Source: Octopus sinensis (taxonomy: Eukaryota). Taken from it: 64,000 nt of DNA. The stretch is from contig NC_043001.1 of assembly GCF_006345805.1 (NCBI RefSeq), positions 112,840,001-112,904,000 on the forward strand, read 5' to 3'. Below, one piece after another: positions 1 to 64,000 of the stretch. Within the stretch, counting starts at the first letter, position 1. Each line of letters opens with the position of its first letter. The notes below the pieces were generated by a model. The model had not been told where the DNA came from. It saw only the letters and a program-made list of their open reading frames with translations, and did no database searches. Both the position numbers and the translations under genes were made by a program.

Positions 1-161
1 ACAGGCTTCTTTCAGTTTCCGTCTACCAAATTCACTCACAAGGCATTGGTTGGCCTGGGGCTATAGCAGAAGACACTTGCCCAAGATGCCACGCAGTGGG
101 ACTGAACCCGGAACCATGTGGTTGGTAAGCAAGCTACTTACCATACAGCCACTCCTGCGCC
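1..161 (-). mobile_element. SINE family A (tRNA-headed), 5' half, truncated by window edge
   Basis: Reverse complement of the family A head GGCGCAGGAGTGGCTGT.TGGTAAGTAGCTTGC...GGTTCAGTCCC (A/B-box-like) seen full length at 57358 and 60175. Confidence 0.9.
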
Positions 162-252
162 TGTGTAATAACTTTTCTTCTAAAGAAGAGTCAGACTGCT
201 ATTTCTCTTTTATAATTTCTACTTCACTTGCCTCTTTATATCTCTGGACAAA

Positions 253-686
253 TCATCATCATTATCATCATCATCGTTTAACGTCCGTTTTCCGCGCTAG
301 CATGGGTTGGACGGGTCGACTGGGTATCTGGAAAGCCAGAAGGCTGCACCAGGCTCCAGTGTGATCTGGCAGTGTTTCCACAGCTGGATGCCCTTCCTAA
401 CGCCAACCACTCCGCGAGTGTAGTGCGTGCTTTTTACGTGCCACCGGCACAGGTGCCAGGGGAGTCTGGCATCGGCCACGATCAGTTGGTGCTTTTTACG
501 TGCCACCGGCACAGGTGCCAGGGGAGTCTGGCATCGGCCATGATCAGTTGGTGCTTTTAACATGCCACCGGCATGGAAGCCAGCCAAGGCGGCGCTGGCA
601 TCGGCCACGTTCGGATGGTGCTTTTTATGTGCCACTGGCACTGGAGCCAGTCGAGGTGGCGCTGGCATCGGATGGTGCATTTTATC
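253..686 (-). mobile_element. SINE family D with (GAT)n tail and internal ~60-bp VNTR
   Basis: (CAT)n + CGTTTAACGTCCG...CTGGATGCCCTTCCTAACGCCAACC, then ~4-5 GTGCTTTTTACGTGCCACCGGCAC units; homologous to 35353, 38043, 51005, 54780. Confidence 0.85.
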
Positions 687-1451
687 CCTATAATAAATAA
701 ATAAATAAATAAATAAAATACACTATAATTAAAAATAAATATTTATAGATTTGATTTTAAAATTTATCAAAAAATATTATATACAAATATTCATTATACA
801 CTTGGCATTTGCTTACTAGAATGCTCTAAAGTTGTTTTTTTTTTATATATATATATTTTCTTTTCACTCTACATTCTATTTCAACCATTTCCTGAAGATT
901 TCAGCTGAATGCTTTGGAAAATACCAACATTTACATTCTACTGAAACCATTTCTGTTCTTAACCCTTTTTACCTAATACTATCTTTTCCTGAGATTGTAA
1001 TTGTACGAATGCTTTTAACAGAAATGGCTTTTGTTTTAAAACCTACATTTGCCCTGTTCTTTGACATGAATTTTTGTTTTTTGCTTTTCCATCAAACATT
1101 TTACTTTCTGTAAAAAGTGTGCAAGACCTTACCAAATTCTTTTATCTTGCTAGAAGTATGTTTTTAAATTTGGCTAATTGTATTGACCCAAATATATAAT
1201 TTTGGTATAGTCACAGCTTAACAATTGTTTTCGTTCAAGGACCCCATTATGAACATTATTCACCTCAGTGATAGATGCTTTTGGCTGAAAGAGTATTTCT
1301 TAATTGCAGATATATACAAACAAAATGTTTGTGTTAACTTACAAAAATAGTCATTTCTTTGTAAATTAAACTATATATAAAATCACTATAAAGATGTAAA
1401 TATTAAGCTATAAAGGCTGCCAAAAATTAACTTCAATAAGATTATACTTTA

Positions 1452-1851
1452 CTAGCAGGATTGCCCGGCGTTGCTCGGGTTTGTAAGGGAAATAACTATA
1501 TAAGCATTTTTAGAGAGTTATAGCCCAAAAATAGCAAAAAAATGCATTAAAAATGGAAAAAAAATGATGGTAAATTTATTTTTTAAATCGTTGACTCATC
1601 GTAGACATTTTTAGAGAGTTACTTCCCTTATATAATAGCGTAAAAAATGCATTAAAACGGAAAAAAATGATGGTAAATTTTTTTTTAAATCGTAGACTCA
1701 TCGTAGACGCGCGCTAATAGCCAGAAGGGCTCGATATGAATCACGACTATAAGATACCCGGTTCTGGTTAAACTGCACCGCAAAATGTGGGAGTAGTTAG
1801 GAATCTAAATCGTAGGAGACAGACACACAACTTCACTTTTATATATAAAGA
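1452..1851 (-). mobile_element. Non-autonomous Helitron (400 bp)
   Basis: Minus strand begins TC(TTTATATATAAAAG) and ends CTAG, preceded by the GC hairpin CCCGAGCAACGCCGGG; inserted between A and T with no TSD; internal ~100-bp tandem duplication at ~1506-1710. Confidence 0.85.
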
Positions 1852-2430
1852 TTTATATAAAAAAAAATTCATTAGAATTATAAAATATAGAGGAAGTTTG
1901 AATAAATTTTGGAAAATCAAAATCTGTGACAGCTCAAAAAATCTTAGTCAAAATAACTGTAAAGATCAACATTTTTCTGTGTTTGTATATTTGTGGAATT
2001 GACAATATTAAAGGAACATTGTCAGGTCACTTAAATTAAGAACTCAAAGCAAGAAGTATGGTAATTAAGACTTTTAATCCTTATCTGTGAATCTGACAAT
2101 ATATTTAGTTTCGCTTGAAGGCTTTGTCAAAATAGTAAACTGAACAGTTACTGACATCTTTACAATCAAATAATTACTATTAATTCTGTCATAGTAACAC
2201 CTGTAGGTGGTGTAAATTGGTCTAAAAGTGTTTGAGCATCTGACAAAAAATGTCTGCGGTACATATTTACTGTTCAGTTTATGTTCTAAGGTTAACTTTG
2301 CCTTTCATCATTCTATCATTGATAAACTAATACACCAGTCATGTACCCGAGAGTTGATTCAACATTTGTGAATAGAATTATACCTGTAGACTCAGTCTAA
2401 ACAGCTCAAAGATACTGTGAATGAATGAAT

Positions 2431-3164
2431 TCTTTCATTCTTTTACTTGCGGCCATGCTGGAGCATCACCTTGAAGGGTTTTAGTCGAAACAAATCAACC
2501 CCCAGGACTTTTTCTTTTTTAAGATTAATACTTATTATATTGGTCTCTTTTGCTGAACCACAAAGTTTCAAGGATGTAAACACACCAACACCAGTTGTCA
2601 AATAGCGATGGTGGGGGAACAAAAACAGACACAAACACATACACATACAGTGGTGAGAAGCTTGCCTCCCAACCACATGGTTCCGGGTTCAGTCCCACTG
2701 CGTGGTACCTTGGGCAAGTGTCTTCTACTATAGCCTCAGGCCAGCTAAGCTGTGTGTGTGTGGATTTGGTAGAAGGAAACTGAAAGAAGCCCATCGTAAT
2801 ATATATATATATATATATGTGTGTTTGTGTGTGTGTGTATGTGTGTATTTGTGTCTGATTGTTGGTGTGTTTACGCCCCCATAACTTAGCGGTTTGGCAA
2901 AAGACACCGATAGAATAAGTACTACGCTTACAAAGATTTGTTTCACTGAAGACTGTGCTCCAGCATGGCCGCAGTCAAAGACTGAAACAAGTAAAAGAAT
3001 ATTTGTATATACAGTGGGCTTCTTTCAGTTTCCGTCTTCCAAATCCCCTCACAAGGCTTTTAATCAGTCCAAGGGTATTGCAGAAGACACTTGCTCAAGG
3101 TGCCACGCAGTGGAACTGAACCAAGAACCATGTGGTTGGGAAGCAAGCTTGTTACCACACAGCC
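2431..3164. mobile_element. Nested family A SINEs: plus copy (2650-3000) inside a minus copy (2431-2648 and 3012-3164)
   Basis: Minus-strand 3' half, then a plus-strand copy, then the minus-strand 5' half; the break lies in the central (CA/TA)n tract. Confidence 0.75.
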
Positions 3165-3169
3165 AAATA

Positions 3170-4035
3170 CTTTCTTATTTTAGGCATCAGGACCAGGAAT
3201 TTTTGATGGGAGGGGGCCATTTGATTACATTGAACCTTGTACTTGACTGTCACTTTTTCTTATTGACACCAAAACTATGAAAGGCAAAGTTGACCTTTGC
3301 AGGATTTGACCTTAGAATGTAAAGAGCTGAAAATATGTCACAAAGCGTTTTGTCCAAAGTGCTAACTATTCTGTCAGCTTGCACCTTAATAATTCTTTCT
3401 ACTACAAGCACAAAGCCTGAAATTTTTGAGGAGGTGGCTAATCGATTGCATCGACCCCAGTGCGTAACTGGTACTTATTTCATCGACTCCTAAAGGATGA
3501 AAGGTAAAGTTGACCTCTACAGAATTTGAACTCAAAAATTGTAGTGACAGATAAAATACCTATTTCTTTACTACCCACAAGGGGCTAAACACAGAGGGGA
3601 CAAACTAGGACAGACAAACAGATTAAGTCGATTATATCGACCCAGTACGGAACTGGTACTTATTTAATCGACCCCGAAAGGATGAAAGGCAAAGTCGACC
3701 TCGGCGGAATTTGAACTCAAAACGTAGCGGCAGACGAAATACCACTTAGCATTTCGCCTGGTGTGCTAACGATTCTGCCAGCTCACCTTGGCTCCTTAAT
3801 AATTATGGTAATTCTTTGTCCTGTAGGTTCCAGGCCTGAAATTTTGGGGGAGAGGAGCCAAGTTGATTACATAATCTCCAGTACTTGGGTGATCCTTTAT
3901 CTTATTAACCATAAAAGGATGAACGCCAATATCAGCCTTGGTGGAATTTGAGCTCAGAATGTAAAGAGCTGAAAAAAAAAAAAAAGCCGTCACTAAGCAT
4001 TTTTCTGATGCTCTAACGATTTAAATCCAGCATCT
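3170..4035 (-). mobile_element. Head-to-tail cluster of ~4 family B SINEs
   Basis: GAAAGGCAAAGT(T/C)GACCT...GAATTTGA core at ~3280, ~3500, ~3685 and degenerate at ~3920; best-preserved copy 3560-3790. Confidence 0.8.
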
Positions 4036-4173
4036 TATAGTCACCATTAGAACTCACTCCAAGTCACTGGAATGGCTCAGGATAGTCTGATAAGCTTGTC
4101 TGATATGCAATTATTACATAACGAGTCGTTCTTTCTTTAAAGTCTTTTGTTTCCATTGTCAGTAGCGTAAATG

Positions 4174-4563
4174 TGGAGGCGCAATGGCCCAGTGGTTAGG
4201 GCAGCGGACTCGCGGTCATAGGATCGCGGTTTCGATTCCCAGACCGGGCGTTGTGAGTGTTTATTGAGCGAAAACACCTAAAAGCTCCACGAGGCTCTGG
4301 CAGGGGATGGTGGTGAACCCTGCTGTACTCTTTCACCACAACTTTCTCTCACTCTTACTTCCTGTTTCTGTTGTACCTGTATTTCAAAGAGCCGGCCTTG
4401 TCACTCTCTGTGTCACGCTGAATATCCCCGAAAACTACGTTAAGGGTACACGTGTCTGTGGAGTGATCAGCCACTTACACGTTAATTTCACGAGCAGGCT
4501 GTTCCGTTGATTCGGATCAACTGGAACCCTCATCGTCGTAACCGACGGGGTGCTTCCATCCAA
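4174..4563 (+). mobile_element. SINE family C (tRNA-derived), full length, tail type 1
   Basis: A box TGGCCCAGTGG, B box GTTTCGATTCC; near-TSD TAGCGTAAATG/TAGTGTAAATG; highly similar to 45154-45540. Confidence 0.9.
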
Positions 4564-4830
4564 TAGTGTAAATGCTGCTTCTTTGTTCATATAAACTAAT
4601 TATGTCTAATATAACGTGTGATTCATCCACTTTCTGTCTCTTTCCTACCTGCACTCATTTGGAGGTGTATCTTAAAGAAAAAGTACTCAAGAAATGATAT
4701 GGTTTGTTTATTTAACTGTTTAAAGCTGATGATTCATTCGGACAGTACCCGTAGTTTCTTGTTAAGTGTGATCCTTCCATCGTTTTGCTGCCCTAAGGAT
4801 CAATCATGTGGAGTGGAAGACTCTTGACTT

Positions 4831-4869
<39 letters not shown>

Positions 4870-4899
4870 ATTTTTTCTCTCCTTGTTTTTTCTGTATAC

Positions 4900-4935
4900 C
4901 TTTCTGTAGAAGAGCGTAGGCTCGAAACGTAAAAG
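4900..4935 (+). ncRNA. Hammerhead-like motif with variant core (CUGUAGA) in a short interspersed repeat (4869-5007)
   Basis: CTTT-CTGTAGA-A-GAGC(GTAG)GCTC-GAAA-CG-TA-AAAG: stem I, stem II and palindromic stem III (ACGT) present; core A6 replaced by U. Confidence 0.5.
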
Positions 4936-5234
4936 ACATTTTCTATTCCTGAGCGCTATACTAATACATTTGTTTGTACTCCACCTACCTTCATCTTTTG
5001 TTTATTTAAGCTGACAGAATAGTTGATATTCGTTATAGTTGACAGTAGTTGATATATCCGAAAAAGAAGCTCAGTCTAAAACATTAGAGCAATAATAATA
5101 TTTTTAGACGGTTGATTAGTATGACTGGTCAGAGAAAGACCAATAGTTTTGCACCTATAAAGCGCTTAGCTGTATAGGTGACTGAGACTCAGATGGAGGC
5201 CATTTGAGTTTGACAAGTCGCCTATACTTTATAG

Positions 5235-5453
5235 CAGTGGTTTTCAACCAGGGTTCCGCGGAACCTAAGGGTTCTGCCAGTACAGTCCAGGGGTTCCGCA
5301 AGAAGTTACAAAACTGCTAAAATCGGCAGTAATTTTTAATTCTCCTGTGCAGATATGTGTGCATAAGACTATTAAATTATTGCACAGGGGTTCCTCGAGC
5401 CAGTGGAATGTTTCCTTGGGGTTCCGCTCCAGCAAAATGTTTGAAAAGCACTG
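5235..5453. mobile_element. hAT-superfamily MITE (219 bp)
   Basis: TIRs CAGTGGTTTTCAACC / GTTTGAAAAGCACTG; perfect 8-bp TSD CTTTATAG at 5227-5234 and 5454-5461. Confidence 0.92.
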
Positions 5454-6957
5454 CTTTATAGGTATGAAACCAGTGGTCACTCTCTGACCGGCCATAAGAA
5501 TTTGCCTTATATATGTCTATATAGTGCGTGTGTTTGTGAGGGGAAACATTAAAGAGTACTCAATGCATCAAGCAGAGTTTTAAAACACATTATTGTTTAA
5601 CTATTTTTAGGAGATCTCGCAATCACCAGTTGGCATATTCAACTAAAAATGCTTTGAATTCGCCATATGATGAATGCTTCTCCAGCGCGAAACTTAAAGC
5701 GGATAAGTCGCTCTTGAGCAATCACCGTAATATATACAATGTTATACTATTTTGTGGTATATTTATCTTGTTATGCGTGTATATTATCTTAGACATCTGA
5801 ACACAAGAACACAAGTTGTCCCATAAGTAAGGCGGTAGTTAAATATATTTGGTATTGGAACATATTATCGAAGTTATAGTGTGTGTTGTGCGCACGCTTT
5901 TAATTGCGTATGTACAAAATACTGCACCATGTCTCCATGTGTATGTATTTATACAAACAAACGTACGTATACATATATACTCGGAAACAGTACTTGAACT
6001 GTGAGGAATTCGTGTTTAATTCAAGACAGCAGATAAAGTGCCAAAATATGAATGAATGAATGAAAGTATGAATGAACTTGATATAGCTGTAAGAATGATG
6101 GTGGTGGTAATAGTCCAAGGTGTGATAGAAGCAGACTGATACTAGTATATTAGAACAGCTGGCCAGTCACCAACACAAGCATCACCAATGCCATTATTAA
6201 ATAGTAAACTTCACCTTGACAACGAGGGACTCTGTATGTGGTTGTTCAGTCTGTTAGAAATAGCAGTCGAATTTCCTTCAACTGCTGCTTTATTATATAA
6301 GCAAACACACTTAAGATAATGTACTCTGATCGTAACTGGAATACCATCGTACACATTTCTACTCGTTCAAAGATGAGCCGGGGGTTAAACAACAACAACC
6401 TCAAGCTGTACATTATCATAATCGACTTGCTGATCCTTGCTTTCGTCCTTTTTAGCATCCATAATTGTCGATAAGGTAATAAGGGGCCGACAAATTGTGA
6501 TATTGCAGAAACACTCCGACTCATGCCTGCTTCTCGGACTATCAGCATCTTTGCTATTCTTCCTAACGCTTACTCAACTGACAGACATGTGTGTCTACAT
6601 AATTGCCTTCAAATAAAATACACCTTTGGAACTATAAACTATACCTTTATAGCCTTCCTCTCTTGTGTCCCTTCGTCTCATCAAACCTATTTCTGCAACA
6701 GCACTCACCTCAACGCACACGTTTATCTACCTATCTCTGTTTACCCCACTCCACCCATCAAAAATATGTATAGTTGGTTGTGAGAAGACCAATTAGGCAA
6801 ATTTGGTAGGATATACATTGTATTCCTTAAACTGGACAGCATTTAAATATCTATCTGTATATTTGGAAAATCTGACACGCACACTCATACACCTGTATTT
6901 ATGTGTGTGTATGTATATGTATATATCTATATCTATCTATCTATCTATCTCTATATC

Positions 6958-6991
<34 letters not shown>

Positions 6992-8379
6992 TTTGTATCT
7001 ATTAGCATTGTATAACCGTGTGTCTGTGTGGGAGATATGCACTGTACGGAGCTGGAAAGACCATGGTTCAAACGAAGATTCTACACACGTGTTGGATCGT
7101 GGGGATGATTTTTTTAGTAGCAAAAGACCCTACGGAGAGTTCACCCAATACACAGGCCCTGTGGCTGAATGTGTGTGCGTGCGTGCGCGCGTGTATGCGA
7201 CCCCAGAATGGCCGCAGTCTGATGACTGAAACAAGTAAAATATATATATATATTGTATAGTAATTAAGGGTAAAACTAATTAATTACGAAGTAATCAATA
7301 AATTTCACCAAGTAGAATTCGGTATGAAAACAGGACCGTAAATTCTTTTGCTGAACCCTTTATTAGTATATATATTTTTGTGTACATGGATGTGTGCGTT
7401 TAGATATTGTGATTGTTTTACCATATTTGGGTTTAGTTGCATTTCATCATTAAATGTGCACACACGTGTAATAGATGTATGTATACACTGCTGCACATGT
7501 GTAGCTATGATGTTGGGTGTGAACGGGTGTGTACGAGTACTAAAGTTATAGTTTGTGTAGAATCTATATGTACAGAAAACAAGGTCGTTTAATAAGTGCG
7601 CGCTTGTGTGTATATATATATATATATACACGTGTGTGAATGTGTTTGTGTGCAGAGAATGGTTGTAATGAATGTCGGACATGTAACATTTTCGTAGTTA
7701 TTAAGGGATTGGAAAGAAATGTATGTATATTGCGCTAATTTTATACTTGAGGTGTGTCTGTGTGTGAGTTCCTAAATTTATTTAAATGTACATATACAGT
7801 GTGTGTGTAGCGTGCAAATAAACGTGTGTGCACGTATATATGTAAATATATATATATATATAGATATTCACAATCATAACTATGCATGTTTCTCGCACTC
7901 TAAGTGTAATTAGTATGCGCGCGCGTATGCATATATATATATATATATACGCGCGTGTGTGTATATATGCACACACACGCACATGCGAAAGGATTTGCAT
8001 GTTGTCAGTGAAGGATTTGGCGTGTTGGCGAATTATCGGTGTTGGTAAAAAGAAAGACAGCTCTTGCAATGTCCACCAGTCCATACCAACCAACTTTAGT
8101 AGAACTATCAACACTGGTTGAACACGTAGTAATAGTTGTAGTATATTATTAGCTGTAGAGGTAGCCGAGAAGTATTATTTATTTATTATTATTATTAGGA
8201 GTAGTAATAATAATGGTATTTTGGTTCCGCACCGACTACTGTGTTACATTGGCAGCAGGAAGAATATTTGTTATGCAGTTGATTTGCAGTGGAAGGTCAG
8301 CAGTAGTGCAGCAGTAGTGGTAGTAGTAGTAGCTGTTTTAATTGCATTAGTAGTAGATCGTAGTAATTGGTGTTCTTTA

Positions 8380-9070
8380 ACCGCAGGTCAGCCCTAATCG
8401 AGTAAACTATGATTAAAAAAAAAAGTTTTTTTTTCCCTGTCGTAACTAGCTTGTCTTGATTTTGAGATACAAATGCTTTTATAAATGCATCTTGGATTAC
8501 ATTATCTAACGTTCTTTCTTTTAAGCTGCAGGACGTGTTTTGAAGAAGCTTTAGTTGCTATGTTTAGCAGGTCGCATAATCATTTAGATGTTTCGTTAGT
8601 TGTTTCGAAGATGAAAAAAAAAAATTACCAAAATAATCGCTATTAATTAATAAGATAGTCTCTTTACACGCTGGGACACCGAAGACTTGTTTCAAACCCT
8701 AGTATTTTCTTAACACTACTTATAATAGACCCTTAGGAAAGACAAGACCTTCATAGTTCCCCATTTTCTTACCTCCTCCGTCCAGTCAAATAGAAACCAA
8801 GGAAAAGTTTGTCTATATTCTACTTTCTTTTAAGTTCAAATCCCGCCGAACTCCATTTGACAGGTTAATGTATCTTGGGTTGTTATATATCTCCAAGTCG
8901 TCCCTGATTTGGCAGAAGTGTGCTGTGAGATATTCCAGCCGTGACCATCACATCTTTGTGTATATCAGGGACTACATAGTCCAATGTATCTTTTATTTTA
9001 AATAAATTCAAGGGACGTTTCGCTGCTATTTTCAGCTGGTCGATCCATCACGTAGAGGTCCTCTCCGTCC
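8380..9070. repeat. Two degenerate copies of an old unclassified interspersed repeat
   Basis: Motifs CAGCCGTGACCAT, GGA(C/T)TACAT(T/A)(A/G)TC and GCTAT(G/T)T(T/C)TAGCAG recur at ~26720-26890, ~32110-32270 and ~55740-55885. Confidence 0.55.
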
Positions 9071-9919
9071 GGGTTGTCAAAATAAAGTACCTGCAATATA
9101 CTGTAATCAATTTAATCTTATATATTCACTCTCTATGGAAGAAATTGTGGTAGTGTTGTTTGTAGTAGCCACGTATTTCAATCACAGTGGTAATAAGTAA
9201 TTAAAAGTTTGGTGATTATTTGTGTTGATACATCATCGATCATTCACTCTCTCGTCTTGTCGGATTCGTTATTTAGCCACGACCCGTTACAATCTGCGTT
9301 CAAATCCCATCGTGGCCGACTTTGCTTTTCAGCCTCCCGGGATGGTCGGTCGATAAATTTACAAGTAGTGGAGTTTGTTTAGTTGATTTATATTTCTTGT
9401 AATGCATCCTAAATGTGAATAGAAATACTATATAGATAACGAACATGATCTTGGGACGTGAAAGAAAGTAGCAAACGACTTAATCAGATTTTTTCCATCC
9501 AAAAACCATTCCAGTGAGTTTGGCAGTTTTTCACAGTTCAAGCCGTTCGTTCGTCCGTTCTCTGCTTCTTAATGTTTTCTTTCTTCTTGCTTTTACTTGG
9601 CTGTCAAAGTTTGGGCATGGAAGGAAATGGGTTAATATCTTGTTTATGCTTCGGGGCTGCTTTGCCGCGCATGGTGTGTCCTCTCACAGTAGCACCTACC
9701 ACTGATGGTCACGAGAAGTCGGTCCTTTTTCCCGTCAAGACAAGTCACCTTTATCTCTTTCGACATTACTACTCTTACTGTTGTTATATGATATAGGTGT
9801 GTCTCTCCTTTCTTCAGTCATTCGCTTATTAAATATAGGTAGGATGTCGGAGGCAGATGGACAAGTAATAACGGCAGCAGCACCGACTGCTGCTGATGTA
9901 GCAGAAGTAGCAGCAGTAG

Positions 9920-10195
9920 TAGAAATGATAGAACAGGAGTAGTAGTCGTCGTAGCAGTAGTAGTAGTAGTAGTAAAATTGATAGAACATGAATAGTAGTA
10001 GTAGAAGTGATAGAACAGGAGTAGTAGCAGTAGTAGTAATATAATTGACGATAGAACAGTAGTAGTAGTAGTAGTAAAATTGATAGAACATGAATAGTAG
10101 TAGTAGAAGTGATAGAACACTAGGCATAGAACAGTAGAAAATTGATAGAACAGTAGTAGTAGTAGTAGTAGTAATAGTAGATGATATAGAGAGAA
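9920..10195. repeat. Compound (TAG)n minisatellite punctuated by GATAGAACA
   Basis: About 7 GATAGAACA motifs between (AGT)n runs, including a block repeated at ~102-bp spacing. Confidence 0.85.
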
Positions 10196-10293
10196 ACACC
10201 AGTAAGTCCTAGTGTTTCTGATGTTACTAAAGACATACAATTGTTGCTTCTTGTAGTAGTAGTAGTAGCAGCAACAGATAACAATAGCTAGTG

Positions 10294-10327
<34 letters not shown>

Positions 10328-10339
10328 ATATATGTATGT

Positions 10340-10382
<43 letters not shown>

Positions 10383-10476
10383 ATCAATAATAATAAGTAG
10401 AAAGATAGCCAAAACTCTTTGACTGCTATTTCTAAATTCGGTCTGTGGTGAGGCAAATCGTTGCTAAACCCTTAAT

Positions 10477-10543
<67 letters not shown>

Positions 10544-10998
10544 TGTATATAACAGCAGTAGTAATAGTAGTAGCTTTTGTATAATACATGAAGTTGTTGG
10601 TAGAATTAGTAAGTTGTAGTAGTGATTGTTAGTCACAGAGGAGAACTTAGAATATAATTATATATTTTTTATTTTTTTATATACTCCTTAAATTCTTTCT
10701 TTCTTAACGTTTTTTCAAGCCTTTGCTTTCTTCTCTCTTAACCTCTTCTACACCTTTAACTCTTTCTTTTCCTCTTACCGCCCCTCTCTCTCTTTCCATT
10801 TACACCTTTTACTATTTTCTCTCTCTCTCTCTTTCTCTCTCATTCTTTTCTTTTCTTTTTTTTTTACTTCTCGTCTTTTCCTTTTACTATTCATTCCCTC
10901 TGTCATTCCCATCTTTTGTTTTTCTTCCTCAATTTCCCTACATTTCCTCCAAATATCCCCTTTCTTCCTCTCTCTCTCTCTTTCATACTCATACAATT

Positions 10999-11034
<36 letters not shown>

Positions 11035-11243
11035 ACTCTCTCCCTCTCACTGTTTCTCTTTCTCAACAGATAATCAGCCGGTCAGTCAGATAGGCTGCAT
11101 GCTCACACACACATACACACACACACACACACACATACACACACACACACACATACACACACACACACACTCACGAGTGCACGGACAAATACACAACAAC
11201 GAAGCATTCACACACACACACACAGAGTGATAGAGCATGCAAT

Positions 11244-11279
<36 letters not shown>

Positions 11280-11605
11280 GACTGACAGACAGACAGGCGG
11301 ACAGACTCACCACCGCCAGCCAAGCCAGCCAGCCAGCCAGCCAGCAGACAAACCCCTCATTGCCTGGATGGATGGACTGGTTCCTTCCTGGCTTTTCTCC
11401 CGTGTTTACCACCACCGCCGTCACCATTGTCAGGGAGTGAAAGAAAGGGGCAGAAGACGAAGAAGAACGTTAGAGAGGAAGAGAGAGAAACGTGGAGAAG
11501 GAGGAGGAAGAGGAGGAGGTGGTGGTGGTGGAGGGGAGAGAGAGTGAGAAGGAAGAGGAAAGAAGAAGAAAATGGGACAAGAAAAAAGGGACAGTTAAGT
11601 AGTGG

Positions 11606-11643
<38 letters not shown>

Positions 11644-11964
11644 TGAGAGAAGAAGAAGAAGCCAAAAAATAATGGTTAATAATAAAAGGAAGTCCAGTGT
11701 CACATGAATTGATGATGACAAGTTATAAGAGTTAAACGACCGAGCAAAAGCAACACATGGCACCACACTGTTGCTATTCTCCCGCACGCACACATACAAA
11801 TCCATCCATAGCACTCGCATGTACAAGCATTCACGTATATTACAAGAACCCCCGACAAACTGTGTACCTCCTCCGGCCCAGCAAACCAGCCAGCCAGCAA
11901 ACCAACCAGCCAGCCAGCCAGCTAACCGAACCAGGCAGTCAACCAAACCTTCCGTCGTCTCTCT

Positions 11965-12265
<301 letters not shown>

Positions 12266-12289
12266 ACGCATTTGTTATCTCTTCCAACT

Positions 12290-13087
12290 ATACTATACGT
12301 TCGTCGAATCTGCGCTTTATACCACCACAGTGTATGGTATTATCAGTAATATTTAACGCGCAACATCATCATCATCACCATTATCTTCGTTGTATGAAAT
12401 AGGTGTTTTGACTTGGAAACTATTATTTCATTGTCCAACTGGATTCCTGGTTTTTTCTTCAGTAATTTTTTTTTCTCAATTTCTGTTACATCCTAAGAAA
12501 TTATTTACTACATACGTACACACTAACACACACACACGTAAAGTTCTGTCATATTTTCCCCCCTCTTTGCTACCACTACCACCATCTCAAACCACCACCA
12601 CCACCACCACCATACCAAATATATATCATCACTCGTGGAACCGCCACTTTCATCATCATCATCATCATTGCCATTCTCCACTGCCCTCTCAGCGTCAGTT
12701 TTATTATACAAACGCCTGGAACCACCACCACTCAACAACGTATCTTTATCAAATTCTGTGTTTTGTGAATGACGATCGTCGTGGCTAATTGTCGAACCAC
12801 CACAGCACCACCACCACCACCACCACCCACCAGCAGCATCATCATCATCATCGTCTTGAAAAAAAATCAACTCCATCCCAGTTATAAATAAGCAAGAAAA
12901 AAAAAATCTAAGGAGAAAAATGACAAGGAAAACCGCAACAAAAACAACAACACACACACCAACAATGAGAAAATATATGTAAAATAGCCCAGTTTTAATC
13001 ACAAGCACTACACAACCAAGCCGAATAATAATCATGCCTCCTTACAGTGGGCACAACGAGAACAACCATAATAATAATAACAACAAC

Positions 13088-13118
<31 letters not shown>

Positions 13119-13417
13119 GTAATGAAGAAGATGACGATGATGATGATGTTATTGTCGATGGTCAGTGAGTATTACCACCACCAACCACCACCACCAACAC
13201 CACGACCCACCCTTTTAGCTGGCAGTTGTTAAGTCTTGTTTCTATTGAAACCTACACACACACACACATACATACACATACACACATACATACACACATA
13301 CACACCCCTATCTTCTACTTCTTCTTCTCTTACTACTTTCTTCATCTGTTGCTGCTGTTGTTGGTGCTGCTGCTGCTGCTTGCTGCTGTCAGTTAAAACT
13401 GGACAGCCTCATTAAAG
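12290..13417 (+). other. Candidate non-coding first exon/5' UTR of a long-intron gene
   Basis: SINE-free, relatively CpG-retaining region rich in (CAC)n/(CAT)n/(AAT)n/(GCT)n, ending at donor AAG|GTATGT (GT at 13418); start position not determinable. Confidence 0.35.
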
Positions 13418-13979
13418 GTATGTCTGTCTTTTCATTCCGATTAAACATACACACACATGCACACACACACACACACATATGCACAGACATTTACTCTCTA
13501 TCTTATCCCCCCACACCCAGAACTTTCCGTTTTTCAAATTCTATATTAACTTTATTTTTGGCTTGACAATAAATGTAATAAAAATATTAACTATCAAAAA
13601 AAAAAAAAAAAGATACAAAAGAACTTAACTATATATTAGTGTGTTTCTATTAATTAATACTGTTAATATTATTCATGTTGATTGCTTTACAAAGAACAAG
13701 AAGAACATAAGTTAAATTAAGGGCTGGTGCTTGCCTTTAAAACCAGTCTTAATATCAAGCAGGGCCTTTCTTTCACCAGGCATTTCTGTTGTGACTGTTT
13801 TCTCCTTATTTATAACACCCAAAGCATTAGCTTTACTTTTTTTTCTTTTATCTTTAAGATGGGTTGGATGTAATTTAAAGGAAATCTGACTCCTATTTCT
13901 AGCAAATCTCTGACCTTGTACTCTCTATCCCCCGTCCCCCTATCAGCTGAGGCCGAATTCCATAACGCCTGTGCATTGA

Positions 13980-14015
<36 letters not shown>

Positions 14016-14141
14016 TATTTAAAATACAGATACAAGAAACAGCATACATACAAACCTAGAGAGAGCATAAGATAGACAATATAGGTTTTCGTTATTTTTA
14101 TATTTTACACTGCCATAGAAACAGACAACTCATATACTGTT

Positions 14142-14184
<43 letters not shown>

Positions 14185-15156
14185 TTCTACTTCTTTCACT
14201 CCGCAGGTATGTCACTATTTCTGTATGTGCTGATACAAAGGTATGTTGTGCCTGGGATTCCATGTACATGCTCCCTCCCGCAAACACACACTATACATAC
14301 TTTCTAAACTCCTACAACTGTATGAGAATTGAACAAATATTCTTGTAATCATATATATATATATATATATTATATATATAATATATATAGAGATATATAT
14401 AGATTATATATAGATATATATTAGATATATATAGATATACTACCATAATTAAAACTGTTGCATATTAATAAACTAACTGAATTTCTTATATTCTTTTAAT
14501 TACTATCACAATAGTTTAGTCCATATGTATGAGCTGTGTATGTGCACATAACACTTATACATGAGTACACACTTATTGAATATGTGTGTGTATTTTTTAC
14601 ACATAGACTTGTCAAGGAAAGGTTAGCCCTGTGTGTGTATTTTATTTGTCTATATTGCTTCCATGTGATGTGTTTGGTCATAAACTTCCTTTCTTTACTC
14701 TGAAACACTCTCCCGTCACCTCAGTAAATAAAGCCAGTCTCTTTTGCAAGATGAACAGAAGGAAGAAATTTGCTTTGGAGAAGAGATAAAAATTGATAAA
14801 AAAAAGAAAGTTCTAAGAAATATAATTTGCTCTATGTTAGACACCCCCATGCCCCCCCCACCGAAGTGAGTAAAAGTACTTTTGTATAAATGCAAGTGTG
14901 TGTGTGTGTGTGTGATGTCCAACCCATTCCAGTATGGAAAATGGATGTTAAATGATGATGATGATAATGATTATATACACCCATGCACCACTGTGCACCC
15001 AAATTCATCCTCGTTACCAGCACCTGCCAGTCTTACATTATCTCTTTCTCTCCTTTTTCACATTCTCTTTCTGTGAGTGAGTGTGTGTGTATGCATTAGT
15101 ATATGTATGTGCACACATATATATGTATATATATATGTTTGTGTATTTGCATACAC

Positions 15157-15194
<38 letters not shown>

Positions 15195-15644
15195 TGGGGG
15201 TGGCTACCAACGTTCTGTTATAGTTATTCAATTCTTTTGAAAGAACAGACCAACATATATACATTATACACGCACATGCAACACAATGTGTACATAGAGG
15301 GATGGGCCTTCATGCAGTGTCCCAGTGTCCATCTACCAAATTTCAGCATCCGTTGATTTTCTAGGAAACACTTGCCTAATATGACATGCAAGTGGCATTG
15401 AACCCAAAAGAAGACGTGAAGCAAACTTGGATACCCATGCACATGTGGGCATTCATGCTTCCTTTCTGCATGGCTTTGCAGTAGTCAACATTGACACTGT
15501 ATGTCTGTGTGTGTGTATCTACGTACATGTAGATATATGCACACACACACACACACACAGATGTATTTGTATTTTGATGTGTGTATACATGTATATATAT
15601 GTAGATGCACACATATGTATACATAAGTATATATATATATATAG

Positions 15645-15681
<37 letters not shown>

Positions 15682-15691
15682 ATATATATAT

Positions 15692-15908
15692 ATCATCATC
15701 ATCGTTTAACGTCTGTTTTCCATGCTAAACGGACGTTAAACGATGATGATGATGATGATATCATCATCATCATCATCATCGTTTAACGTCCGTTCTCATG
15801 CTAGCATGGGTTGGACGGTTCGACCGGGGTTCTGGGAAGCCAGAAGGATGCACCAGGCTCCAGTCTAATCTGGCAATCTTTCTACAGCTGGATGCCCTTC
15901 CTAACGCC

Positions 15909-15911
<3 letters not shown>
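15692..15911. mobile_element. Family D SINE 3' fragments: tail foldback (15692-15759) plus truncated minus copy (15760-15911)
   Basis: CATCATCGTTTAACGTCTGTTT...AAACGGACGTTAAACGATGATG followed by a standard family D 3' end. Confidence 0.85.
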
Positions 15912-15976
<65 letters not shown>

Positions 15977-16069
15977 CTTATGTATACATATATATACTTA
16001 TGTATATATGTATATGTGTGTTTGTGTGTGTGTATGTATATGTGTATATGCATCTAGCTATCTCTATAA

Positions 16070-16930
16070 TTTCCTTCCACTGTCACCACCCATAAGAGTT
16101 ACAGCTGGGATGTGTGTCAGACAAGGAGATTTCATCTCTCTATAGTTCTTTGTCAAATCTTGAAATGGTCATCAGAAACATCACTTGGAAAGGTGATATT
16201 ACCATGAGCAACAAGCTACTAACATACTTCTGATTCACAGTTGTTACCATGCTTATCATAGAAACTTCAGATCAGCTGCAGTCCATTCTGACAATGCCGG
16301 TTACCCAAACTTCAGCAGTTGGCCTCAAAATAAACTGCACAGAAATAAAAATACATGCAATCCCAAAACGTAATATATGAACAAATAATTGTGGGAAACA
16401 ATAAAATTGTGGTAAAGGAGTACTTCTAGGTACACTCAATATATTATATATTTGGAGATATGAATACCGAAATCTCATGCAGATAAGAGAAGGGTGGAGG
16501 GCATTTGCTTTGATTAAAAGATGTGTCCAAATTGCAAATTTCCAACACTCTGCATGCTAATATCTTCATTAACACCGTCCTGTCTGCACTCTTTGTACCC
16601 AACTTAGACATAGGCTATTACAAAAAAGGGAAAACAGTAGCTAGCTACAACATACAAGGTTATGGAAAGTTCCATGTTGGAAGTATTGTGGGTACAAGAA
16701 GAGAGTGGAGTTAATGATGTGACTGCAAAATACCAAATGTGCAATTTACACAGGATTGGACATGCTGCAAAGTTCACAGACAATAGATAGACCAGTGTAG
16801 TAGCTGAGTTGTTTCCAAGTGCATAGAAGAAAGCACTTAGAAGACCTTTAAGATGAGAAAAAGATGACATATGCAAAAAATGTGAGCCCAAATGGAAGAA
16901 GGAAACCATTGTTATGACCTGACCTGTGAT
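16070..16930 (+). mobile_element. Decayed RTE-clade LINE reverse transcriptase ORF fragment
   Basis: Frameshifted translations PIRVTAGMCVRQGDFISL, LEMVIRNITWKG, VGLKINCT, REGWRAF, LHANIFINTVLSAL, VMESSML and IGHAAKFTDNR*TSVVAELFP..KKALRRP follow the RTE motifs GVRQGD, GLKIN, LFNSTVLP, QRAMERSMLG and WAGHVAR..DNRWT...RP in order. Confidence 0.82.
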
Positions 16931-17075
16931 ATATATAGGGACATCTGATAGTCTGGTTGATCAGAATTATGTGTATATATGTATATATATATATATAGTC
17001 AATAAATATTTAAATAAAGAAGAAAATTTGACAAATAATGTATGAGCTTAATGCTTGAAAAGTTGAAATAGTCAT

Positions 17076-17110
17076 CTTAATGTTTCGGACATTAGTCCTT
17101 CATCAGGAAG
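17076..17110 (-). ncRNA. Degenerate minimal hammerhead ribozyme
   Basis: Minus strand CTTC-CTGATGA-A-GGAC(TAAT)GTCC-GAAA-CATT-AAG; core and stem II intact, stem III and stem I weakened. Confidence 0.5.
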
Positions 17111-17639
17111 GAAAATAATCACATCACAGAAGGAGAGGGAGGTATAGAGAAATAGAGAGTGTGTAAAATGCACACCACTTATACACCCATGCGTACATAT
17201 TCCAAAATTAGAAAATAAATAAATAAAGTAAAATAGAATTTGAAAGGAGGTAAGGGATGCAAGCAGAAGGAGAAGGGTTAGAAATTAGGGGTATATTGCT
17301 CAATGGTAAATATTGAGAAGAAAGGAAAGTGGGAAGTATACACACATGTGTCAGTGTTTCTGTCTTGGAGCATGTATATATGTGTGTTTATATCTATATA
17401 TACACACACTCATATATACATAACTTTGTATGTGTGTATACACACATACGCACACGTCACACACAATGAAGTTATTACTGCTTTCGTCTACCAAATTTCC
17501 TCAGTTGGCATTAGTTGAGCCGAGTCTTATACTAGAAGACTTCTATTGTACTGTACATTGGCACCAAATCCAAAACAACTTGATTGTGAAGCAAATTTTT
17601 TAATCATACAGCCTTACCTCTAACACACACACGACAAAT

Positions 17640-17860
17640 GCATGTGTGTGTGTATATATATATATGTACACAGATATATGTGTGTGTGTGTGTATATATA
17701 TATATGTACACAGATATATGTGTGTGTGTGTGTATATATATATATGTACACAGATATATGTGTGTGTGTGTATATATATATATATGTACACAGATATATG
17801 TGTGTGTGGTGTATATATATATATATGTACACAGATATATGTGTGTGTGTTGTGTGTATA
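17640..17860. repeat. ~40-bp minisatellite x5
   Basis: TGTACACAGATA anchors at ~17665, 17705, 17745, 17785 and 17827, separated by (TG)n(TA)n. Confidence 0.9.
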
Positions 17861-18055
17861 ATTAGGTATCTATATGTGTTTGTATGTAATAAGTATATTT
17901 ACGGCATAAATAAATTTAAATACAAAAATCTGACTGGCTTAAATAAGAATACAAGCACATTCTTTCTCTATAATTGACATATGGGGGGAAAAAAAGGTGG
18001 GAGTCTCCTTACAGACTGTTTCAGTTTGACTGCTCCTCAGAGTAGCTCCTGGCTT

Positions 18056-18138
18056 AGCACGGATCAGCTGTTTATAAAATGGTCAGTTATAAATTAGACT
18101 AGCACCATTGTAAATAGGCTAATTTGCGTATTTGTGCT
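18056..18138 (+). ncRNA. Candidate miR-29-family pre-miRNA (predicted 3p mature 18100-18121 TAGCACCATTGTAAATAGGCTA)
   Basis: miR-29 5' end TAGCACCATT on the 3' arm of a bulged hairpin pairing with GCTGTTTATAAAATGGTCAGT (18067-18087), ~12-nt loop and basal stem extension; lies in unique sequence. Confidence 0.5.
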
Positions 18139-18829
18139 TTAATTAATTATACAGTATCTATGCATCTAGCTCTGTGTGTGTGTGTGTGTGTATAATGTAT
18201 ACATATGTATACACGTGTGTGCACATACATCCGTTTACAATTATAGACATGCATACATTCATGTGTATGTATGTGTGTGTGTGTGTGTGTGTATACACAC
18301 ACTGATGTCCATAAATATTTACATATATACACACATGCTTGTATGTGAAGTTATGATTATGTTTTGCTAGTATACAAATCTGTAGTTTTTTTTCTTTTGT
18401 TAGAAGTATAGCATCTCCATTGGCAGCAGCCAGTTGGTGTGTAGAACAATACCTCTTCCTATTAGTTGCCTGTAAGCATCAGTAACATGAACAAATCCAC
18501 AATTCTAGAGGCTATATGATGAGAACAGTCATCATCATAAGTGTTCGTATTTAAAAGTTGCTTAGTTCCAAGCTTATATATTCTTCAGATAGTCTTTTCC
18601 GTTTTTTTTTTTTTTTCGTTTTCACGGAGTTATTTTCTTTGGCGTTTACACATAGAACACTGAGATTTTCCAAGGAATCCTCTCTTTTTCTTTTATATAC
18701 CTGTCAGTTTTCCGTACGCATTCACACACACACACATACACACACACATGCACACACATATGTAGAGGTATGTGTATGTGTATGTTTAAGTATGTATGTA
18801 TGCATGTATATTTATATATTTGTGTATAT

Positions 18830-18951
18830 ATCACCGTGATCACCGTGACCGACCAGGCTATCAGATGTTGTTACACATCGCTGGTCACAATGCGCTTCAC
18901 ATTGTTTTAGCCTTCAAATGACGCCACCCCGCTGGCTAAGCGAGCAGGCCA
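18830..18951 (-). mobile_element. Family C tail type 2 fragment (5'-truncated SINE or partner LINE 3' end)
   Basis: Reverse complement of 34233-34352, ending (GATCACGGT)n. Confidence 0.85.
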
Positions 18952-18958
18952 TATTGTG

Positions 18959-18992
<34 letters not shown>

Positions 18993-19734
18993 ATATATAT
19001 ATCTAGTGTGTGTACATAATATAAATACATAGTGGCTAGCAATTTATTTATGATCCATATGTATATACAGATTACATGTGTAGTTGTAATAGGGGCACAC
19101 TCATGCATGCACACAAGTGTGTGTGTGTGTGTGTGTGTGTAATTGTGCAAGTGCTCCCAAGTTCATTTCTGAATCTGATATGAGACAGAACAAACATGAT
19201 GGAAGAAACTTTGGTTAGTTTGGAATTGCTCTTCATAAACAATGACTGTTAATGTGATGTTTTAAAGGTTTGCTGCCGAGGTTTCCTTGCAAGAGATGTT
19301 TAATAATGTGTACAGGCGCACACAATCACATGCACAGCTACATAACTTTGTGCTCTTGGCCCTCACATTCTCATTCTCTCTCTCTCTCTCTGTCTCTCTC
19401 CCTTATGGTTATCACCCCATCTGTTTTATGTGTCTATCTATCTTTCCTTGAATAGTATTAGATTTATCTTTCTTTCCGGTTTCACAGTTTAATGAGAAGA
19501 ATTAAACTTCAAAGGAATTTTTGTTTTTAAAGATTTATAAAAGCCTGCTGCTACGCTCATAATGTACACAACACACATTCATACATACAGTCCCACACAC
19601 ACAGACACAGTCTGCTAGATCCTAAAAAAATTAAGGTCCACTGTTGAATTCTGTTGGGTTAAAGTATGCATTGTTGTGTGCATGTTAGATTAAATACCAA
19701 TTATTATTAATTAAAATAATAATAATAATAATCC

Positions 19735-19950
19735 TTTGTACTATAGGCGTAAGGCTTGAATTTTCAGGGAGGGTGCCAGTCAAATTATACCAGCTTCCGT
19801 GCTTAACTGCTACTTATTTCATTGACCCTGAAAGGATGAGAGGCAAAGTTGACCTCAGCAGAATTTGAACTCGGGGAAATAAAGACAGATGAAATGTTGC
19901 TAATCATTTTGTCTGGCATGCTAATGATTCTGCCAGCTCCCTTCCCTTAA
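19735..19950 (-). mobile_element. Family B SINE, degenerate
   Basis: GACCCTGAAAGGATGAGAGGCAAAGTTGACCTCAGCAGAATTTGAAC...TCTGCCAGCTC. Confidence 0.8.
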
Positions 19951-20429
19951 TGATGATGATGATAGTAATAAAGCAATTTATATATTTAGAGAGTTAAGTA
20001 AATTGTAAACCATCAAGATGCTGGCGTGTTCATACAAGTTTCTTTTTTCGGTAAGCCACCCATCCCACTGACAGTTGGCATAGTCTTCTTCTAAGTCTGG
20101 TTAACTTTTTATTTTTGCTCTGCTCATCTGTAGTCAATGCTACAATGTCAGTTCGTGTATTAAGTTCACCTAGGGATCATTTTCAGAGGAGTGTGTGTGT
20201 TTGTATGTTGGTGCTTTCTAACCTTTGTGTTGGAAAATAGATTACAACTATGTCGTGGGAGGTGAGAATATTTTTATCTCTGTTTTTTTTTTTTACTTTT
20301 TCAAATTGAAAATGGACCAGCAATTAACTATTTTGACTGCATGCATGTATGTGGGTGTGCATGCAAGCGTGCATGTGTGGTGTGTGTGTATGCACGTGTG
20401 GTGTCTTTGTGTCTGTGTTTGTATGCCAT

Positions 20430-20642
20430 CACTGCTTGACGACCGATGTTGGTGTGTGTTTACATTCCTGTAACTTAGTGGTTTGGCAAAAAGAGACCAA
20501 TAAAATAAGTACCTGACTTACAAAAAAAAAAAAGAAGTAGGAAAAAACAAGTACTGGGTTTGATTTGTGTGATTAAAAATTCTTCAAAGATGTGACCCTG
20601 CGGCACCGCTTTCTAATGACTGAAACATGTAAAAGATACAAG
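20430..20642 (+). mobile_element. Family A SINE 3' half, degenerate
   Basis: GCTTGACGACCGATGTTGGTGTG...AATGACTGAAACATGTAAAAGA. Confidence 0.7.
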
Positions 20643-21219
20643 ATACTTTTAAATGAAAACCTAAATACATTTAATTTCAGGATTATATAGCGAAAAGTTT
20701 ATATAGAAAAATATATATTTATATTGTTTTCTCAGTTTTAGTTGGCACAAGCATCACCAACCATAAAAGGCTGGAAAGAACTGTTGTATATGATATATAT
20801 ACCTACGTGCGTATTAAGAGAGATATATGTATGTATGTGTGCAAGCCTGCATAAACTCAAACACTCTCGCAGTGCATACTTAGAAAGAATTGCTACATAA
20901 ATAATCAGTTCTTAACTATATATATGACTGTTTAACTTTTAATAATGTTAGCTGCAAAGAAATATACACGCCTTCATCTTTGCCATGTTTCGTATCAAAG
21001 AGAAAGATAATGAATAGACAGATAGAAAGCCATTATATAGGATCTGTGAAACATTTTAAATAACTCCATAGATGCTTTATGTGCATATATATATGCACGG
21101 CTGGCTGTCGTTAAGTTGTCATTATACTACAGGCTAAATACCCCTTTAAAATTGCTGAGCTGGGTATCTTCATATCTTCATTTCCATTACTCATCATCAT
21201 ACCTTGTTAGGAACTGATA

Positions 21220-21256
<37 letters not shown>

Positions 21257-21575
21257 TTCTTCTTCTTCTCTCTCACTTAAAGATCTGAAAGTAACTATAA
21301 ACCTTGTATGTCTTAAATCTTTCTCCTATCTTAAAGAAACACTTCTAGAAAGTTCTTTACTGGTATTGAAATTCTCACAACTGACTAAGCTATACTTGGT
21401 CTCTCTTTCTCCCTCCCTCTCTCTCTCTCTCACTCCCTCTCCCTCTCTTTTGTTTTCTCTCTTTCTCTATTCATTTATTCTTGGTTTCTCTCTTTCTCTC
21501 TCTCTCACACATTCACTTTATGATTGTCTTTCTACTACTTATGTTTATCTTTTCTTTCTCTCTCATTTATACATA

Positions 21576-21623
<48 letters not shown>

Positions 21624-21685
21624 GCTTGTCTTTCTCTATTTTTTCAAAAAATTACTTATTGGACATTCTTTTCCTGTTTTCATTG

Positions 21686-21728
<43 letters not shown>

Positions 21729-21838
21729 CCTTTTAAGTAAAATGTTTTATTTCTTAAAAGATTTTCTTCTACTTTTCTATTGAGTTTTCTGTTTCAATCC
21801 TCCTGTAGGGCATCTTTCTGTGTTTATATATATATATA

Positions 21839-22221
21839 GGCGCAGGGGTGGCTGTGTGGTAAGTAGCTTGCTAACCAACCACATGGTTCCGGGTTCAGTC
21901 CCACTGCGTGGCATCTTGGGAAAGTGCCTTCTGCTATAGCCACGGGCCGACCAATGCCTTGTGAGTGGATTTGGTAGACGGAAACTGAAAGAAGCCTGTC
22001 GTATATATGTATATATATATATGTTTTCCCGTTTGGATTAAGATTATATATATATATATATGTAGGTGTGTGTTTGTCTCCCTAGCATTGCTTGACAACC
22101 GATACTGGTGTGTTTACTTCCCCGTCACAAAGAATAAATCCCAGGGTCGATTTGCTCGACTAAAGGCAGTGCTCCAGCATAGCTGCAGTCAAATGACTGA
22201 AACAAGTAAAAGAGTAAAAGA
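21839..22221 (+). mobile_element. Family A SINE with internal deletion
   Basis: Full head and TAAAAGAG tail; the LTTAGCGG-to-GCTT segment (CTTAGCGG...GGCTT, ~50 bp) present in other copies is missing at ~22126. Confidence 0.9.
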
Positions 22222-24622
22222 GTATATGTATATATATATATATATAACTCTTCATGAGCACACTGTGTACCATTCTCAATAACTCAACCACCCATTGCCA
22301 CTTCCTCTTCCTCCTCCTCCTGCTATCTCTATGTATATAGGCATGCAGTAGAGAGTACAATTCAGAATTTAGTTCGATAACTTGTTAGATTTCATCCTAT
22401 CTCTTATGTCAAAAGGTTTCTTATTTTCTTGTTATACTAAATTTGCAAGATTTCAACCATCTTATACATTCACACACATACACACACATTCTCTCTGCTT
22501 TCTTTTATTATACCAAATAATAATAATGATAATAATAATAATAATAATAATGATGATAATAATATAAATAATGCTATAGTAATGATATAGTGATAATATT
22601 GACATATACGTGCATGGTAAGGATTTTTTAAAAGGATATCATTCTTGACAACCGATCATAAAATTGGAAGTGGAAAAAGGGAAATTAAATTGTGTTTTTT
22701 TTTGCGAGTGCGATTTTTACTGTTTTGATAAAAGTTGTTCTGACTTTCAATCCAGACAGGTGCCAATCGAATCTAGTCAGGTGCTGGCTCCTATCTCTTA
22801 TCTCTCACCCATTTGTCTTCAGTCAAACTCTCTCCGTAATTACAGCAGCAGCATTCATACATCTTGCGAGAATGTTTGTTGAATAAACTGAATATTATTT
22901 CTACAAGTCTATTCATACAATAAGTTGTATCACATATCATACACTAATGCTTAACGCTACGCATTAGCTACTGCATGTATCATAAGGTAGTTGGTTGGCA
23001 TCACATTCTAACTGCACATGAAGTTTATGTACAATCATCTCTTTCAAAACTATTTTCTTCTCTCTATTTTTCTCTCTTCTCGTTCTCCTTCCTCTCCTCT
23101 AAATATCTTGCTCTCCTCATTTCTCTCTCATTTTTATTGTTTTTGTTTCTATTCTTATTATTCTGAATTGACATTTTATTTTTAATTATTGTTCCTTTCT
23201 ATTTCGGTTGATCCGATTCATTTCCATGTTCCAGCCACCTGTTGTTTGTTTGTCATTCGATGGGTTGCTGCGATCCATGGTTGGGCAGTCTCTCTCTACT
23301 ACTAGTTATTTATAATTCATTAGTTTAGTTATCTTCTGTTATCGGGTTGTCCTAGCTATGTCGTAACTAAATTCAACTTGGTCAGGTCTCACGTTGACTT
23401 GTTTTAGGGGTTGTTGAGGTCAGATACAGTGTTGTCAGTCACCCGTACAATTTATAACTAGTTTGGAATGTCATATAATCAGATTTCAAATCTTATCAAA
23501 TTTGCCTTTTTGTAAATAGGTAAAAAGTATCAGTAAATTATTCTGGTCGTCATAATATCATCAATACTCATTTGCCCTTACAAAAATGTGTAAAGTCTTC
23601 TGTATAAAGTTAAAAAACAAAGTGTTTATTCAAGAATTTATTGTTAGTAAAATGTAATTAGTAAATAGTTTTCTACATATAAGGTGCATTGGGAATAAAA
23701 GGAATTAAATTTATCGCGAAATACTGACAATAAAAAAAAATGGAAAAGAAATAGTAAAAAAATAATTGTTTTAGCAGTGCTCCAGCATGGCCTTAACTGT
23801 GCTGGTTAAAGCAAACTAATGAACTTCAGAATGAAAAAAAAGAAAGAAAAAAGAAAGATGGAAATAAAACAGTTTTTCATTTTGTCCACCACCAACTTCT
23901 TCCACTACTTATAAACCAACCAACCAACCAACAACCAACCAACTTCACCAATCAATCAATCAATCATTTATTACTTTACTGGTCAGCAGCCAAGTCAGAC
24001 ATGAATGACATCATGCTAACCAATATTAACTTCCCCCCCACCCCCACATACTGTAATCCTCATTTTGTGTACTGACTGTTTTTGTTTTTGTCTTAGTATT
24101 TTTTGTCAACTCTTAGAGAGAGTGGTAGCCTTAACAAACTTACTCTGCTTATTGAGGAAAAAGAAAAAAAAAAAAGAAGAAAAAATACAGCAACAAACAG
24201 CGCACGCACGCACCCCTTTAACTCATTCACCCCTTCCTCTTCCGAGGATGTCTGAATGACCTGTGTATGGTAACATCAAAAGAACCCCTTACAAACACAT
24301 ACCCCTTCTGCAATCATACATCACTGTATTAATGATTTCCTTCTTTATATGAACTTCCAACATTCTTTACTGAGACCCTTCCCCTCTTGCCACTGCTACA
24401 TGTACACCCATTCCACTTTACGTTTCCTTTTTTCGTAAGAATCTTCCACAACATTCTCATTATTTATCATCATCATCATCATCATACTATTTTCATTTAC
24501 TTATTTTATTAATTTTTTTTTTTCCTCCACCTTATTACCTATTATCGTGTATCCTTTTTTGTTGTTATTTGTTATTGATTAATTTTTCTGCCTGCTGCTA
24601 GCTTTCACAAAGTTTTGTTCAG

Positions 24623-24961
24623 GTGTGGACAAATTACTACAAGCACACTTGTTGCATGTGGCTGAAAATCAACATGTCGGTGGTGCATATAGATCCTCAG
24701 TTAGCAGGGAATGATCTCGTTTCCTTACATGCCTCCATCCATAGATGATATTCAATTATCTGTTTATATATAATTAAAGAAAAAAGTTGAAGTGAGAAAA
24801 AAAAAATATATACGGGCAAAAAAAAAAAAAGAATTAAAAAAATCTGGAAGGAAGTCACCGTGTTCTTGTGTTCCCTTGGAGTTTGCAACTATGTTATGTT
24901 ACTTAAGGTGGAAATAACAGGTGGAAACTGTACATAATTTGTTACCGGCATGTACCACCAG
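24623..24961 (+). other. Candidate exon ending ATG TAC CAC CAG (MYHQ) at a strong donor
   Basis: Possible acceptor TTTTGTTCAG at 24622 and donor CAG|GTAAGA at 24962; unique sequence; protein not recognised. Confidence 0.35.
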
Positions 24962-25094
24962 GTAAGAAGAAATTGTTACACTTTGGCAACTTACCTGCTC
25001 CCCCTGTCCATTTACTTTCAAGTTTATTATTTACTATATTTTTCATAAAAGTACTCTTAAATAAACAAAAGAAATTGTTGATGTTGTGATAGAG

Positions 25095-26085
25095 CAGTGA
25101 TTTGGCAGAATTGTTGGACAAAATACCTTGTAGTATTACTTCTGGCTCTCTCTCTGTTCTCAGTTCAAATCCCTCCGAGGCTAGGTTTACTCTTTATCTC
25201 GTTTGGGTTTAACAAAATAAAGCACCTGTCAAATAACCAAGGCCCGTAGTGTTGTTTAATTTCTCATCGCTCAAAAAATTTCCTGTTTTGTACCTAAATA
25301 GAAACAACTGTTATCATTTGTAATGATTATGAATGCTTCAATGTTGAAAGTTTGTTGAATTTATAGCTGTCATCCCTCAAGGGATAACAGCATTATTGTT
25401 GTTATTGAATGTCCTTACGAAAGGTGTGAATGCCACCAGATCTCATGAATTTTCATGGCAATGTAAAAAAGTTATTATTGGGTCGACTTTGCCTTTTTCG
25501 TCCTTTTAGGGTCAATGAAATAAGTACCAATTGAGCACTGGAGTTGATTAAATCAACTTACCTCCTTCCCTGAAACTGCTGGCCTTGTGCCAGAATTTGA
25601 AACCATTACTGTTATTAAGGCAGTGAGCTGGCAGAATCATTAGCATAGCGGACAAAATGTTTAGTGGCATCTTGCCTGTCTTTACATTCTGAGTTCAAAT
25701 TCTGTTGAGGTCAACTTTGCCTTTCCATCCTTCAGGGTTGATGAAATAAGTGCCATTCACATATTGGAGTCAATACAATCGACTTGCCCTTCCTCCAAAA
25801 TCTCAGGCCCTTCCTCCAAAATCTCAGGCCTTGCGCTTTAGTAGAAAGGATTATTTTTAATATTAATGTGGCGAACTGGCAGAATTGTTAGTGTGCTGGA
25901 TGAAATGCTTAGTGGTATTTCACCCCTCGCTACATTCTGAGTTCAAATTCTGCCGAGGTCGATTTCACTTTTCATCCTTTTAGGGTTGATAAAATAAGTA
26001 CCAGTTGTACACTGGGGTCAATGTAATCGACTTAATCCCTTCTCCCAATTGCTACCCTTGTGGCAAAATTTGAAACCATTATTAT
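25095..26085 (+). mobile_element. Cluster of ~4 family B SINEs, the last three head-to-tail
   Basis: GGTC(G/A)A(C/T)TT...TCCTT...GG(T/G)T.GAT core at ~25185 (degenerate), 25480, 25710 and 25957. Confidence 0.8.
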
Positions 26086-27051
26086 TATTATTATTATAAG
26101 GCCAATGGATGGTGGAAATGTTTGAGCATTGTTTGTTACCTAAAATCCATTCAAATTCCTCTTGGGGTCCACCTGTAGTTTTCTTGTTTGGTGATTGGTA
26201 AACTAAGTACCAGTTACAGACCAGCTGAGGCATGTGTTTGATTACTGATGTAATCAAATGCACATCATTAGCTTTGTGTCTGTCTAGTTGTTAGGTAAGA
26301 TGACAGACATTAAAGGATGCTAAGTTATAAGTTAGTAAAACTAAAGTTGTTAATATATTTTGCTATTTAATGTATACTTTTGATTGAAATACATCTAGAA
26401 AATAAATTAGCCTTGTGACCCTGGCATATAACTATATGTGCTAAAAGTTTTCACTAGTTAGATCTTTGTTTAATAGTTTGGTGTTCTATTCATTTATAGA
26501 TTACCTGTCTGTTTTGTTTGTCTCTACTGGATGTAAAATATTGTGCATGCATGTGTGTGTGCATGGACACATGTCCACCAATAGAAATTGGTGATTATGT
26601 GTCTGTGACTAGTTTCTGTCCATTATATAGATAGCTGTTATATAGAAAAGTACCACCACTGCTTACTTTTTATTTAGAGATTATCTCAAAGTTGTTGTTT
26701 AGCCAAAGTTCTCTCATTATTGAGCAGACCTATGACAAAAGATATTTCAGCCGTGACCATTCCTATCTAGGCATGTTGCTCTGAAGACCGCATTTATCTA
26801 ATATGTACTTCTTTTCCTAAGATAGTAGGTTTTGGTTGGAGAGAAAGATTTTAGCTGCTATTTCTAGCAGTTCAATTGACTGTATAGAAGCATCATTATT
26901 GGCTTGCTTGTATGTAACCTCTCCAAAAAGTTTTTGTGTCTTGATACAACTTTTCATACGACCGATTTGCAGAGGTCAAAAATGTTAGGGGTTTTTCTTG
27001 CTGCTCCATCCCCACCCTAATTTTCTCCGTATTATTATGTCTCTTTTTTTT

Positions 27052-27458
27052 TACTCTTTTACTTGTTTCAGTCATTTGACTGCGGCCATGCTGGAGCACC
27101 GCCTTTCGTTGAGCAAATCGACCCCAGGACTTATTCTTTGTAAGCCTAGTACTTATTCTATCGGTCTCTTTTGCCGAACCGCTAAGTTACGGGGACGTAG
27201 ACACACCAGCATCGGTTGTCAAGCGATGTTGGGGGGGACAAACACAGACACAGAAACACACACACACACACACATATATATATATGCATATATACGACGG
27301 GCTTCTTTCAGTTTCCGTCTACCAAATCTACTCACAAGGCTTTGGTCAGCCCGAGGCTATAGCAGAAGACACTTGCCCAAGGTGCCACGCAGTGGGATTG
27401 AACCCGGAACCATGTGGTTGGTAAGCAAGCTACTTACCACACAGCCACTCCTGTGCCT
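27052..27458 (-). mobile_element. Family A SINE, full length
   Basis: Complete reverse complement of the family A consensus. Confidence 0.92.
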
Positions 27459-27638
27459 GTCTAGATATTTTTCATTATCACTGCAGTATCATTTGATTTG
27501 ACTATTATTTGCTAGGAGTCACTACCACCACCACTTTCATCATCATCATCATCATCATCATTCCTGTTCTAACTACTCTACCTCTGTGTTCAAATCTACT
27601 TGAAGACGTGTGTGAATGCACAAGGTATTCATTCATAG

Positions 27639-27871
27639 AGTCGAGCTGGCAGACTCGTTAGCACGCCAGGTGAAATGCGTAGCCGTATTTTGTCTGCCAT
27701 TACATTCTGAGTTCAAATTCCGCCGAGGTCAACTTTGCCTTTCATCCTTTCGGGGGTCGATAAATTAAGTACCAGTTACGCACTGGGGGTCGATATAATC
27801 GACTTAATACCTCTGTCTGTCCTTGTTTGTCCCCTCTATGTTTAGCCCCTTGTGGGTGGTAATAAAGAATT
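27639..27871 (+). mobile_element. Family B SINE with 16-bp TSD
   Basis: TSD AGGTATTCATTCATAG at 27623-27638 and 27872-27887; B box GAGTTCAAATTCC. Confidence 0.93.
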
Positions 27872-28270
27872 AGGTATTCATTCATAGGGTCCTTGTGTGG
27901 TGGAAATTTAATGACCCCCATTTTCTGTAAGATTATAAAAGTTATTGAATAGTTTTAAAAGTTCAAGTATGGAGACACCCCCCCCCCTTTGTATGTATTA
28001 TCTCTTTAAATGAAACTGAAAGAGTTAGAGAGAGGAGTGATGGTGGTGGTGGTAGGTGTTTCGCTTTATCCAGAGGACAGTCATCTTACCTTTTAAGCTA
28101 AACTTTTCTGTGAAACTTCTCAATAGTGTAAAAGATCAGAAAGTGAGAGGAAAGTTTTCTGGAAATGCATTTTCATTTTCACTATCAATAAGTTCTTTCC
28201 AACAAATTATATAGGTAAATGTAAAACACAACCCCCACCTCTATTCTCATATATATATGTATAGCACCTC

Positions 28271-28327
<57 letters not shown>

Positions 28328-28464
28328 CAGTGTAGGACTTCAATTTTACACAATCTTTTGTGGATGTTTTTTCTATATTTGTGTTTTATGTATACAATGT
28401 GTGTATATTGTATGTGTGAGTGTATGTATATATACATATATATCTGTAAATGTATGTATATGTG

Positions 28465-28515
<51 letters not shown>

Positions 28516-28604
28516 TTATTTATACACACACATATGTATGTATATATATATTTATACACACATGCATATGTATATATATATAATATATATTTATACACAC
28601 ATAA

Positions 28605-28646
<42 letters not shown>

Positions 28647-29769
28647 CTATTAAATAGGGAAATAGGGTCTGCAATTTAAGATAAGTGTTTTTTAGTTGGT
28701 AACAACAACAACAAGTAATGGATAACACACTTGTAAGTTTTCCTTAATAGTTCCAGAAAATTGATATTTATTGGATGGCTGATGTTATTCAATATGTTCC
28801 AAGTCTTGTGTGTGTGTGTATGTGTGTCTGTATTCTACACAATACTTATTCTATTTCTCTGTTTTTTTTGTTTTCCCTCTCTTACCCTATGTTCTAAGCA
28901 TAGCGGTATTTCTATTTCTTTACACACTTATACAACAAGCACACCTTCTCACACACACACACACACGTGTATGTACCTAAAGAAACCTTATGTATTAAAA
29001 GAAACTATATCTTATATATGCTTACACTTGGAAAAACACCTTGTGAAAGAATCTCTGATGACATTCTCATACGTGCGCACACACACATTTAGGCGCACAG
29101 TTTCACTTTTGCAACTTTCTGAGCGTTTTCATATATCTTCCTTTTTATTAATTTTTTTATTATTTATTCTCCTTTCAATATGCTTTACTCTGTCTGTCTC
29201 TCTCTCTCTTGTCTCTCTAACTCTTTCTCTTCATTTCTATATCTCTCTCATCTTTAACACTCTCCATTGCTCTTCAATTTTCCCTGTCTCTTCCCATCTT
29301 TAGCACTCACTTTTCCTCCTCATCTAATTTTTGATTTTATTTACTCCATGTGTATATTCCCGTATGTTTCCATCATTCGTGTGCATATTTCTGTCTTCCA
29401 TTTTCTCTCTTTTCCCCTACCCCTTTTCCGGTTAATTTGTCTGACTGTCTCTGTTGCACCCCACTCCCCACACGCGTGTGCGTGCACACACACACACACA
29501 CACACTCACACAAACTCTTTCTCTCATCCTCTCTTTCCTTTTCTTTTTAAACTGTATTCAAAGTTTTCTTTTATTTGAAATTACAAGATCAGATGTTTAA
29601 CATTTCTCTATTTTACTTTACCTTTTTCTTTTCCCATCTATTGTTCCCATCTCTAACATGACCCCAAATCTGCCAGAATCTGCCTTCATCAACACTGTTG
29701 CTACCAGCATCATAATAATCACCATAGCGATTCTCTTGGTTTTGTCATCAATGCCACTATATTGTATAG

Positions 29770-30015
29770 TTGTATGATTAAGAAGTTTGCATTGCTGCCA
29801 CATGGCTCCTGGTTCGATCCCATTTCATGGTCCTTTACCACATGTAGCCTCAAGTTGGTCAGTGTCTTGTAGATGGAATTTGGTTGACGGTGACTCTGCA
29901 AAGCCAGTTGTGTGTGTATATGTATCTATGTCCATGTCTTGTTTAAAGTTGTGTCCCTGTATACCCTGTAACATAGCAGATTGACAAATAGGGATTGATA
30001 AAATAAGTGCCTGAC
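29770..30015 (+). mobile_element. Family A SINE, old and degenerate
   Basis: CCACATGGCTCCTGGTTCGATCCCA...GGAATTTGGTTGACGG...AAATAAGT. Confidence 0.6.
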
Positions 30016-32522
30016 TACAATCCCTGGAGGGATATGTCTTAGCAAGGGGTTTAGTGTATTATTGTCAAATTTTCCTTCTTATTAATGAACAAATAACCTT
30101 ATAGCTTCATGAACAAGTAAGGATTGATGGTAATTATGATGACAATGTTGCCAACAGTTGCTGTTAGAAAGGAAGAATGCCAAAATCATTTGCGTTGGAA
30201 AAAATGCCGTGTAGTATTTAATCCAGATATTTATGGTCAAAGTTTGATTCTTACTGAGGTCAGCTTTACCTTTTCATCCCTCTGGGTTTCTAAAGTTCCT
30301 GTCAAAGACAAGGTCTGTCGCAACCTCTCCTCTCAAAATTGCTGGCCTTGTGCTTATTTTAGAAACCATTATTATTGCTGCTATTATATCAAATATAATT
30401 TGAATTGTTTTGCTTGAGCTTCATATAGAGAACATCTACAATTCAAACAGGAAAGAAAGAAAAAAAAGGGGATTTGAAGGGGGGGAAAAAAAAACGTAGC
30501 CAAATGGAAATCCTTTCAAAAAACACTCAATGAAACTGTTGTAATATTGTGACCCATTACCAATACTCATATTGATTATTGCCAGAAACCATTTACAAAA
30601 CAAATATCATCAGAGATGAAACTTAGGTTTGCTGTTAGGCTGAGAATTATTGGGAATTATTTTCCATATAACAATGTTTACCCTTAATTTCTGCCCCTTT
30701 TTCACTCAGTTTACATTTTGAACAACCAACAGGTGTGTGCGTGTGTGTATGTGTGTGTGTGATTATATGTAGCTGTGAGACAGTTTTAGACTTCTCATCA
30801 TGCCACTCCCTGCTGAATAAATGACTAAATGAAACTGAGCTGGTCAGCTGTTCTGCGACTGTCTACGCTGCTTGGCATTGTGATGTCATAATTTCTTCTT
30901 TTTTCTCTTTTAAATCAAACTACATTTGTTAGTCTTCTGTGATTCCACCCTCTCCCTGAACATAGTCACACCACTCACTACTGCAGTGTATGCAAGTTAA
31001 TGCTGAGATTTCTTATCTTAACATTCTGAGAGACTTGTTTCTCTGATTAACAATTAGCTAACATTTAATATTTACGCTACCACCTGTCTACAGGTGTGCA
31101 TGCGTGTGTGTGTGTGTGTGTGTGTGTACATGATCACAGAGGTAATGACATTAATGGTTGATATAAGCAGTCTTGTGAGTTGAAGAGAGCCAAGAAGAGA
31201 AAGAGTTAGGGGTCATAGAAAGAAGTAACGCAAATGATGAAAAAAGTAGTTTAGCCATTGCCCCGAATACCAAGGGTCCAGAAACGGAAAATATGAACAG
31301 TTGGTACAATCCGAAGAATATCACATAGCAGACCACCACCACCAGCCTCATGCTGTGCTATAAAAAAAATAGAAGAAATTGTAAATGCTAATGACAACTG
31401 GAATTATGACCTACCACATTATTATTTTCAAGTGAACATTTCTTATCACAACTTTTGAATAATTGAGTTCCTCTTTTATGCATTCATATTGTAAATAATT
31501 ACAGAATTGCGAATAGTTTCCAGAAAGCTGATAACTTGGGTGTTCCTTTTGTATCTTCTGCTGTTTGTGTGTGCAGGTGTATGTATGTAATGTATGTATT
31601 GTCATACTGACCTATCAGCAACAATGGAATTGAAACAGGAATTTGAACAAGTCATGTTGCAATTTCGAACAATCCAATTCCGACTCTCTCTTGTTTGAGT
31701 TGTTGGTTATTATCTTCCGTTCTTTCTTTTTATTAACTTTTTATTTTTTTTTTAAAAATATTTTAAAACAAAATTTGACTTCTATTGCAACAATTGTGGC
31801 ATCTTAGACCATCAGCTTGAAAGTTGGTTCTATTTATAATCTAAATCTAGCATGGTAATTCCTACGGTTGAATGGGTGTACCAGTCAACGATGGGTCCAA
31901 CCCCACGCATTCCTGGCTGATTATTAATAAAAAAAAAAAAAAAAGGAAAAGGAAAAAAGAAACAATCCTTGAATCTTGTCTATGTGATGCTGTCAGATCA
32001 GAACTTATTAAGTTGTTGTTGGTGTCTTGGCAATTTTGGCACAAAGCTTGTAAGTATTATACTATTTTCTGTTATATATGTTTTAGTAGCTTCATTGTTA
32101 TTATTATTTAGTACTATGTCGGCTCTGACTACACAGAGCCGCGACCATCCCATTCTTCTTTTTCAACATTGTATATTTAGGTACATATTATCCAATGTGT
32201 TCTTCTATTTTTCAATGTATGCCATAACACGAGGCAGACTTTGTGCTATTTCTGGCATGTTGAACATTCACAAAGAAGCGTTTTTCATTGGTTTCGACTC
32301 CATGCAACGTATACCTGTGTACCACATTTGTCTGAGTTTGTCTCTTTTGGTCCTGATGGATCTTAACGTGGGCTCGTTGACTTAATCTTAGAATATATTA
32401 GCATTTGTTAGTCGTGTGCATTGTTTGATCTTCTGTGTGTCTTTTGTGTATCTCAGACTGAGAAAGAGCACGGGCTGAATGACTGCTAAAGTGTTGGTAG
32501 TTATCGAAGCGCTATACATAAC

Positions 32523-32756
32523 AGCGGTGAGCTGGCAGAAACGTTAGCACGCTAGATGAAATGCGTAGCTGTATTTCGCCTGCCGTTACATTCTGGGTTC
32601 AAATTCCGCTGAGGTCGACTTTGCCTTTCATCCTTTTGAGGTCGATAAATAAATTAAGTACCAGTTACGCACTGGGGTCGATGTAATCGTCTTAATTCAT
32701 TTGCCTGTACCCTTTATGTTTAGCCCCCTTGTGGGTAATAAAGAAACATATACACA
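32523..32756 (+). mobile_element. Family B SINE with 10-bp TSD
   Basis: TSD TATACATAAC at 32513-32522 and 32757-32766. Confidence 0.9.
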
Positions 32757-33674
32757 TATACATAACTAGTGCTTTTCTGTGTGTAACGAGTGAAATAGAA
32801 CATGTAGCAAACTCCATAGTATTGGTTTTAGTTTTGCTCATGTTGTCCACCACACCGAAGTATCGCTACTTCATGCCCTGATTACATCTTTTACCTGAGC
32901 GGGGGGAAGAAAGCATAAACAGTTGCATGTGCTTACGTGGCTGGTTGCGATGGCAGTCTGTATAATAAAGCCATCTTTTGTGTTTGTCTCACATATGCAG
33001 AAAGAGCGGGAGAGAAAGGGAGAGAAAGGGGCTAGAAGAATCATAACTGCAGCAGTACCAGTGACATGCTGAAATCAGTGCGATGATGCATAGCAACTCT
33101 TCCTACGTATTCTTCTTAAACTTACGAAAGTATGGGCTGTTATTATTGCAAGTGTGTGTGCGATATTAGAGGTGTTGTGTATGCATAGCTCTGTTTTGTG
33201 ATCTCATTTGCTGAGAGAGCGTGAGAGAGAAGAATGATGGAGTAGCACATACAGGCAAATCTGTGTATGTCACTTATTGCTGTGTATAGTTAGTCGTCGT
33301 GGTAACGGTGTGAGTAGTAGTAGCAGTAGTGTTTAGTTGCAAAGTTGGTGGTGCACAGCTTCCCCCCTATGGGTAATTATCATCACACGTGAAATACAGA
33401 GAAATGTATGTCATAATCATTTTTATAACTCTGTCCATTGTTGATTGGATACTTAAGGAATACTGTAATTAAAGCATTGAAATATTCTAAGAAATATAAG
33501 GCCATGTATGGTCTAATACATTAGCTAACTATGTATGTGTAGTAATATAAATGTGTGTGTGTGTGTGTGTGTGTGTGTGGTGTGGTGCATGTGTTTACAT
33601 GTATATGTATGCACAGATACATGTGTGTGTGTGTATATATGTAAGTATGTATGTTTACTTGTGTGTATATATAT

Positions 33675-33841
33675 TAGTGCTCTGCATCCTTTTTTTACTG
33701 GCAGTACACTTATATTGTTTACAAAATTTGGCGGCACACTTGAAGTAAAAAATATAAATAGATGTATAGGGGAAAAGAAATTATATTCAGGTTACACCGT
33801 GGAACACCAGTGTGCCATGGCATACTGGTTGCGGAGTACTG
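33675..33841. mobile_element. Degenerate hAT-type MITE
   Basis: Imperfect TIRs TAGTGCTCTGCATCC / GGTTGCGGAGTACTG (11/15); internal GCGGCACAC and CCAGTGTGCC.TGGCATACTGG motifs; TSD eroded. Confidence 0.55.
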
Positions 33842-33887
33842 TTACATATATATGTGTGTGTGTGTGATTAAACATTTTTCTGTTTAT

Positions 33888-33927
<40 letters not shown>

Positions 33928-34001
33928 TATATATATATATATCATCATCATCATTTAGTGTCCGTTTTCCATGCTAGCATGGGTTGGACGGTGCATCATG
34001 C

Positions 34002-34042
<41 letters not shown>

Positions 34043-34044
<2 letters not shown>

Positions 34045-34352
34045 GAGGCGCAATGGCCCAGTGGTTAGGGCAGCGGACTTGCGGTCGTAGGATCGCGGTT
34101 TCGATACCCAGACCGGGCGTTGTGAGTGTTTATTGAGCGGAAACACCTAAAGCTCCACGAGCTCCGGCAGAGGGTGGTGGTGATCCCTGCTGTACTCTTT
34201 CGCCACAACTTTCTGTCACTCTTTCTTCTGTTGGCCTGCTTGCTTAGCCAGCGGGGTGGCGTTATTTGAAGGCTAAAACAATGCGAAGCGCATTGTGACC
34301 AGCGATGTGTAGCAACATCTGATAGCCTGGTCGGTCACGGTGATCACGGTGA
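34043..34352 (+). mobile_element. SINE family C, tail type 2
   Basis: Same tRNA head and body as 4174 and 45154 up to ~34220, then a different 3' tail ending (GATCACGGT)n. Confidence 0.9.
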
Positions 34353-34493
34353 TATATATATGTATACACACACACACATACACATAATGCATGTATGTAT
34401 GTGTGTATATATATATATATATCTATATATATGCATGTATATAGTGTGTGTATATATATATATTTTTTATCAAATTTTTTTTTCAGAATGAAG

Positions 34494-34541
34494 GTCTTAC
34501 AGCTGTTTCCGGGATATTTTATATATCCCTTCATCAGAGAC
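34494..34541 (-). ncRNA. Type-I minimal hammerhead ribozyme (left arm)
   Basis: Mirror image of the plus-strand motif at 34635-34682. Confidence 0.75.
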
Positions 34542-34634
34542 AGTGTGAGAAAATGGTTAAGCAATAGTTAATTTAGACACTCTGTATTTCATATCATAAC
34601 CAAATTAACTATTGCTTAACCATTTTCTCACACT

Positions 34635-34682
34635 GTCTCTGATGAAGGGATATATAAAATATCCCGGAAACAGCTGTAAGAC
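34635..34682 (+). ncRNA. Type-I minimal hammerhead ribozyme (right arm)
   Basis: GTCT-CTGATGA-A-GGGATAT(ATAAA)ATATCCC-G-GAAA-CAGCTG-TA-AGAC: stem I GTCT/AGAC, 7-bp stem II, palindromic stem III ACAGCTGT, GUA cleavage triplet (cut after 34678). Confidence 0.78.
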
Positions 34683-34921
34683 CTCTTTATAAATGTTCTG
34701 TAATCTTTCAGTCTTCGATTTTTATCTCATTCGGTTAATATTTTTATATATATGCATATATATACACATTTATATATGTATGCGTATATACATATACACA
34801 CATATACATATATATATGCATATATATTATGTAGAGGCTATCTATCTGTCTATATTTATATATATATATATATATATAGCTGTGTCTATATCTATATGCA
34901 TATATATGCTGTCTATATAAA

Positions 34922-34975
<54 letters not shown>

Positions 34976-34984
34976 TATAATATG

Positions 34985-35190
34985 TGTGTGTGTGTGTATT
35001 TGTGTTTTTCCCTCACCATCGTTTGACAACCAATGTTCATGTGTCTATGTCCCCGTAACTTAGCAGCTCGCAAAAGACTGATTGTATAAGTAACTAGGCT
35101 TACAAAGAATAAGTCCTGGTGTTGATTTGTTTGACTAAAGGTTGTGCTTCAGCATGGCCACAGTGAAATGACTGAAACAAGTAAAAGAAT
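34985..35190 (+). mobile_element. Family A SINE 3' half
   Basis: GTTTGACAACCAATG...CAGCATGGCCACAGTGAAATGACTGAAACAAGTAAAAGA. Confidence 0.85.
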
Positions 35191-35352
35191 AAACTTATAT
35201 GTATATATAAATATATCTATATATATGCATATATATATATATATATATATGCATATATATATATGCATATATATATATATTCATAGACATATAACTGGCA
35301 AAATGACCATTCTGAAATATAACAATATATATATAGATATATATATATATAT

Positions 35353-35527
35353 TGCACCCACTACACTCACGGAGTGGTTGGCGTTAGGAAGGGCATCCAG
35401 CTGTAGAAACATTGCCAGATTAGACTGGAGCCTGGTGCAGCCTTCTGGCTTCCAGAACCCTGGTCGAACCGTCCAACCCATGCTAGCATGGAGAACGGAC
35501 GTTAAACGATGATGATGATGATGGTGA
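35353..35527 (+). mobile_element. Family D SINE 3' part
   Basis: GGTTGGCGTTAGGAAGGGCATCCAGCTGTAGAAAC...GGACGTTAAACGATGATG. Confidence 0.9.
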
Positions 35528-35580
35528 TATATATATATATATGCATATATATATTATATATGCATATATATATATAATGC

Positions 35581-35611
<31 letters not shown>

Positions 35612-36224
35612 CATATAATATATTATATATATATATATAATATATATATATATTTGTAGGAGCACTTCTGTTTGTAGATATATGTGTGTATAGGCCTATA
35701 TATGTGTACATTATATATGCATGTCTTTATATACATACATGCATGCATATATATATTTTAAATATGAACTTATAAGCATGTGTATGTGTTGTGTATATAT
35801 GTATAGGTATGCTTACATATATATATATGTGTGTGTGTGTATATGCATTACATATAGACTTTTTCACTTTCCAAGCATATTTGTGTGTTTGCGTGTGTGA
35901 GTGTACACACACACACTCACACACACAAACACCTAAGTATACATACATTACATATATATGTGTATACTTAGGTGTTTGTATGTGTAATATGTGCTTGTGT
36001 GTGTGAGTGTACACACACACACACATATATTACATATACAAACATCTAAGTATATATATATATGTTATGTATGTCAGTATGTATAAAATTTTATCATGTT
36101 ACTTGGGAACAGGTGATGGCTTGCATCAGTGCAGGTATCCAGGTGTAGATAACCTTGCCCTACTGGAATCTTGTCTCACCAATGTCACCCTTGATAAGTT
36201 GATGTTAAAATGATATTGATGGTA

Positions 36225-36284
<60 letters not shown>

Positions 36285-36714
36285 CAATATTTACTCATCC
36301 TCCGCTCATGTTTCATTGAAATTAAAGTGAGAAATGCGTCTTGTACTCCAGTTATAATGGTTTTTAATAGTTTCTCTAGATTATACCAAAATATATGTTA
36401 TCTGTTTTGCTCTTGGCTGCCCCCAGCTACTCTAAGCATGATGGTCTCGTCAGTTGTACTGATTATAAGAATGCATGATAATAATAATAATAATAATGAT
36501 AATAATAATAGAAATATTAAAATTACTAAGAAATATTAAAATTACTAAGTCTCTTTAAAAGAGATTATGGCAGCGTTACTGGATATTAATAGTTATCGCC
36601 ATACTAATATGGCAGTTTATAGTCTTATATCTATAGACTGCCATATTAGAATGGCGATAACTATTGATAATAATAATAATAATATAATAATAATAATAAT
36701 AATAATGATGATGA

Positions 36715-36930
36715 TTTCTAATTTTGGCACCAGACCAGCAGTTTTGAGGTTGGGGCTAAGTTGATTGCATCAACCTCAGTGTTCAACTGGCACCTATTTT
36801 ATCGACCCTGAAAGGATTCGAAAGGTGAAGTTGACATTGGTGGAGTTTGAACTCAGAACATGCAGATGGATGAAATCCCGCTAGGCGGTTTTGCCTGACG
36901 TGGTAATGCTTCTGCCAGCTCACCACCTTG
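36715..36930 (-). mobile_element. Family B SINE, degenerate
   Basis: ATCGACCCTGAAAGGATT...GTTTGAACTCAGAAC...TCTGCCAGCTCACCACC. Confidence 0.8.
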
Positions 36931-38042
36931 ATAATAACAATCTTTTTAAAATATCTTAAATAAAAGTATCACTACAGTTTTGCACATGATAGTTCTTGCA
37001 GTAATTTTTCATTTTCCCCATGCCAACATAGTTGATATCTCTTTACATCTTCCATTTAATAACATTTTTCCATGACCCTCTTAAACTGGATTCCTTTAAA
37101 TTTCAGGATATTTTAGCAGAAAATATTTTGTATATCATTTAGAAGGACAATCTATTTGAAGTTTTAGCAAACTTTTCAATGTTTCTATTAATTAATCTTA
37201 GAAATCTAAACCATCTTATACATACAGAATGTATTTCAACAGTCATTTGATATCAGTTTAACCTATTGGTCTCTCATCAATATCGCAGATTCTTTAGTCA
37301 CAATTAATGAAATGAATATGATTACTATTTCTTTAAAGATAGAAGAAACCTCTCTTGCTCTATGTATCTATGAATAAATGAATTTAGTTCCTTCTCAGAT
37401 ATCCTGTTCTCCATTTTTCATTAACACACCTACAAATGAAGTGACGTCATTTTTCACTCCAATCCATCACATTCAAATGTGTGTGTGTGTGTGTCCGTGT
37501 GTCCGTGCATGAATTTGGAATATGTACACACATACATACACACTAAATTATGAATTTTTCTGATCCTTTGATCTGATTTCTATAAAAATTGTTATGTATA
37601 TAGACACGTGTATTTGTGTGTATGTATTTGTGTGTGTGTATGTGTGTATGTGTGTGTGTGTGTGTGTGTAGCATCGCATCGGTACCGGCATCTCTCACAT
37701 TTCATCATTCTCACCATTTCCTGTCTGAGAGCCAAGAGATGCTCTGTGAGGGATAACGATGACAGATTATGTATGATAAATAAATGAATATATAAAAACA
37801 AAAATATACAAACCAACAAGTAAATCTCAAGGCTGGTAAGTACTCTGGTAGGTGTGGTACTGTTGTAACAATATCGGTCTTCTGTTACAGAGGACTGAGA
37901 AAATTGTCTTTGTATTTATTTTGAATTATCATCTTCAGCCTTATTAAGTTTCATTGTAATAAAAATGTTCAAATGTTACCTTCTGCTTTTATAATAAGGT
38001 ATATTTATATTTAAAGGTATTTTGATTGCCTCTCTGTGTGTA

Positions 38043-38480
38043 TATCATCATCATCATCATCATTATCATCGTTTAGCGTCCGCTTTCCATGCTGGCATGG
38101 GTTGGACGGTTCCTCTGGGGTCTGGGAAGCCAGAAGGCTGCACCAGGCCCAGTCTGATCTGGCAATGTTACTACGGCTGAATGCCCTTCCTAACGCCAAC
38201 CACTCCATGAGTGTAGTGGGTGCTTTTTACGTGCCACTGGCACAGGTGCCAGACGAGGCTGGCAAACGGCCACGATTGGATGGTGCTTTTTATGTGCCAC
38301 CGGCACGGAGGCCAGGCGAGCTGGCAACAGCCACAATCGGATGGTGCTTTTTACGTGCTACCGGCATGGAGGCCAGTCGGGGCGGCGCTGACAACGGCCA
38401 CATTCGGATGGTTCTCTTATGTGCCACCGGCACTGGTATCACAGCTACAATTTCCATTGATGTTGATCGATTTTGATTTT
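38043..38480 (-). mobile_element. Family D SINE with 4 VNTR units
   Basis: (CAT)n tail, conserved body and repeated GGTGCTTTTTA(C/T)GTGC units. Confidence 0.9.
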
Positions 38481-39046
38481 GGTATGTGTGTGTGCAAATG
38501 TAACTGTATTATGAAATGTAACTATACTAATGTAGCTGATGCAAACATTTTGAAATATATATTTTATGAGCCTGTTTGAATTTGTGTTTGTCTCTCTGCA
38601 AATGTATAATCAGCTAAGCTCATCTATATGTGTATAATTATATTTATATGTATGAATAATTTGTATTCAAAATGTCTAGAGAAAATATATTTGATATAAC
38701 TTGGTAGATGAATATTACTGCTTTTGCAAGACTATAGGCTTCACGCTACACAGTGCAATCATCAGATGGATATAATTTGAACGGAGGTGTTTCTCTTGAG
38801 ACAAAAAATGTTTCTTAGAATTGCATTCCCTATTCACATGCTTATATTGTATGTCATGTGTCATTTTTGTATAACTGATTGAACTTTTGACTGTGGAAAT
38901 GTACACATGTTTTAAATATGCATATATATATATATATAAATATTAGGGTAGTGCTAATGCATGGCCACAGTCAGTTACCTGAAACAAGTAAAAGAATAAA
39001 AGAATATGTGTGTATATGGATTTCATTGTTATGGAAATTGTAAATT

Positions 39047-40073
39047 GTGTGTCTGTGTTTGTCCCCCTAGCATTGCTTGACAACCGATACTGGTGTGTTT
39101 ACGTCCCTGTCACTTAGCGGTTTGGCAAAAGAGACCGATACAATAAGTACTGGGCTTACAAAGAATAAGTCCCGGGGTCGATTTGCTTGACTAAAGGCGG
39201 TGTTCCAGTAACTTTTAAAACATGCTAATGCTTTTAAATCTACTCTTTCCAATTGTCTTTGAAGTATCAAAATTTTTGCTATGCATAACTGTGACCTATT
39301 ACTCAGACAGTTCTACTAGAATTGTGTCAATGACCATGGGTCAAATGGTTTGATGAAAGTTTTGACTCCAAGAAGGATGTGAAATGCGAGTTAAAAAAAA
39401 GTTTTTTTTAATTTAAATTGCTAATATGACTCTTGCATGATGTAAATGGTGTGTGTGTGTGCACACATGTATGTGTGGATACATGTATGTGTGCATGTGT
39501 GTGTGTGTATATACGTAAAAGCACCCAGTACACTCTTGGAGTGGTTAGCATTAGGAAGGGCATCTAGCCATAGAAACACTGCCAAAACGGGCTGGAGTCT
39601 CATGCAGCCTTCTAGCTTGCCAGCCCTGGTCACACAGTTCAGTCCATGCCAGCATGAACAACGGATGTTAAATGGTGATGATGATGATGATGATATGTAT
39701 ATATATATGTATTAGGCGCGAGTGTGGCTGTATGGTAAGAAGCTTGCTTCCCAACCACATGGTTCCGGGTTCAGTCCCACTATGTAACACCTTGAGCAAG
39801 TGTCTTCCACCATAGCCTCAGGCTGACCAAAGCCTTATGAGTGGATTTTGTAGATGGAAACTGAAAGAAGCCTGTCGTATATATATATAATATGTGTGTG
39901 TATGTTTGTATGTCTGTTTGACAAACGATTTTGGTGTGATTACGCCCCCCATAACTTAGCAGTTTGGCAAAATAGACTGATAGAATAAGTACTTGGCTTA
40001 CAAAGAATAAGTCCTGGGGTTGATTCATTCGACTAAAAGCGGTGCTCCAGCATGGACTGAGACAAGTAAAAGA

Positions 40074-40075
<2 letters not shown>
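39047..40075 (+). mobile_element. Family A 3' fragment (39047-39210), family D fragment (39515-39695) and family A copy (39715-40075)
   Basis: Matches to the family consensus sequences seen elsewhere in the window. Confidence 0.85.
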
Positions 40076-40107
<32 letters not shown>

Positions 40108-40409
40108 GTATATATGCACATAGATATAAACCTTGATACACAGGAACCTTACAAAGCACATCTTAATCTAATAGAGGTATTTATTCACCGTCATTGCTCT
40201 ACGACTAATGAGAAATTAGTTGGTACTTACATAGTGTCTATCTGGGACTCATTTCTGTCATAATTTGGCACACATGAACCTCATTGGACACATCTTATGT
40301 CTAATCAAAATATTTATTCAGTGAGAGTACTTTACAACTAAATGAAGTTTGTCACAGCTATAATGAGAGTCCAAGTGAAAGAAAGGAACAGGCAGGATGT
40401 ATCCCAGAT

Positions 40410-40646
40410 TAAGGCGGCGAGCTGGCAGAAACGTTAGCATGCTGGGCGAAATGCTTAGCGGTATTTCGTCTGCCGCTACGTTCTGAGTTCAAATTCCGCC
40501 GAGGTCGACTTTGCCTTTTATCCTTTCGTGGTCGATAAATTAAGTACCAGTCATGCACTGGGGTCGATGTAATCGACTTAATCAGTTTGTGTGTCCTTGT
40601 TTGTCCCCTCTGTGTTTAGCCCCTTGTGGGCAATAAAGAAATAAGA
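40410..40646 (+). mobile_element. Family B SINE with 13-bp TSD
   Basis: TSD ATGTATCCCAGAT at 40397-40409 and 40647-40659. Confidence 0.93.
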
Positions 40647-41439
40647 ATGTATCCCAGATATACCCATATAAAGCAAATATATTTATTTACCTATTGATAT
40701 CTGATGAACTATCCACTGTATTCATGTATGTATGTGTGTATGCACTAATACCGATGTGAATAACAATTATAATAAATCAACAGATAGACATTATTGAAAT
40801 TCAATTTGGTGACTAATCCAGTCTCAACTACCAAACAAGTCGGTGTTGCCGTGCCATTTGTATTTATTGGTAGGAGAACATAATTTATAGATTGGTTGGT
40901 CTATTTACTTGATGGCTGTGTAAATAGTTAATAGCTTTCTATCACTTCTCTTTCGTCTACCCCCTATCCACACTTACATCTTTCATTGTATAATGAATAA
41001 AGATACAGTTGTATTGAGATATAAAGGTGATGAAGATAATGTTGATCAGTTCTATGTAGGAGTATTTGAACTCCTTACCTACCCTTCGTGTTCATATCGC
41101 TCTGTTTCTACCCATTTTTACCCTCTTTGCTTTCATCATCTTACTCTGGTTCTTTCTCTCTCATCAGTCTTTCTTCTATTCACTCTCTGTTGTATTTGCC
41201 TAGAATGAATCAAGACAATGTAGTAAGGACTCCCTAAGTGTGTTGCCACTAACTTGACAACCTCTCTAACTGTGATATCACAATGAAATGCACCCAGCAC
41301 GCTCTGTAAAGTGGTTTGGGTTAGGAAGGGCATTCAGCCATTGATATAATGCCAAAATGAAATGCATGATTGATATGTGGTTCTCTGACACTTGTAGGAG
41401 GACACACACACACACACACCACACACACACACACACACA

Positions 41440-41483
<44 letters not shown>

Positions 41484-43638
41484 TATATATATATTAAGAA
41501 CAAACTTACTTAGAAATGAATGCGTGCATTCTGTCGTATAATAACAAATTAATAAATAAAACATATGCATATATACATACATATATGTACGTACCTACAT
41601 CTACATGTATATATACATGCATATATGGGTACAGGACACCCAAAAAACATCGAACACAATGAGAAACGAAAACATAGACACAAAACCAAGGAACTGGACA
41701 TTTTTCTTAAACAACAAAAAAATAGAGTACAGGACAAATAACACAAGGAAAATTCCCCTTCTTCAGTCGCCATGGTTTCATCTACTCCGCATTTCGAGAT
41801 AGATAGATTCTTTGTTGCTTTGATAAGTTTAGGGAAACTTGGGTGTAGCAATGCAGTGCATCATCAGCTTTGAAAGGAATGGATGACAGTACAGACGACT
41901 TTTATTCCTGTTTGTCTTGCCACATATATATCTGTATGTCGTCATCATCTTCATCATTTTACATCCTTTTTCCATGCAGGTATAGGTTGGACAGGTTGTT
42001 ACAGTCTGAGTCAGTTCCTGTTTGGAATTACTATCCTCATCGAAGGGTTGGTGAACGTGTCTCACTTATGGATTCCATTTTTGACAGGGTAGCTACAGCT
42101 AGATGCCCTTCATATACTGTATAGTATACATTGGGTGTGTGTGTGTGTTTGTTGCGCTAAGCACTAGATTATCATATCTTTGGCAAGATTAAAGTGGTCT
42201 CGCTATCTTTTGTTGTCTTTGTTCTTTCACTTGTCAGTGTATGTGTGTGTGTGCATGTGTCTATATTAGCAATTAATGTTATGAAAGGTTTTTGTCTTTA
42301 GACCACAATTTGGCTGCTATTTCTAGTTGAGACACTTCATAGAAGTTCCCAAGTTGATCAGTGCATCATTAACGTATATTTCAAGAGAAAGTTTGTGTTG
42401 ATGGCTTTGTAATGGCTTTTGTTATTTTTACTGCTATAGATCATGGTCAAAATATCTTAGTCACACTTGTATTAAGCACGCTGTTTTTACAAACATCCAT
42501 ACAAATATGAAATTAATTCTCTTGTCTCTAAAGATCAAACTATTAGATGGATAAACAAAGCAGGCCATTACAACTATACAAATCTTTTGACCCAACAAAC
42601 CTAATTACTAAACCAATGCAAAGATTGGAATTGTAAATTTAATAAATAGAATAATTAATTAAAAAACAGAAACAAAGATAATGATCACTTATTATGCATA
42701 AGTAATTAACAGTGTAACAATATTTTTTTCATTGTTGTTATTTTGATGTCAAAGGTCATGTCTTGATTCAGTGCAACCAGATTGTTGTGTTTTGTTGTTT
42801 TTTTAATTCATTTATTTTTATTTATTTATTTATTTATTGTTATTCTTTCACTATAATTCTGTGCTAGAAATGATAAGCAGAATTGATCATTTCAATATGT
42901 GAGAAAATTTGATTTGTTGCTGACCAGCCTTTAGAGTAAATGTCAGTTCCTTTACCAAGAAGTCAACAGTTTATTTTCCATCCTCTTGTGTTCTGATGTA
43001 GTGGTCATGGTAGACAATTCATTCTAAAATCATCTGTCTAGTAACATACATCAAAAACTGTAAATTGGTACCAGGAGGAGGTACAGCTTGCTGTAAATGG
43101 TGGAATGCTTTGTGAAATTAATTTATTTAACCAATCTGCTATCCTGGGTTCAAATTCTTCCCATGAGTAAAACTAACCAAAGGAACCTCTGTGCAGTTGC
43201 TCAACATACTTGCAAGCAATATCAGTCAAAACTTCTTCTCACATGCTACCATCTGTTGGAAATTTTAGTCAAAAGTCAGATTGGTTACTGCTGGAATGTC
43301 TTTAATCATAGATTTTGCTCAGTCATGACTGATCTGGAGCCAGACAACAAAAACAATAATTAGCTATTGACTGGAAACTTATCTCTACAGTGAGAAATGT
43401 TTGCTTTGGACTGAGGACTGGAATTAACTGAATTACACTGCAACATCTCTCTGTAATGGATGAAAGGCTATATAAAAAAAAAGATAATACAAAAAAAAAA
43501 TGAAGCAATAAAACAGTAGTAGCTGAGAAGGAATCTTTAATATGAAATTTAAATGGAAAAAATTTGCCGGCATCCAAACAACTTTTAGCTTGGTAAAAAC
43601 AATTGTAAAATGTTAAAGGAGAATACCATGTGTATGCA

Positions 43639-43640
<2 letters not shown>

Positions 43641-43680
<40 letters not shown>

Positions 43681-43822
43681 TAAGTGTATGTATAACAGAG
43701 GAAGAGAAGGAATAAACAATAAAAGAGTGCATGCGACAGAAAATAATTTGTGCATTAGAGATTTTATTAAAGTTTCAGAATGGCTTAGTTTGTTAAAATT
43801 GGAGAGAGAGAGAAAGAAAGAA

Positions 43823-43873
<51 letters not shown>

Positions 43874-44381
43874 TAAAAGGCTTACATAAAAGATTTTGTT
43901 GAATAGCCACAGACTGTTGCGAGTAGAATGTGTGTACATCAGTGGAGTGTGAATGTGTGGGTGTGTACATAATTATAGCCTTTGCTTAAATGACTCTGTT
44001 AAAGGTTCTTAAGAATACCGTGTGTGTATGTGTATATATATGCATATATGCACGTGATCACCTCAGTTTATGTGTGTGTCGTTACACGTCCATATAAGTA
44101 GGCTACACTTTGACACTGGAGATTCTAATAGATTGTAATTTTAAGCTTATGTGTGTGTGTGTATATATATGTCTACAGGCAACCGTCTGCTTATGTGTGC
44201 CTGTGTGTAAAAATAATTACACCTTCACATAAGTAATTACACCTTTATCTTGGAGATTCTAATAGCTGCAGAACTAGGAGTAAGGTGCATTTGTATGGGT
44301 GCATATGTAACTGTGCGTACAGTTGCATGCTTAATTACCTGTTTTTATAAGAGATTCTAATAGCTTCCGAATGATAAAGTT

Positions 44382-44417
<36 letters not shown>

Positions 44418-44558
44418 TAAGTGTATGTATAACAGAGGAAGAGAAGGAATAAACAATAAAAGAGTGCATGCGACAGAAAATAATTTGTGCATTAGAGATT
44501 TTATTAAAGTTTCAGAATGGCTTAGTTTGTTAAAATTGGAGAGAGAGAGAAGAAAGAA

Positions 44559-44615
<57 letters not shown>

Positions 44616-45143
44616 TAAAAGGCTTACATAAAAGATTTTGTTGAATAGCCACAGACTGTTGCGAGTAGAATGTGTGTACATCAGTGGAGTGTGAATGTGT
44701 GGGTGTGTACATAATTATAGCCTTTGCTTAAATGACTCTGTTAAAGGTTCTTAAGAATACCGTGTGTGTATGTGTATATATATGCAAATATGCACGTGAT
44801 CACCTCAGTTTATGTGTGTGTCGTTACACGTCCATATAAGTAGGCTACACTTTGACACTGGAGATTCTAATAGATTGTAATTTTAAGCTTATGTGTGTGT
44901 GTGTATATATATGTCTACAGGCAACCGTCTGCTTATGTGTGCCTGTGTGTAAAAATAATTACACCTTCACATAAGTAATTACACCTTTATCTTGGAGATT
45001 CTAATAGCTGCAGAACTAGGAAGTAAGGTGCATTTGTATGGGTGCATATGTAACTGTGCGTACAGTTGCATGCTTAATTACCTGTTTTTATAAGAGATTC
45101 TAATAGCTTCCGAATGATAAAGTTCATGTGTGTGTGTGTGTGT
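43641..45143. repeat. Direct tandem duplication, ~740-bp unit x2
   Basis: Near-identical copies offset by 737-743 bp (e.g. GGCTACAC at 44101 and 44843); junctions lie in (TG)n. Confidence 0.95.
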
Positions 45144-45153
45144 ACATGCATAC

Positions 45154-45540
45154 GTGGAGGCGCAATGGCCCAGTGGTTAGGGCAGCGGACTCGCGGTCAT
45201 AGAATCGTGGTTTCGATTCCCAGACCGGGCGTTGTGAGTGTTTATTGAGCAAAAACACCTAAAGCTCCACGAGGCTCCGGTAGGGGATGGTGGTGATCCC
45301 TGCTGTACTCTTTCACCACAACTTTCTCTCACTCTTACTTCCTGTTTCTGTTGTACTTGTATTTCAAGGGGCCGGCCTTGTCACTCTCTGTGTCACGCTG
45401 AATATCCCCGAGAACTACGTTAAGGGTACACGTGTCTGTGGAGTGCTCAGCCACTTACACGTTAATTTCACGAGCAGGCTGTTCCGTTGATTTGGATCAA
45501 CCGGAACCCTCATCGTCGTAACCGACGGAGTGCTTCCACC
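45154..45540 (+). mobile_element. SINE family C, tail type 1, with 10-bp TSD
   Basis: TSD ACATGCATAC at 45144-45153 and 45541-45550. Confidence 0.93.
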
Positions 45541-47009
45541 ACATGCATACACATGATTTCACACACAGTTATCACTTTATATAAGAGATTCTAATAGTCA
45601 CACAATGAAAAGTTTAAATATGTTTATGGATATACTTATATGTGTGTACCTAATTACCTTCATTTTACGTAAATAAGATCATCTGCAGAACAGGAAGCAG
45701 ATGGCATCACCAAAAAGAAATACAACAGGTTCAACTTAGTTCTCCCCTAAATAAACTGTTATCAAGGTATTGAACCTATGCTACATTGAACTATAGGTGA
45801 CTTGGCAAGAATTAGCAGTTATCACACAGCGTCAACTAAAACTTTTGAAGCTTTGCAAGGAGAGGTTATAGTATCTATAAATATGTATAGATCATAGGTC
45901 AAAAATTAAGGCCTTGTATTGCATTGTGTCCTTCCTGAGAGGCTCATTACTCTGTTTTATCCAGATTATGAAGTCAGAAAATAAAGGCTATATTAGTATC
46001 ACTTTATTTTGTGCTGGTTAGCCTAATGAATGGTATCCAGCTGTAAAAACACAAAACTTCAAGCAAACTGGCCTGACCTGGGATCAGTGAGTAAGGGAAT
46101 TTCTTTGCCATTTGCTTAAATTTGCTAAAAGTAGCTGCCAAATAAATTGCTACTCAAACAAATCTTTACTTTCAAGGGTGTTAGGACCACATGTTTTTGC
46201 AATTAAAAAAGTTCTATAACAATATTGCATACTCAATTTAAAGCTTACGTAGTAGAAATGATTAAGGCAGGTAGTTTCGTAATGTCGTATATGGCTACCA
46301 TATTAAGAGTTGACTTAATCCTCTCAAAACAGTAACCATTTAGTTTTATCCCAATCAGCAAGTAAAGTAAAATGAAAGAAGACAACAAACAGGGTTACAA
46401 TCTTATGGGTACAAGTTTGAGTTGTAACCATGTGGTTTTGATTAGATGGAAACTGTATGGAAGTTTGTTGAGCCTTTTTTTTTTTTAAGGCTACTAAAAT
46501 GCAAATGCAGTTAAATGTGTTCACAATTTTCACATCACATCAATGTGTTCACATTTTCCCATTTAGTAGAGCTATTGTTTTTAGCTTTATTTGCATTTGA
46601 GCCGTTCTTTGGAAGACTATTTTCAAATTTCTCAATGCTTCAAATGAACCAAAATGTGTGCCGAGTGTTTGCAGTGCAATCCAAACATGTCGCATTGCTT
46701 TCTTTTATGTCAAAAACTATTAAGTTAGCTTTTGAATAAAGTGAGATTGCTAAAATAAGTATCAGACGAAAATACATACCAAGGAACTTTTTTAATCAAG
46801 TACGCCAATGTTACCCTCTTGATTTGAAAGGAAGAAAATTATAGACTCTTTGAATTCAAAAGGTTTATTAAATCTATTTATATGGAGAACACAATTATGA
46901 ATATAATATGTATAAAACAGATGCGATAAAATAAATTGATATCCTCATAATGAGACAAAAGTATTTTTCTAGAAACTTTGTCACTTTGGGTTTTGGAGAA
47001 ATGGAGTTA

Positions 47010-47420
47010 CTCTCTTTTTACTCTTTTACTTGTTTCAGTCATTTAACTGCGGCCATGCTGGAGCACCGCCTTTTAATCGAGCAACTCGACCCCGGGACTT
47101 ATTCTCTTGTAAGCCCAGTACTTATTCTATCGGTCTCTTTTGCCAAACCGCTAAGTAACAGGGATGTAAACACACCAGCATCGGTTGTCAAGCAATGCTA
47201 GGGGGACAAACACAGACACACAAACATACACGCACACACATATATATACATATATACGACAGGCTTCTTTCAGTTTCCGTCTACCAAATCCACTCACAAG
47301 GCATTGGTTGGCCTGGGGCTATAGCAGAAGACACTTGCCCAAGATGCCACGCAGTGGGACTGAACTCGGAACCATGTGGTTGGTTAGCAAGCTACTTACC
47401 ACACAGCCACTCCTGCGCCT
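47010..47420 (-). mobile_element. Family A SINE, full length
   Basis: Complete reverse complement of consensus; lies in the segment that interrupts the left arm of the inverted duplication. Confidence 0.92.
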
Positions 47421-48169
47421 ATTTCATTTTGGTTGTTTCATTTTTGCTACAATTACATCAAAATTGGGGCATTTTGATGCCAGAGCAACTTGGATGCAGT
47501 CTTTCAGGTCCAATCGATTACTCTGCTTTGTTTTTATATCCCTTAGAGTGGAAAATCCTTGTTTGCAAAGCTAGATTGTTGCAAAAGGCTTTTTAGTGGT
47601 TGGTACGATCAACTAAAACCCCAAAAAATGGCATACCCAGCATGGCCAGAGTTCAATGACTGAAATTAGTAAAAGAAAGAGAGGAGGAAACAAACTATTT
47701 TCATAAGGTATATTGAATACAGGTATCATTTTGTGGGTCAGCATTGTTTAGACACATAAGTTGCTGCTTATTATTCTTTGCTTGCATAACAGTTGGCAGC
47801 AGAATTCCTTACCTGTTGAAATATGTGAAGTAGCTTTCATTGTGCTCTTTTGTAGTGAAAAAATGCTTCTGTTTGGCACAAATTCTTCAAGGTACTTAGT
47901 GCTTCTCCCGTCTGGAATTCCATGTTTTTTTTTAAACAAGAAACTGACTCGGGCTTTTTATTATTTCTCATCCTGTAGCTTACACAAACATTTTAATATA
48001 TGAAAGCTCTCCCTCCTCTCCACTCATACAGCCACCCACACACCCTCACACTCATTTACTTAAGTACACTACATATATTTAAACATAGAACTTTTCGAGC
48101 ATTCACTAACTGTTATGCACAAACTATCAAAAGTACACATATTGTCAGGTATTTATATATACATATAAT

Positions 48170-48313
48170 AGGTGCAGGCATGAATATGTGGTTAAGAAGC
48201 TCACTTTGCAACCACACAGTTCAGGTTCAATCTCACCATGTGGCACCTTGGGCAAATGTCTTCTACTATGGCTGCAGTCCAACCAATGCCTTATGAGTGA
48301 ATTTGGTAGTTGA

Positions 48314-48366
<53 letters not shown>

Positions 48367-48560
48367 CTTGTGTACCCACCATCGCCACTTAACAACTAGT
48401 ATGAGGTTTTTTTACATTCCCTCAACTTAGTGGTTCAGCAAAAAAAAACAAGAAAAAACTGACAGAATAAGTATTGAGGTTGATCTGTTCAACCTAAGAT
48501 CTCTTCAAGACAGTGCCCCAGCATGGCCACAGTCCAATGACTGAAACAAGTAAAAGGTAA
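48170..48560 (+). mobile_element. Family A SINE, degenerate
   Basis: GTGGCACCTTGGGCAAATGTCTTCTACTAT...CAGCATGGCCACAGTCCAATGACTGAAAC. Confidence 0.8.
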
Positions 48561-49164
48561 AATAACAATCATATATATATATATATTTATATATAAACAC
48601 ATACATGCTTCTGTTTCTCTTTAGGCATACAGGTAAATGTTTATATTATTATACAGATGTTATCTACAAGTCTATTGACAAGTAACACTTAAGTATTTGT
48701 ATGTGAATGCATATTCTCATTATTACGTGCAGTGTGTATGTATAAATGTATAAATAAGTGTATGTCTCAAGTATTCACAAAAGCACTCAGACAATCACCT
48801 GTTTCTCTCATATGATAAGTAGACTATCTCTAAATATACTTATACCAACGTAATTACTTAAAAATTGCATGCATCAAAGTGAATAATCAGAATAGTGCAC
48901 ACACATTCTTCCCTTGTGTGTGTGTGTGTGTGTGTACATGCAAATACATATATGTATTTATGTGAGTTGGTTTGTAAGAATATGTAAATGGAAAAAGGTG
49001 TACTTTTCATAGTTTGTGCATAAGAGTTAGTGAATGCTCAAAAGTTCTATATTTAAATGTACGTAGTGTTCTGTTCGTAAGTAAATGAGTGTGAGGGTGG
49101 GTGGCTGTTATGAGTGGAGAGGAGAGAGAGCTTTTGTATATTAAAATGTTTGTGTAAGCTACAG

Positions 49165-49322
49165 GATGAGAAATAATAAAAAGCCTGAGTCAGTTTCTTG
49201 TTTAAAAAAATATGGAATTCCAGACGGGAGAAGCACTAAGTACCTTGAAGAATTTGTGCCAAACAGAAGCATTCTTTCACTACAAAAGAGCACAATGAAA
49301 GCTACTTCACATATTTCAACAG
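49165..49322 (+). other. Candidate 158-nt exon with one open frame (MRNNKKPESV...KATSHIST)
   Basis: CTACAG| acceptor with weak pyrimidine tract, CAG|GTAAGG donor, 52 uninterrupted codons; the inverted copy is frameshifted. Confidence 0.35.
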
Positions 49323-49827
49323 GTAAGGAATTCTGTTGCCTTGATTCTGCTGCCAACTGTTATGCAAGCAAAGAATAATAAGCAGCAACTTATGTGCCTA
49401 AACAATGCTGACCCACAAAATGACACCTGTATTCAATATACCTTATAAAAATAGTTTTGTTTCCCTCCTCTCTTTCTTTTACTAATTTCAGTCATTGAAC
49501 TCTGGCCATGCTGGGTATGCCATTTTGGGGGTTTTAGTTGATCATACCAACACCTAGTATGTATTTTAGTCTGATACTTACTTTATCAATCTCTATTTAT
49601 TGAAAAGCCAAGTTAATAATTTTTGACTTAAAAGAAAACAGCTCTACATGCTGAATTGCAAAGCATGCACTTGCATGCATTCTGGTTCATTTGAAGCATT
49701 GAGAAATTTGAAAATAGTCTTCAAAAGAACTGCTCAAATGCAAATGAAACTAAAATGTCATACAAAGTGTTTTAAAACACGACCGTGAGTGTGGAATCAA
49801 TATAAAAACTAAGCAATTGTCATATTA

Positions 49828-50131
49828 CAGGGATTCCCTGACTTGCGTGAGTGAGTTCAAATTGCGCGAAATTCGACTTGCGCGAGCCAACTTTTGATAT
49901 CGAGTGTTCAGGTTGCGTGAGTTGTATTCTCGACTTGCGCTTGTTGTAAAAATATTTATTATCCATGGTTGCATTGCCTTGTCTGTTATCTTGTTATCTA
50001 TCCATCATTTCAAATATACATAAAGTAAAAATAATTGTGTTTGAGTAATTGATAACAATATCTGGTACTCGACTTGCACGAATTTCGAATTGCGCGTCCC
50101 CCAACTACTCGCGCAAGTCGAGGAGTCCCTG
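49828..50131. mobile_element. Tc1/mariner-pogo type MITE (304 bp)
   Basis: TIRs CAGGGATTCCCTGACTTGCGTGAGT / ACTCGCGCAAGTCGAGGAGTCCCTG, TA TSD on both sides, internal GACTTGCGC repeats. Confidence 0.9.
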
Positions 50132-50467
50132 TATATATATGATGAATACTTTTAACCGTGTTGGTATGTTTAATGATAATCACAACATAGAGACTCTCAA
50201 GTGTAAAAACTGAAATCTATAAAACTTAAAATTTTGTCATTGCGTATGTAATGCTACTGTGCACAGATAAGCCAAGAGAAAATAAAAATGAAAATGTAAA
50301 AGGTACAAATGTATAGAAGGCATCATATATGAACTACTTGATAGAAGACTGAGTTGGTACAGGCATAGGATTAATGCATGTGAAAGATGATGAGGGACAG
50401 AAGTGTTGAGCAGTCCAAATGAAAGGAATCTGTGAAAGGAGGCTGAGGAAGACAGATGAAGTAGTAC

Positions 50468-50887
50468 TCTCTTTTACTCTTTTACTTGTTTCAGTCATTT
50501 CACTGTGGCCATGCTGGAGCAACGCCTTTAGTCGAGCAAATCGACCCCGGGACTTATTCTTTGTAAGCCCAGTACTTATTTTATCGGTCTCTTTTGCCGA
50601 ACCGCTAAGTGACGGGGACGTAAACACACCAGCATCGGTTGTCAAGCAATGCTTGGGGGACAAACACAGACACACAAACATATACACACACACATACATA
50701 CATATATATATATATATATACATATATACGACAGGCTTCTATCAGTTTCCGTCTACCAAATCCACTCACAAGGCATTGGTCGGCCCAAAGCTATAGCAGA
50801 AGACACTTGCCCAAGGTGCCACGCAGTGGGACTAAACCTGGAACCATGTGGTTGGTAGGCAAGCTACTTACCACACAGCCACTCCTG
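50468..50887 (-). mobile_element. Family A SINE, full length
   Basis: Reverse complement of consensus. Confidence 0.92.
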
Positions 50888-51004
50888 AAGGTTTAATCTC
50901 ACTATGGTGAATTTCACAAAGGATCTGCAATAAATGGGAAAATGCTGTGCTAGAAAAGACCTGTCCAAACAATCAAACATGGCAATACAAGTGTAAAATG
51001 TGGA

Positions 51005-51297
51005 TCATCATCATCATCATCATCATCATCATCGTTTAACGTCCGTTCTCCATGCTAGCATGGGTTGGACGGTTCGACCGGGGATCTGGGAAGCCAGGAG
51101 GCTGCACCAGGCTCCAGTCTTATCTGGCAATGTTTCTACAGCTGGATGCCCTTCCTAACGCCAACCACTCCGTGAGTGTAGTGGGTGCTTTTTACATGCC
51201 ACCCGCACAGGTGCCAGGCGAGGCTGGCAACGGCCACGGTCGGATTGGTGCATTTTACGTGCTGCCGGCACGGAAGCCAGTCGAGGCGGCGCTGATG
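51005..51297 (-). mobile_element. Family D SINE with 2 VNTR units
   Basis: (CAT)n tail and conserved body. Confidence 0.9.
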
Positions 51298-52691
51298 ATA
51301 ATATTTGGTTTCATAACTATTGTGTAATCAGTTTTTGCTTAAATTAGATCTAATTTACCTGAGAAGTGTTTATCAATTTTTTTCTTCTTTTTGATAAAAT
51401 ATAATGTGATAGAAAAAAAAAAATGGAAACCTTAACTGATGTAAAATAGATTTATACAATGGTTTATTTATAATTAAATGGCATATTTAGAATTTAGGTT
51501 TCTGCTGCATCGTATACTCATACTCAATGTGGATGTCTTCAGTGACATTTGTACTTTCCTATCAGGATAACATATAGAATTAGAGACTATCACATATTTG
51601 CCCTCTTCGGAAGGTTGTTTGCATAGTTACTCACAAGCTCCTATTTACATCTTGATAAACAATGAGATGAATCCTGTGAATTTGTGTGTGTATATTTTAC
51701 TCAGAGTGTTTGTTTTAATTGTGCGTGTGTATGAGAGAGAGCATATATATAGATGTATAGATAAGTAGATTGTGTGAGTATAATATATATGTATATATAT
51801 ATATATATATACAGACACAAGCATTTATATTGTGTGAGTGTATGTGCGTGTGTGTGTAATATATATGTATATATATACATAGATGCATGCATTTTTATGG
51901 AGATACACAATCACACACCTCGTACATACATGCATAAAGATATAACTTCATGTGTGCATTTATACACACCATACATACATTGATATTCGCATTGTCTATG
52001 TTTGTTTAGATATGAGTGTGTATTAGTGTGTGCCTCTATATGTATATTCATATGCATGTGTATAATAATGTATGTCTGCGTTGTGTATAAGTATACTTTG
52101 TGCTATTCTTGTTCTCTGCTGGTAAACTGATAAAATACTTCGCAACATGCTATTGATATTGAAATATATATTTTTCATTGGAGAAATTTTAGCTGCTTTA
52201 CTGCAACAAGAGAACTAAAACAAAAGTGAAAACAAGATACTGAAGAAAGCCTTCTAATGCACAAGAAGCCTTTCAAAAACAAAAACATAATTTCCGCAAG
52301 ATATATGTTTATAATAGAGGAAAATGATTAAAATGAATTAAGTGTGTAACATAAAGACATCATTCTGCTAACAAGGTTCCATATTCTTGCCCTTACCAAG
52401 AACTCTTGGGAATATAATGGCTGCAGGAACTGATCAGACATTTGTCATTATTATATGCAAATATATTCATATATATTCTGGTGTATGTTAGAACATGCTG
52501 GGATAAATTTTGATATCATTCTTTCTCTCTCTCTTACACATACACACTCATATACACACTCACAGATGTACATGCATGTTTGTGTGAAAGTGATAGTTAT
52601 GCACAGTATAATGAGATAAATAAGATATATTTTTATCAGAATGTGGATATATTGATACTTATGGGAAAGAAATGGATTTACATGCCACCTA

Positions 52692-52718
52692 TGGCCTTTC
52701 TTACATTTCTCTTTGTTA

Positions 52719-52803
<85 letters not shown>

Positions 52804-52830
52804 TAACAAAGAGAAATGTAAGAAAGGCCA
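52692..52830. repeat. Near-perfect 139-bp palindrome centred on (TA)n
   Basis: TGGCCTTTCTTACATTTCTCTTTGTTATG(TG)n(TA)n(CA)nTAACAAAGAGAAATGTAAGAAAGGCCA. Confidence 0.93.
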
Positions 52831-53761
52831 CATACACACACACACATGTATATGTGTATGTATACACACACACACACATGCGTTTTGACATGGCTGTGTG
52901 GTTAAGAAGTTAGCTTTGTAGCCATGTGGTTTTAGGTTCAGTCCCACTGCATGCTATGACTTCCATTGAAGCTCAAATGAGTTCTAAGTGAATTTGGTGA
53001 CAAAAATCATGTGATGTTAAAATTTGGGTAAAGAAGTTATTTTTTTATTTAACATAACTAATCTGAGAACTTTCTGATGCCACAGTATGTGTCTATACGT
53101 ATATATAAACATGTTGAAAATATCAGTTTTTGTCTAATTGCTGAAGCAACATTTGACCTAATTAGTACTTAGATGAGTAACTGAGTGGGATTTTAGGTAT
53201 TTTAAGTATCTTTTAGATAGTCCCAGCACCATAATAAAATGCACTCTATAGTGGTTGGCGCTAGGTAGTGCATCTAGTTGTAAAACCATTCTTAAAAGAG
53301 AACATATAAGAGTGAGGTTGGACTCTGACCTATTTAGGACAAATAAGAACTGACTCAGTTTGTGACAAACTGTCCACCCCATACCAGCATAGAAAAAAAA
53401 GACATAAAATGATGCGCATGATGTATGAGCAAATATATGTAAATGTATATAAATCTGTGAGTAGATATTCTGCTGCAAACCCAGAAGAATCGTACATTGA
53501 AAAACATTTCAAAGTATGCTTAAATATACATATAAGATGCATGCATTTATATAATTATCAGTTTCAATTCAATGTTTTATATGTTTGTGTGTATGTGTGT
53601 ATTTATAAATACAGTATTAACTGGCTCTGTGTACAAACTTAACATAAATATCTATAATCACTCAAAATTATTTTATGGCTTAGAACATCTGTAAGCCTAT
53701 ATAGTGTATCTGTATTCATTCACTCACACATACCAACACTTTATTTTTTGTAAACATAACG

Positions 53762-53803
<42 letters not shown>

Positions 53804-54779
53804 ATATGTGTGACTAATACATGCACAATTTAAATGCTTTCTAATTAACTTATCATAAATTGTGCCAGTGAATAAATTAAGAAAAAAAAAACACTTCTCT
53901 TTATATTTTTAATGTGTTAGTGAATGCATAAATATTTTGCATATCTATAATTTGTCTCCATAGGAAACAAAAATAAAAATGTATATTTTTCCTATCAAAA
54001 CCTTTAAATGTTTCATAATTAGATATTTCAGTTTTATAAAATGAAATTTATAAGAGAACTAAGAAAACAGATGCCATGTTTACAATAAAATAACAGCTTC
54101 CGGTTCTTTATAATTTGATGCAAAAGCCATGCATTCTCTTGTGTATATGTGTGCATACAATGTATACACATTCACATGGTTCACAAGCAATAATATAAAG
54201 CATACACAAAAATGTCAGTTTTGCTCAAAATAGAATTTAAAACAGATTTCTAAACGGGGCATCCATTTTGTTTTTAATTGTAGTTATTCTTTTTTTTTTT
54301 TCCTTTTTTTTTTTACTATTGAAATATTTCTTTTTCTTAAACACTTTTTGAAACATTTTTATCTTGTGCGATGGATGGTCCTTCAAATTTCAGAATTTTG
54401 CAAGAATTTCTGATTCTACCGTAGCCAAATGCTTATTGTAGTTCCAACAATAGCACTGTAAAATTGTAGTGTGTTTATATCCAAGCTTGGTAGTCAGTCA
54501 GCAGTGGAGCCGTAGTTTATAGCTTGTGACAGCCCTCACTCATCTTAGCTACACCTGCAGATGTGAAAGTTACAGCAAACCAATTCGTCTTCAGTTGAAT
54601 TACTGTTTATAATTATTTCACTTAACTCTTGTAGTTGTCATTGAGAAATGTTTGAACATCATAATTCTCATTTTTCACCTTTTCCCTCCACTACATAGAA
54701 CTTACCAGGAAAGGCAGAAAAGCAGTATTGATTGGCAATGAGAGGAATAATTTATCTATCATCTTATATATATATATAT

Positions 54780-55111
54780 ATCATCATCATCATCATCATC
54801 ATTACTTAACGTCCGCTTTCCATGCTAGCATGGGTTGGACGGTTCAACTGGGGTCTGTGAAGCCAGAAGGCTGCACCAGGCCCAGTCTGATCTGGCAGTG
54901 TTTCTATGGCTGGATGCCCTTCCTAACGCCAACCACTCCAAGAGTGTAGTGGGTGCTTTTTACGTGCCACCCGCACAGGTACCAGACAGAGCTGGCAGAC
55001 GGCCACGGACAGCTGGTGCTTTTACGTGCCACCGGCACAGGGGCCAGGCGAGGCTGGCAACGACCACGAATGTATGGTGCTTTTACGTGCCACTGGCACC
55101 GGGGCCAGGCG
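54780..55111 (-). mobile_element. Family D SINE with 3 VNTR units
   Basis: (CAT)n tail, conserved body and GGTGCTTTTACGTGCC units; flanked by (TA)n. Confidence 0.9.
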
Positions 55112-56989
55112 ATATATATATATATATATATCAGATTTGGTTGTGAGGCACAAATTCCATTGCTTCGTTGGTAGACAGAAACATTGTGAGTGGATTTGGT
55201 AGTCAAAACTGAAAGAAACTTATTGTATGTATGTGAGTGTCACTGTCTTCCTGTCTTGACGTATGATTATTGCAAATGAGTGTCACCATTATACAAGCAA
55301 TGTCCTTCATTTCTAATCTTCTATGAAAATGTCTGATAATGGGGAAATATTACATTACTGGTAAACAGGTGAGAGTTGGTGACAGGAAGGGTATCCAGCT
55401 TTAGAAAATCTGCTTCAACAAGTTCTGTCCAACCCATGCAAGCATGGAAAAGTGGGTGTTGGAAAATGAATATGATGATAATATTGCAGTAAGACTTGTA
55501 TGAACTTAATCTCAACTGAAAGTGTTCAATAAATTGCTATAAGTTACTTGGGGCTACAAAGAAAGTCTATAGCAAAGAATTAAAAATCTCAGTACAATAT
55601 GTGTGTTTACTGTTATCTCACAGTCTCTTCCATGACAAACATATATGTCTGTATATAAAATATTCTGTGCATGATATTGAATATAATCATTGAGATACTG
55701 TTGATAAAGTAAAGAAGTTGGATTTGTTTGTTAGCTCCCAAGCAAGATCCTATTGAACAGAGCTGTGAATGAAAAGCATTCAAGCCATTACCACCCTATC
55801 TTGTTATTCAGATGTTTTGTATGTAGGACTGCATTATCCAATGTGTCTGTTCTTCTTTGTAAGATGGTATAGGGTGTGATTTGATAACAACTTTTGGTTG
55901 CCGTATCTTGTACATTGAGCAAGCACACAAACACTCCCCCATTGGCTCATATTGAAAGAATTACTTTCTAGTGGTATCCACCACAAAAGAAAGTGGCACA
56001 CATACAACATACAGAATACTTTAATCATAAGGGCCAGAGGTATTGGTGAATCTCTGAAACAAAATTTTTATTCTGTCTGGTCATAAATCCTTGTTTGAGT
56101 ATCTTTCAAATTCTATTAAAATGGTGATAAAATTTTGCCTTCATACATCAATGAATGTCCAGAAATTTATCATATATAGGTGAAGGACTAGACTCCTGTA
56201 TTTTTTGAAGTTTTGCATTTTTCAATTCTATAAATTCTTTGCAGATTTATTAACAGTAGTGATCTATTATTATCCACACTAAGTTCCGAATTCAACATTT
56301 CTGGATATTTATTAACTCTGAAACAGAAGTATCGCAATCAGCTGATATTTGATTCTATAGTTTTGGTTTCAATCTCTAGTGTCTTATCATTTTCTCTACG
56401 ATTATTTTCACTATCTTCACCAGTACATATGTTTTAGAGTAACGTTACACTGTACTTATTCCTAATAGTTCATATTCCGGTTGATATCCTAACATATATT
56501 CTGGATGCATTTTTCCCCAAAGATATTCCTCTTACAGTATTACACACATTCTAGCAAACTCTTCAGTGTAAAGATTAGGGAAATGATGCTAGTTAAATTG
56601 GAATCAGTAATTGGTAAATTGCCAAGCACTGTCAATGGTTTTATTTCCCTCACCCAATCCTGTGCTAAATAATTGGTCAGTTGATCAATAAAGTGCATGC
56701 TAAATTCTTGTTGCCCAAATACTAGCTTTGCAAGTTTTTTTTCTTCTCTCAGATTCTGAGAACTTTAGGTTAGCTTTCTAACTTTCTGTTTTTGCTTTCT
56801 TCTTCTCCTTCTCTCTCTACATCTCTTCTCTTGATTTCTTCACATCTGTGTGCACTAAGCCAAATGCAAATGTACATATGTATATATATGCAAACACATC
56901 CATATACATTATAGCTCTGAACTTTATCTGCTAATGGACGTAATTTTTATTATAAAAAGTAGGTGAGTCAAACTCATTAATACAAACAT

Positions 56990-57038
<49 letters not shown>

Positions 57039-57357
57039 CAGAGCTGACCATGTATCAGATAGATGTGGTATGAAGATTCTGAATCATGTGTCTAACATAT
57101 TCTCGTACAATCATAAGCATACAAGTTCACATATGCATGCAGGCCCCTCACACTTCTGTTTGCTTGCCTCTTTGTATTGAATCATCCAAACTTGTTACTA
57201 CCTCAATAATACTTAGAACATTGTTTGTAATACATAACTACAGATATACATGCACACATATTCATGACATTTATGTGTGTGTGTGTGTGTATATGTATAT
57301 ATATATGTGTGTGTGTGTGTGTAAATATGTATGTATTTATATATATATATATATATA

Positions 57358-57528
57358 GGCGCAGGAGTGGCTGTGTGGTAAGTAGCTTGCTAACCAACCA
57401 CATGGTTCTGGGTTCAATCCCATTGCGTGGCATCTTGGGCAAGTGTCTTCTGCTATAGCCCCGGGCCGACCAATGCCTTGTGAGTGGATTTAGTAGACGG
57501 AAACTGAAAGAAGCCTGTCGTATATATG

Positions 57529-57559
<31 letters not shown>

Positions 57560-57770
57560 GTTTGTGTGTCTGTGTTTGTCCCCTTAGCATTGCTTGACAA
57601 CCGATGCTGGTGTGTGTTTACGTCCCCGTAACTTAGCGGTTCGGTAAAAGAGACCGATAGAATAAGTACTGGGCTTACAAAGAATAAGTCCCGGGGTCGA
57701 TTTGCTCGACTAAAGGCGGTGCTCCAGCATGGCCGCAGTCAAATGACTGAAACAAGTAATAGAGTAAAGA

Positions 57771-57771
<1 letters not shown>
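57358..57771 (+). mobile_element. Family A SINE, full length
   Basis: Head with A/B-box-like motifs, CTTGGGCAAGTGTCTT motif, central microsatellite, TAAAGAG tail; embedded in (TA)n. Confidence 0.93.
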
Positions 57772-57812
<41 letters not shown>

Positions 57813-58113
57813 GTGTGTGTATATGTATGTATTTATATGAATACAGTAGCGGCCATAATATAAGAACAAGTGAATTGAAATAGTTAGTATAGAAGATTAA
57901 CAACATGTTGAGACTAAATATTTTACACATATTTAGATATGTCTAGTATCTATCTTTCATAAAAATTTCAAGTGATTGGAATAACTATTTCGTAAGTTAT
58001 GAGGAAATAAACAATCTTCTAAATTGCAGCTGACACAAGTTAAGGGTCACTTAGAAAGAAATGAACTACTAACTGAGGCATTTGTTTAGAAGACTGCTAA
58101 TATATATATATAT

Positions 58114-58297
58114 AAGGAAAGTTTACGAAAGAAACAAAAGACAAAGACAGGTGGTGTACAAAACAAACAGATGTATTAGTATAACGCTCAGGAATAGAAA
58201 AAAGTCTTTTACGTTTTGAGCCTACGCTCTTCTACAGAATGGGACACAGAAAAAACAAGGAGAGAAAAAAATGTGTAGTGGCTAACGATCTATCATG
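58114..58297 (-). mobile_element. Second copy of the short repeat carrying the CUGUAGA hammerhead-like motif (motif at 58206-58241)
   Basis: Reverse-complement homology to 4869-5007; inserted in (TA)n; GAAA changed to AAAA. Confidence 0.7.
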
Positions 58298-59011
58298 ATA
58301 TATATATATTATATATATATATGCTTATTTTTCATAGTCATACATGTGTATTCGTACAACTAATATAAACTTGCACTCTTATATGCATTCTTTATTATAT
58401 ATACCAACACACAAGCACTTTCTATCACTCTCCCTCACACACAGACATGCACACACACACACACACACACACACATGCACATAGAGCACCTAATATTCAT
58501 TCATTTGAAGCTTGTTCTGTTAGTCAGATCTTGTCATGAATGAGTGATACTTTTTGTCACCTTAAGCAATGGACATAGCAAGAAATTAACTATGAGCAGC
58601 AATGGAATGAATTATCAGCTTTGAATGAATTAAGAGTCTTGAATACATTATTGAATACCTTTTCTTCTGTTTATTTATCTTAATGTGTATGTGTTGTTCA
58701 GAAATCAAAAATATAACAATTTTAGCCATAGGCAGCACTCTGGACTTTACTGAAGTAGTCTGAAGACATCATTGCTAGATGGAGAAATGTATGATAATGT
58801 TACTCTTTGGCTGGGAATTGTGCAGCTGTGAGGAATGTTCATAATGAAGCTAAAACAATAGCTTCATTTAGTTCAAGCAAAAATATAACATTGAGGTTGC
58901 TAATTATTAGATTTTATTATTTTCTTTTTCCTTGAGAAAATGTGATGAAATTCTCTATGTAAAACTTAAAATAGAAAATGTGAATAGGTTTTATATATGT
59001 ATATATGTATA

Positions 59012-59046
<35 letters not shown>

Positions 59047-59178
59047 TGTTATTAAAATGTGTCAAAGATGGAAAAGACAAATTAAATTGGTAGTGTCTTT
59101 CTTAAAATAAATAACCATTTCAACATGGAAAATAACATAATTATGATATTTATCAATCAAATAATAATGATGATGATG

Positions 59179-59217
<39 letters not shown>

Positions 59218-59568
59218 TAATAATAATAATAATAATAAATGTGTTGACCGGCTGTGTGGATACAGGATTTGCTTTGTAATCACATGAGGATTTCCACTAC
59301 ATTGTATGTAAGGCACTTGTCTATTGTGTACTACTACTTACTATCAACGAGTGGAATTGGTAGATGGAAACTTAAGTAGAAGCCTGGTGTGTGTGTGTGT
59401 GTGTGTGTTTTAATATTTCACTTAGGCATAGTGAGACTAATATGCCCTGGTGTAGAACTCAATATACATATGCTTCAGAACACAATATTAGATGAGTATA
59501 AAGTAGTAATAAGAACAAAGAGATGACAATGGAAAGAAAGAAACAAAGGTTATGTAATGAACTTCATT

Positions 59569-59635
59569 GGCTTACAGCTGTTTCTGCTATAAGATGCAGT
59601 GGACTCCTAGTTCATTCTACAGCTTCATCAGAGCC
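59569..59635 (-). ncRNA. Type-I hammerhead ribozyme with long stem II
   Basis: Minus strand GGCT-CTGATGA-A-GCTGTAGAATG...CATCTTATAGC-A-GAAA-CAGCTG-TA-AGCC: stem I GGCT/AGCC, palindromic stem III ACAGCTGT, GUA site. Confidence 0.78.
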
Positions 59636-60174
59636 TTTAATATGAAGTGTACTTTATTTGGGAAAATTACATTTTTGAAACATACATGTATTGCGAGTGA
59701 GAAAGGCTATGTTGATGCCTGTGGACAATTCTGTCCATAATTTATTCTCTGACCCAAGCAAACCTGTAAGTGTTATGTTAAAATGATGATATCTGAATAT
59801 GTGTGCATATGTGTATGAATGCTTACATTTTGCATCTTTTGCATGAGTATTGAGTAAAAATTATGGTATTGTTTTGTTAATATTCTGTCAACAAATTGTC
59901 CTCTAGTTCTGTACTTTTGAAGAAAGGCGAATCCTTTTCTTGACAAATAGATGTAAGTTAATGAAAGGAAGGGTATCTTAAATTGTAAAACCATGTTTTA
60001 ATAAATATTTGTTCTTGTTGGCATGGAAAAAATGATTGGTAAACCAGAAGAAATGAATGTTAGATTAATGAATGAAAGAAAAGAACAAATGAGTGATATA
60101 AAATACATTGATTAAGCAATTCTGTGTTATGTCTAGCCAAAATTGCCCTACAGATATAACATAGACTGGACAGT

Positions 60175-60567
60175 GGCGCAGGAGTGGCTGTGTGGTAAGT
60201 AGCCTGCTTACCAACCACATGGTTCCGGGTTCAGTCCCACTGCGTGGCACCTTGGGCAAGTGTCTTCTACTATAGCCTCTGGCCGACCACCTTGTGAGTG
60301 GATTTGGTAGACGGAAAATGAAAGAAGCCCGTCGTATATATATGTATATATGTGTGTTTGTGTGTCTGTGTTTGTCCCCCTAGCATTGCTTGACAACCGA
60401 TGCTGGTGTGTTTATGTCCCCGTCACTTAGCGGTTCGGCAAAAGAGACGATAGAATAAGTACTGGGCTTACAATGAATAAGTCCCGGGGTCAAGTTGCTC
60501 GATTAAAGGCGGTGCTCCGGCATGGCCACAGTCAAATGACTGAAACAAGTAAAAGAGTAAAAGAGAG
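60175..60567 (+). mobile_element. Family A SINE, full length
   Basis: Matches consensus end to end. Confidence 0.93.
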
Positions 60568-60617
60568 TATGTGATATAGTTCTTAGCTATTTTTATTTAA
60601 AAAATTTTTAAATTTTA

Positions 60618-61090
60618 TCTAGTTTCAGCTCATGAGCTGTGACCATGCTGGGGCACCGCCATTCTAATGTGCCTTTTAATGCTTAGCTTATGGGCCCGAT
60701 TTCCTGGTTTCAATGGCGTATGTGTTCCCCAGCTGTACGGGATGCCAGTCCATCACAGCATTACTCATTTTTGCCAGCTGAGTGGACTGGAGCAATGTGA
60801 AATGAAATATTTTGCTCAAGAACACAACGTGTCACCTGGTCCAGGAATTGAAACCAAAATCTTACGATCATAATGCTGACACAAGCCATCATTGTTATTG
60901 AAGGGAAAGGTAAAAGCTGATACAGCTTGGCACCAGTGATGTTGCAACTCATCTCTGCAGCTGAGTGAACTGGAGCAACGTGAAATAAAGTGTTTTGCTC
61001 AAGAACTCAACACACAGCCTAGTCCAGGAATCAAACTTACTACCACATGATTGTGGACCTGATGCTCTAACCACTGAGCCATGCACCTTT
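60618..61090 (-). mobile_element. SINE family E: two tandem tRNA-headed units
   Basis: Minus-strand A box TGGCTCAGTGG and B-box-like GTTTGATTCC; body TTCTTGAGCAAAA...ATTTCAC(A/G)TTGCTCCAGT(C/T)CACTCAGCTG present twice (~60775-60850 and ~60958-61030). Confidence 0.75.
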
Positions 61091-61267
61091 GGTTATACTT
61101 AGTTTTTTTCACTGAGTACCTGAATACCAGAGATTCTTTTAGTGAAGGCTGCTAGCCTTGGATTACTCAACAACACTAAGACCTGTTAACAATAGTATCA
61201 AAAATTAGTTATTATTGTTTAAAGAGTGTTGAAGGTTTTTTTTTTTAATACATGGCTCATAGAAGCT

Positions 61268-61482
61268 GGTGAGCTGGCAGAATTGTTATCATGCTGGAGA
61301 AAATGTTTAGTGGCATTTTTCCTGATTTTGCATTTTGAGTTCGAATTCTGCTGAGGTTGACTTTACCTTTCATCCTTTCATGGTTGATAGAATAAGTAGT
61401 AGTTGAGCACTGGGGTCAATGTAATTGCCCCCCCCCCCCCAAAAAAAAAAAATTTGCTGGCCTTGTGCCAAAATTTGAAACT
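61268..61482 (+). mobile_element. Family B SINE, degenerate
   Basis: GGTGAGCTGGCAGAATTGTT...GAGTTCGAATTCTGCTGAGGTTGACTTTACCTTTCATCCTT. Confidence 0.8.
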
Positions 61483-61777
61483 GAATCTGAAACCAATATA
61501 TGGCTCATTGATTGGTTGCTTTGTTAGCATGTTTCTTTTCCGAAAGACTCTATTTTGCTTTATTACATTTGCTAGGAATGAATTAAGCTTTAGCCTCACT
61601 TGGTGATAGTGTGATGAGAGTTTGGCAGAACATCAGTTTACCAAGCACACCTGCCAAATTTTGGAATGAGGAGCAGGCAGAGGAAAAATGAAAACAAACT
61701 TCCCCTTAATCTTTTCAACCAAATTGTTATGAATATATTAGTCAAGTATTTAAGGTTGTGAAATTGAGCTCAGAACT

Positions 61778-61779
<2 letters not shown>

Positions 61780-61816
<37 letters not shown>

Positions 61817-61871
61817 GTAAATATGTATGTATGTATGTTTGTATACATATATATATATATATATATTATAC

Positions 61872-61904
<33 letters not shown>

Positions 61905-62220
61905 ATGTAAATATGTATGTATGTGTATATATATATATATATTAAATATGTATGTATGTATGTGTGTATATATATATATATATAGTATATATATATATAT
62001 ATATCTATATATATATATATGTAAATATGTATGTATGTATGTGTATATATATATATATATATAATATATATGTAAATATGTATGTATGTATGTGTATATA
62101 TATATATGTAATATGTATGTATGTGTGTATATATATGTAAATATATATATATATATATTATATATATATATATATAATATATATATATATTATATATGTG
62201 TGTGTGTGTATATATATATG
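61780..62220. repeat. Compound (TA)n/(TATG)n minisatellite
   Basis: Repeated GTAAATATGTATGTATGT units separated by (TA)n. Confidence 0.85.
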
Positions 62221-62524
62221 GTGTTGAGAGCTTACAGTATAGTTCGTCTGCTGCCCTGTTGTGATTGCTATTAGCCATATGGGTCATCTCTGACCAGTTG
62301 AACTAGGTATGCCCAGGTAATGAACAAGATTACAGTTTTATTGTAGTATTTTTAAGAGAAATAATTTTCTCTCGGATTTTACTAATGATATTTTCCAAAA
62401 ATATATAAAACATTTGTAACTGAAAATATTTTCACGGCACATTGTGTATCAAAAAGAATAATAATGTATAAAATGTCTCATTTAAAAGAACTACTGAATT
62501 TTGTCTCTCTCTCTTACATTCTTT

Positions 62525-62564
<40 letters not shown>

Positions 62565-64000
62565 ACACATGCACACACTTAACTATTTTAAATATTTGGG
62601 TAACTTACCTTTCAGAGACTATTGATAAAATAGATACCAATTCATATTCCAATTATGAATGGTTCGCCTTAGTTATGACATCATCATCATCATCGTCATA
62701 TTTAACATCCGTCTTCCATGTTGGCATGGGTTAGTATATAAAAAATGCTTGTTCCAAGAAAGTGAGATTGTAGCTTGATGACAACATTCCTAGAGAGGTT
62801 AATAAAATACTGATCTGTTCAGCAAGATAAAGAGTTCAAATTCTGTCAAGTTCCAACTTTTCACTTTACTGGAATTATTGAAAGAAGTAGCAATAATGTA
62901 TAACGTGTTCACAGCTACATCAGATATTGCTTGTTGAAGTCATGGCTCGCTTCCAAGCAATCAATCAAACTACCTCTGATTTTACCTCACCAAAGCTGAC
63001 ACAAACTCCTTGACAACAACCAATACAAAATGATATTGCTATTGACCAGTCGAATTGTGCCTAATTCATCTAGCTTAACATTGTTTTGCTTGTCAGCTAA
63101 GTTGTGCTGAGGACTTCTTATGATTAAAGCATGTAGGGCAAACGTTCCAAATTCAATGATGTGGGTTTTTTTTTGTTGTTGTTTTTGCTATTGTTTCATA
63201 GCCTTGAATTGTTTATCAACAGGGTTTGTGCTGAAGGCTTCTTATGATTACAAAGCTCACAGAGCATACATTCCAAATCTAATCATGTGTTTTGTTGCTG
63301 TTATTTCCTAGTCCTTGAGTCAAACTCTCACACTCCAGTTACGAACTGTTACAATTACTAATATCATTAATTTCTGTCACAAAGTATGAAAATCATTTTT
63401 CCATTGTTTGGCACCGAGTCAACTTCTGATTGGGTGGACTTATCATCACGAAGGCATCCCATTTGTAACCATGTTTCTCTTTATAAGTATCTAATTACAT
63501 TATCCAATCATCGTCATCATTGTCATCATCATTGTAATCATCAGCATTGCCACCATTCTAATGTCCACTTTTCCATGCTTGCATGGGTCTGATAAAATTC
63601 ATTGAGTTAGATTTTCTATGGCCACGTACCTTGATATTTAAGAGAATGGGTGAAGTTTGAGGTAAATTTGGCTTTGCTGTTCCTAGCAAATTTAGTAACC
63701 ACCTGTTGATGTTAAATGCTATATTTAACTTGTGAAATACATTGAGAAAATACTGAAACCAACATACTTGACCAAAATCCTTCTGGACCTGAATTCTTTG
63801 TTCTGCTAACAAACTACACATTTATCTCTTAAGTCTTCAACTTTTTTTTAACTATATTTTTAAAAAGAGTATGCCACCCATATGTTATACTTAATTTTCA
63901 AGAATATTTAGAAATGTGAAATTTTTATAAAACCACGGTATATTAAGGTGGTGTTTGACACCAAAGTTAATTTACCACAAAGGTTTATCTTGTGAAATCA

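What the first reader, a model, noticed from the sequence alone, without database searches (positions are those of the whole stretch)
34492..34684. Back-to-back hammerhead ribozymes in a perfect 83-bp inverted repeat
Seen: the arms are exact reverse complements, and each strand encodes a complete type-I hammerhead (stem I GTCT/AGAC, CUGAUGA, 7-bp stem II opened by an unusual A-G juxtaposition, GAAA, palindromic stem III ACAGCUGU, GUA site). Established: minimal hammerheads with palindromic stem III occur in LTRs of Penelope-like elements and retrozymes and cleave efficiently as dimers, and Penelope insertions often carry an inverted partial LTR. Inference: a very recent non-autonomous Penelope-type insertion. 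Any transcript through it contains a ribozyme plus its perfect antisense, so the 83-bp hairpin should silence cleavage while forming an ADAR/Dicer substrate inside a putative intron. No RT/GIY-YIG ORF is present in the window.
Basis: partly seen in the sequence, partly recalled or inferred. Interest (0 to 1): 0.85.

Follow-up and report, generated by a model that had tools for sequence, protein, structure and literature searches.

The report
Back-to-back Penelope-type hammerhead pair
A short piece of a very abundant repeat sits here as a perfect back-to-back double copy, each half carrying a hammerhead (self-cutting RNA) motif; it is likely the ordinary footprint of a Penelope-type jumping gene, and the hairpin is predicted to block cutting.

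Summary
In detail: arms 34492-34574 and 34602-34684 are exact reverse complements, and each strand carries an intact minimal type I hammerhead. A third hammerhead with the same core and three compensatory pairs lies at 59569-59635 (minus strand); none arose in 100 shuffles. The repeat is high-copy: 1,544-2,808 contigs per run in 4 of 4 runs from four organism codes, with other strand-switch joints. Spacer and right-hand tail are family sequence, so the locus is one direct and one shorter inverted 5'-truncated copy, head to head, between TA microsatellites. That layout, and paired minimal hammerheads on opposite strands, are published for Penelope-like elements. No parent RT/GIY-YIG element was found, and the locus junctions are unconfirmed in raw data. 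Two small oddities remain: an extra purine before GAAA, and C in place of U at core position 4 in 63-72% of the family's summed contig depth, so this copy's canonical core is the minority form. Verdict: new member of a known kind.

The parts
34492..34574 (-). Inverted copy of the repeat end, 27 nt shorter at its 5' end than the direct copy
   Evidence: family match of the identical right arm
34494..34541 (-). Minimal type I hammerhead, C3 at 34537, predicted cut after 34498
34575..34601 (+). Hairpin loop; not host DNA but the 5' part of the direct copy (family pieces start at 34578 and run into the arm)
   Evidence: tables 7 and 8
34602..34684 (+). Direct copy, part shared with the inverted arm
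34635..34682 (+). Minimal type I hammerhead: 4-bp stem I, CUGAUGA, unpaired A, 7-bp stem II, unpaired G, GAAA, 8-nt palindrome, GUA; predicted cut after 34678
34685..34745 (+). 3' extension of the direct copy, family sequence, absent as a block from the inverted arm (tail-like; exact end not fixed)
   Evidence: depth and loose ends
34471..34491 (-). 21 nt beyond the inverted arm; its first letters resemble 8-nt pieces of the family tail in two possible registers, or are host DNA
   Evidence: unresolved
34400..34470 (.). Left TA-rich microsatellite flank
34746..34990 (.). Right TA-rich microsatellite flank
59569..59635 (-). Third hammerhead, different repeat, same core, same palindrome and GUA, A and A as the unpaired purines, 24-nt loop II, three compensatory pairs

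Best explanation
The locus is two head-to-head, 5'-truncated copies of the hammerhead-bearing end of a high-copy repeat, likely pasted into a TA microsatellite in one event by the reverse transcriptase and GIY-YIG endonuclease of a Penelope-like element. Shown: the palindrome, the intact cores, that spacer and tail are repeat sequence, and that the family is abundant in four organism codes. Inferred from published Penelope layouts: the enzyme cut AT-rich DNA and copied one uncleaved RNA twice; both copies run across the ribozyme site, both stopped early, and only one kept the 3' extension. Predicted: the ribozyme is a dimer-type motif that does not fold actively alone, and in a transcript crossing the whole locus the antisense arm is made first and traps it, so the locus is most likely an inert by-product. 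A transcript starting inside the loop would escape the trap. Whether the donor was the pseudo-LTR of an autonomous element or a non-autonomous derivative is open.
For: Palindrome and cores. Family: 2,532, 2,808, 1,544 and 2,038 contigs laid at 85% or more in 4 of 4 runs, four organism codes, three studies; pieces span spacer plus arm, and arm plus tail; four opposite-strand joints at other breakpoints, each in one contig per run. Variation of 5% or more falls in loop II, a G-C to G-U change, the unpaired purine, position 4 and one outer stem I letter (4-5%); none is listed at the other core positions. Third hammerhead: 37 of 37 cells paired, 3 of 13 pairs changed on both sides. Folding: active monomer skeleton -8.4 against -16.9 kcal/mol for the best fold; double hammerhead -32.7 against a best dimer of -32.9. 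Literature: minimal hammerheads with 7-8 bp helix II, 4-5 bp helix I, an unpaired base at the 5' end of stem II, and pairs 100-700 bp apart on opposite strands (PMC4209133); head-to-head inverted shorter pseudo-LTR with a one-sided tail (PMC3846280; PMC8557442); AT-rich targets, uncleaved RNA as substrate (PMC11167929).
Against: No RT or GIY-YIG sequence linked to the family was found. The two locus-specific junctions are not confirmed in any run; the best holder has 0.61 of the sampled words and no listed piece spans the laid stretch. The extension is about 55-60 nt, longer than the usual 30-40. No clear target-site duplication: only an 8-nt AT-only match. The covariation rests on three rows, two of them the same element, with a structure drawn from them (14 of 500 shuffles as high). 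The dimer fold ties the best fold only in short contexts; with longer flanks the best dimer is -37.6 and -51.2 against a core-only -32.7. Rfam hammerhead models do not hit. The orientation of the other opposite-strand joints is not given.
Confidence: 0.8

Rival explanations
1. An older single copy was later turned into a palindrome by a local fold-back or template switch in host DNA, or the arms of an older double insertion were made identical by conversion; perfection then dates the copying event, not the insertion.
For: The tail carries letters rare in the family (other letter in 92-100% of depth at 34701 and 92-97% at 34712) while the arms are identical; the 8 nt beyond the left arm can be read as a tail piece after a deletion, differing from the right copy at one letter.
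Against: From 34607 to 34684 the arms differ from the family majority at only two places, both common family variants, which fits a minority donor better than long decay in place; inversions at other breakpoints occur elsewhere in the family.
Confidence: 0.09
2. The inversion is an assembly or library chimera of a high-copy repeat.
For: Perfect identity; no run is shown to hold the junctions; such structures are known to trouble assemblies (PMC8557442).
Against: The two flanks are not mirror images; the asymmetry matches the published Penelope layout; public contigs hold other strand-switch joints of this family.
Confidence: 0.05
3. The hairpin is kept by the host as a functional RNA: an ADAR or Dicer substrate, or a silencer of its own family.
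For: A read-through transcript would fold into an 83-bp duplex of about -147 to -153 kcal/mol; Penelope copies give small RNAs in a rotifer (PMC3846280).
Against: No gene evidence in the window; no conservation of the locus shown; an inverted copy is an expected by-product of insertion.
Confidence: 0.03
4. It is a MITE or fold-back DNA element whose terminal inverted repeats happen to hold a hammerhead.
For: Short, non-coding, long perfect inverted arms in TA-rich DNA.
Against: The loop is the upstream part of the right arm's own repeat, the family runs on linearly past both ends of the arm, and inversion points vary between copies.
Confidence: 0.03

Closest known systems
Minimal type I hammerheads (min-HHR) of metazoan Penelope-like elements (Cervera and De la Pena 2014, PMC4209133; seen: main text parts 1-2 of 4, supplement file 2 parts 1-2 of 3; file 1 could not be searched)
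   Same: CUGANGA plus one unpaired base, 7-bp helix II opened by G-C, 4-bp helix I, palindromic helix III, no loop-loop contacts seen, thousands of dispersed copies, pairs on opposite strands. Published rows from Drosophila willistoni and Saccoglossus also have a short palindromic helix III and an A at the cut site.
   Different: An extra purine between stem II and GAAA in both window families (the published consensus has C directly before GAAA; 1 of 56 core entries in the text of Fig. S3 reads AGAAA, row unclear). The family majority has C at core position 4. The pair here is 27 nt apart, closer than the 100-700 bp reported.
EN+ Penelope insertions with an inverted pseudo-LTR and tail (Adineta vaga, PMC3846280, passages; PMC8557442, passages; Anolis Poseidon in vitro, PMC11167929, parts 1-2 of 4)
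   Same: Head-to-head arms, inverted copy shorter at its 5' end, 3' extension on one side only, AT-rich or microsatellite target, copies that cross the ribozyme site.
   Different: No ORF here; extension about 55-60 nt instead of 30-40; no clear target-site duplication; parent element not identified.
Metazoan non-LTR retrozymes (PMC7229834, passages; bioRxiv 10.64898/2026.07.22.740005, part 1 of 5, supplements not seen)
   Same: Non-coding, type I hammerhead, AT-rich, proposed to be moved by Penelope-like enzymes.
   Different: No tandem units at this locus and a minimal rather than canonical hammerhead; circular RNA not examined.
Natural U4C hammerhead variant of a viroid (cited in Perreault et al. 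2011, PMC3088659, passages)
   Same: The same core change as the family majority; reported there to lower activity considerably in vitro yet allow infectivity.
   Different: Here it is the commonest form of a dispersed animal repeat; this locus itself has U4.

Membership tests
Minimal type I hammerhead of metazoan PLEs | Core CUGANGA, GAAA and NUH site in type I order | tested here: met
Minimal type I hammerhead of metazoan PLEs | Helix II of 7-8 bp and helix I of 4-5 bp | tested here: met
   7 and 4 bp in all three window motifs; definition
Minimal type I hammerhead of metazoan PLEs | One unpaired base between A9 and G10.1 | tested here: met
   A at 34646; definition
Minimal type I hammerhead of metazoan PLEs | G10.1-C11.1 pair next to G12 | tested here: inconclusive
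   The G-C pair is present (G-U in 45-49% of family depth) but an extra purine separates it from GAAA; 1 of 56 published core entries has a similar extra A
Minimal type I hammerhead of metazoan PLEs | Palindromic positions 15.2-16.2 allowing a double hammerhead | tested here: met
   8-nt palindrome; dimer fold -32.7 against best dimer -32.9 kcal/mol in a 61-nt context
Minimal type I hammerhead of metazoan PLEs | Large family with conserved core and covariation | tested here: met
   covariation is thin (three rows)
Minimal type I hammerhead of metazoan PLEs | Self-cleavage | not testable with these tools
   needs an in vitro assay
Autonomous Penelope-like element | ORF with RT and GIY-YIG endonuclease | tested here: not met
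   No hit in 300 of 459 candidate frames; so this copy is not filed as an autonomous element
Penelope-type insertion product | Family linked elsewhere in the genome to an RT plus GIY-YIG ORF | not testable with these tools
   No genome held; collections scanned gave only chance hits
Penelope-type insertion product | Head-to-head inverted, 5'-truncated copy next to a direct copy | tested here: met
   pattern
Penelope-type insertion product | 30-40 bp tail at one end only | tested here: inconclusive
   One-sided extension present but about 55-60 nt; the left end can be read in two ways
Penelope-type insertion product | AT-rich or microsatellite target | tested here: met
   6.7% of the window is strict microsatellite, so the test is not strong
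Penelope-type insertion product | Target-site duplication (optional in the family) | tested here: inconclusive
   Only TA runs and an 8-nt AT-only match
Non-LTR retrozyme | Tandem units, each with a hammerhead | tested here: not met
   No direct second unit at the locus or in the window; other loci not examined
Non-LTR retrozyme | Circular RNA | not testable with these tools
   contigs only
Rfam hammerhead families | Score at or above gathering threshold | tested here: not met
   0 matches in the window; no hammerhead family among 46 matches at E up to 10, which are generic hairpin hits

The most novel reading that the evidence does not exclude
The family is a latched hammerhead variant: the extra purine before GAAA pairs with core position 4 (U-G here, C-G in the family majority, U-A in the third motif), extending stem II over the catalytic core so that the RNA stays uncut until it dimerises or the Penelope protein binds. 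The most amplified lineage would be the one with the tightest latch and the weakened U4C core, which would mean that Penelope-mobilised RNAs are selected for delayed cleavage. In this copy the closed pairs have probability 0.77-0.95 with flanks. Against: the third motif does not form them (0.04 or less), they vanish without the upstream flank, U pairs with either purine so the pattern is nearly automatic, and linkage of C4 with G was not tested.
Probability: 0.12. Interest if true: 0.6.

Novelty: new member of a known kind. Interest (0 to 1): 0.27.

Why it matters
As a single locus it matters little: it is one more example of a published by-product of Penelope-type insertion. Its value is as a compact natural test piece. 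The same 83 nt can be assayed as monomer, dimer and self-trapped hairpin, and the family offers U4 and C4 lineages side by side. That bears on an open question stated in PMC8557442 and PMC11167929: what the hammerhead does for endonuclease-bearing Penelope elements, given that insertion in vitro does not need cleavage. If the weaker core is the more amplified one, it would point to selection for slow or conditional cutting.

Tried and rejected
No whole genome is held, so copy number, ends and the parent element could not be surveyed. Rfam: 0 at gathering; 46 matches at E up to 10, generic hairpins, no hammerhead. Pattern scans: viral contigs 7 loci, none with the CUGANGA core; metagenome contigs 0; prokaryote genomes 3 loci, read by eye as lacking stems I and II; all taken as chance. 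Pfam on 300 of 459 candidate frames: 7 weak hits, all below cut-off; 159 shorter frames and short exons untested. ARAGORN: 0 genes. Sequencing runs: no RNA holder listed, which is no evidence on expression; runs with small shares were not used. The locus-specific junctions were not tested in raw data. Target-site duplication: only AT-only matches. An ATG inside the core opens a 16-codon frame only, unlike the ORF start at stem II in the Anolis element. Neutral CpG decay as the sole source of U4 was considered: at all three CpG-type sites C-to-T exceeds G-to-A, which fits lineage variation better, but summed contig depth is a poor measure. Look-ups of earlier findings near the place and by sequence found nothing. 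Paper searches for a cephalopod hammerhead or a Penelope U4C report listed none; one search showed only 25 of 4,975 papers and the library lacks most subscription papers, so absence from print is not established.

Full report
1. Observation. The arms at 34492-34574 and 34602-34684 are exact reverse complements, 83 nt long and 27 nt apart. Each strand reads a complete minimal type I hammerhead: 4-bp stem I, CUGAUGA, one unpaired A, 7-bp stem II with a 5-nt loop, one unpaired G, GAAA, the palindrome ACAGCUGU and a GUA site ending at 34678, mirrored at 34498. A scan for this architecture finds three motifs in the window and none in 100 of 100 dinucleotide shuffles (written after seeing the motif). 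It keeps the core, palindrome and site; over 13 pairs, 37 of 37 cells pair and 3 pairs change on both sides. That count rests on three rows, two of which are the same element, and 14 of 500 shuffles reach it, so it is supporting, not proof.

2. The repeat family. No genome is held. Of 24 runs listed, 20 hold part of 34470-34745, from 12 studies and six organism codes; the best share is 0.61. Laying 34575-34745 at 85% likeness brought 2,532, 2,808, 1,544 and 2,038 contigs in 4 of 4 runs, from four organism codes and three studies. Pieces run from 34578 through the arm and from the arm to 34739-34745, and loose ends continue upstream of 34578. So the loop and the right-hand extension are repeat sequence: the locus is a direct copy cut short at its 5' end, plus an inverted copy 27 nt shorter still, head to head, between TA-rich microsatellites. 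Four opposite-strand joints at other breakpoints (34606/34646, 34607/34656, 34610/34656, 34628/34662; one contig per run each) show that other loci of the family are inverted too; their orientation is not given. No listed piece spans the stretch, and this locus's own junctions remain untested in raw data. The organism looks like an octopod from its SINE and microsatellite content; that is recalled, not tested.

3. Variation in the family (shares of summed contig depth, which is not copy number). Within the motif, differences of 5% or more fall in loop II, at 34665 (G-C to G-U, 45-49%), at the unpaired purine 34666 (G to A, 8-13%), at the outer stem I letter 34635 (4-5%) and at core position 4 (34640), where 63-72% has C. 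None is listed for the other core positions. So the fold looks conserved, and this copy's canonical CUGAUGA is the minority form. U4C is a known natural variant that lowers activity in vitro (PMC3088659, passages), and single changes in the CUGA turn gave low activity in a mutational scan (PMC9901934, passages). In the tail the window has letters rare in the family (other letter in 92-100% at 34701, 92-97% at 34712).

4. Age. Zero differences in 83 bp bound arm-to-arm divergence at 3.5%. That fits a young insertion from a minority donor, since from 34607 to 34684 the arms differ from the majority at only two places, both common variants. It also fits later homogenisation or fold-back of an older copy, given the rare tail letters. 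'Very recent' is plausible but not shown. No convincing target-site duplication was found.

5. How it likely works. Shown: the anatomy and the family. Predicted by folding: alone, the active skeleton is 8.5 kcal/mol above the best fold and stems I and III have probability near 0; two copies can form the double hammerhead at -32.7 kcal/mol against a best dimer of -32.9 in a 61-nt context, though longer flanks offer better alternatives. Because the arms are head to head, a transcript crossing the locus on either strand makes the antisense arm first; once the cut site has emerged, each core base is unpaired with probability 0.001 or less. Inferred from literature: a Penelope-type RT and GIY-YIG endonuclease cut AT-rich DNA and copy uncleaved RNA from internal start sites, which explains copies that cross the ribozyme site and a one-sided tail (PMC11167929, parts 1-2 of 4). 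The locus is most likely an inert by-product (0.8).

6. Gene context. Pfam gave 7 weak hits, all under cut-off, and no RT or GIY-YIG hit in 300 of 459 candidate frames. An intron is neither shown nor excluded. ADAR or Dicer use is untested.

7. Comparison with what is known. Cervera and De la Pena (PMC4209133; main text parts 1-2 of 4, supplement file 2 parts 1-2 of 3, file 1 not searchable) define minimal hammerheads of metazoan Penelope-like elements by a 7-8 bp helix II, a 4-5 bp helix I, an unpaired base at the 5' end of stem II and a palindromic helix III, and report pairs 100-700 bp apart on opposite strands. A single motif did not cleave and dimers cleaved weakly, which corrects 'efficiently'. 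Head-to-head inverted pseudo-LTRs, shorter at the 5' end, with a tail on one side are described in PMC3846280 (passages) and PMC8557442 (passages). Recently active Penelope-like families are reported in an octopus annotation that does not mention ribozymes (PMC13282606, passages). Non-LTR retrozymes (PMC7229834, passages; bioRxiv 10.64898/2026.07.22.740005, part 1 of 5, supplements not seen) need tandem units, absent here. What differs from the published consensus is the purine between stem II and GAAA, seen in both window families; 1 of 56 core entries in the extracted text of Fig. S3 reads AGAAA, so it has some precedent. It works like a Penelope insertion; membership of a named Penelope family is unproven because no parent ORF was found (searches gave chance hits only). 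Rfam hammerhead models do not detect it.

8. Most novel reading. Position 4 and the extra purine can pair in all three states seen, and in this copy the closed pairs have probability 0.77-0.95 when flanks are included. This could be a latch that delays cleavage. The third motif does not form it (0.04 or less), it depends on the upstream flank, and U pairs with either purine, so I give it 0.12. A search joining Penelope, hammerhead and U4C terms listed one paper, with no U4C mention; the library is partial. Unchecked notes from this scan report head-to-head hammerhead pairs and other altered cores in abundant repeats of the same genome; they are leads, not support.

9. Verdict. Real, correctly described, and of a published kind. 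New member of a known kind; interest 0.27.

Noticed in passing
window 59569-59635 (-): Third hammerhead with the same core, palindrome and GUA site, A and A as unpaired purines, a 24-nt loop II and compensatory pairs; a second family whose extent was not mapped.
   Followed up: partly
window 34640 (family variation): 63-72% of summed contig depth in 4 of 4 runs has C at core position 4, a change known to weaken hammerheads; this copy has the canonical U.
   Followed up: partly
window 47599-48138 with 48998-49551, and 46579-46779 with 49557-49755: Large older inverted duplication (92% and 85% identity) interrupted by dispersed repeats; no hammerhead core found in it.
   Followed up: partly
window 43647-45143: Tandem duplication of about 740 bp at 98.8% identity, no hammerhead core; recent duplication or assembly artefact.
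   Followed up: partly
window 36584-36669 and 52692-52830: Two further short hairpins: an 86-bp imperfect one, and a 46-bp inverted pair around a microsatellite.
   Followed up: no
window 34596-34605: A 10-nt block that differs at 6 letters from a common family form seen in loose ends, right at the 5' end of the inverted arm; subfamily difference or a template switch at the inversion point.
   Followed up: no
whole window: 26% is covered by repeats with a second copy in the window, many SINE-like; CpG observed/expected is 0.49.
   Followed up: no

Follow-up and report, generated by a model that had tools for sequence, protein, structure and literature searches.

Minimal type I hammerhead ribozymes have been described in Penelope-like elements (PLEs), where helix I is 4-5 bp, helix II is long and helix III is palindromic (Cervera and De la Pena 2014, PMC4209133). 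In the account given there, single motifs derive from truncated PLEs, opposite-strand pairs lie 100-700 bp apart, monomers do not cleave and dimers have low activity. The consensus (>80%) in Fig. S3 of that paper reads CUGANGAH GNNNNN...NNNNNC GAAAN palindrome NUH, with a bulge on the 5' side only; one 'AGAAA' entry, its row not assignable, stands among the core strings of the figure. A palindromic, very short stem III and an association with PLEs also characterize the short-stem-III hammerheads (Lunse, Weinberg and Breaker 2017, as summarised in PMC6765202), which cleave as dimers and which the motif studied here resembles in both respects. Double hammerheads are described as arising by the merging of stems III (PMC6466107 section 1.3.1), and an inverted, 5'-truncated layout has been described for PLEs (PMC8557442).

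We analyzed a 64,000-nucleotide stretch of Octopus sinensis DNA (the window). A descriptor scan found three hammerhead motifs in total, at 59635-59569 on the minus strand, 34635-34682 on the plus strand and 34494-34541 on the minus strand (Table 1). The first is a type I hammerhead with all core bases present, the reverse complement of 59569-59635 reading GGCU CUGAUGA A GCUGUAG...UUAUAGC A GAAA CAGCUG UA AGCC. It carries the minimal-hammerhead core in type I order (C3 U4 G5 A6 N7 G8 A9, G12 A13 A14 A15.1, U16.1 H17), a palindrome over positions 15.2-16.2 plus loop 3 (ACAGCUGU), and a short helix I with a long helix II; stem I is 4 bp and stem II 7+3 bp, or 11-12 bp in the repeat family to which the copy belongs, family B. 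One nucleotide is unpaired after A9 and the G-C pair is present, while a second unpaired A precedes G12, as in 56/63 family-B copies.

Compared with the PLE class as set out in PMC4209133, the motif has the same type I layout, CUGANGA and GAAA cores, 4-bp helix I and long helix II. In both, a nucleotide separates A9 from the first G-C pair and helix III is small and palindromic; the GUA site recurs in the D. willistoni row of that study. Common to both, too, are opposite-strand pairs and thousands of single motifs that derive from truncated elements. It differs in an extra 3'-side nucleotide (C-A-GAAA), which creates a 1x1 mismatch where the consensus has ...NNNNNC GAAAN, and in the stem II region of family B, which measures 54 nt and includes an inner hairpin. 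The extra nucleotide deviates from that >80% consensus; it violates no invariant laid down for the class. The alignment portion of PMC4209133 that was covered shows no row from a cephalopod. The sequence at 59569-59635 is an ordinary, worn member of this known class. The explanation that we favor, with a probability of about 0.85, is that it is a decayed minimal type I hammerhead in a 5'-truncated end piece, likely left by a PLE beside a microsatellite, and probably does not cut. This reading builds on the observed motif, copy number, decay and nearby endonuclease remnants.

Table 1. Hammerhead parts and repeats located in the window.
Feature	Position	Strand	Basis or remark
Stem I 5' strand GGCU	59632..59635	-	descriptor scan
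Core C3-A9 CUGAUGA, intact	59625..59631	-	descriptor scan
Stem II region	59585..59624	-	basal A.A (59624 with 59585), 7 bp, A.C mismatch, 3 bp, 16-nt loop
Core G12-A15.1 GAAA, intact	59581..59584	-	descriptor scan
Palindromic stem III ACAGCUGU	59574..59581	-	8 bp between two molecules, -11.1 kcal/mol predicted
Predicted cleavage site after GUA	59572..59573, cut between 59573 and 59572	-	sequence and hammerhead numbering
Stem I 3' strand AGCC	59569..59572	-	minority form; AGCU commonest in family B
Competing hairpin	59570..59593	-	stem II 3' arm CUUAUAGC pairs with GCUGUAAG; predicted dominant in window copy
Family B 3'-end (pLTR/3' UTR) remnant, solitary, 5'-truncated	59412..59740	-	ends at common 3' terminus GTGAAATATT
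(GT/CA)n microsatellite	59387..59408	.	abuts element 3' end; usual flank of family B copies
Family A hammerhead	34635..34682	+	GUCU/AGAC, A.G at stem II base, ACAGCUGU
Inverted family A hammerhead, identical	34494..34541	-	GUCU/AGAC, A.G at stem II base, ACAGCUGU
SINE-like repeat copies	1-169, 21828-22024, 27050-27468, 39045-39889		
SINE-like repeat copies, further	47210-47427, 50465-50899, 57347-57768, 60170-60578		

The first-pass annotation took the hammerhead to be genuine, and the core and architecture found on the minus strand, type I and minimal with a palindromic stem III, bear this out. None of 100 local dinucleotide-block shuffles of the window contained such a motif (stem I >=4, stem II >=6). 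A chance match to the hammerhead consensus would be in keeping with the lack of a folding signal (z 0.05) and of an Rfam match, but it is scarcely conceivable given those shuffles and the thousands of genomic matches against 0-2 in reversed-pattern controls. With Rfam, no hammerhead was matched when 59500-59700 was searched alone (E <= 10), nor was one among the 150 of 217 matches listed for the window, which are microsatellite hairpins. Long inverted repeats centred on microsatellites lie at 52693-52829 and 35954-36063 and explain why Rfam reported spurious miRNA matches. The window contains no convincing ORF of at least 120 aa, and an abundant SINE-like repeat of ~400 bp (85-96% identity), unrelated to the hammerhead, has many copies in it.

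The element that holds the motif is a ~330-bp piece of an old repeat, family B, the closest copy of which is 85% identical. When genome G000 (2.72 Gb) was searched with 59430-59760, 2,656 first-look candidates came up, and the 40 that were scored had 73-91% identity, the window copy itself excluded. A family-B 22-mer had 240 exact matches in the genome versus 0 for the control, and a strict family-B core pattern found 78 copies, again versus 0. Within the window, a profile search returned one match, 59737-59407 (E 1.4e-98), and no second copy. Over the 65 copies that cover the motif, mean identity to the column majority was 84%, and the window copy was 79% identical to the 64 others on average and 85% at best. 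Since 30 loci of this alignment had been picked by the 22-mer, core conservation was measured separately on 17 copies picked by upstream sequence only. The core was kept in 8/17 and the core plus palindrome in 2/17, with 168/180 positions conserved in the core versus 775/962 downstream. This better-kept core fits constraint in the source elements; selection on some copies is also possible.

Copies of family B have a variable 5' truncation, a common 3' end and flanking microsatellites, and nearly all are shorter than 0.5 kb and non-coding. Opposite-strand pieces were present at 28 of 72 loci, and one locus had a same-strand pair only, ~1 kb apart. Shared sequence extends ~660 nt upstream of the hammerhead without an ORF. 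No full-length or intact element was found in the G000 loci examined, and family B appears extinct. One 102-nt contig, of depth 2 and from a sequencing run guessed to be RNA, matches 59498-59599 exactly; it was set aside as evidence because its strand and RNA origin are uncertain. No usable orthologue across the motif was found in DNA runs, where other family-B copies swamped the reads.

The window copy is also worn in its fold. Its stem II region is 40 nt, a 14-nt deletion having taken half of the inner hairpin of the 54-nt family-B form, and it carries an A.C mismatch in addition. Stem II had been called completely different and longer than that of the 34.6-kb pair; the 40 nt are indeed there, but they represent a deleted form and not the family design. 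The 67-mer 59569-59635 did not fold as a hammerhead, with z = 0.05 and 103/200 shuffles folding equally well. In folding computations, the probability of the basal stem II G-C pair was 0.045 in the window copy versus 0.977 in a better-kept copy (L007), and the stem II 3' arm is predicted to prefer GCUGUAAG, covering half of the palindrome and the cleavage site. In family B, the stretch comprising palindrome and cleavage site is similar to the stem II 5' arm, which gives the 3' arm two possible partners. The exact 8-bp alternative pairing is retained in 22/65 copies and could be a built-in off conformation or chance. By these folding energies, which leave out tertiary contacts and proteins, the window copy is predicted to misfold and is probably inert at its site.

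A link to Penelope elements had been suspected, and endonuclease remnants at three loci for family B (L108, L253 and L274) and at one for family A (L204) support it. L108 carries a family-B copy that is preceded on its own strand, at a distance of ~1 kb, by the C-terminal part of an endonuclease. At L253, an endonuclease of the same subfamily (76.5% DNA identity) sits on the inverted arm beside the family-B arm. L274 has a different endonuclease, joined to an inverted family-B 3' end and followed by upstream sequence of family B. The family-A copy at L204 is 220 nt downstream of an endonuclease, and a third ACAGCUGU-bearing motif follows one by ~230 nt at L291. Thus, the pLTR or 3'-end location typical of PLEs is seen at the three broken family-B loci, in family A at L204 and for the motif at L291. 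The C-terminus of a 717-aa ORF at L162 matches the L253 fragment at 38% identity (E 5e-17). The nearest atlas clusters of that ORF (score 0.99) have HTH_animal in 25-38% of their members, and GIY-YIG appears in clusters ranked lower. Pfam gave no significant match on the endonuclease fragments or L162, the best being GIY-YIG at E 0.054. The linked ORFs are presumably of Penelope/Poseidon type, a label drawn from sequence motifs and from similarity to G000 ORFs.

Family B bears the marks of insertion by EN+ PLEs (5' truncation, fixed 3' end, inverted arms and microsatellite targets). As reported for Penelope/Poseidon-clade PLEs, including PAc of Anolis, insertions combine 5' truncation, an inverted 5'-truncated arm and microsatellite targets, and the hammerhead is near the 3' end after a C-terminal endonuclease (PMC8557442, PMC11167929). 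Family B differs in appearing extinct and in its ~1 kb endonuclease-hammerhead spacing, and the clade label is not tree-based. The sole PLE coding remnants linked to family B are endonuclease; an RT plus GIY-YIG ORF between two pLTRs was not seen, and family B was absent within 1.5 kb of 28 other endonuclease relatives. Given the three broken endonuclease-linked loci, family B is likely of PLE origin.

Several other partners were rejected. The RT fragments next to L017 and L018, like the endonuclease adjoining a short family-B piece in L210, come from families in which the remaining copies have no family B. In Neptune-like PLEs, found via PF01541, the palindromes differ (ACAUGU and others), and sequence of family A or B is absent. 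At L108:2031-5108 and L275:3309-3455, other PLE ORFs start shortly after family-B ends on the same strand, which would fit PLE insertion into or next to the ends of older PLEs.

Alternatively, family B could be a non-autonomous element, retrozyme- or SINE-like, that borrowed PLE proteins and was never the end of a coding PLE. The short non-coding copies and the ORF-free ~660 nt upstream are compatible with this, and no intact ORF linked to family B was found. We nevertheless consider it improbable, as at two independent loci family B has the same endonuclease subfamily next to it, arranged as in a PLE. Metazoan non-LTR retrozymes likewise have a type I hammerhead in a non-coding repeat, and in the axolotl motif HHR_Amex2 the base of helix II is a U.U mismatch (sections of PMC7229834 and bioRxiv 10.64898/2026.07.22.740005). 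However, retrozymes are marked by units of 300-600 nt that repeat in tandem and each bear a hammerhead; no such arrays were seen among the 72 loci, where copies are solitary or inverted, and the window holds a single copy.

The most distinctive part of the motif is the base of stem II (positions 10.1/11.1). In family B, a 1x1 A.A mismatch is fixed there (56/63 copies). Family A has AA in 9, AG in 6, AU in 2 and AC in 1 of 18 examples, and 15 examples from other families show AA (3), UA (3), UU (3), GU (2), CA, GC, AU and UC. The purine-purine juxtaposition singled out in the first-pass annotation is therefore present in both window families, as A.A and A.G, but is no subtype marker, because other families have pairs or other mismatches at this position. 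Judged from these sequences, the 10.1/11.1 position is relaxed in the ACAGCUGU group, and the mismatch is the only point, a modest one, at which the motif departs from the known class of PLE minimal hammerheads. A literature search, with Lunse et al. 2017 outside its scope, turned up no earlier purine mismatch at 10.1/11.1. Families A and B would escape descriptors that demand a 10.1/11.1 pair, and motifs of this kind have therefore probably been undercounted.

It may be that an unpaired 10.1/11.1 position cripples the ribozyme and that the clade keeps the motif as a protein-binding or structural element that never cuts. On origin this agrees with the explanation that we favor, and it differs in ancestral activity alone. 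The fixed A.A of family B speaks for it, as do earlier surveys that rejected hammerhead matches mispaired at N10.1-N11.1 (in the relevant part of PMC3088659) and the report that cleavage is unneeded for PLE insertion in vitro (PMC11167929). Yet natural hammerheads with U.U, the best-tolerated mispair, at the base of stem II have been reported (PMC3088659, PMC7229834), and families whose stems are unrelated retain all 11 core bases and the NUH site, the pattern that selection for catalysis would produce. We regard a motif that never cut as rather unlikely, though worth keeping in view. Four identical cores with ACAAUUGU and A.G at the stem II base (G000:C1:37469596, 49064188, 67848042 and 75161225) belong to a young-looking family, which is the best candidate for testing cleavage by the mismatch form.

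Stem I offers a comparison between families. The window copies of families A and B differ there in a single pair, U-A in A and G-C in B, so the compensatory change that had been claimed is real between families but concerns one pair only. It also involves a minority form, AGCC being the stem I 3' strand in 5/65 family-B copies and AGCU in 42/65, and no counterpart was detected within family B. Among 16 natural family-B copies, 88.7% of cells were paired with just 2 double changes, and the covariation score was 0.144 versus 0.143 when shuffled (231/500 as high); most of the differences among copies reflect decay. Across families, full pairing is seen in six different stem I sequences (GUCU/AGAC, GGCU/AGCY, UUCAC/GUGAA, AUCAUU/AAUGAU, UUUAC/GUAAA and AUCU/AGAU), which supports the earlier view that the hammerhead fold is conserved.

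The palindrome is far more widespread than the window suggests. All three window motifs have ACAGCUGU, so the stem III of 59569-59635 is indeed shared with the 34.6-kb pair. However, the motif is not the independent hammerhead that it was first taken for; it belongs to a repeat family, and the pattern CUGAUGA...GAAACAGCUGUH occurs 2,091 times in G000 with a stem II of 10-40 nt (control 2) and 1,388 times with one of 41-70 nt (control 0). The genome thus contains at least 3,479 hammerhead cores with ACAGCUGU. By eye, the first 100 of the 1,388 long-stem cores comprise about ten or more families with unrelated stems II. Among 3,459 short-stem-II cores of the form ACA-NN-UGU, 2,091 have ACAGCUGU, and others belong to families with ACAAUUGU, ACAUAUGU or ACACGUGU; further PLEs bear ACAUGU or ACAAUUGU. 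Family A has 2,619 candidates. With ACAGCUGU so abundant, two families that carry it within 25 kb are to be expected.

Similarity between families A and B was not detectable beyond the core (best E 0.0024). The endonucleases linked to them are 31-34% identical over only 41-52 residues, so the ACAGCUGU palindrome is either old or convergent. Descent is the most likely reason why A and many other families would have it in common; slow change of the palindrome would be expected, since any single substitution would break two dimer pairs.

Other PLE groups in the genome have their own variants. Another family, at L225-L251, has a hammerhead ~250-300 nt after the endonuclease with extra nucleotides at the stem II base and an odd-length, near-palindromic stem III (ACCU-A-AGGU or ACCC-A-GGGU). 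The Neptune-like PLEs (L077, L078, L087, L090-L093, L100-L102 and L107), some with ORFs intact at 780-880 aa, have a UUGAUAA core variant (U3-A8) and the palindrome ACAUGU ~570 nt after the ORF. One further group (L122-L126, L129 and L132) has hammerheads with a ~60-nt stem II and ACAAUUGU, and its L127/L129 ORFs have a long, Asn-rich segment inserted downstream of the RT thumb.

In the ancestral element, the motif would have worked as a homodimer, with two RNA copies pairing through ACAGCUGU such that A15.1 of one molecule pairs with U16.1 of the other. By this topology, and by analogy with published PLE hammerheads, each core would comprise the stem I 5' strand, CUGAUGA, stem II and GAAA of one molecule and the GUA cleavage site and stem I 3' strand of its partner. 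A shared palindrome alone does not imply cross-family dimers, because stem I would also be exchanged between the partners. As stem I is then intermolecular, the change between A and B puts a mismatch or bulge in both heterodimer cores. For the window copies, computed stem I energies were -5.7 for B/B and -2.9 kcal/mol for A/A, versus -2.7 and -3.6 (with a one-base bulge) for a B strand on an A substrate and +0.4 kcal/mol for A on B. Family medians (18 A and 22 B copies) were -3.2 for A/A, -2.3 for B/B, +1.5 for A on B and +1.0 for B on A. Because stem I differs by family, like-with-like pairing is favored in these computations.

The first-pass annotation had proposed that the shared palindrome could allow cleavage between different element families. 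That such heterodimers form and matter in cells would draw on the presence of ACAGCUGU in thousands of cores of many families, on first two stem I pairs common to several families, and on the bulged B-on-A stem I, which comes near the A/A value. On the other side are the unfavorable A-on-B energy and cross-family medians and the predicted misfolding of the window copy. The two family-A ends at 34492-34684 form a perfect ~89-bp inverted repeat with a ~27-nt spacer, a typical inverted PLE stub, and its arms are predicted to make one ~89-bp hairpin from either strand (-144.5 and -151.9 kcal/mol), so that both hammerheads would be masked in transcripts spanning both arms. In PMC4209133, moreover, even linked homodimers of minimal hammerheads showed weak cleavage, and the PLE hammerhead of Anolis, as described in PMC11167929, needed its protein and was dispensable for insertion in vitro. 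No heterodimeric hammerheads were found in the literature, with Lunse et al. 2017 outside the scope. As a biological function, heterodimeric cleavage thus finds no support in these predictions and is very unlikely, although one-way cleavage of an A substrate by a B strand through a bulged stem I may be possible in the test tube.

A broader proposal is that a large PLE clade freed the 10.1/11.1 position, allowing A.A, A.G, C.A, U.U or any pair there, still cleaves, and is enabled by ACAGCUGU to cut in trans between families through a bridgeable stem I, such as the B-on-A stem with its one-base bulge. We hold this, too, to be a long shot; if true, it would amount to ribozyme-level interference between retroelement families, and one-way trans cleavage would be a new way for retroelements to interfere. 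Under the decayed-end explanation that we favor, 59569-59635 is one of thousands of fossil PLE hammerheads and of little consequence as found. The natural series of A.A, A.G, C.A and U.U forms to which it belongs provides a ready test set for the importance of the 10.1/11.1 pair.
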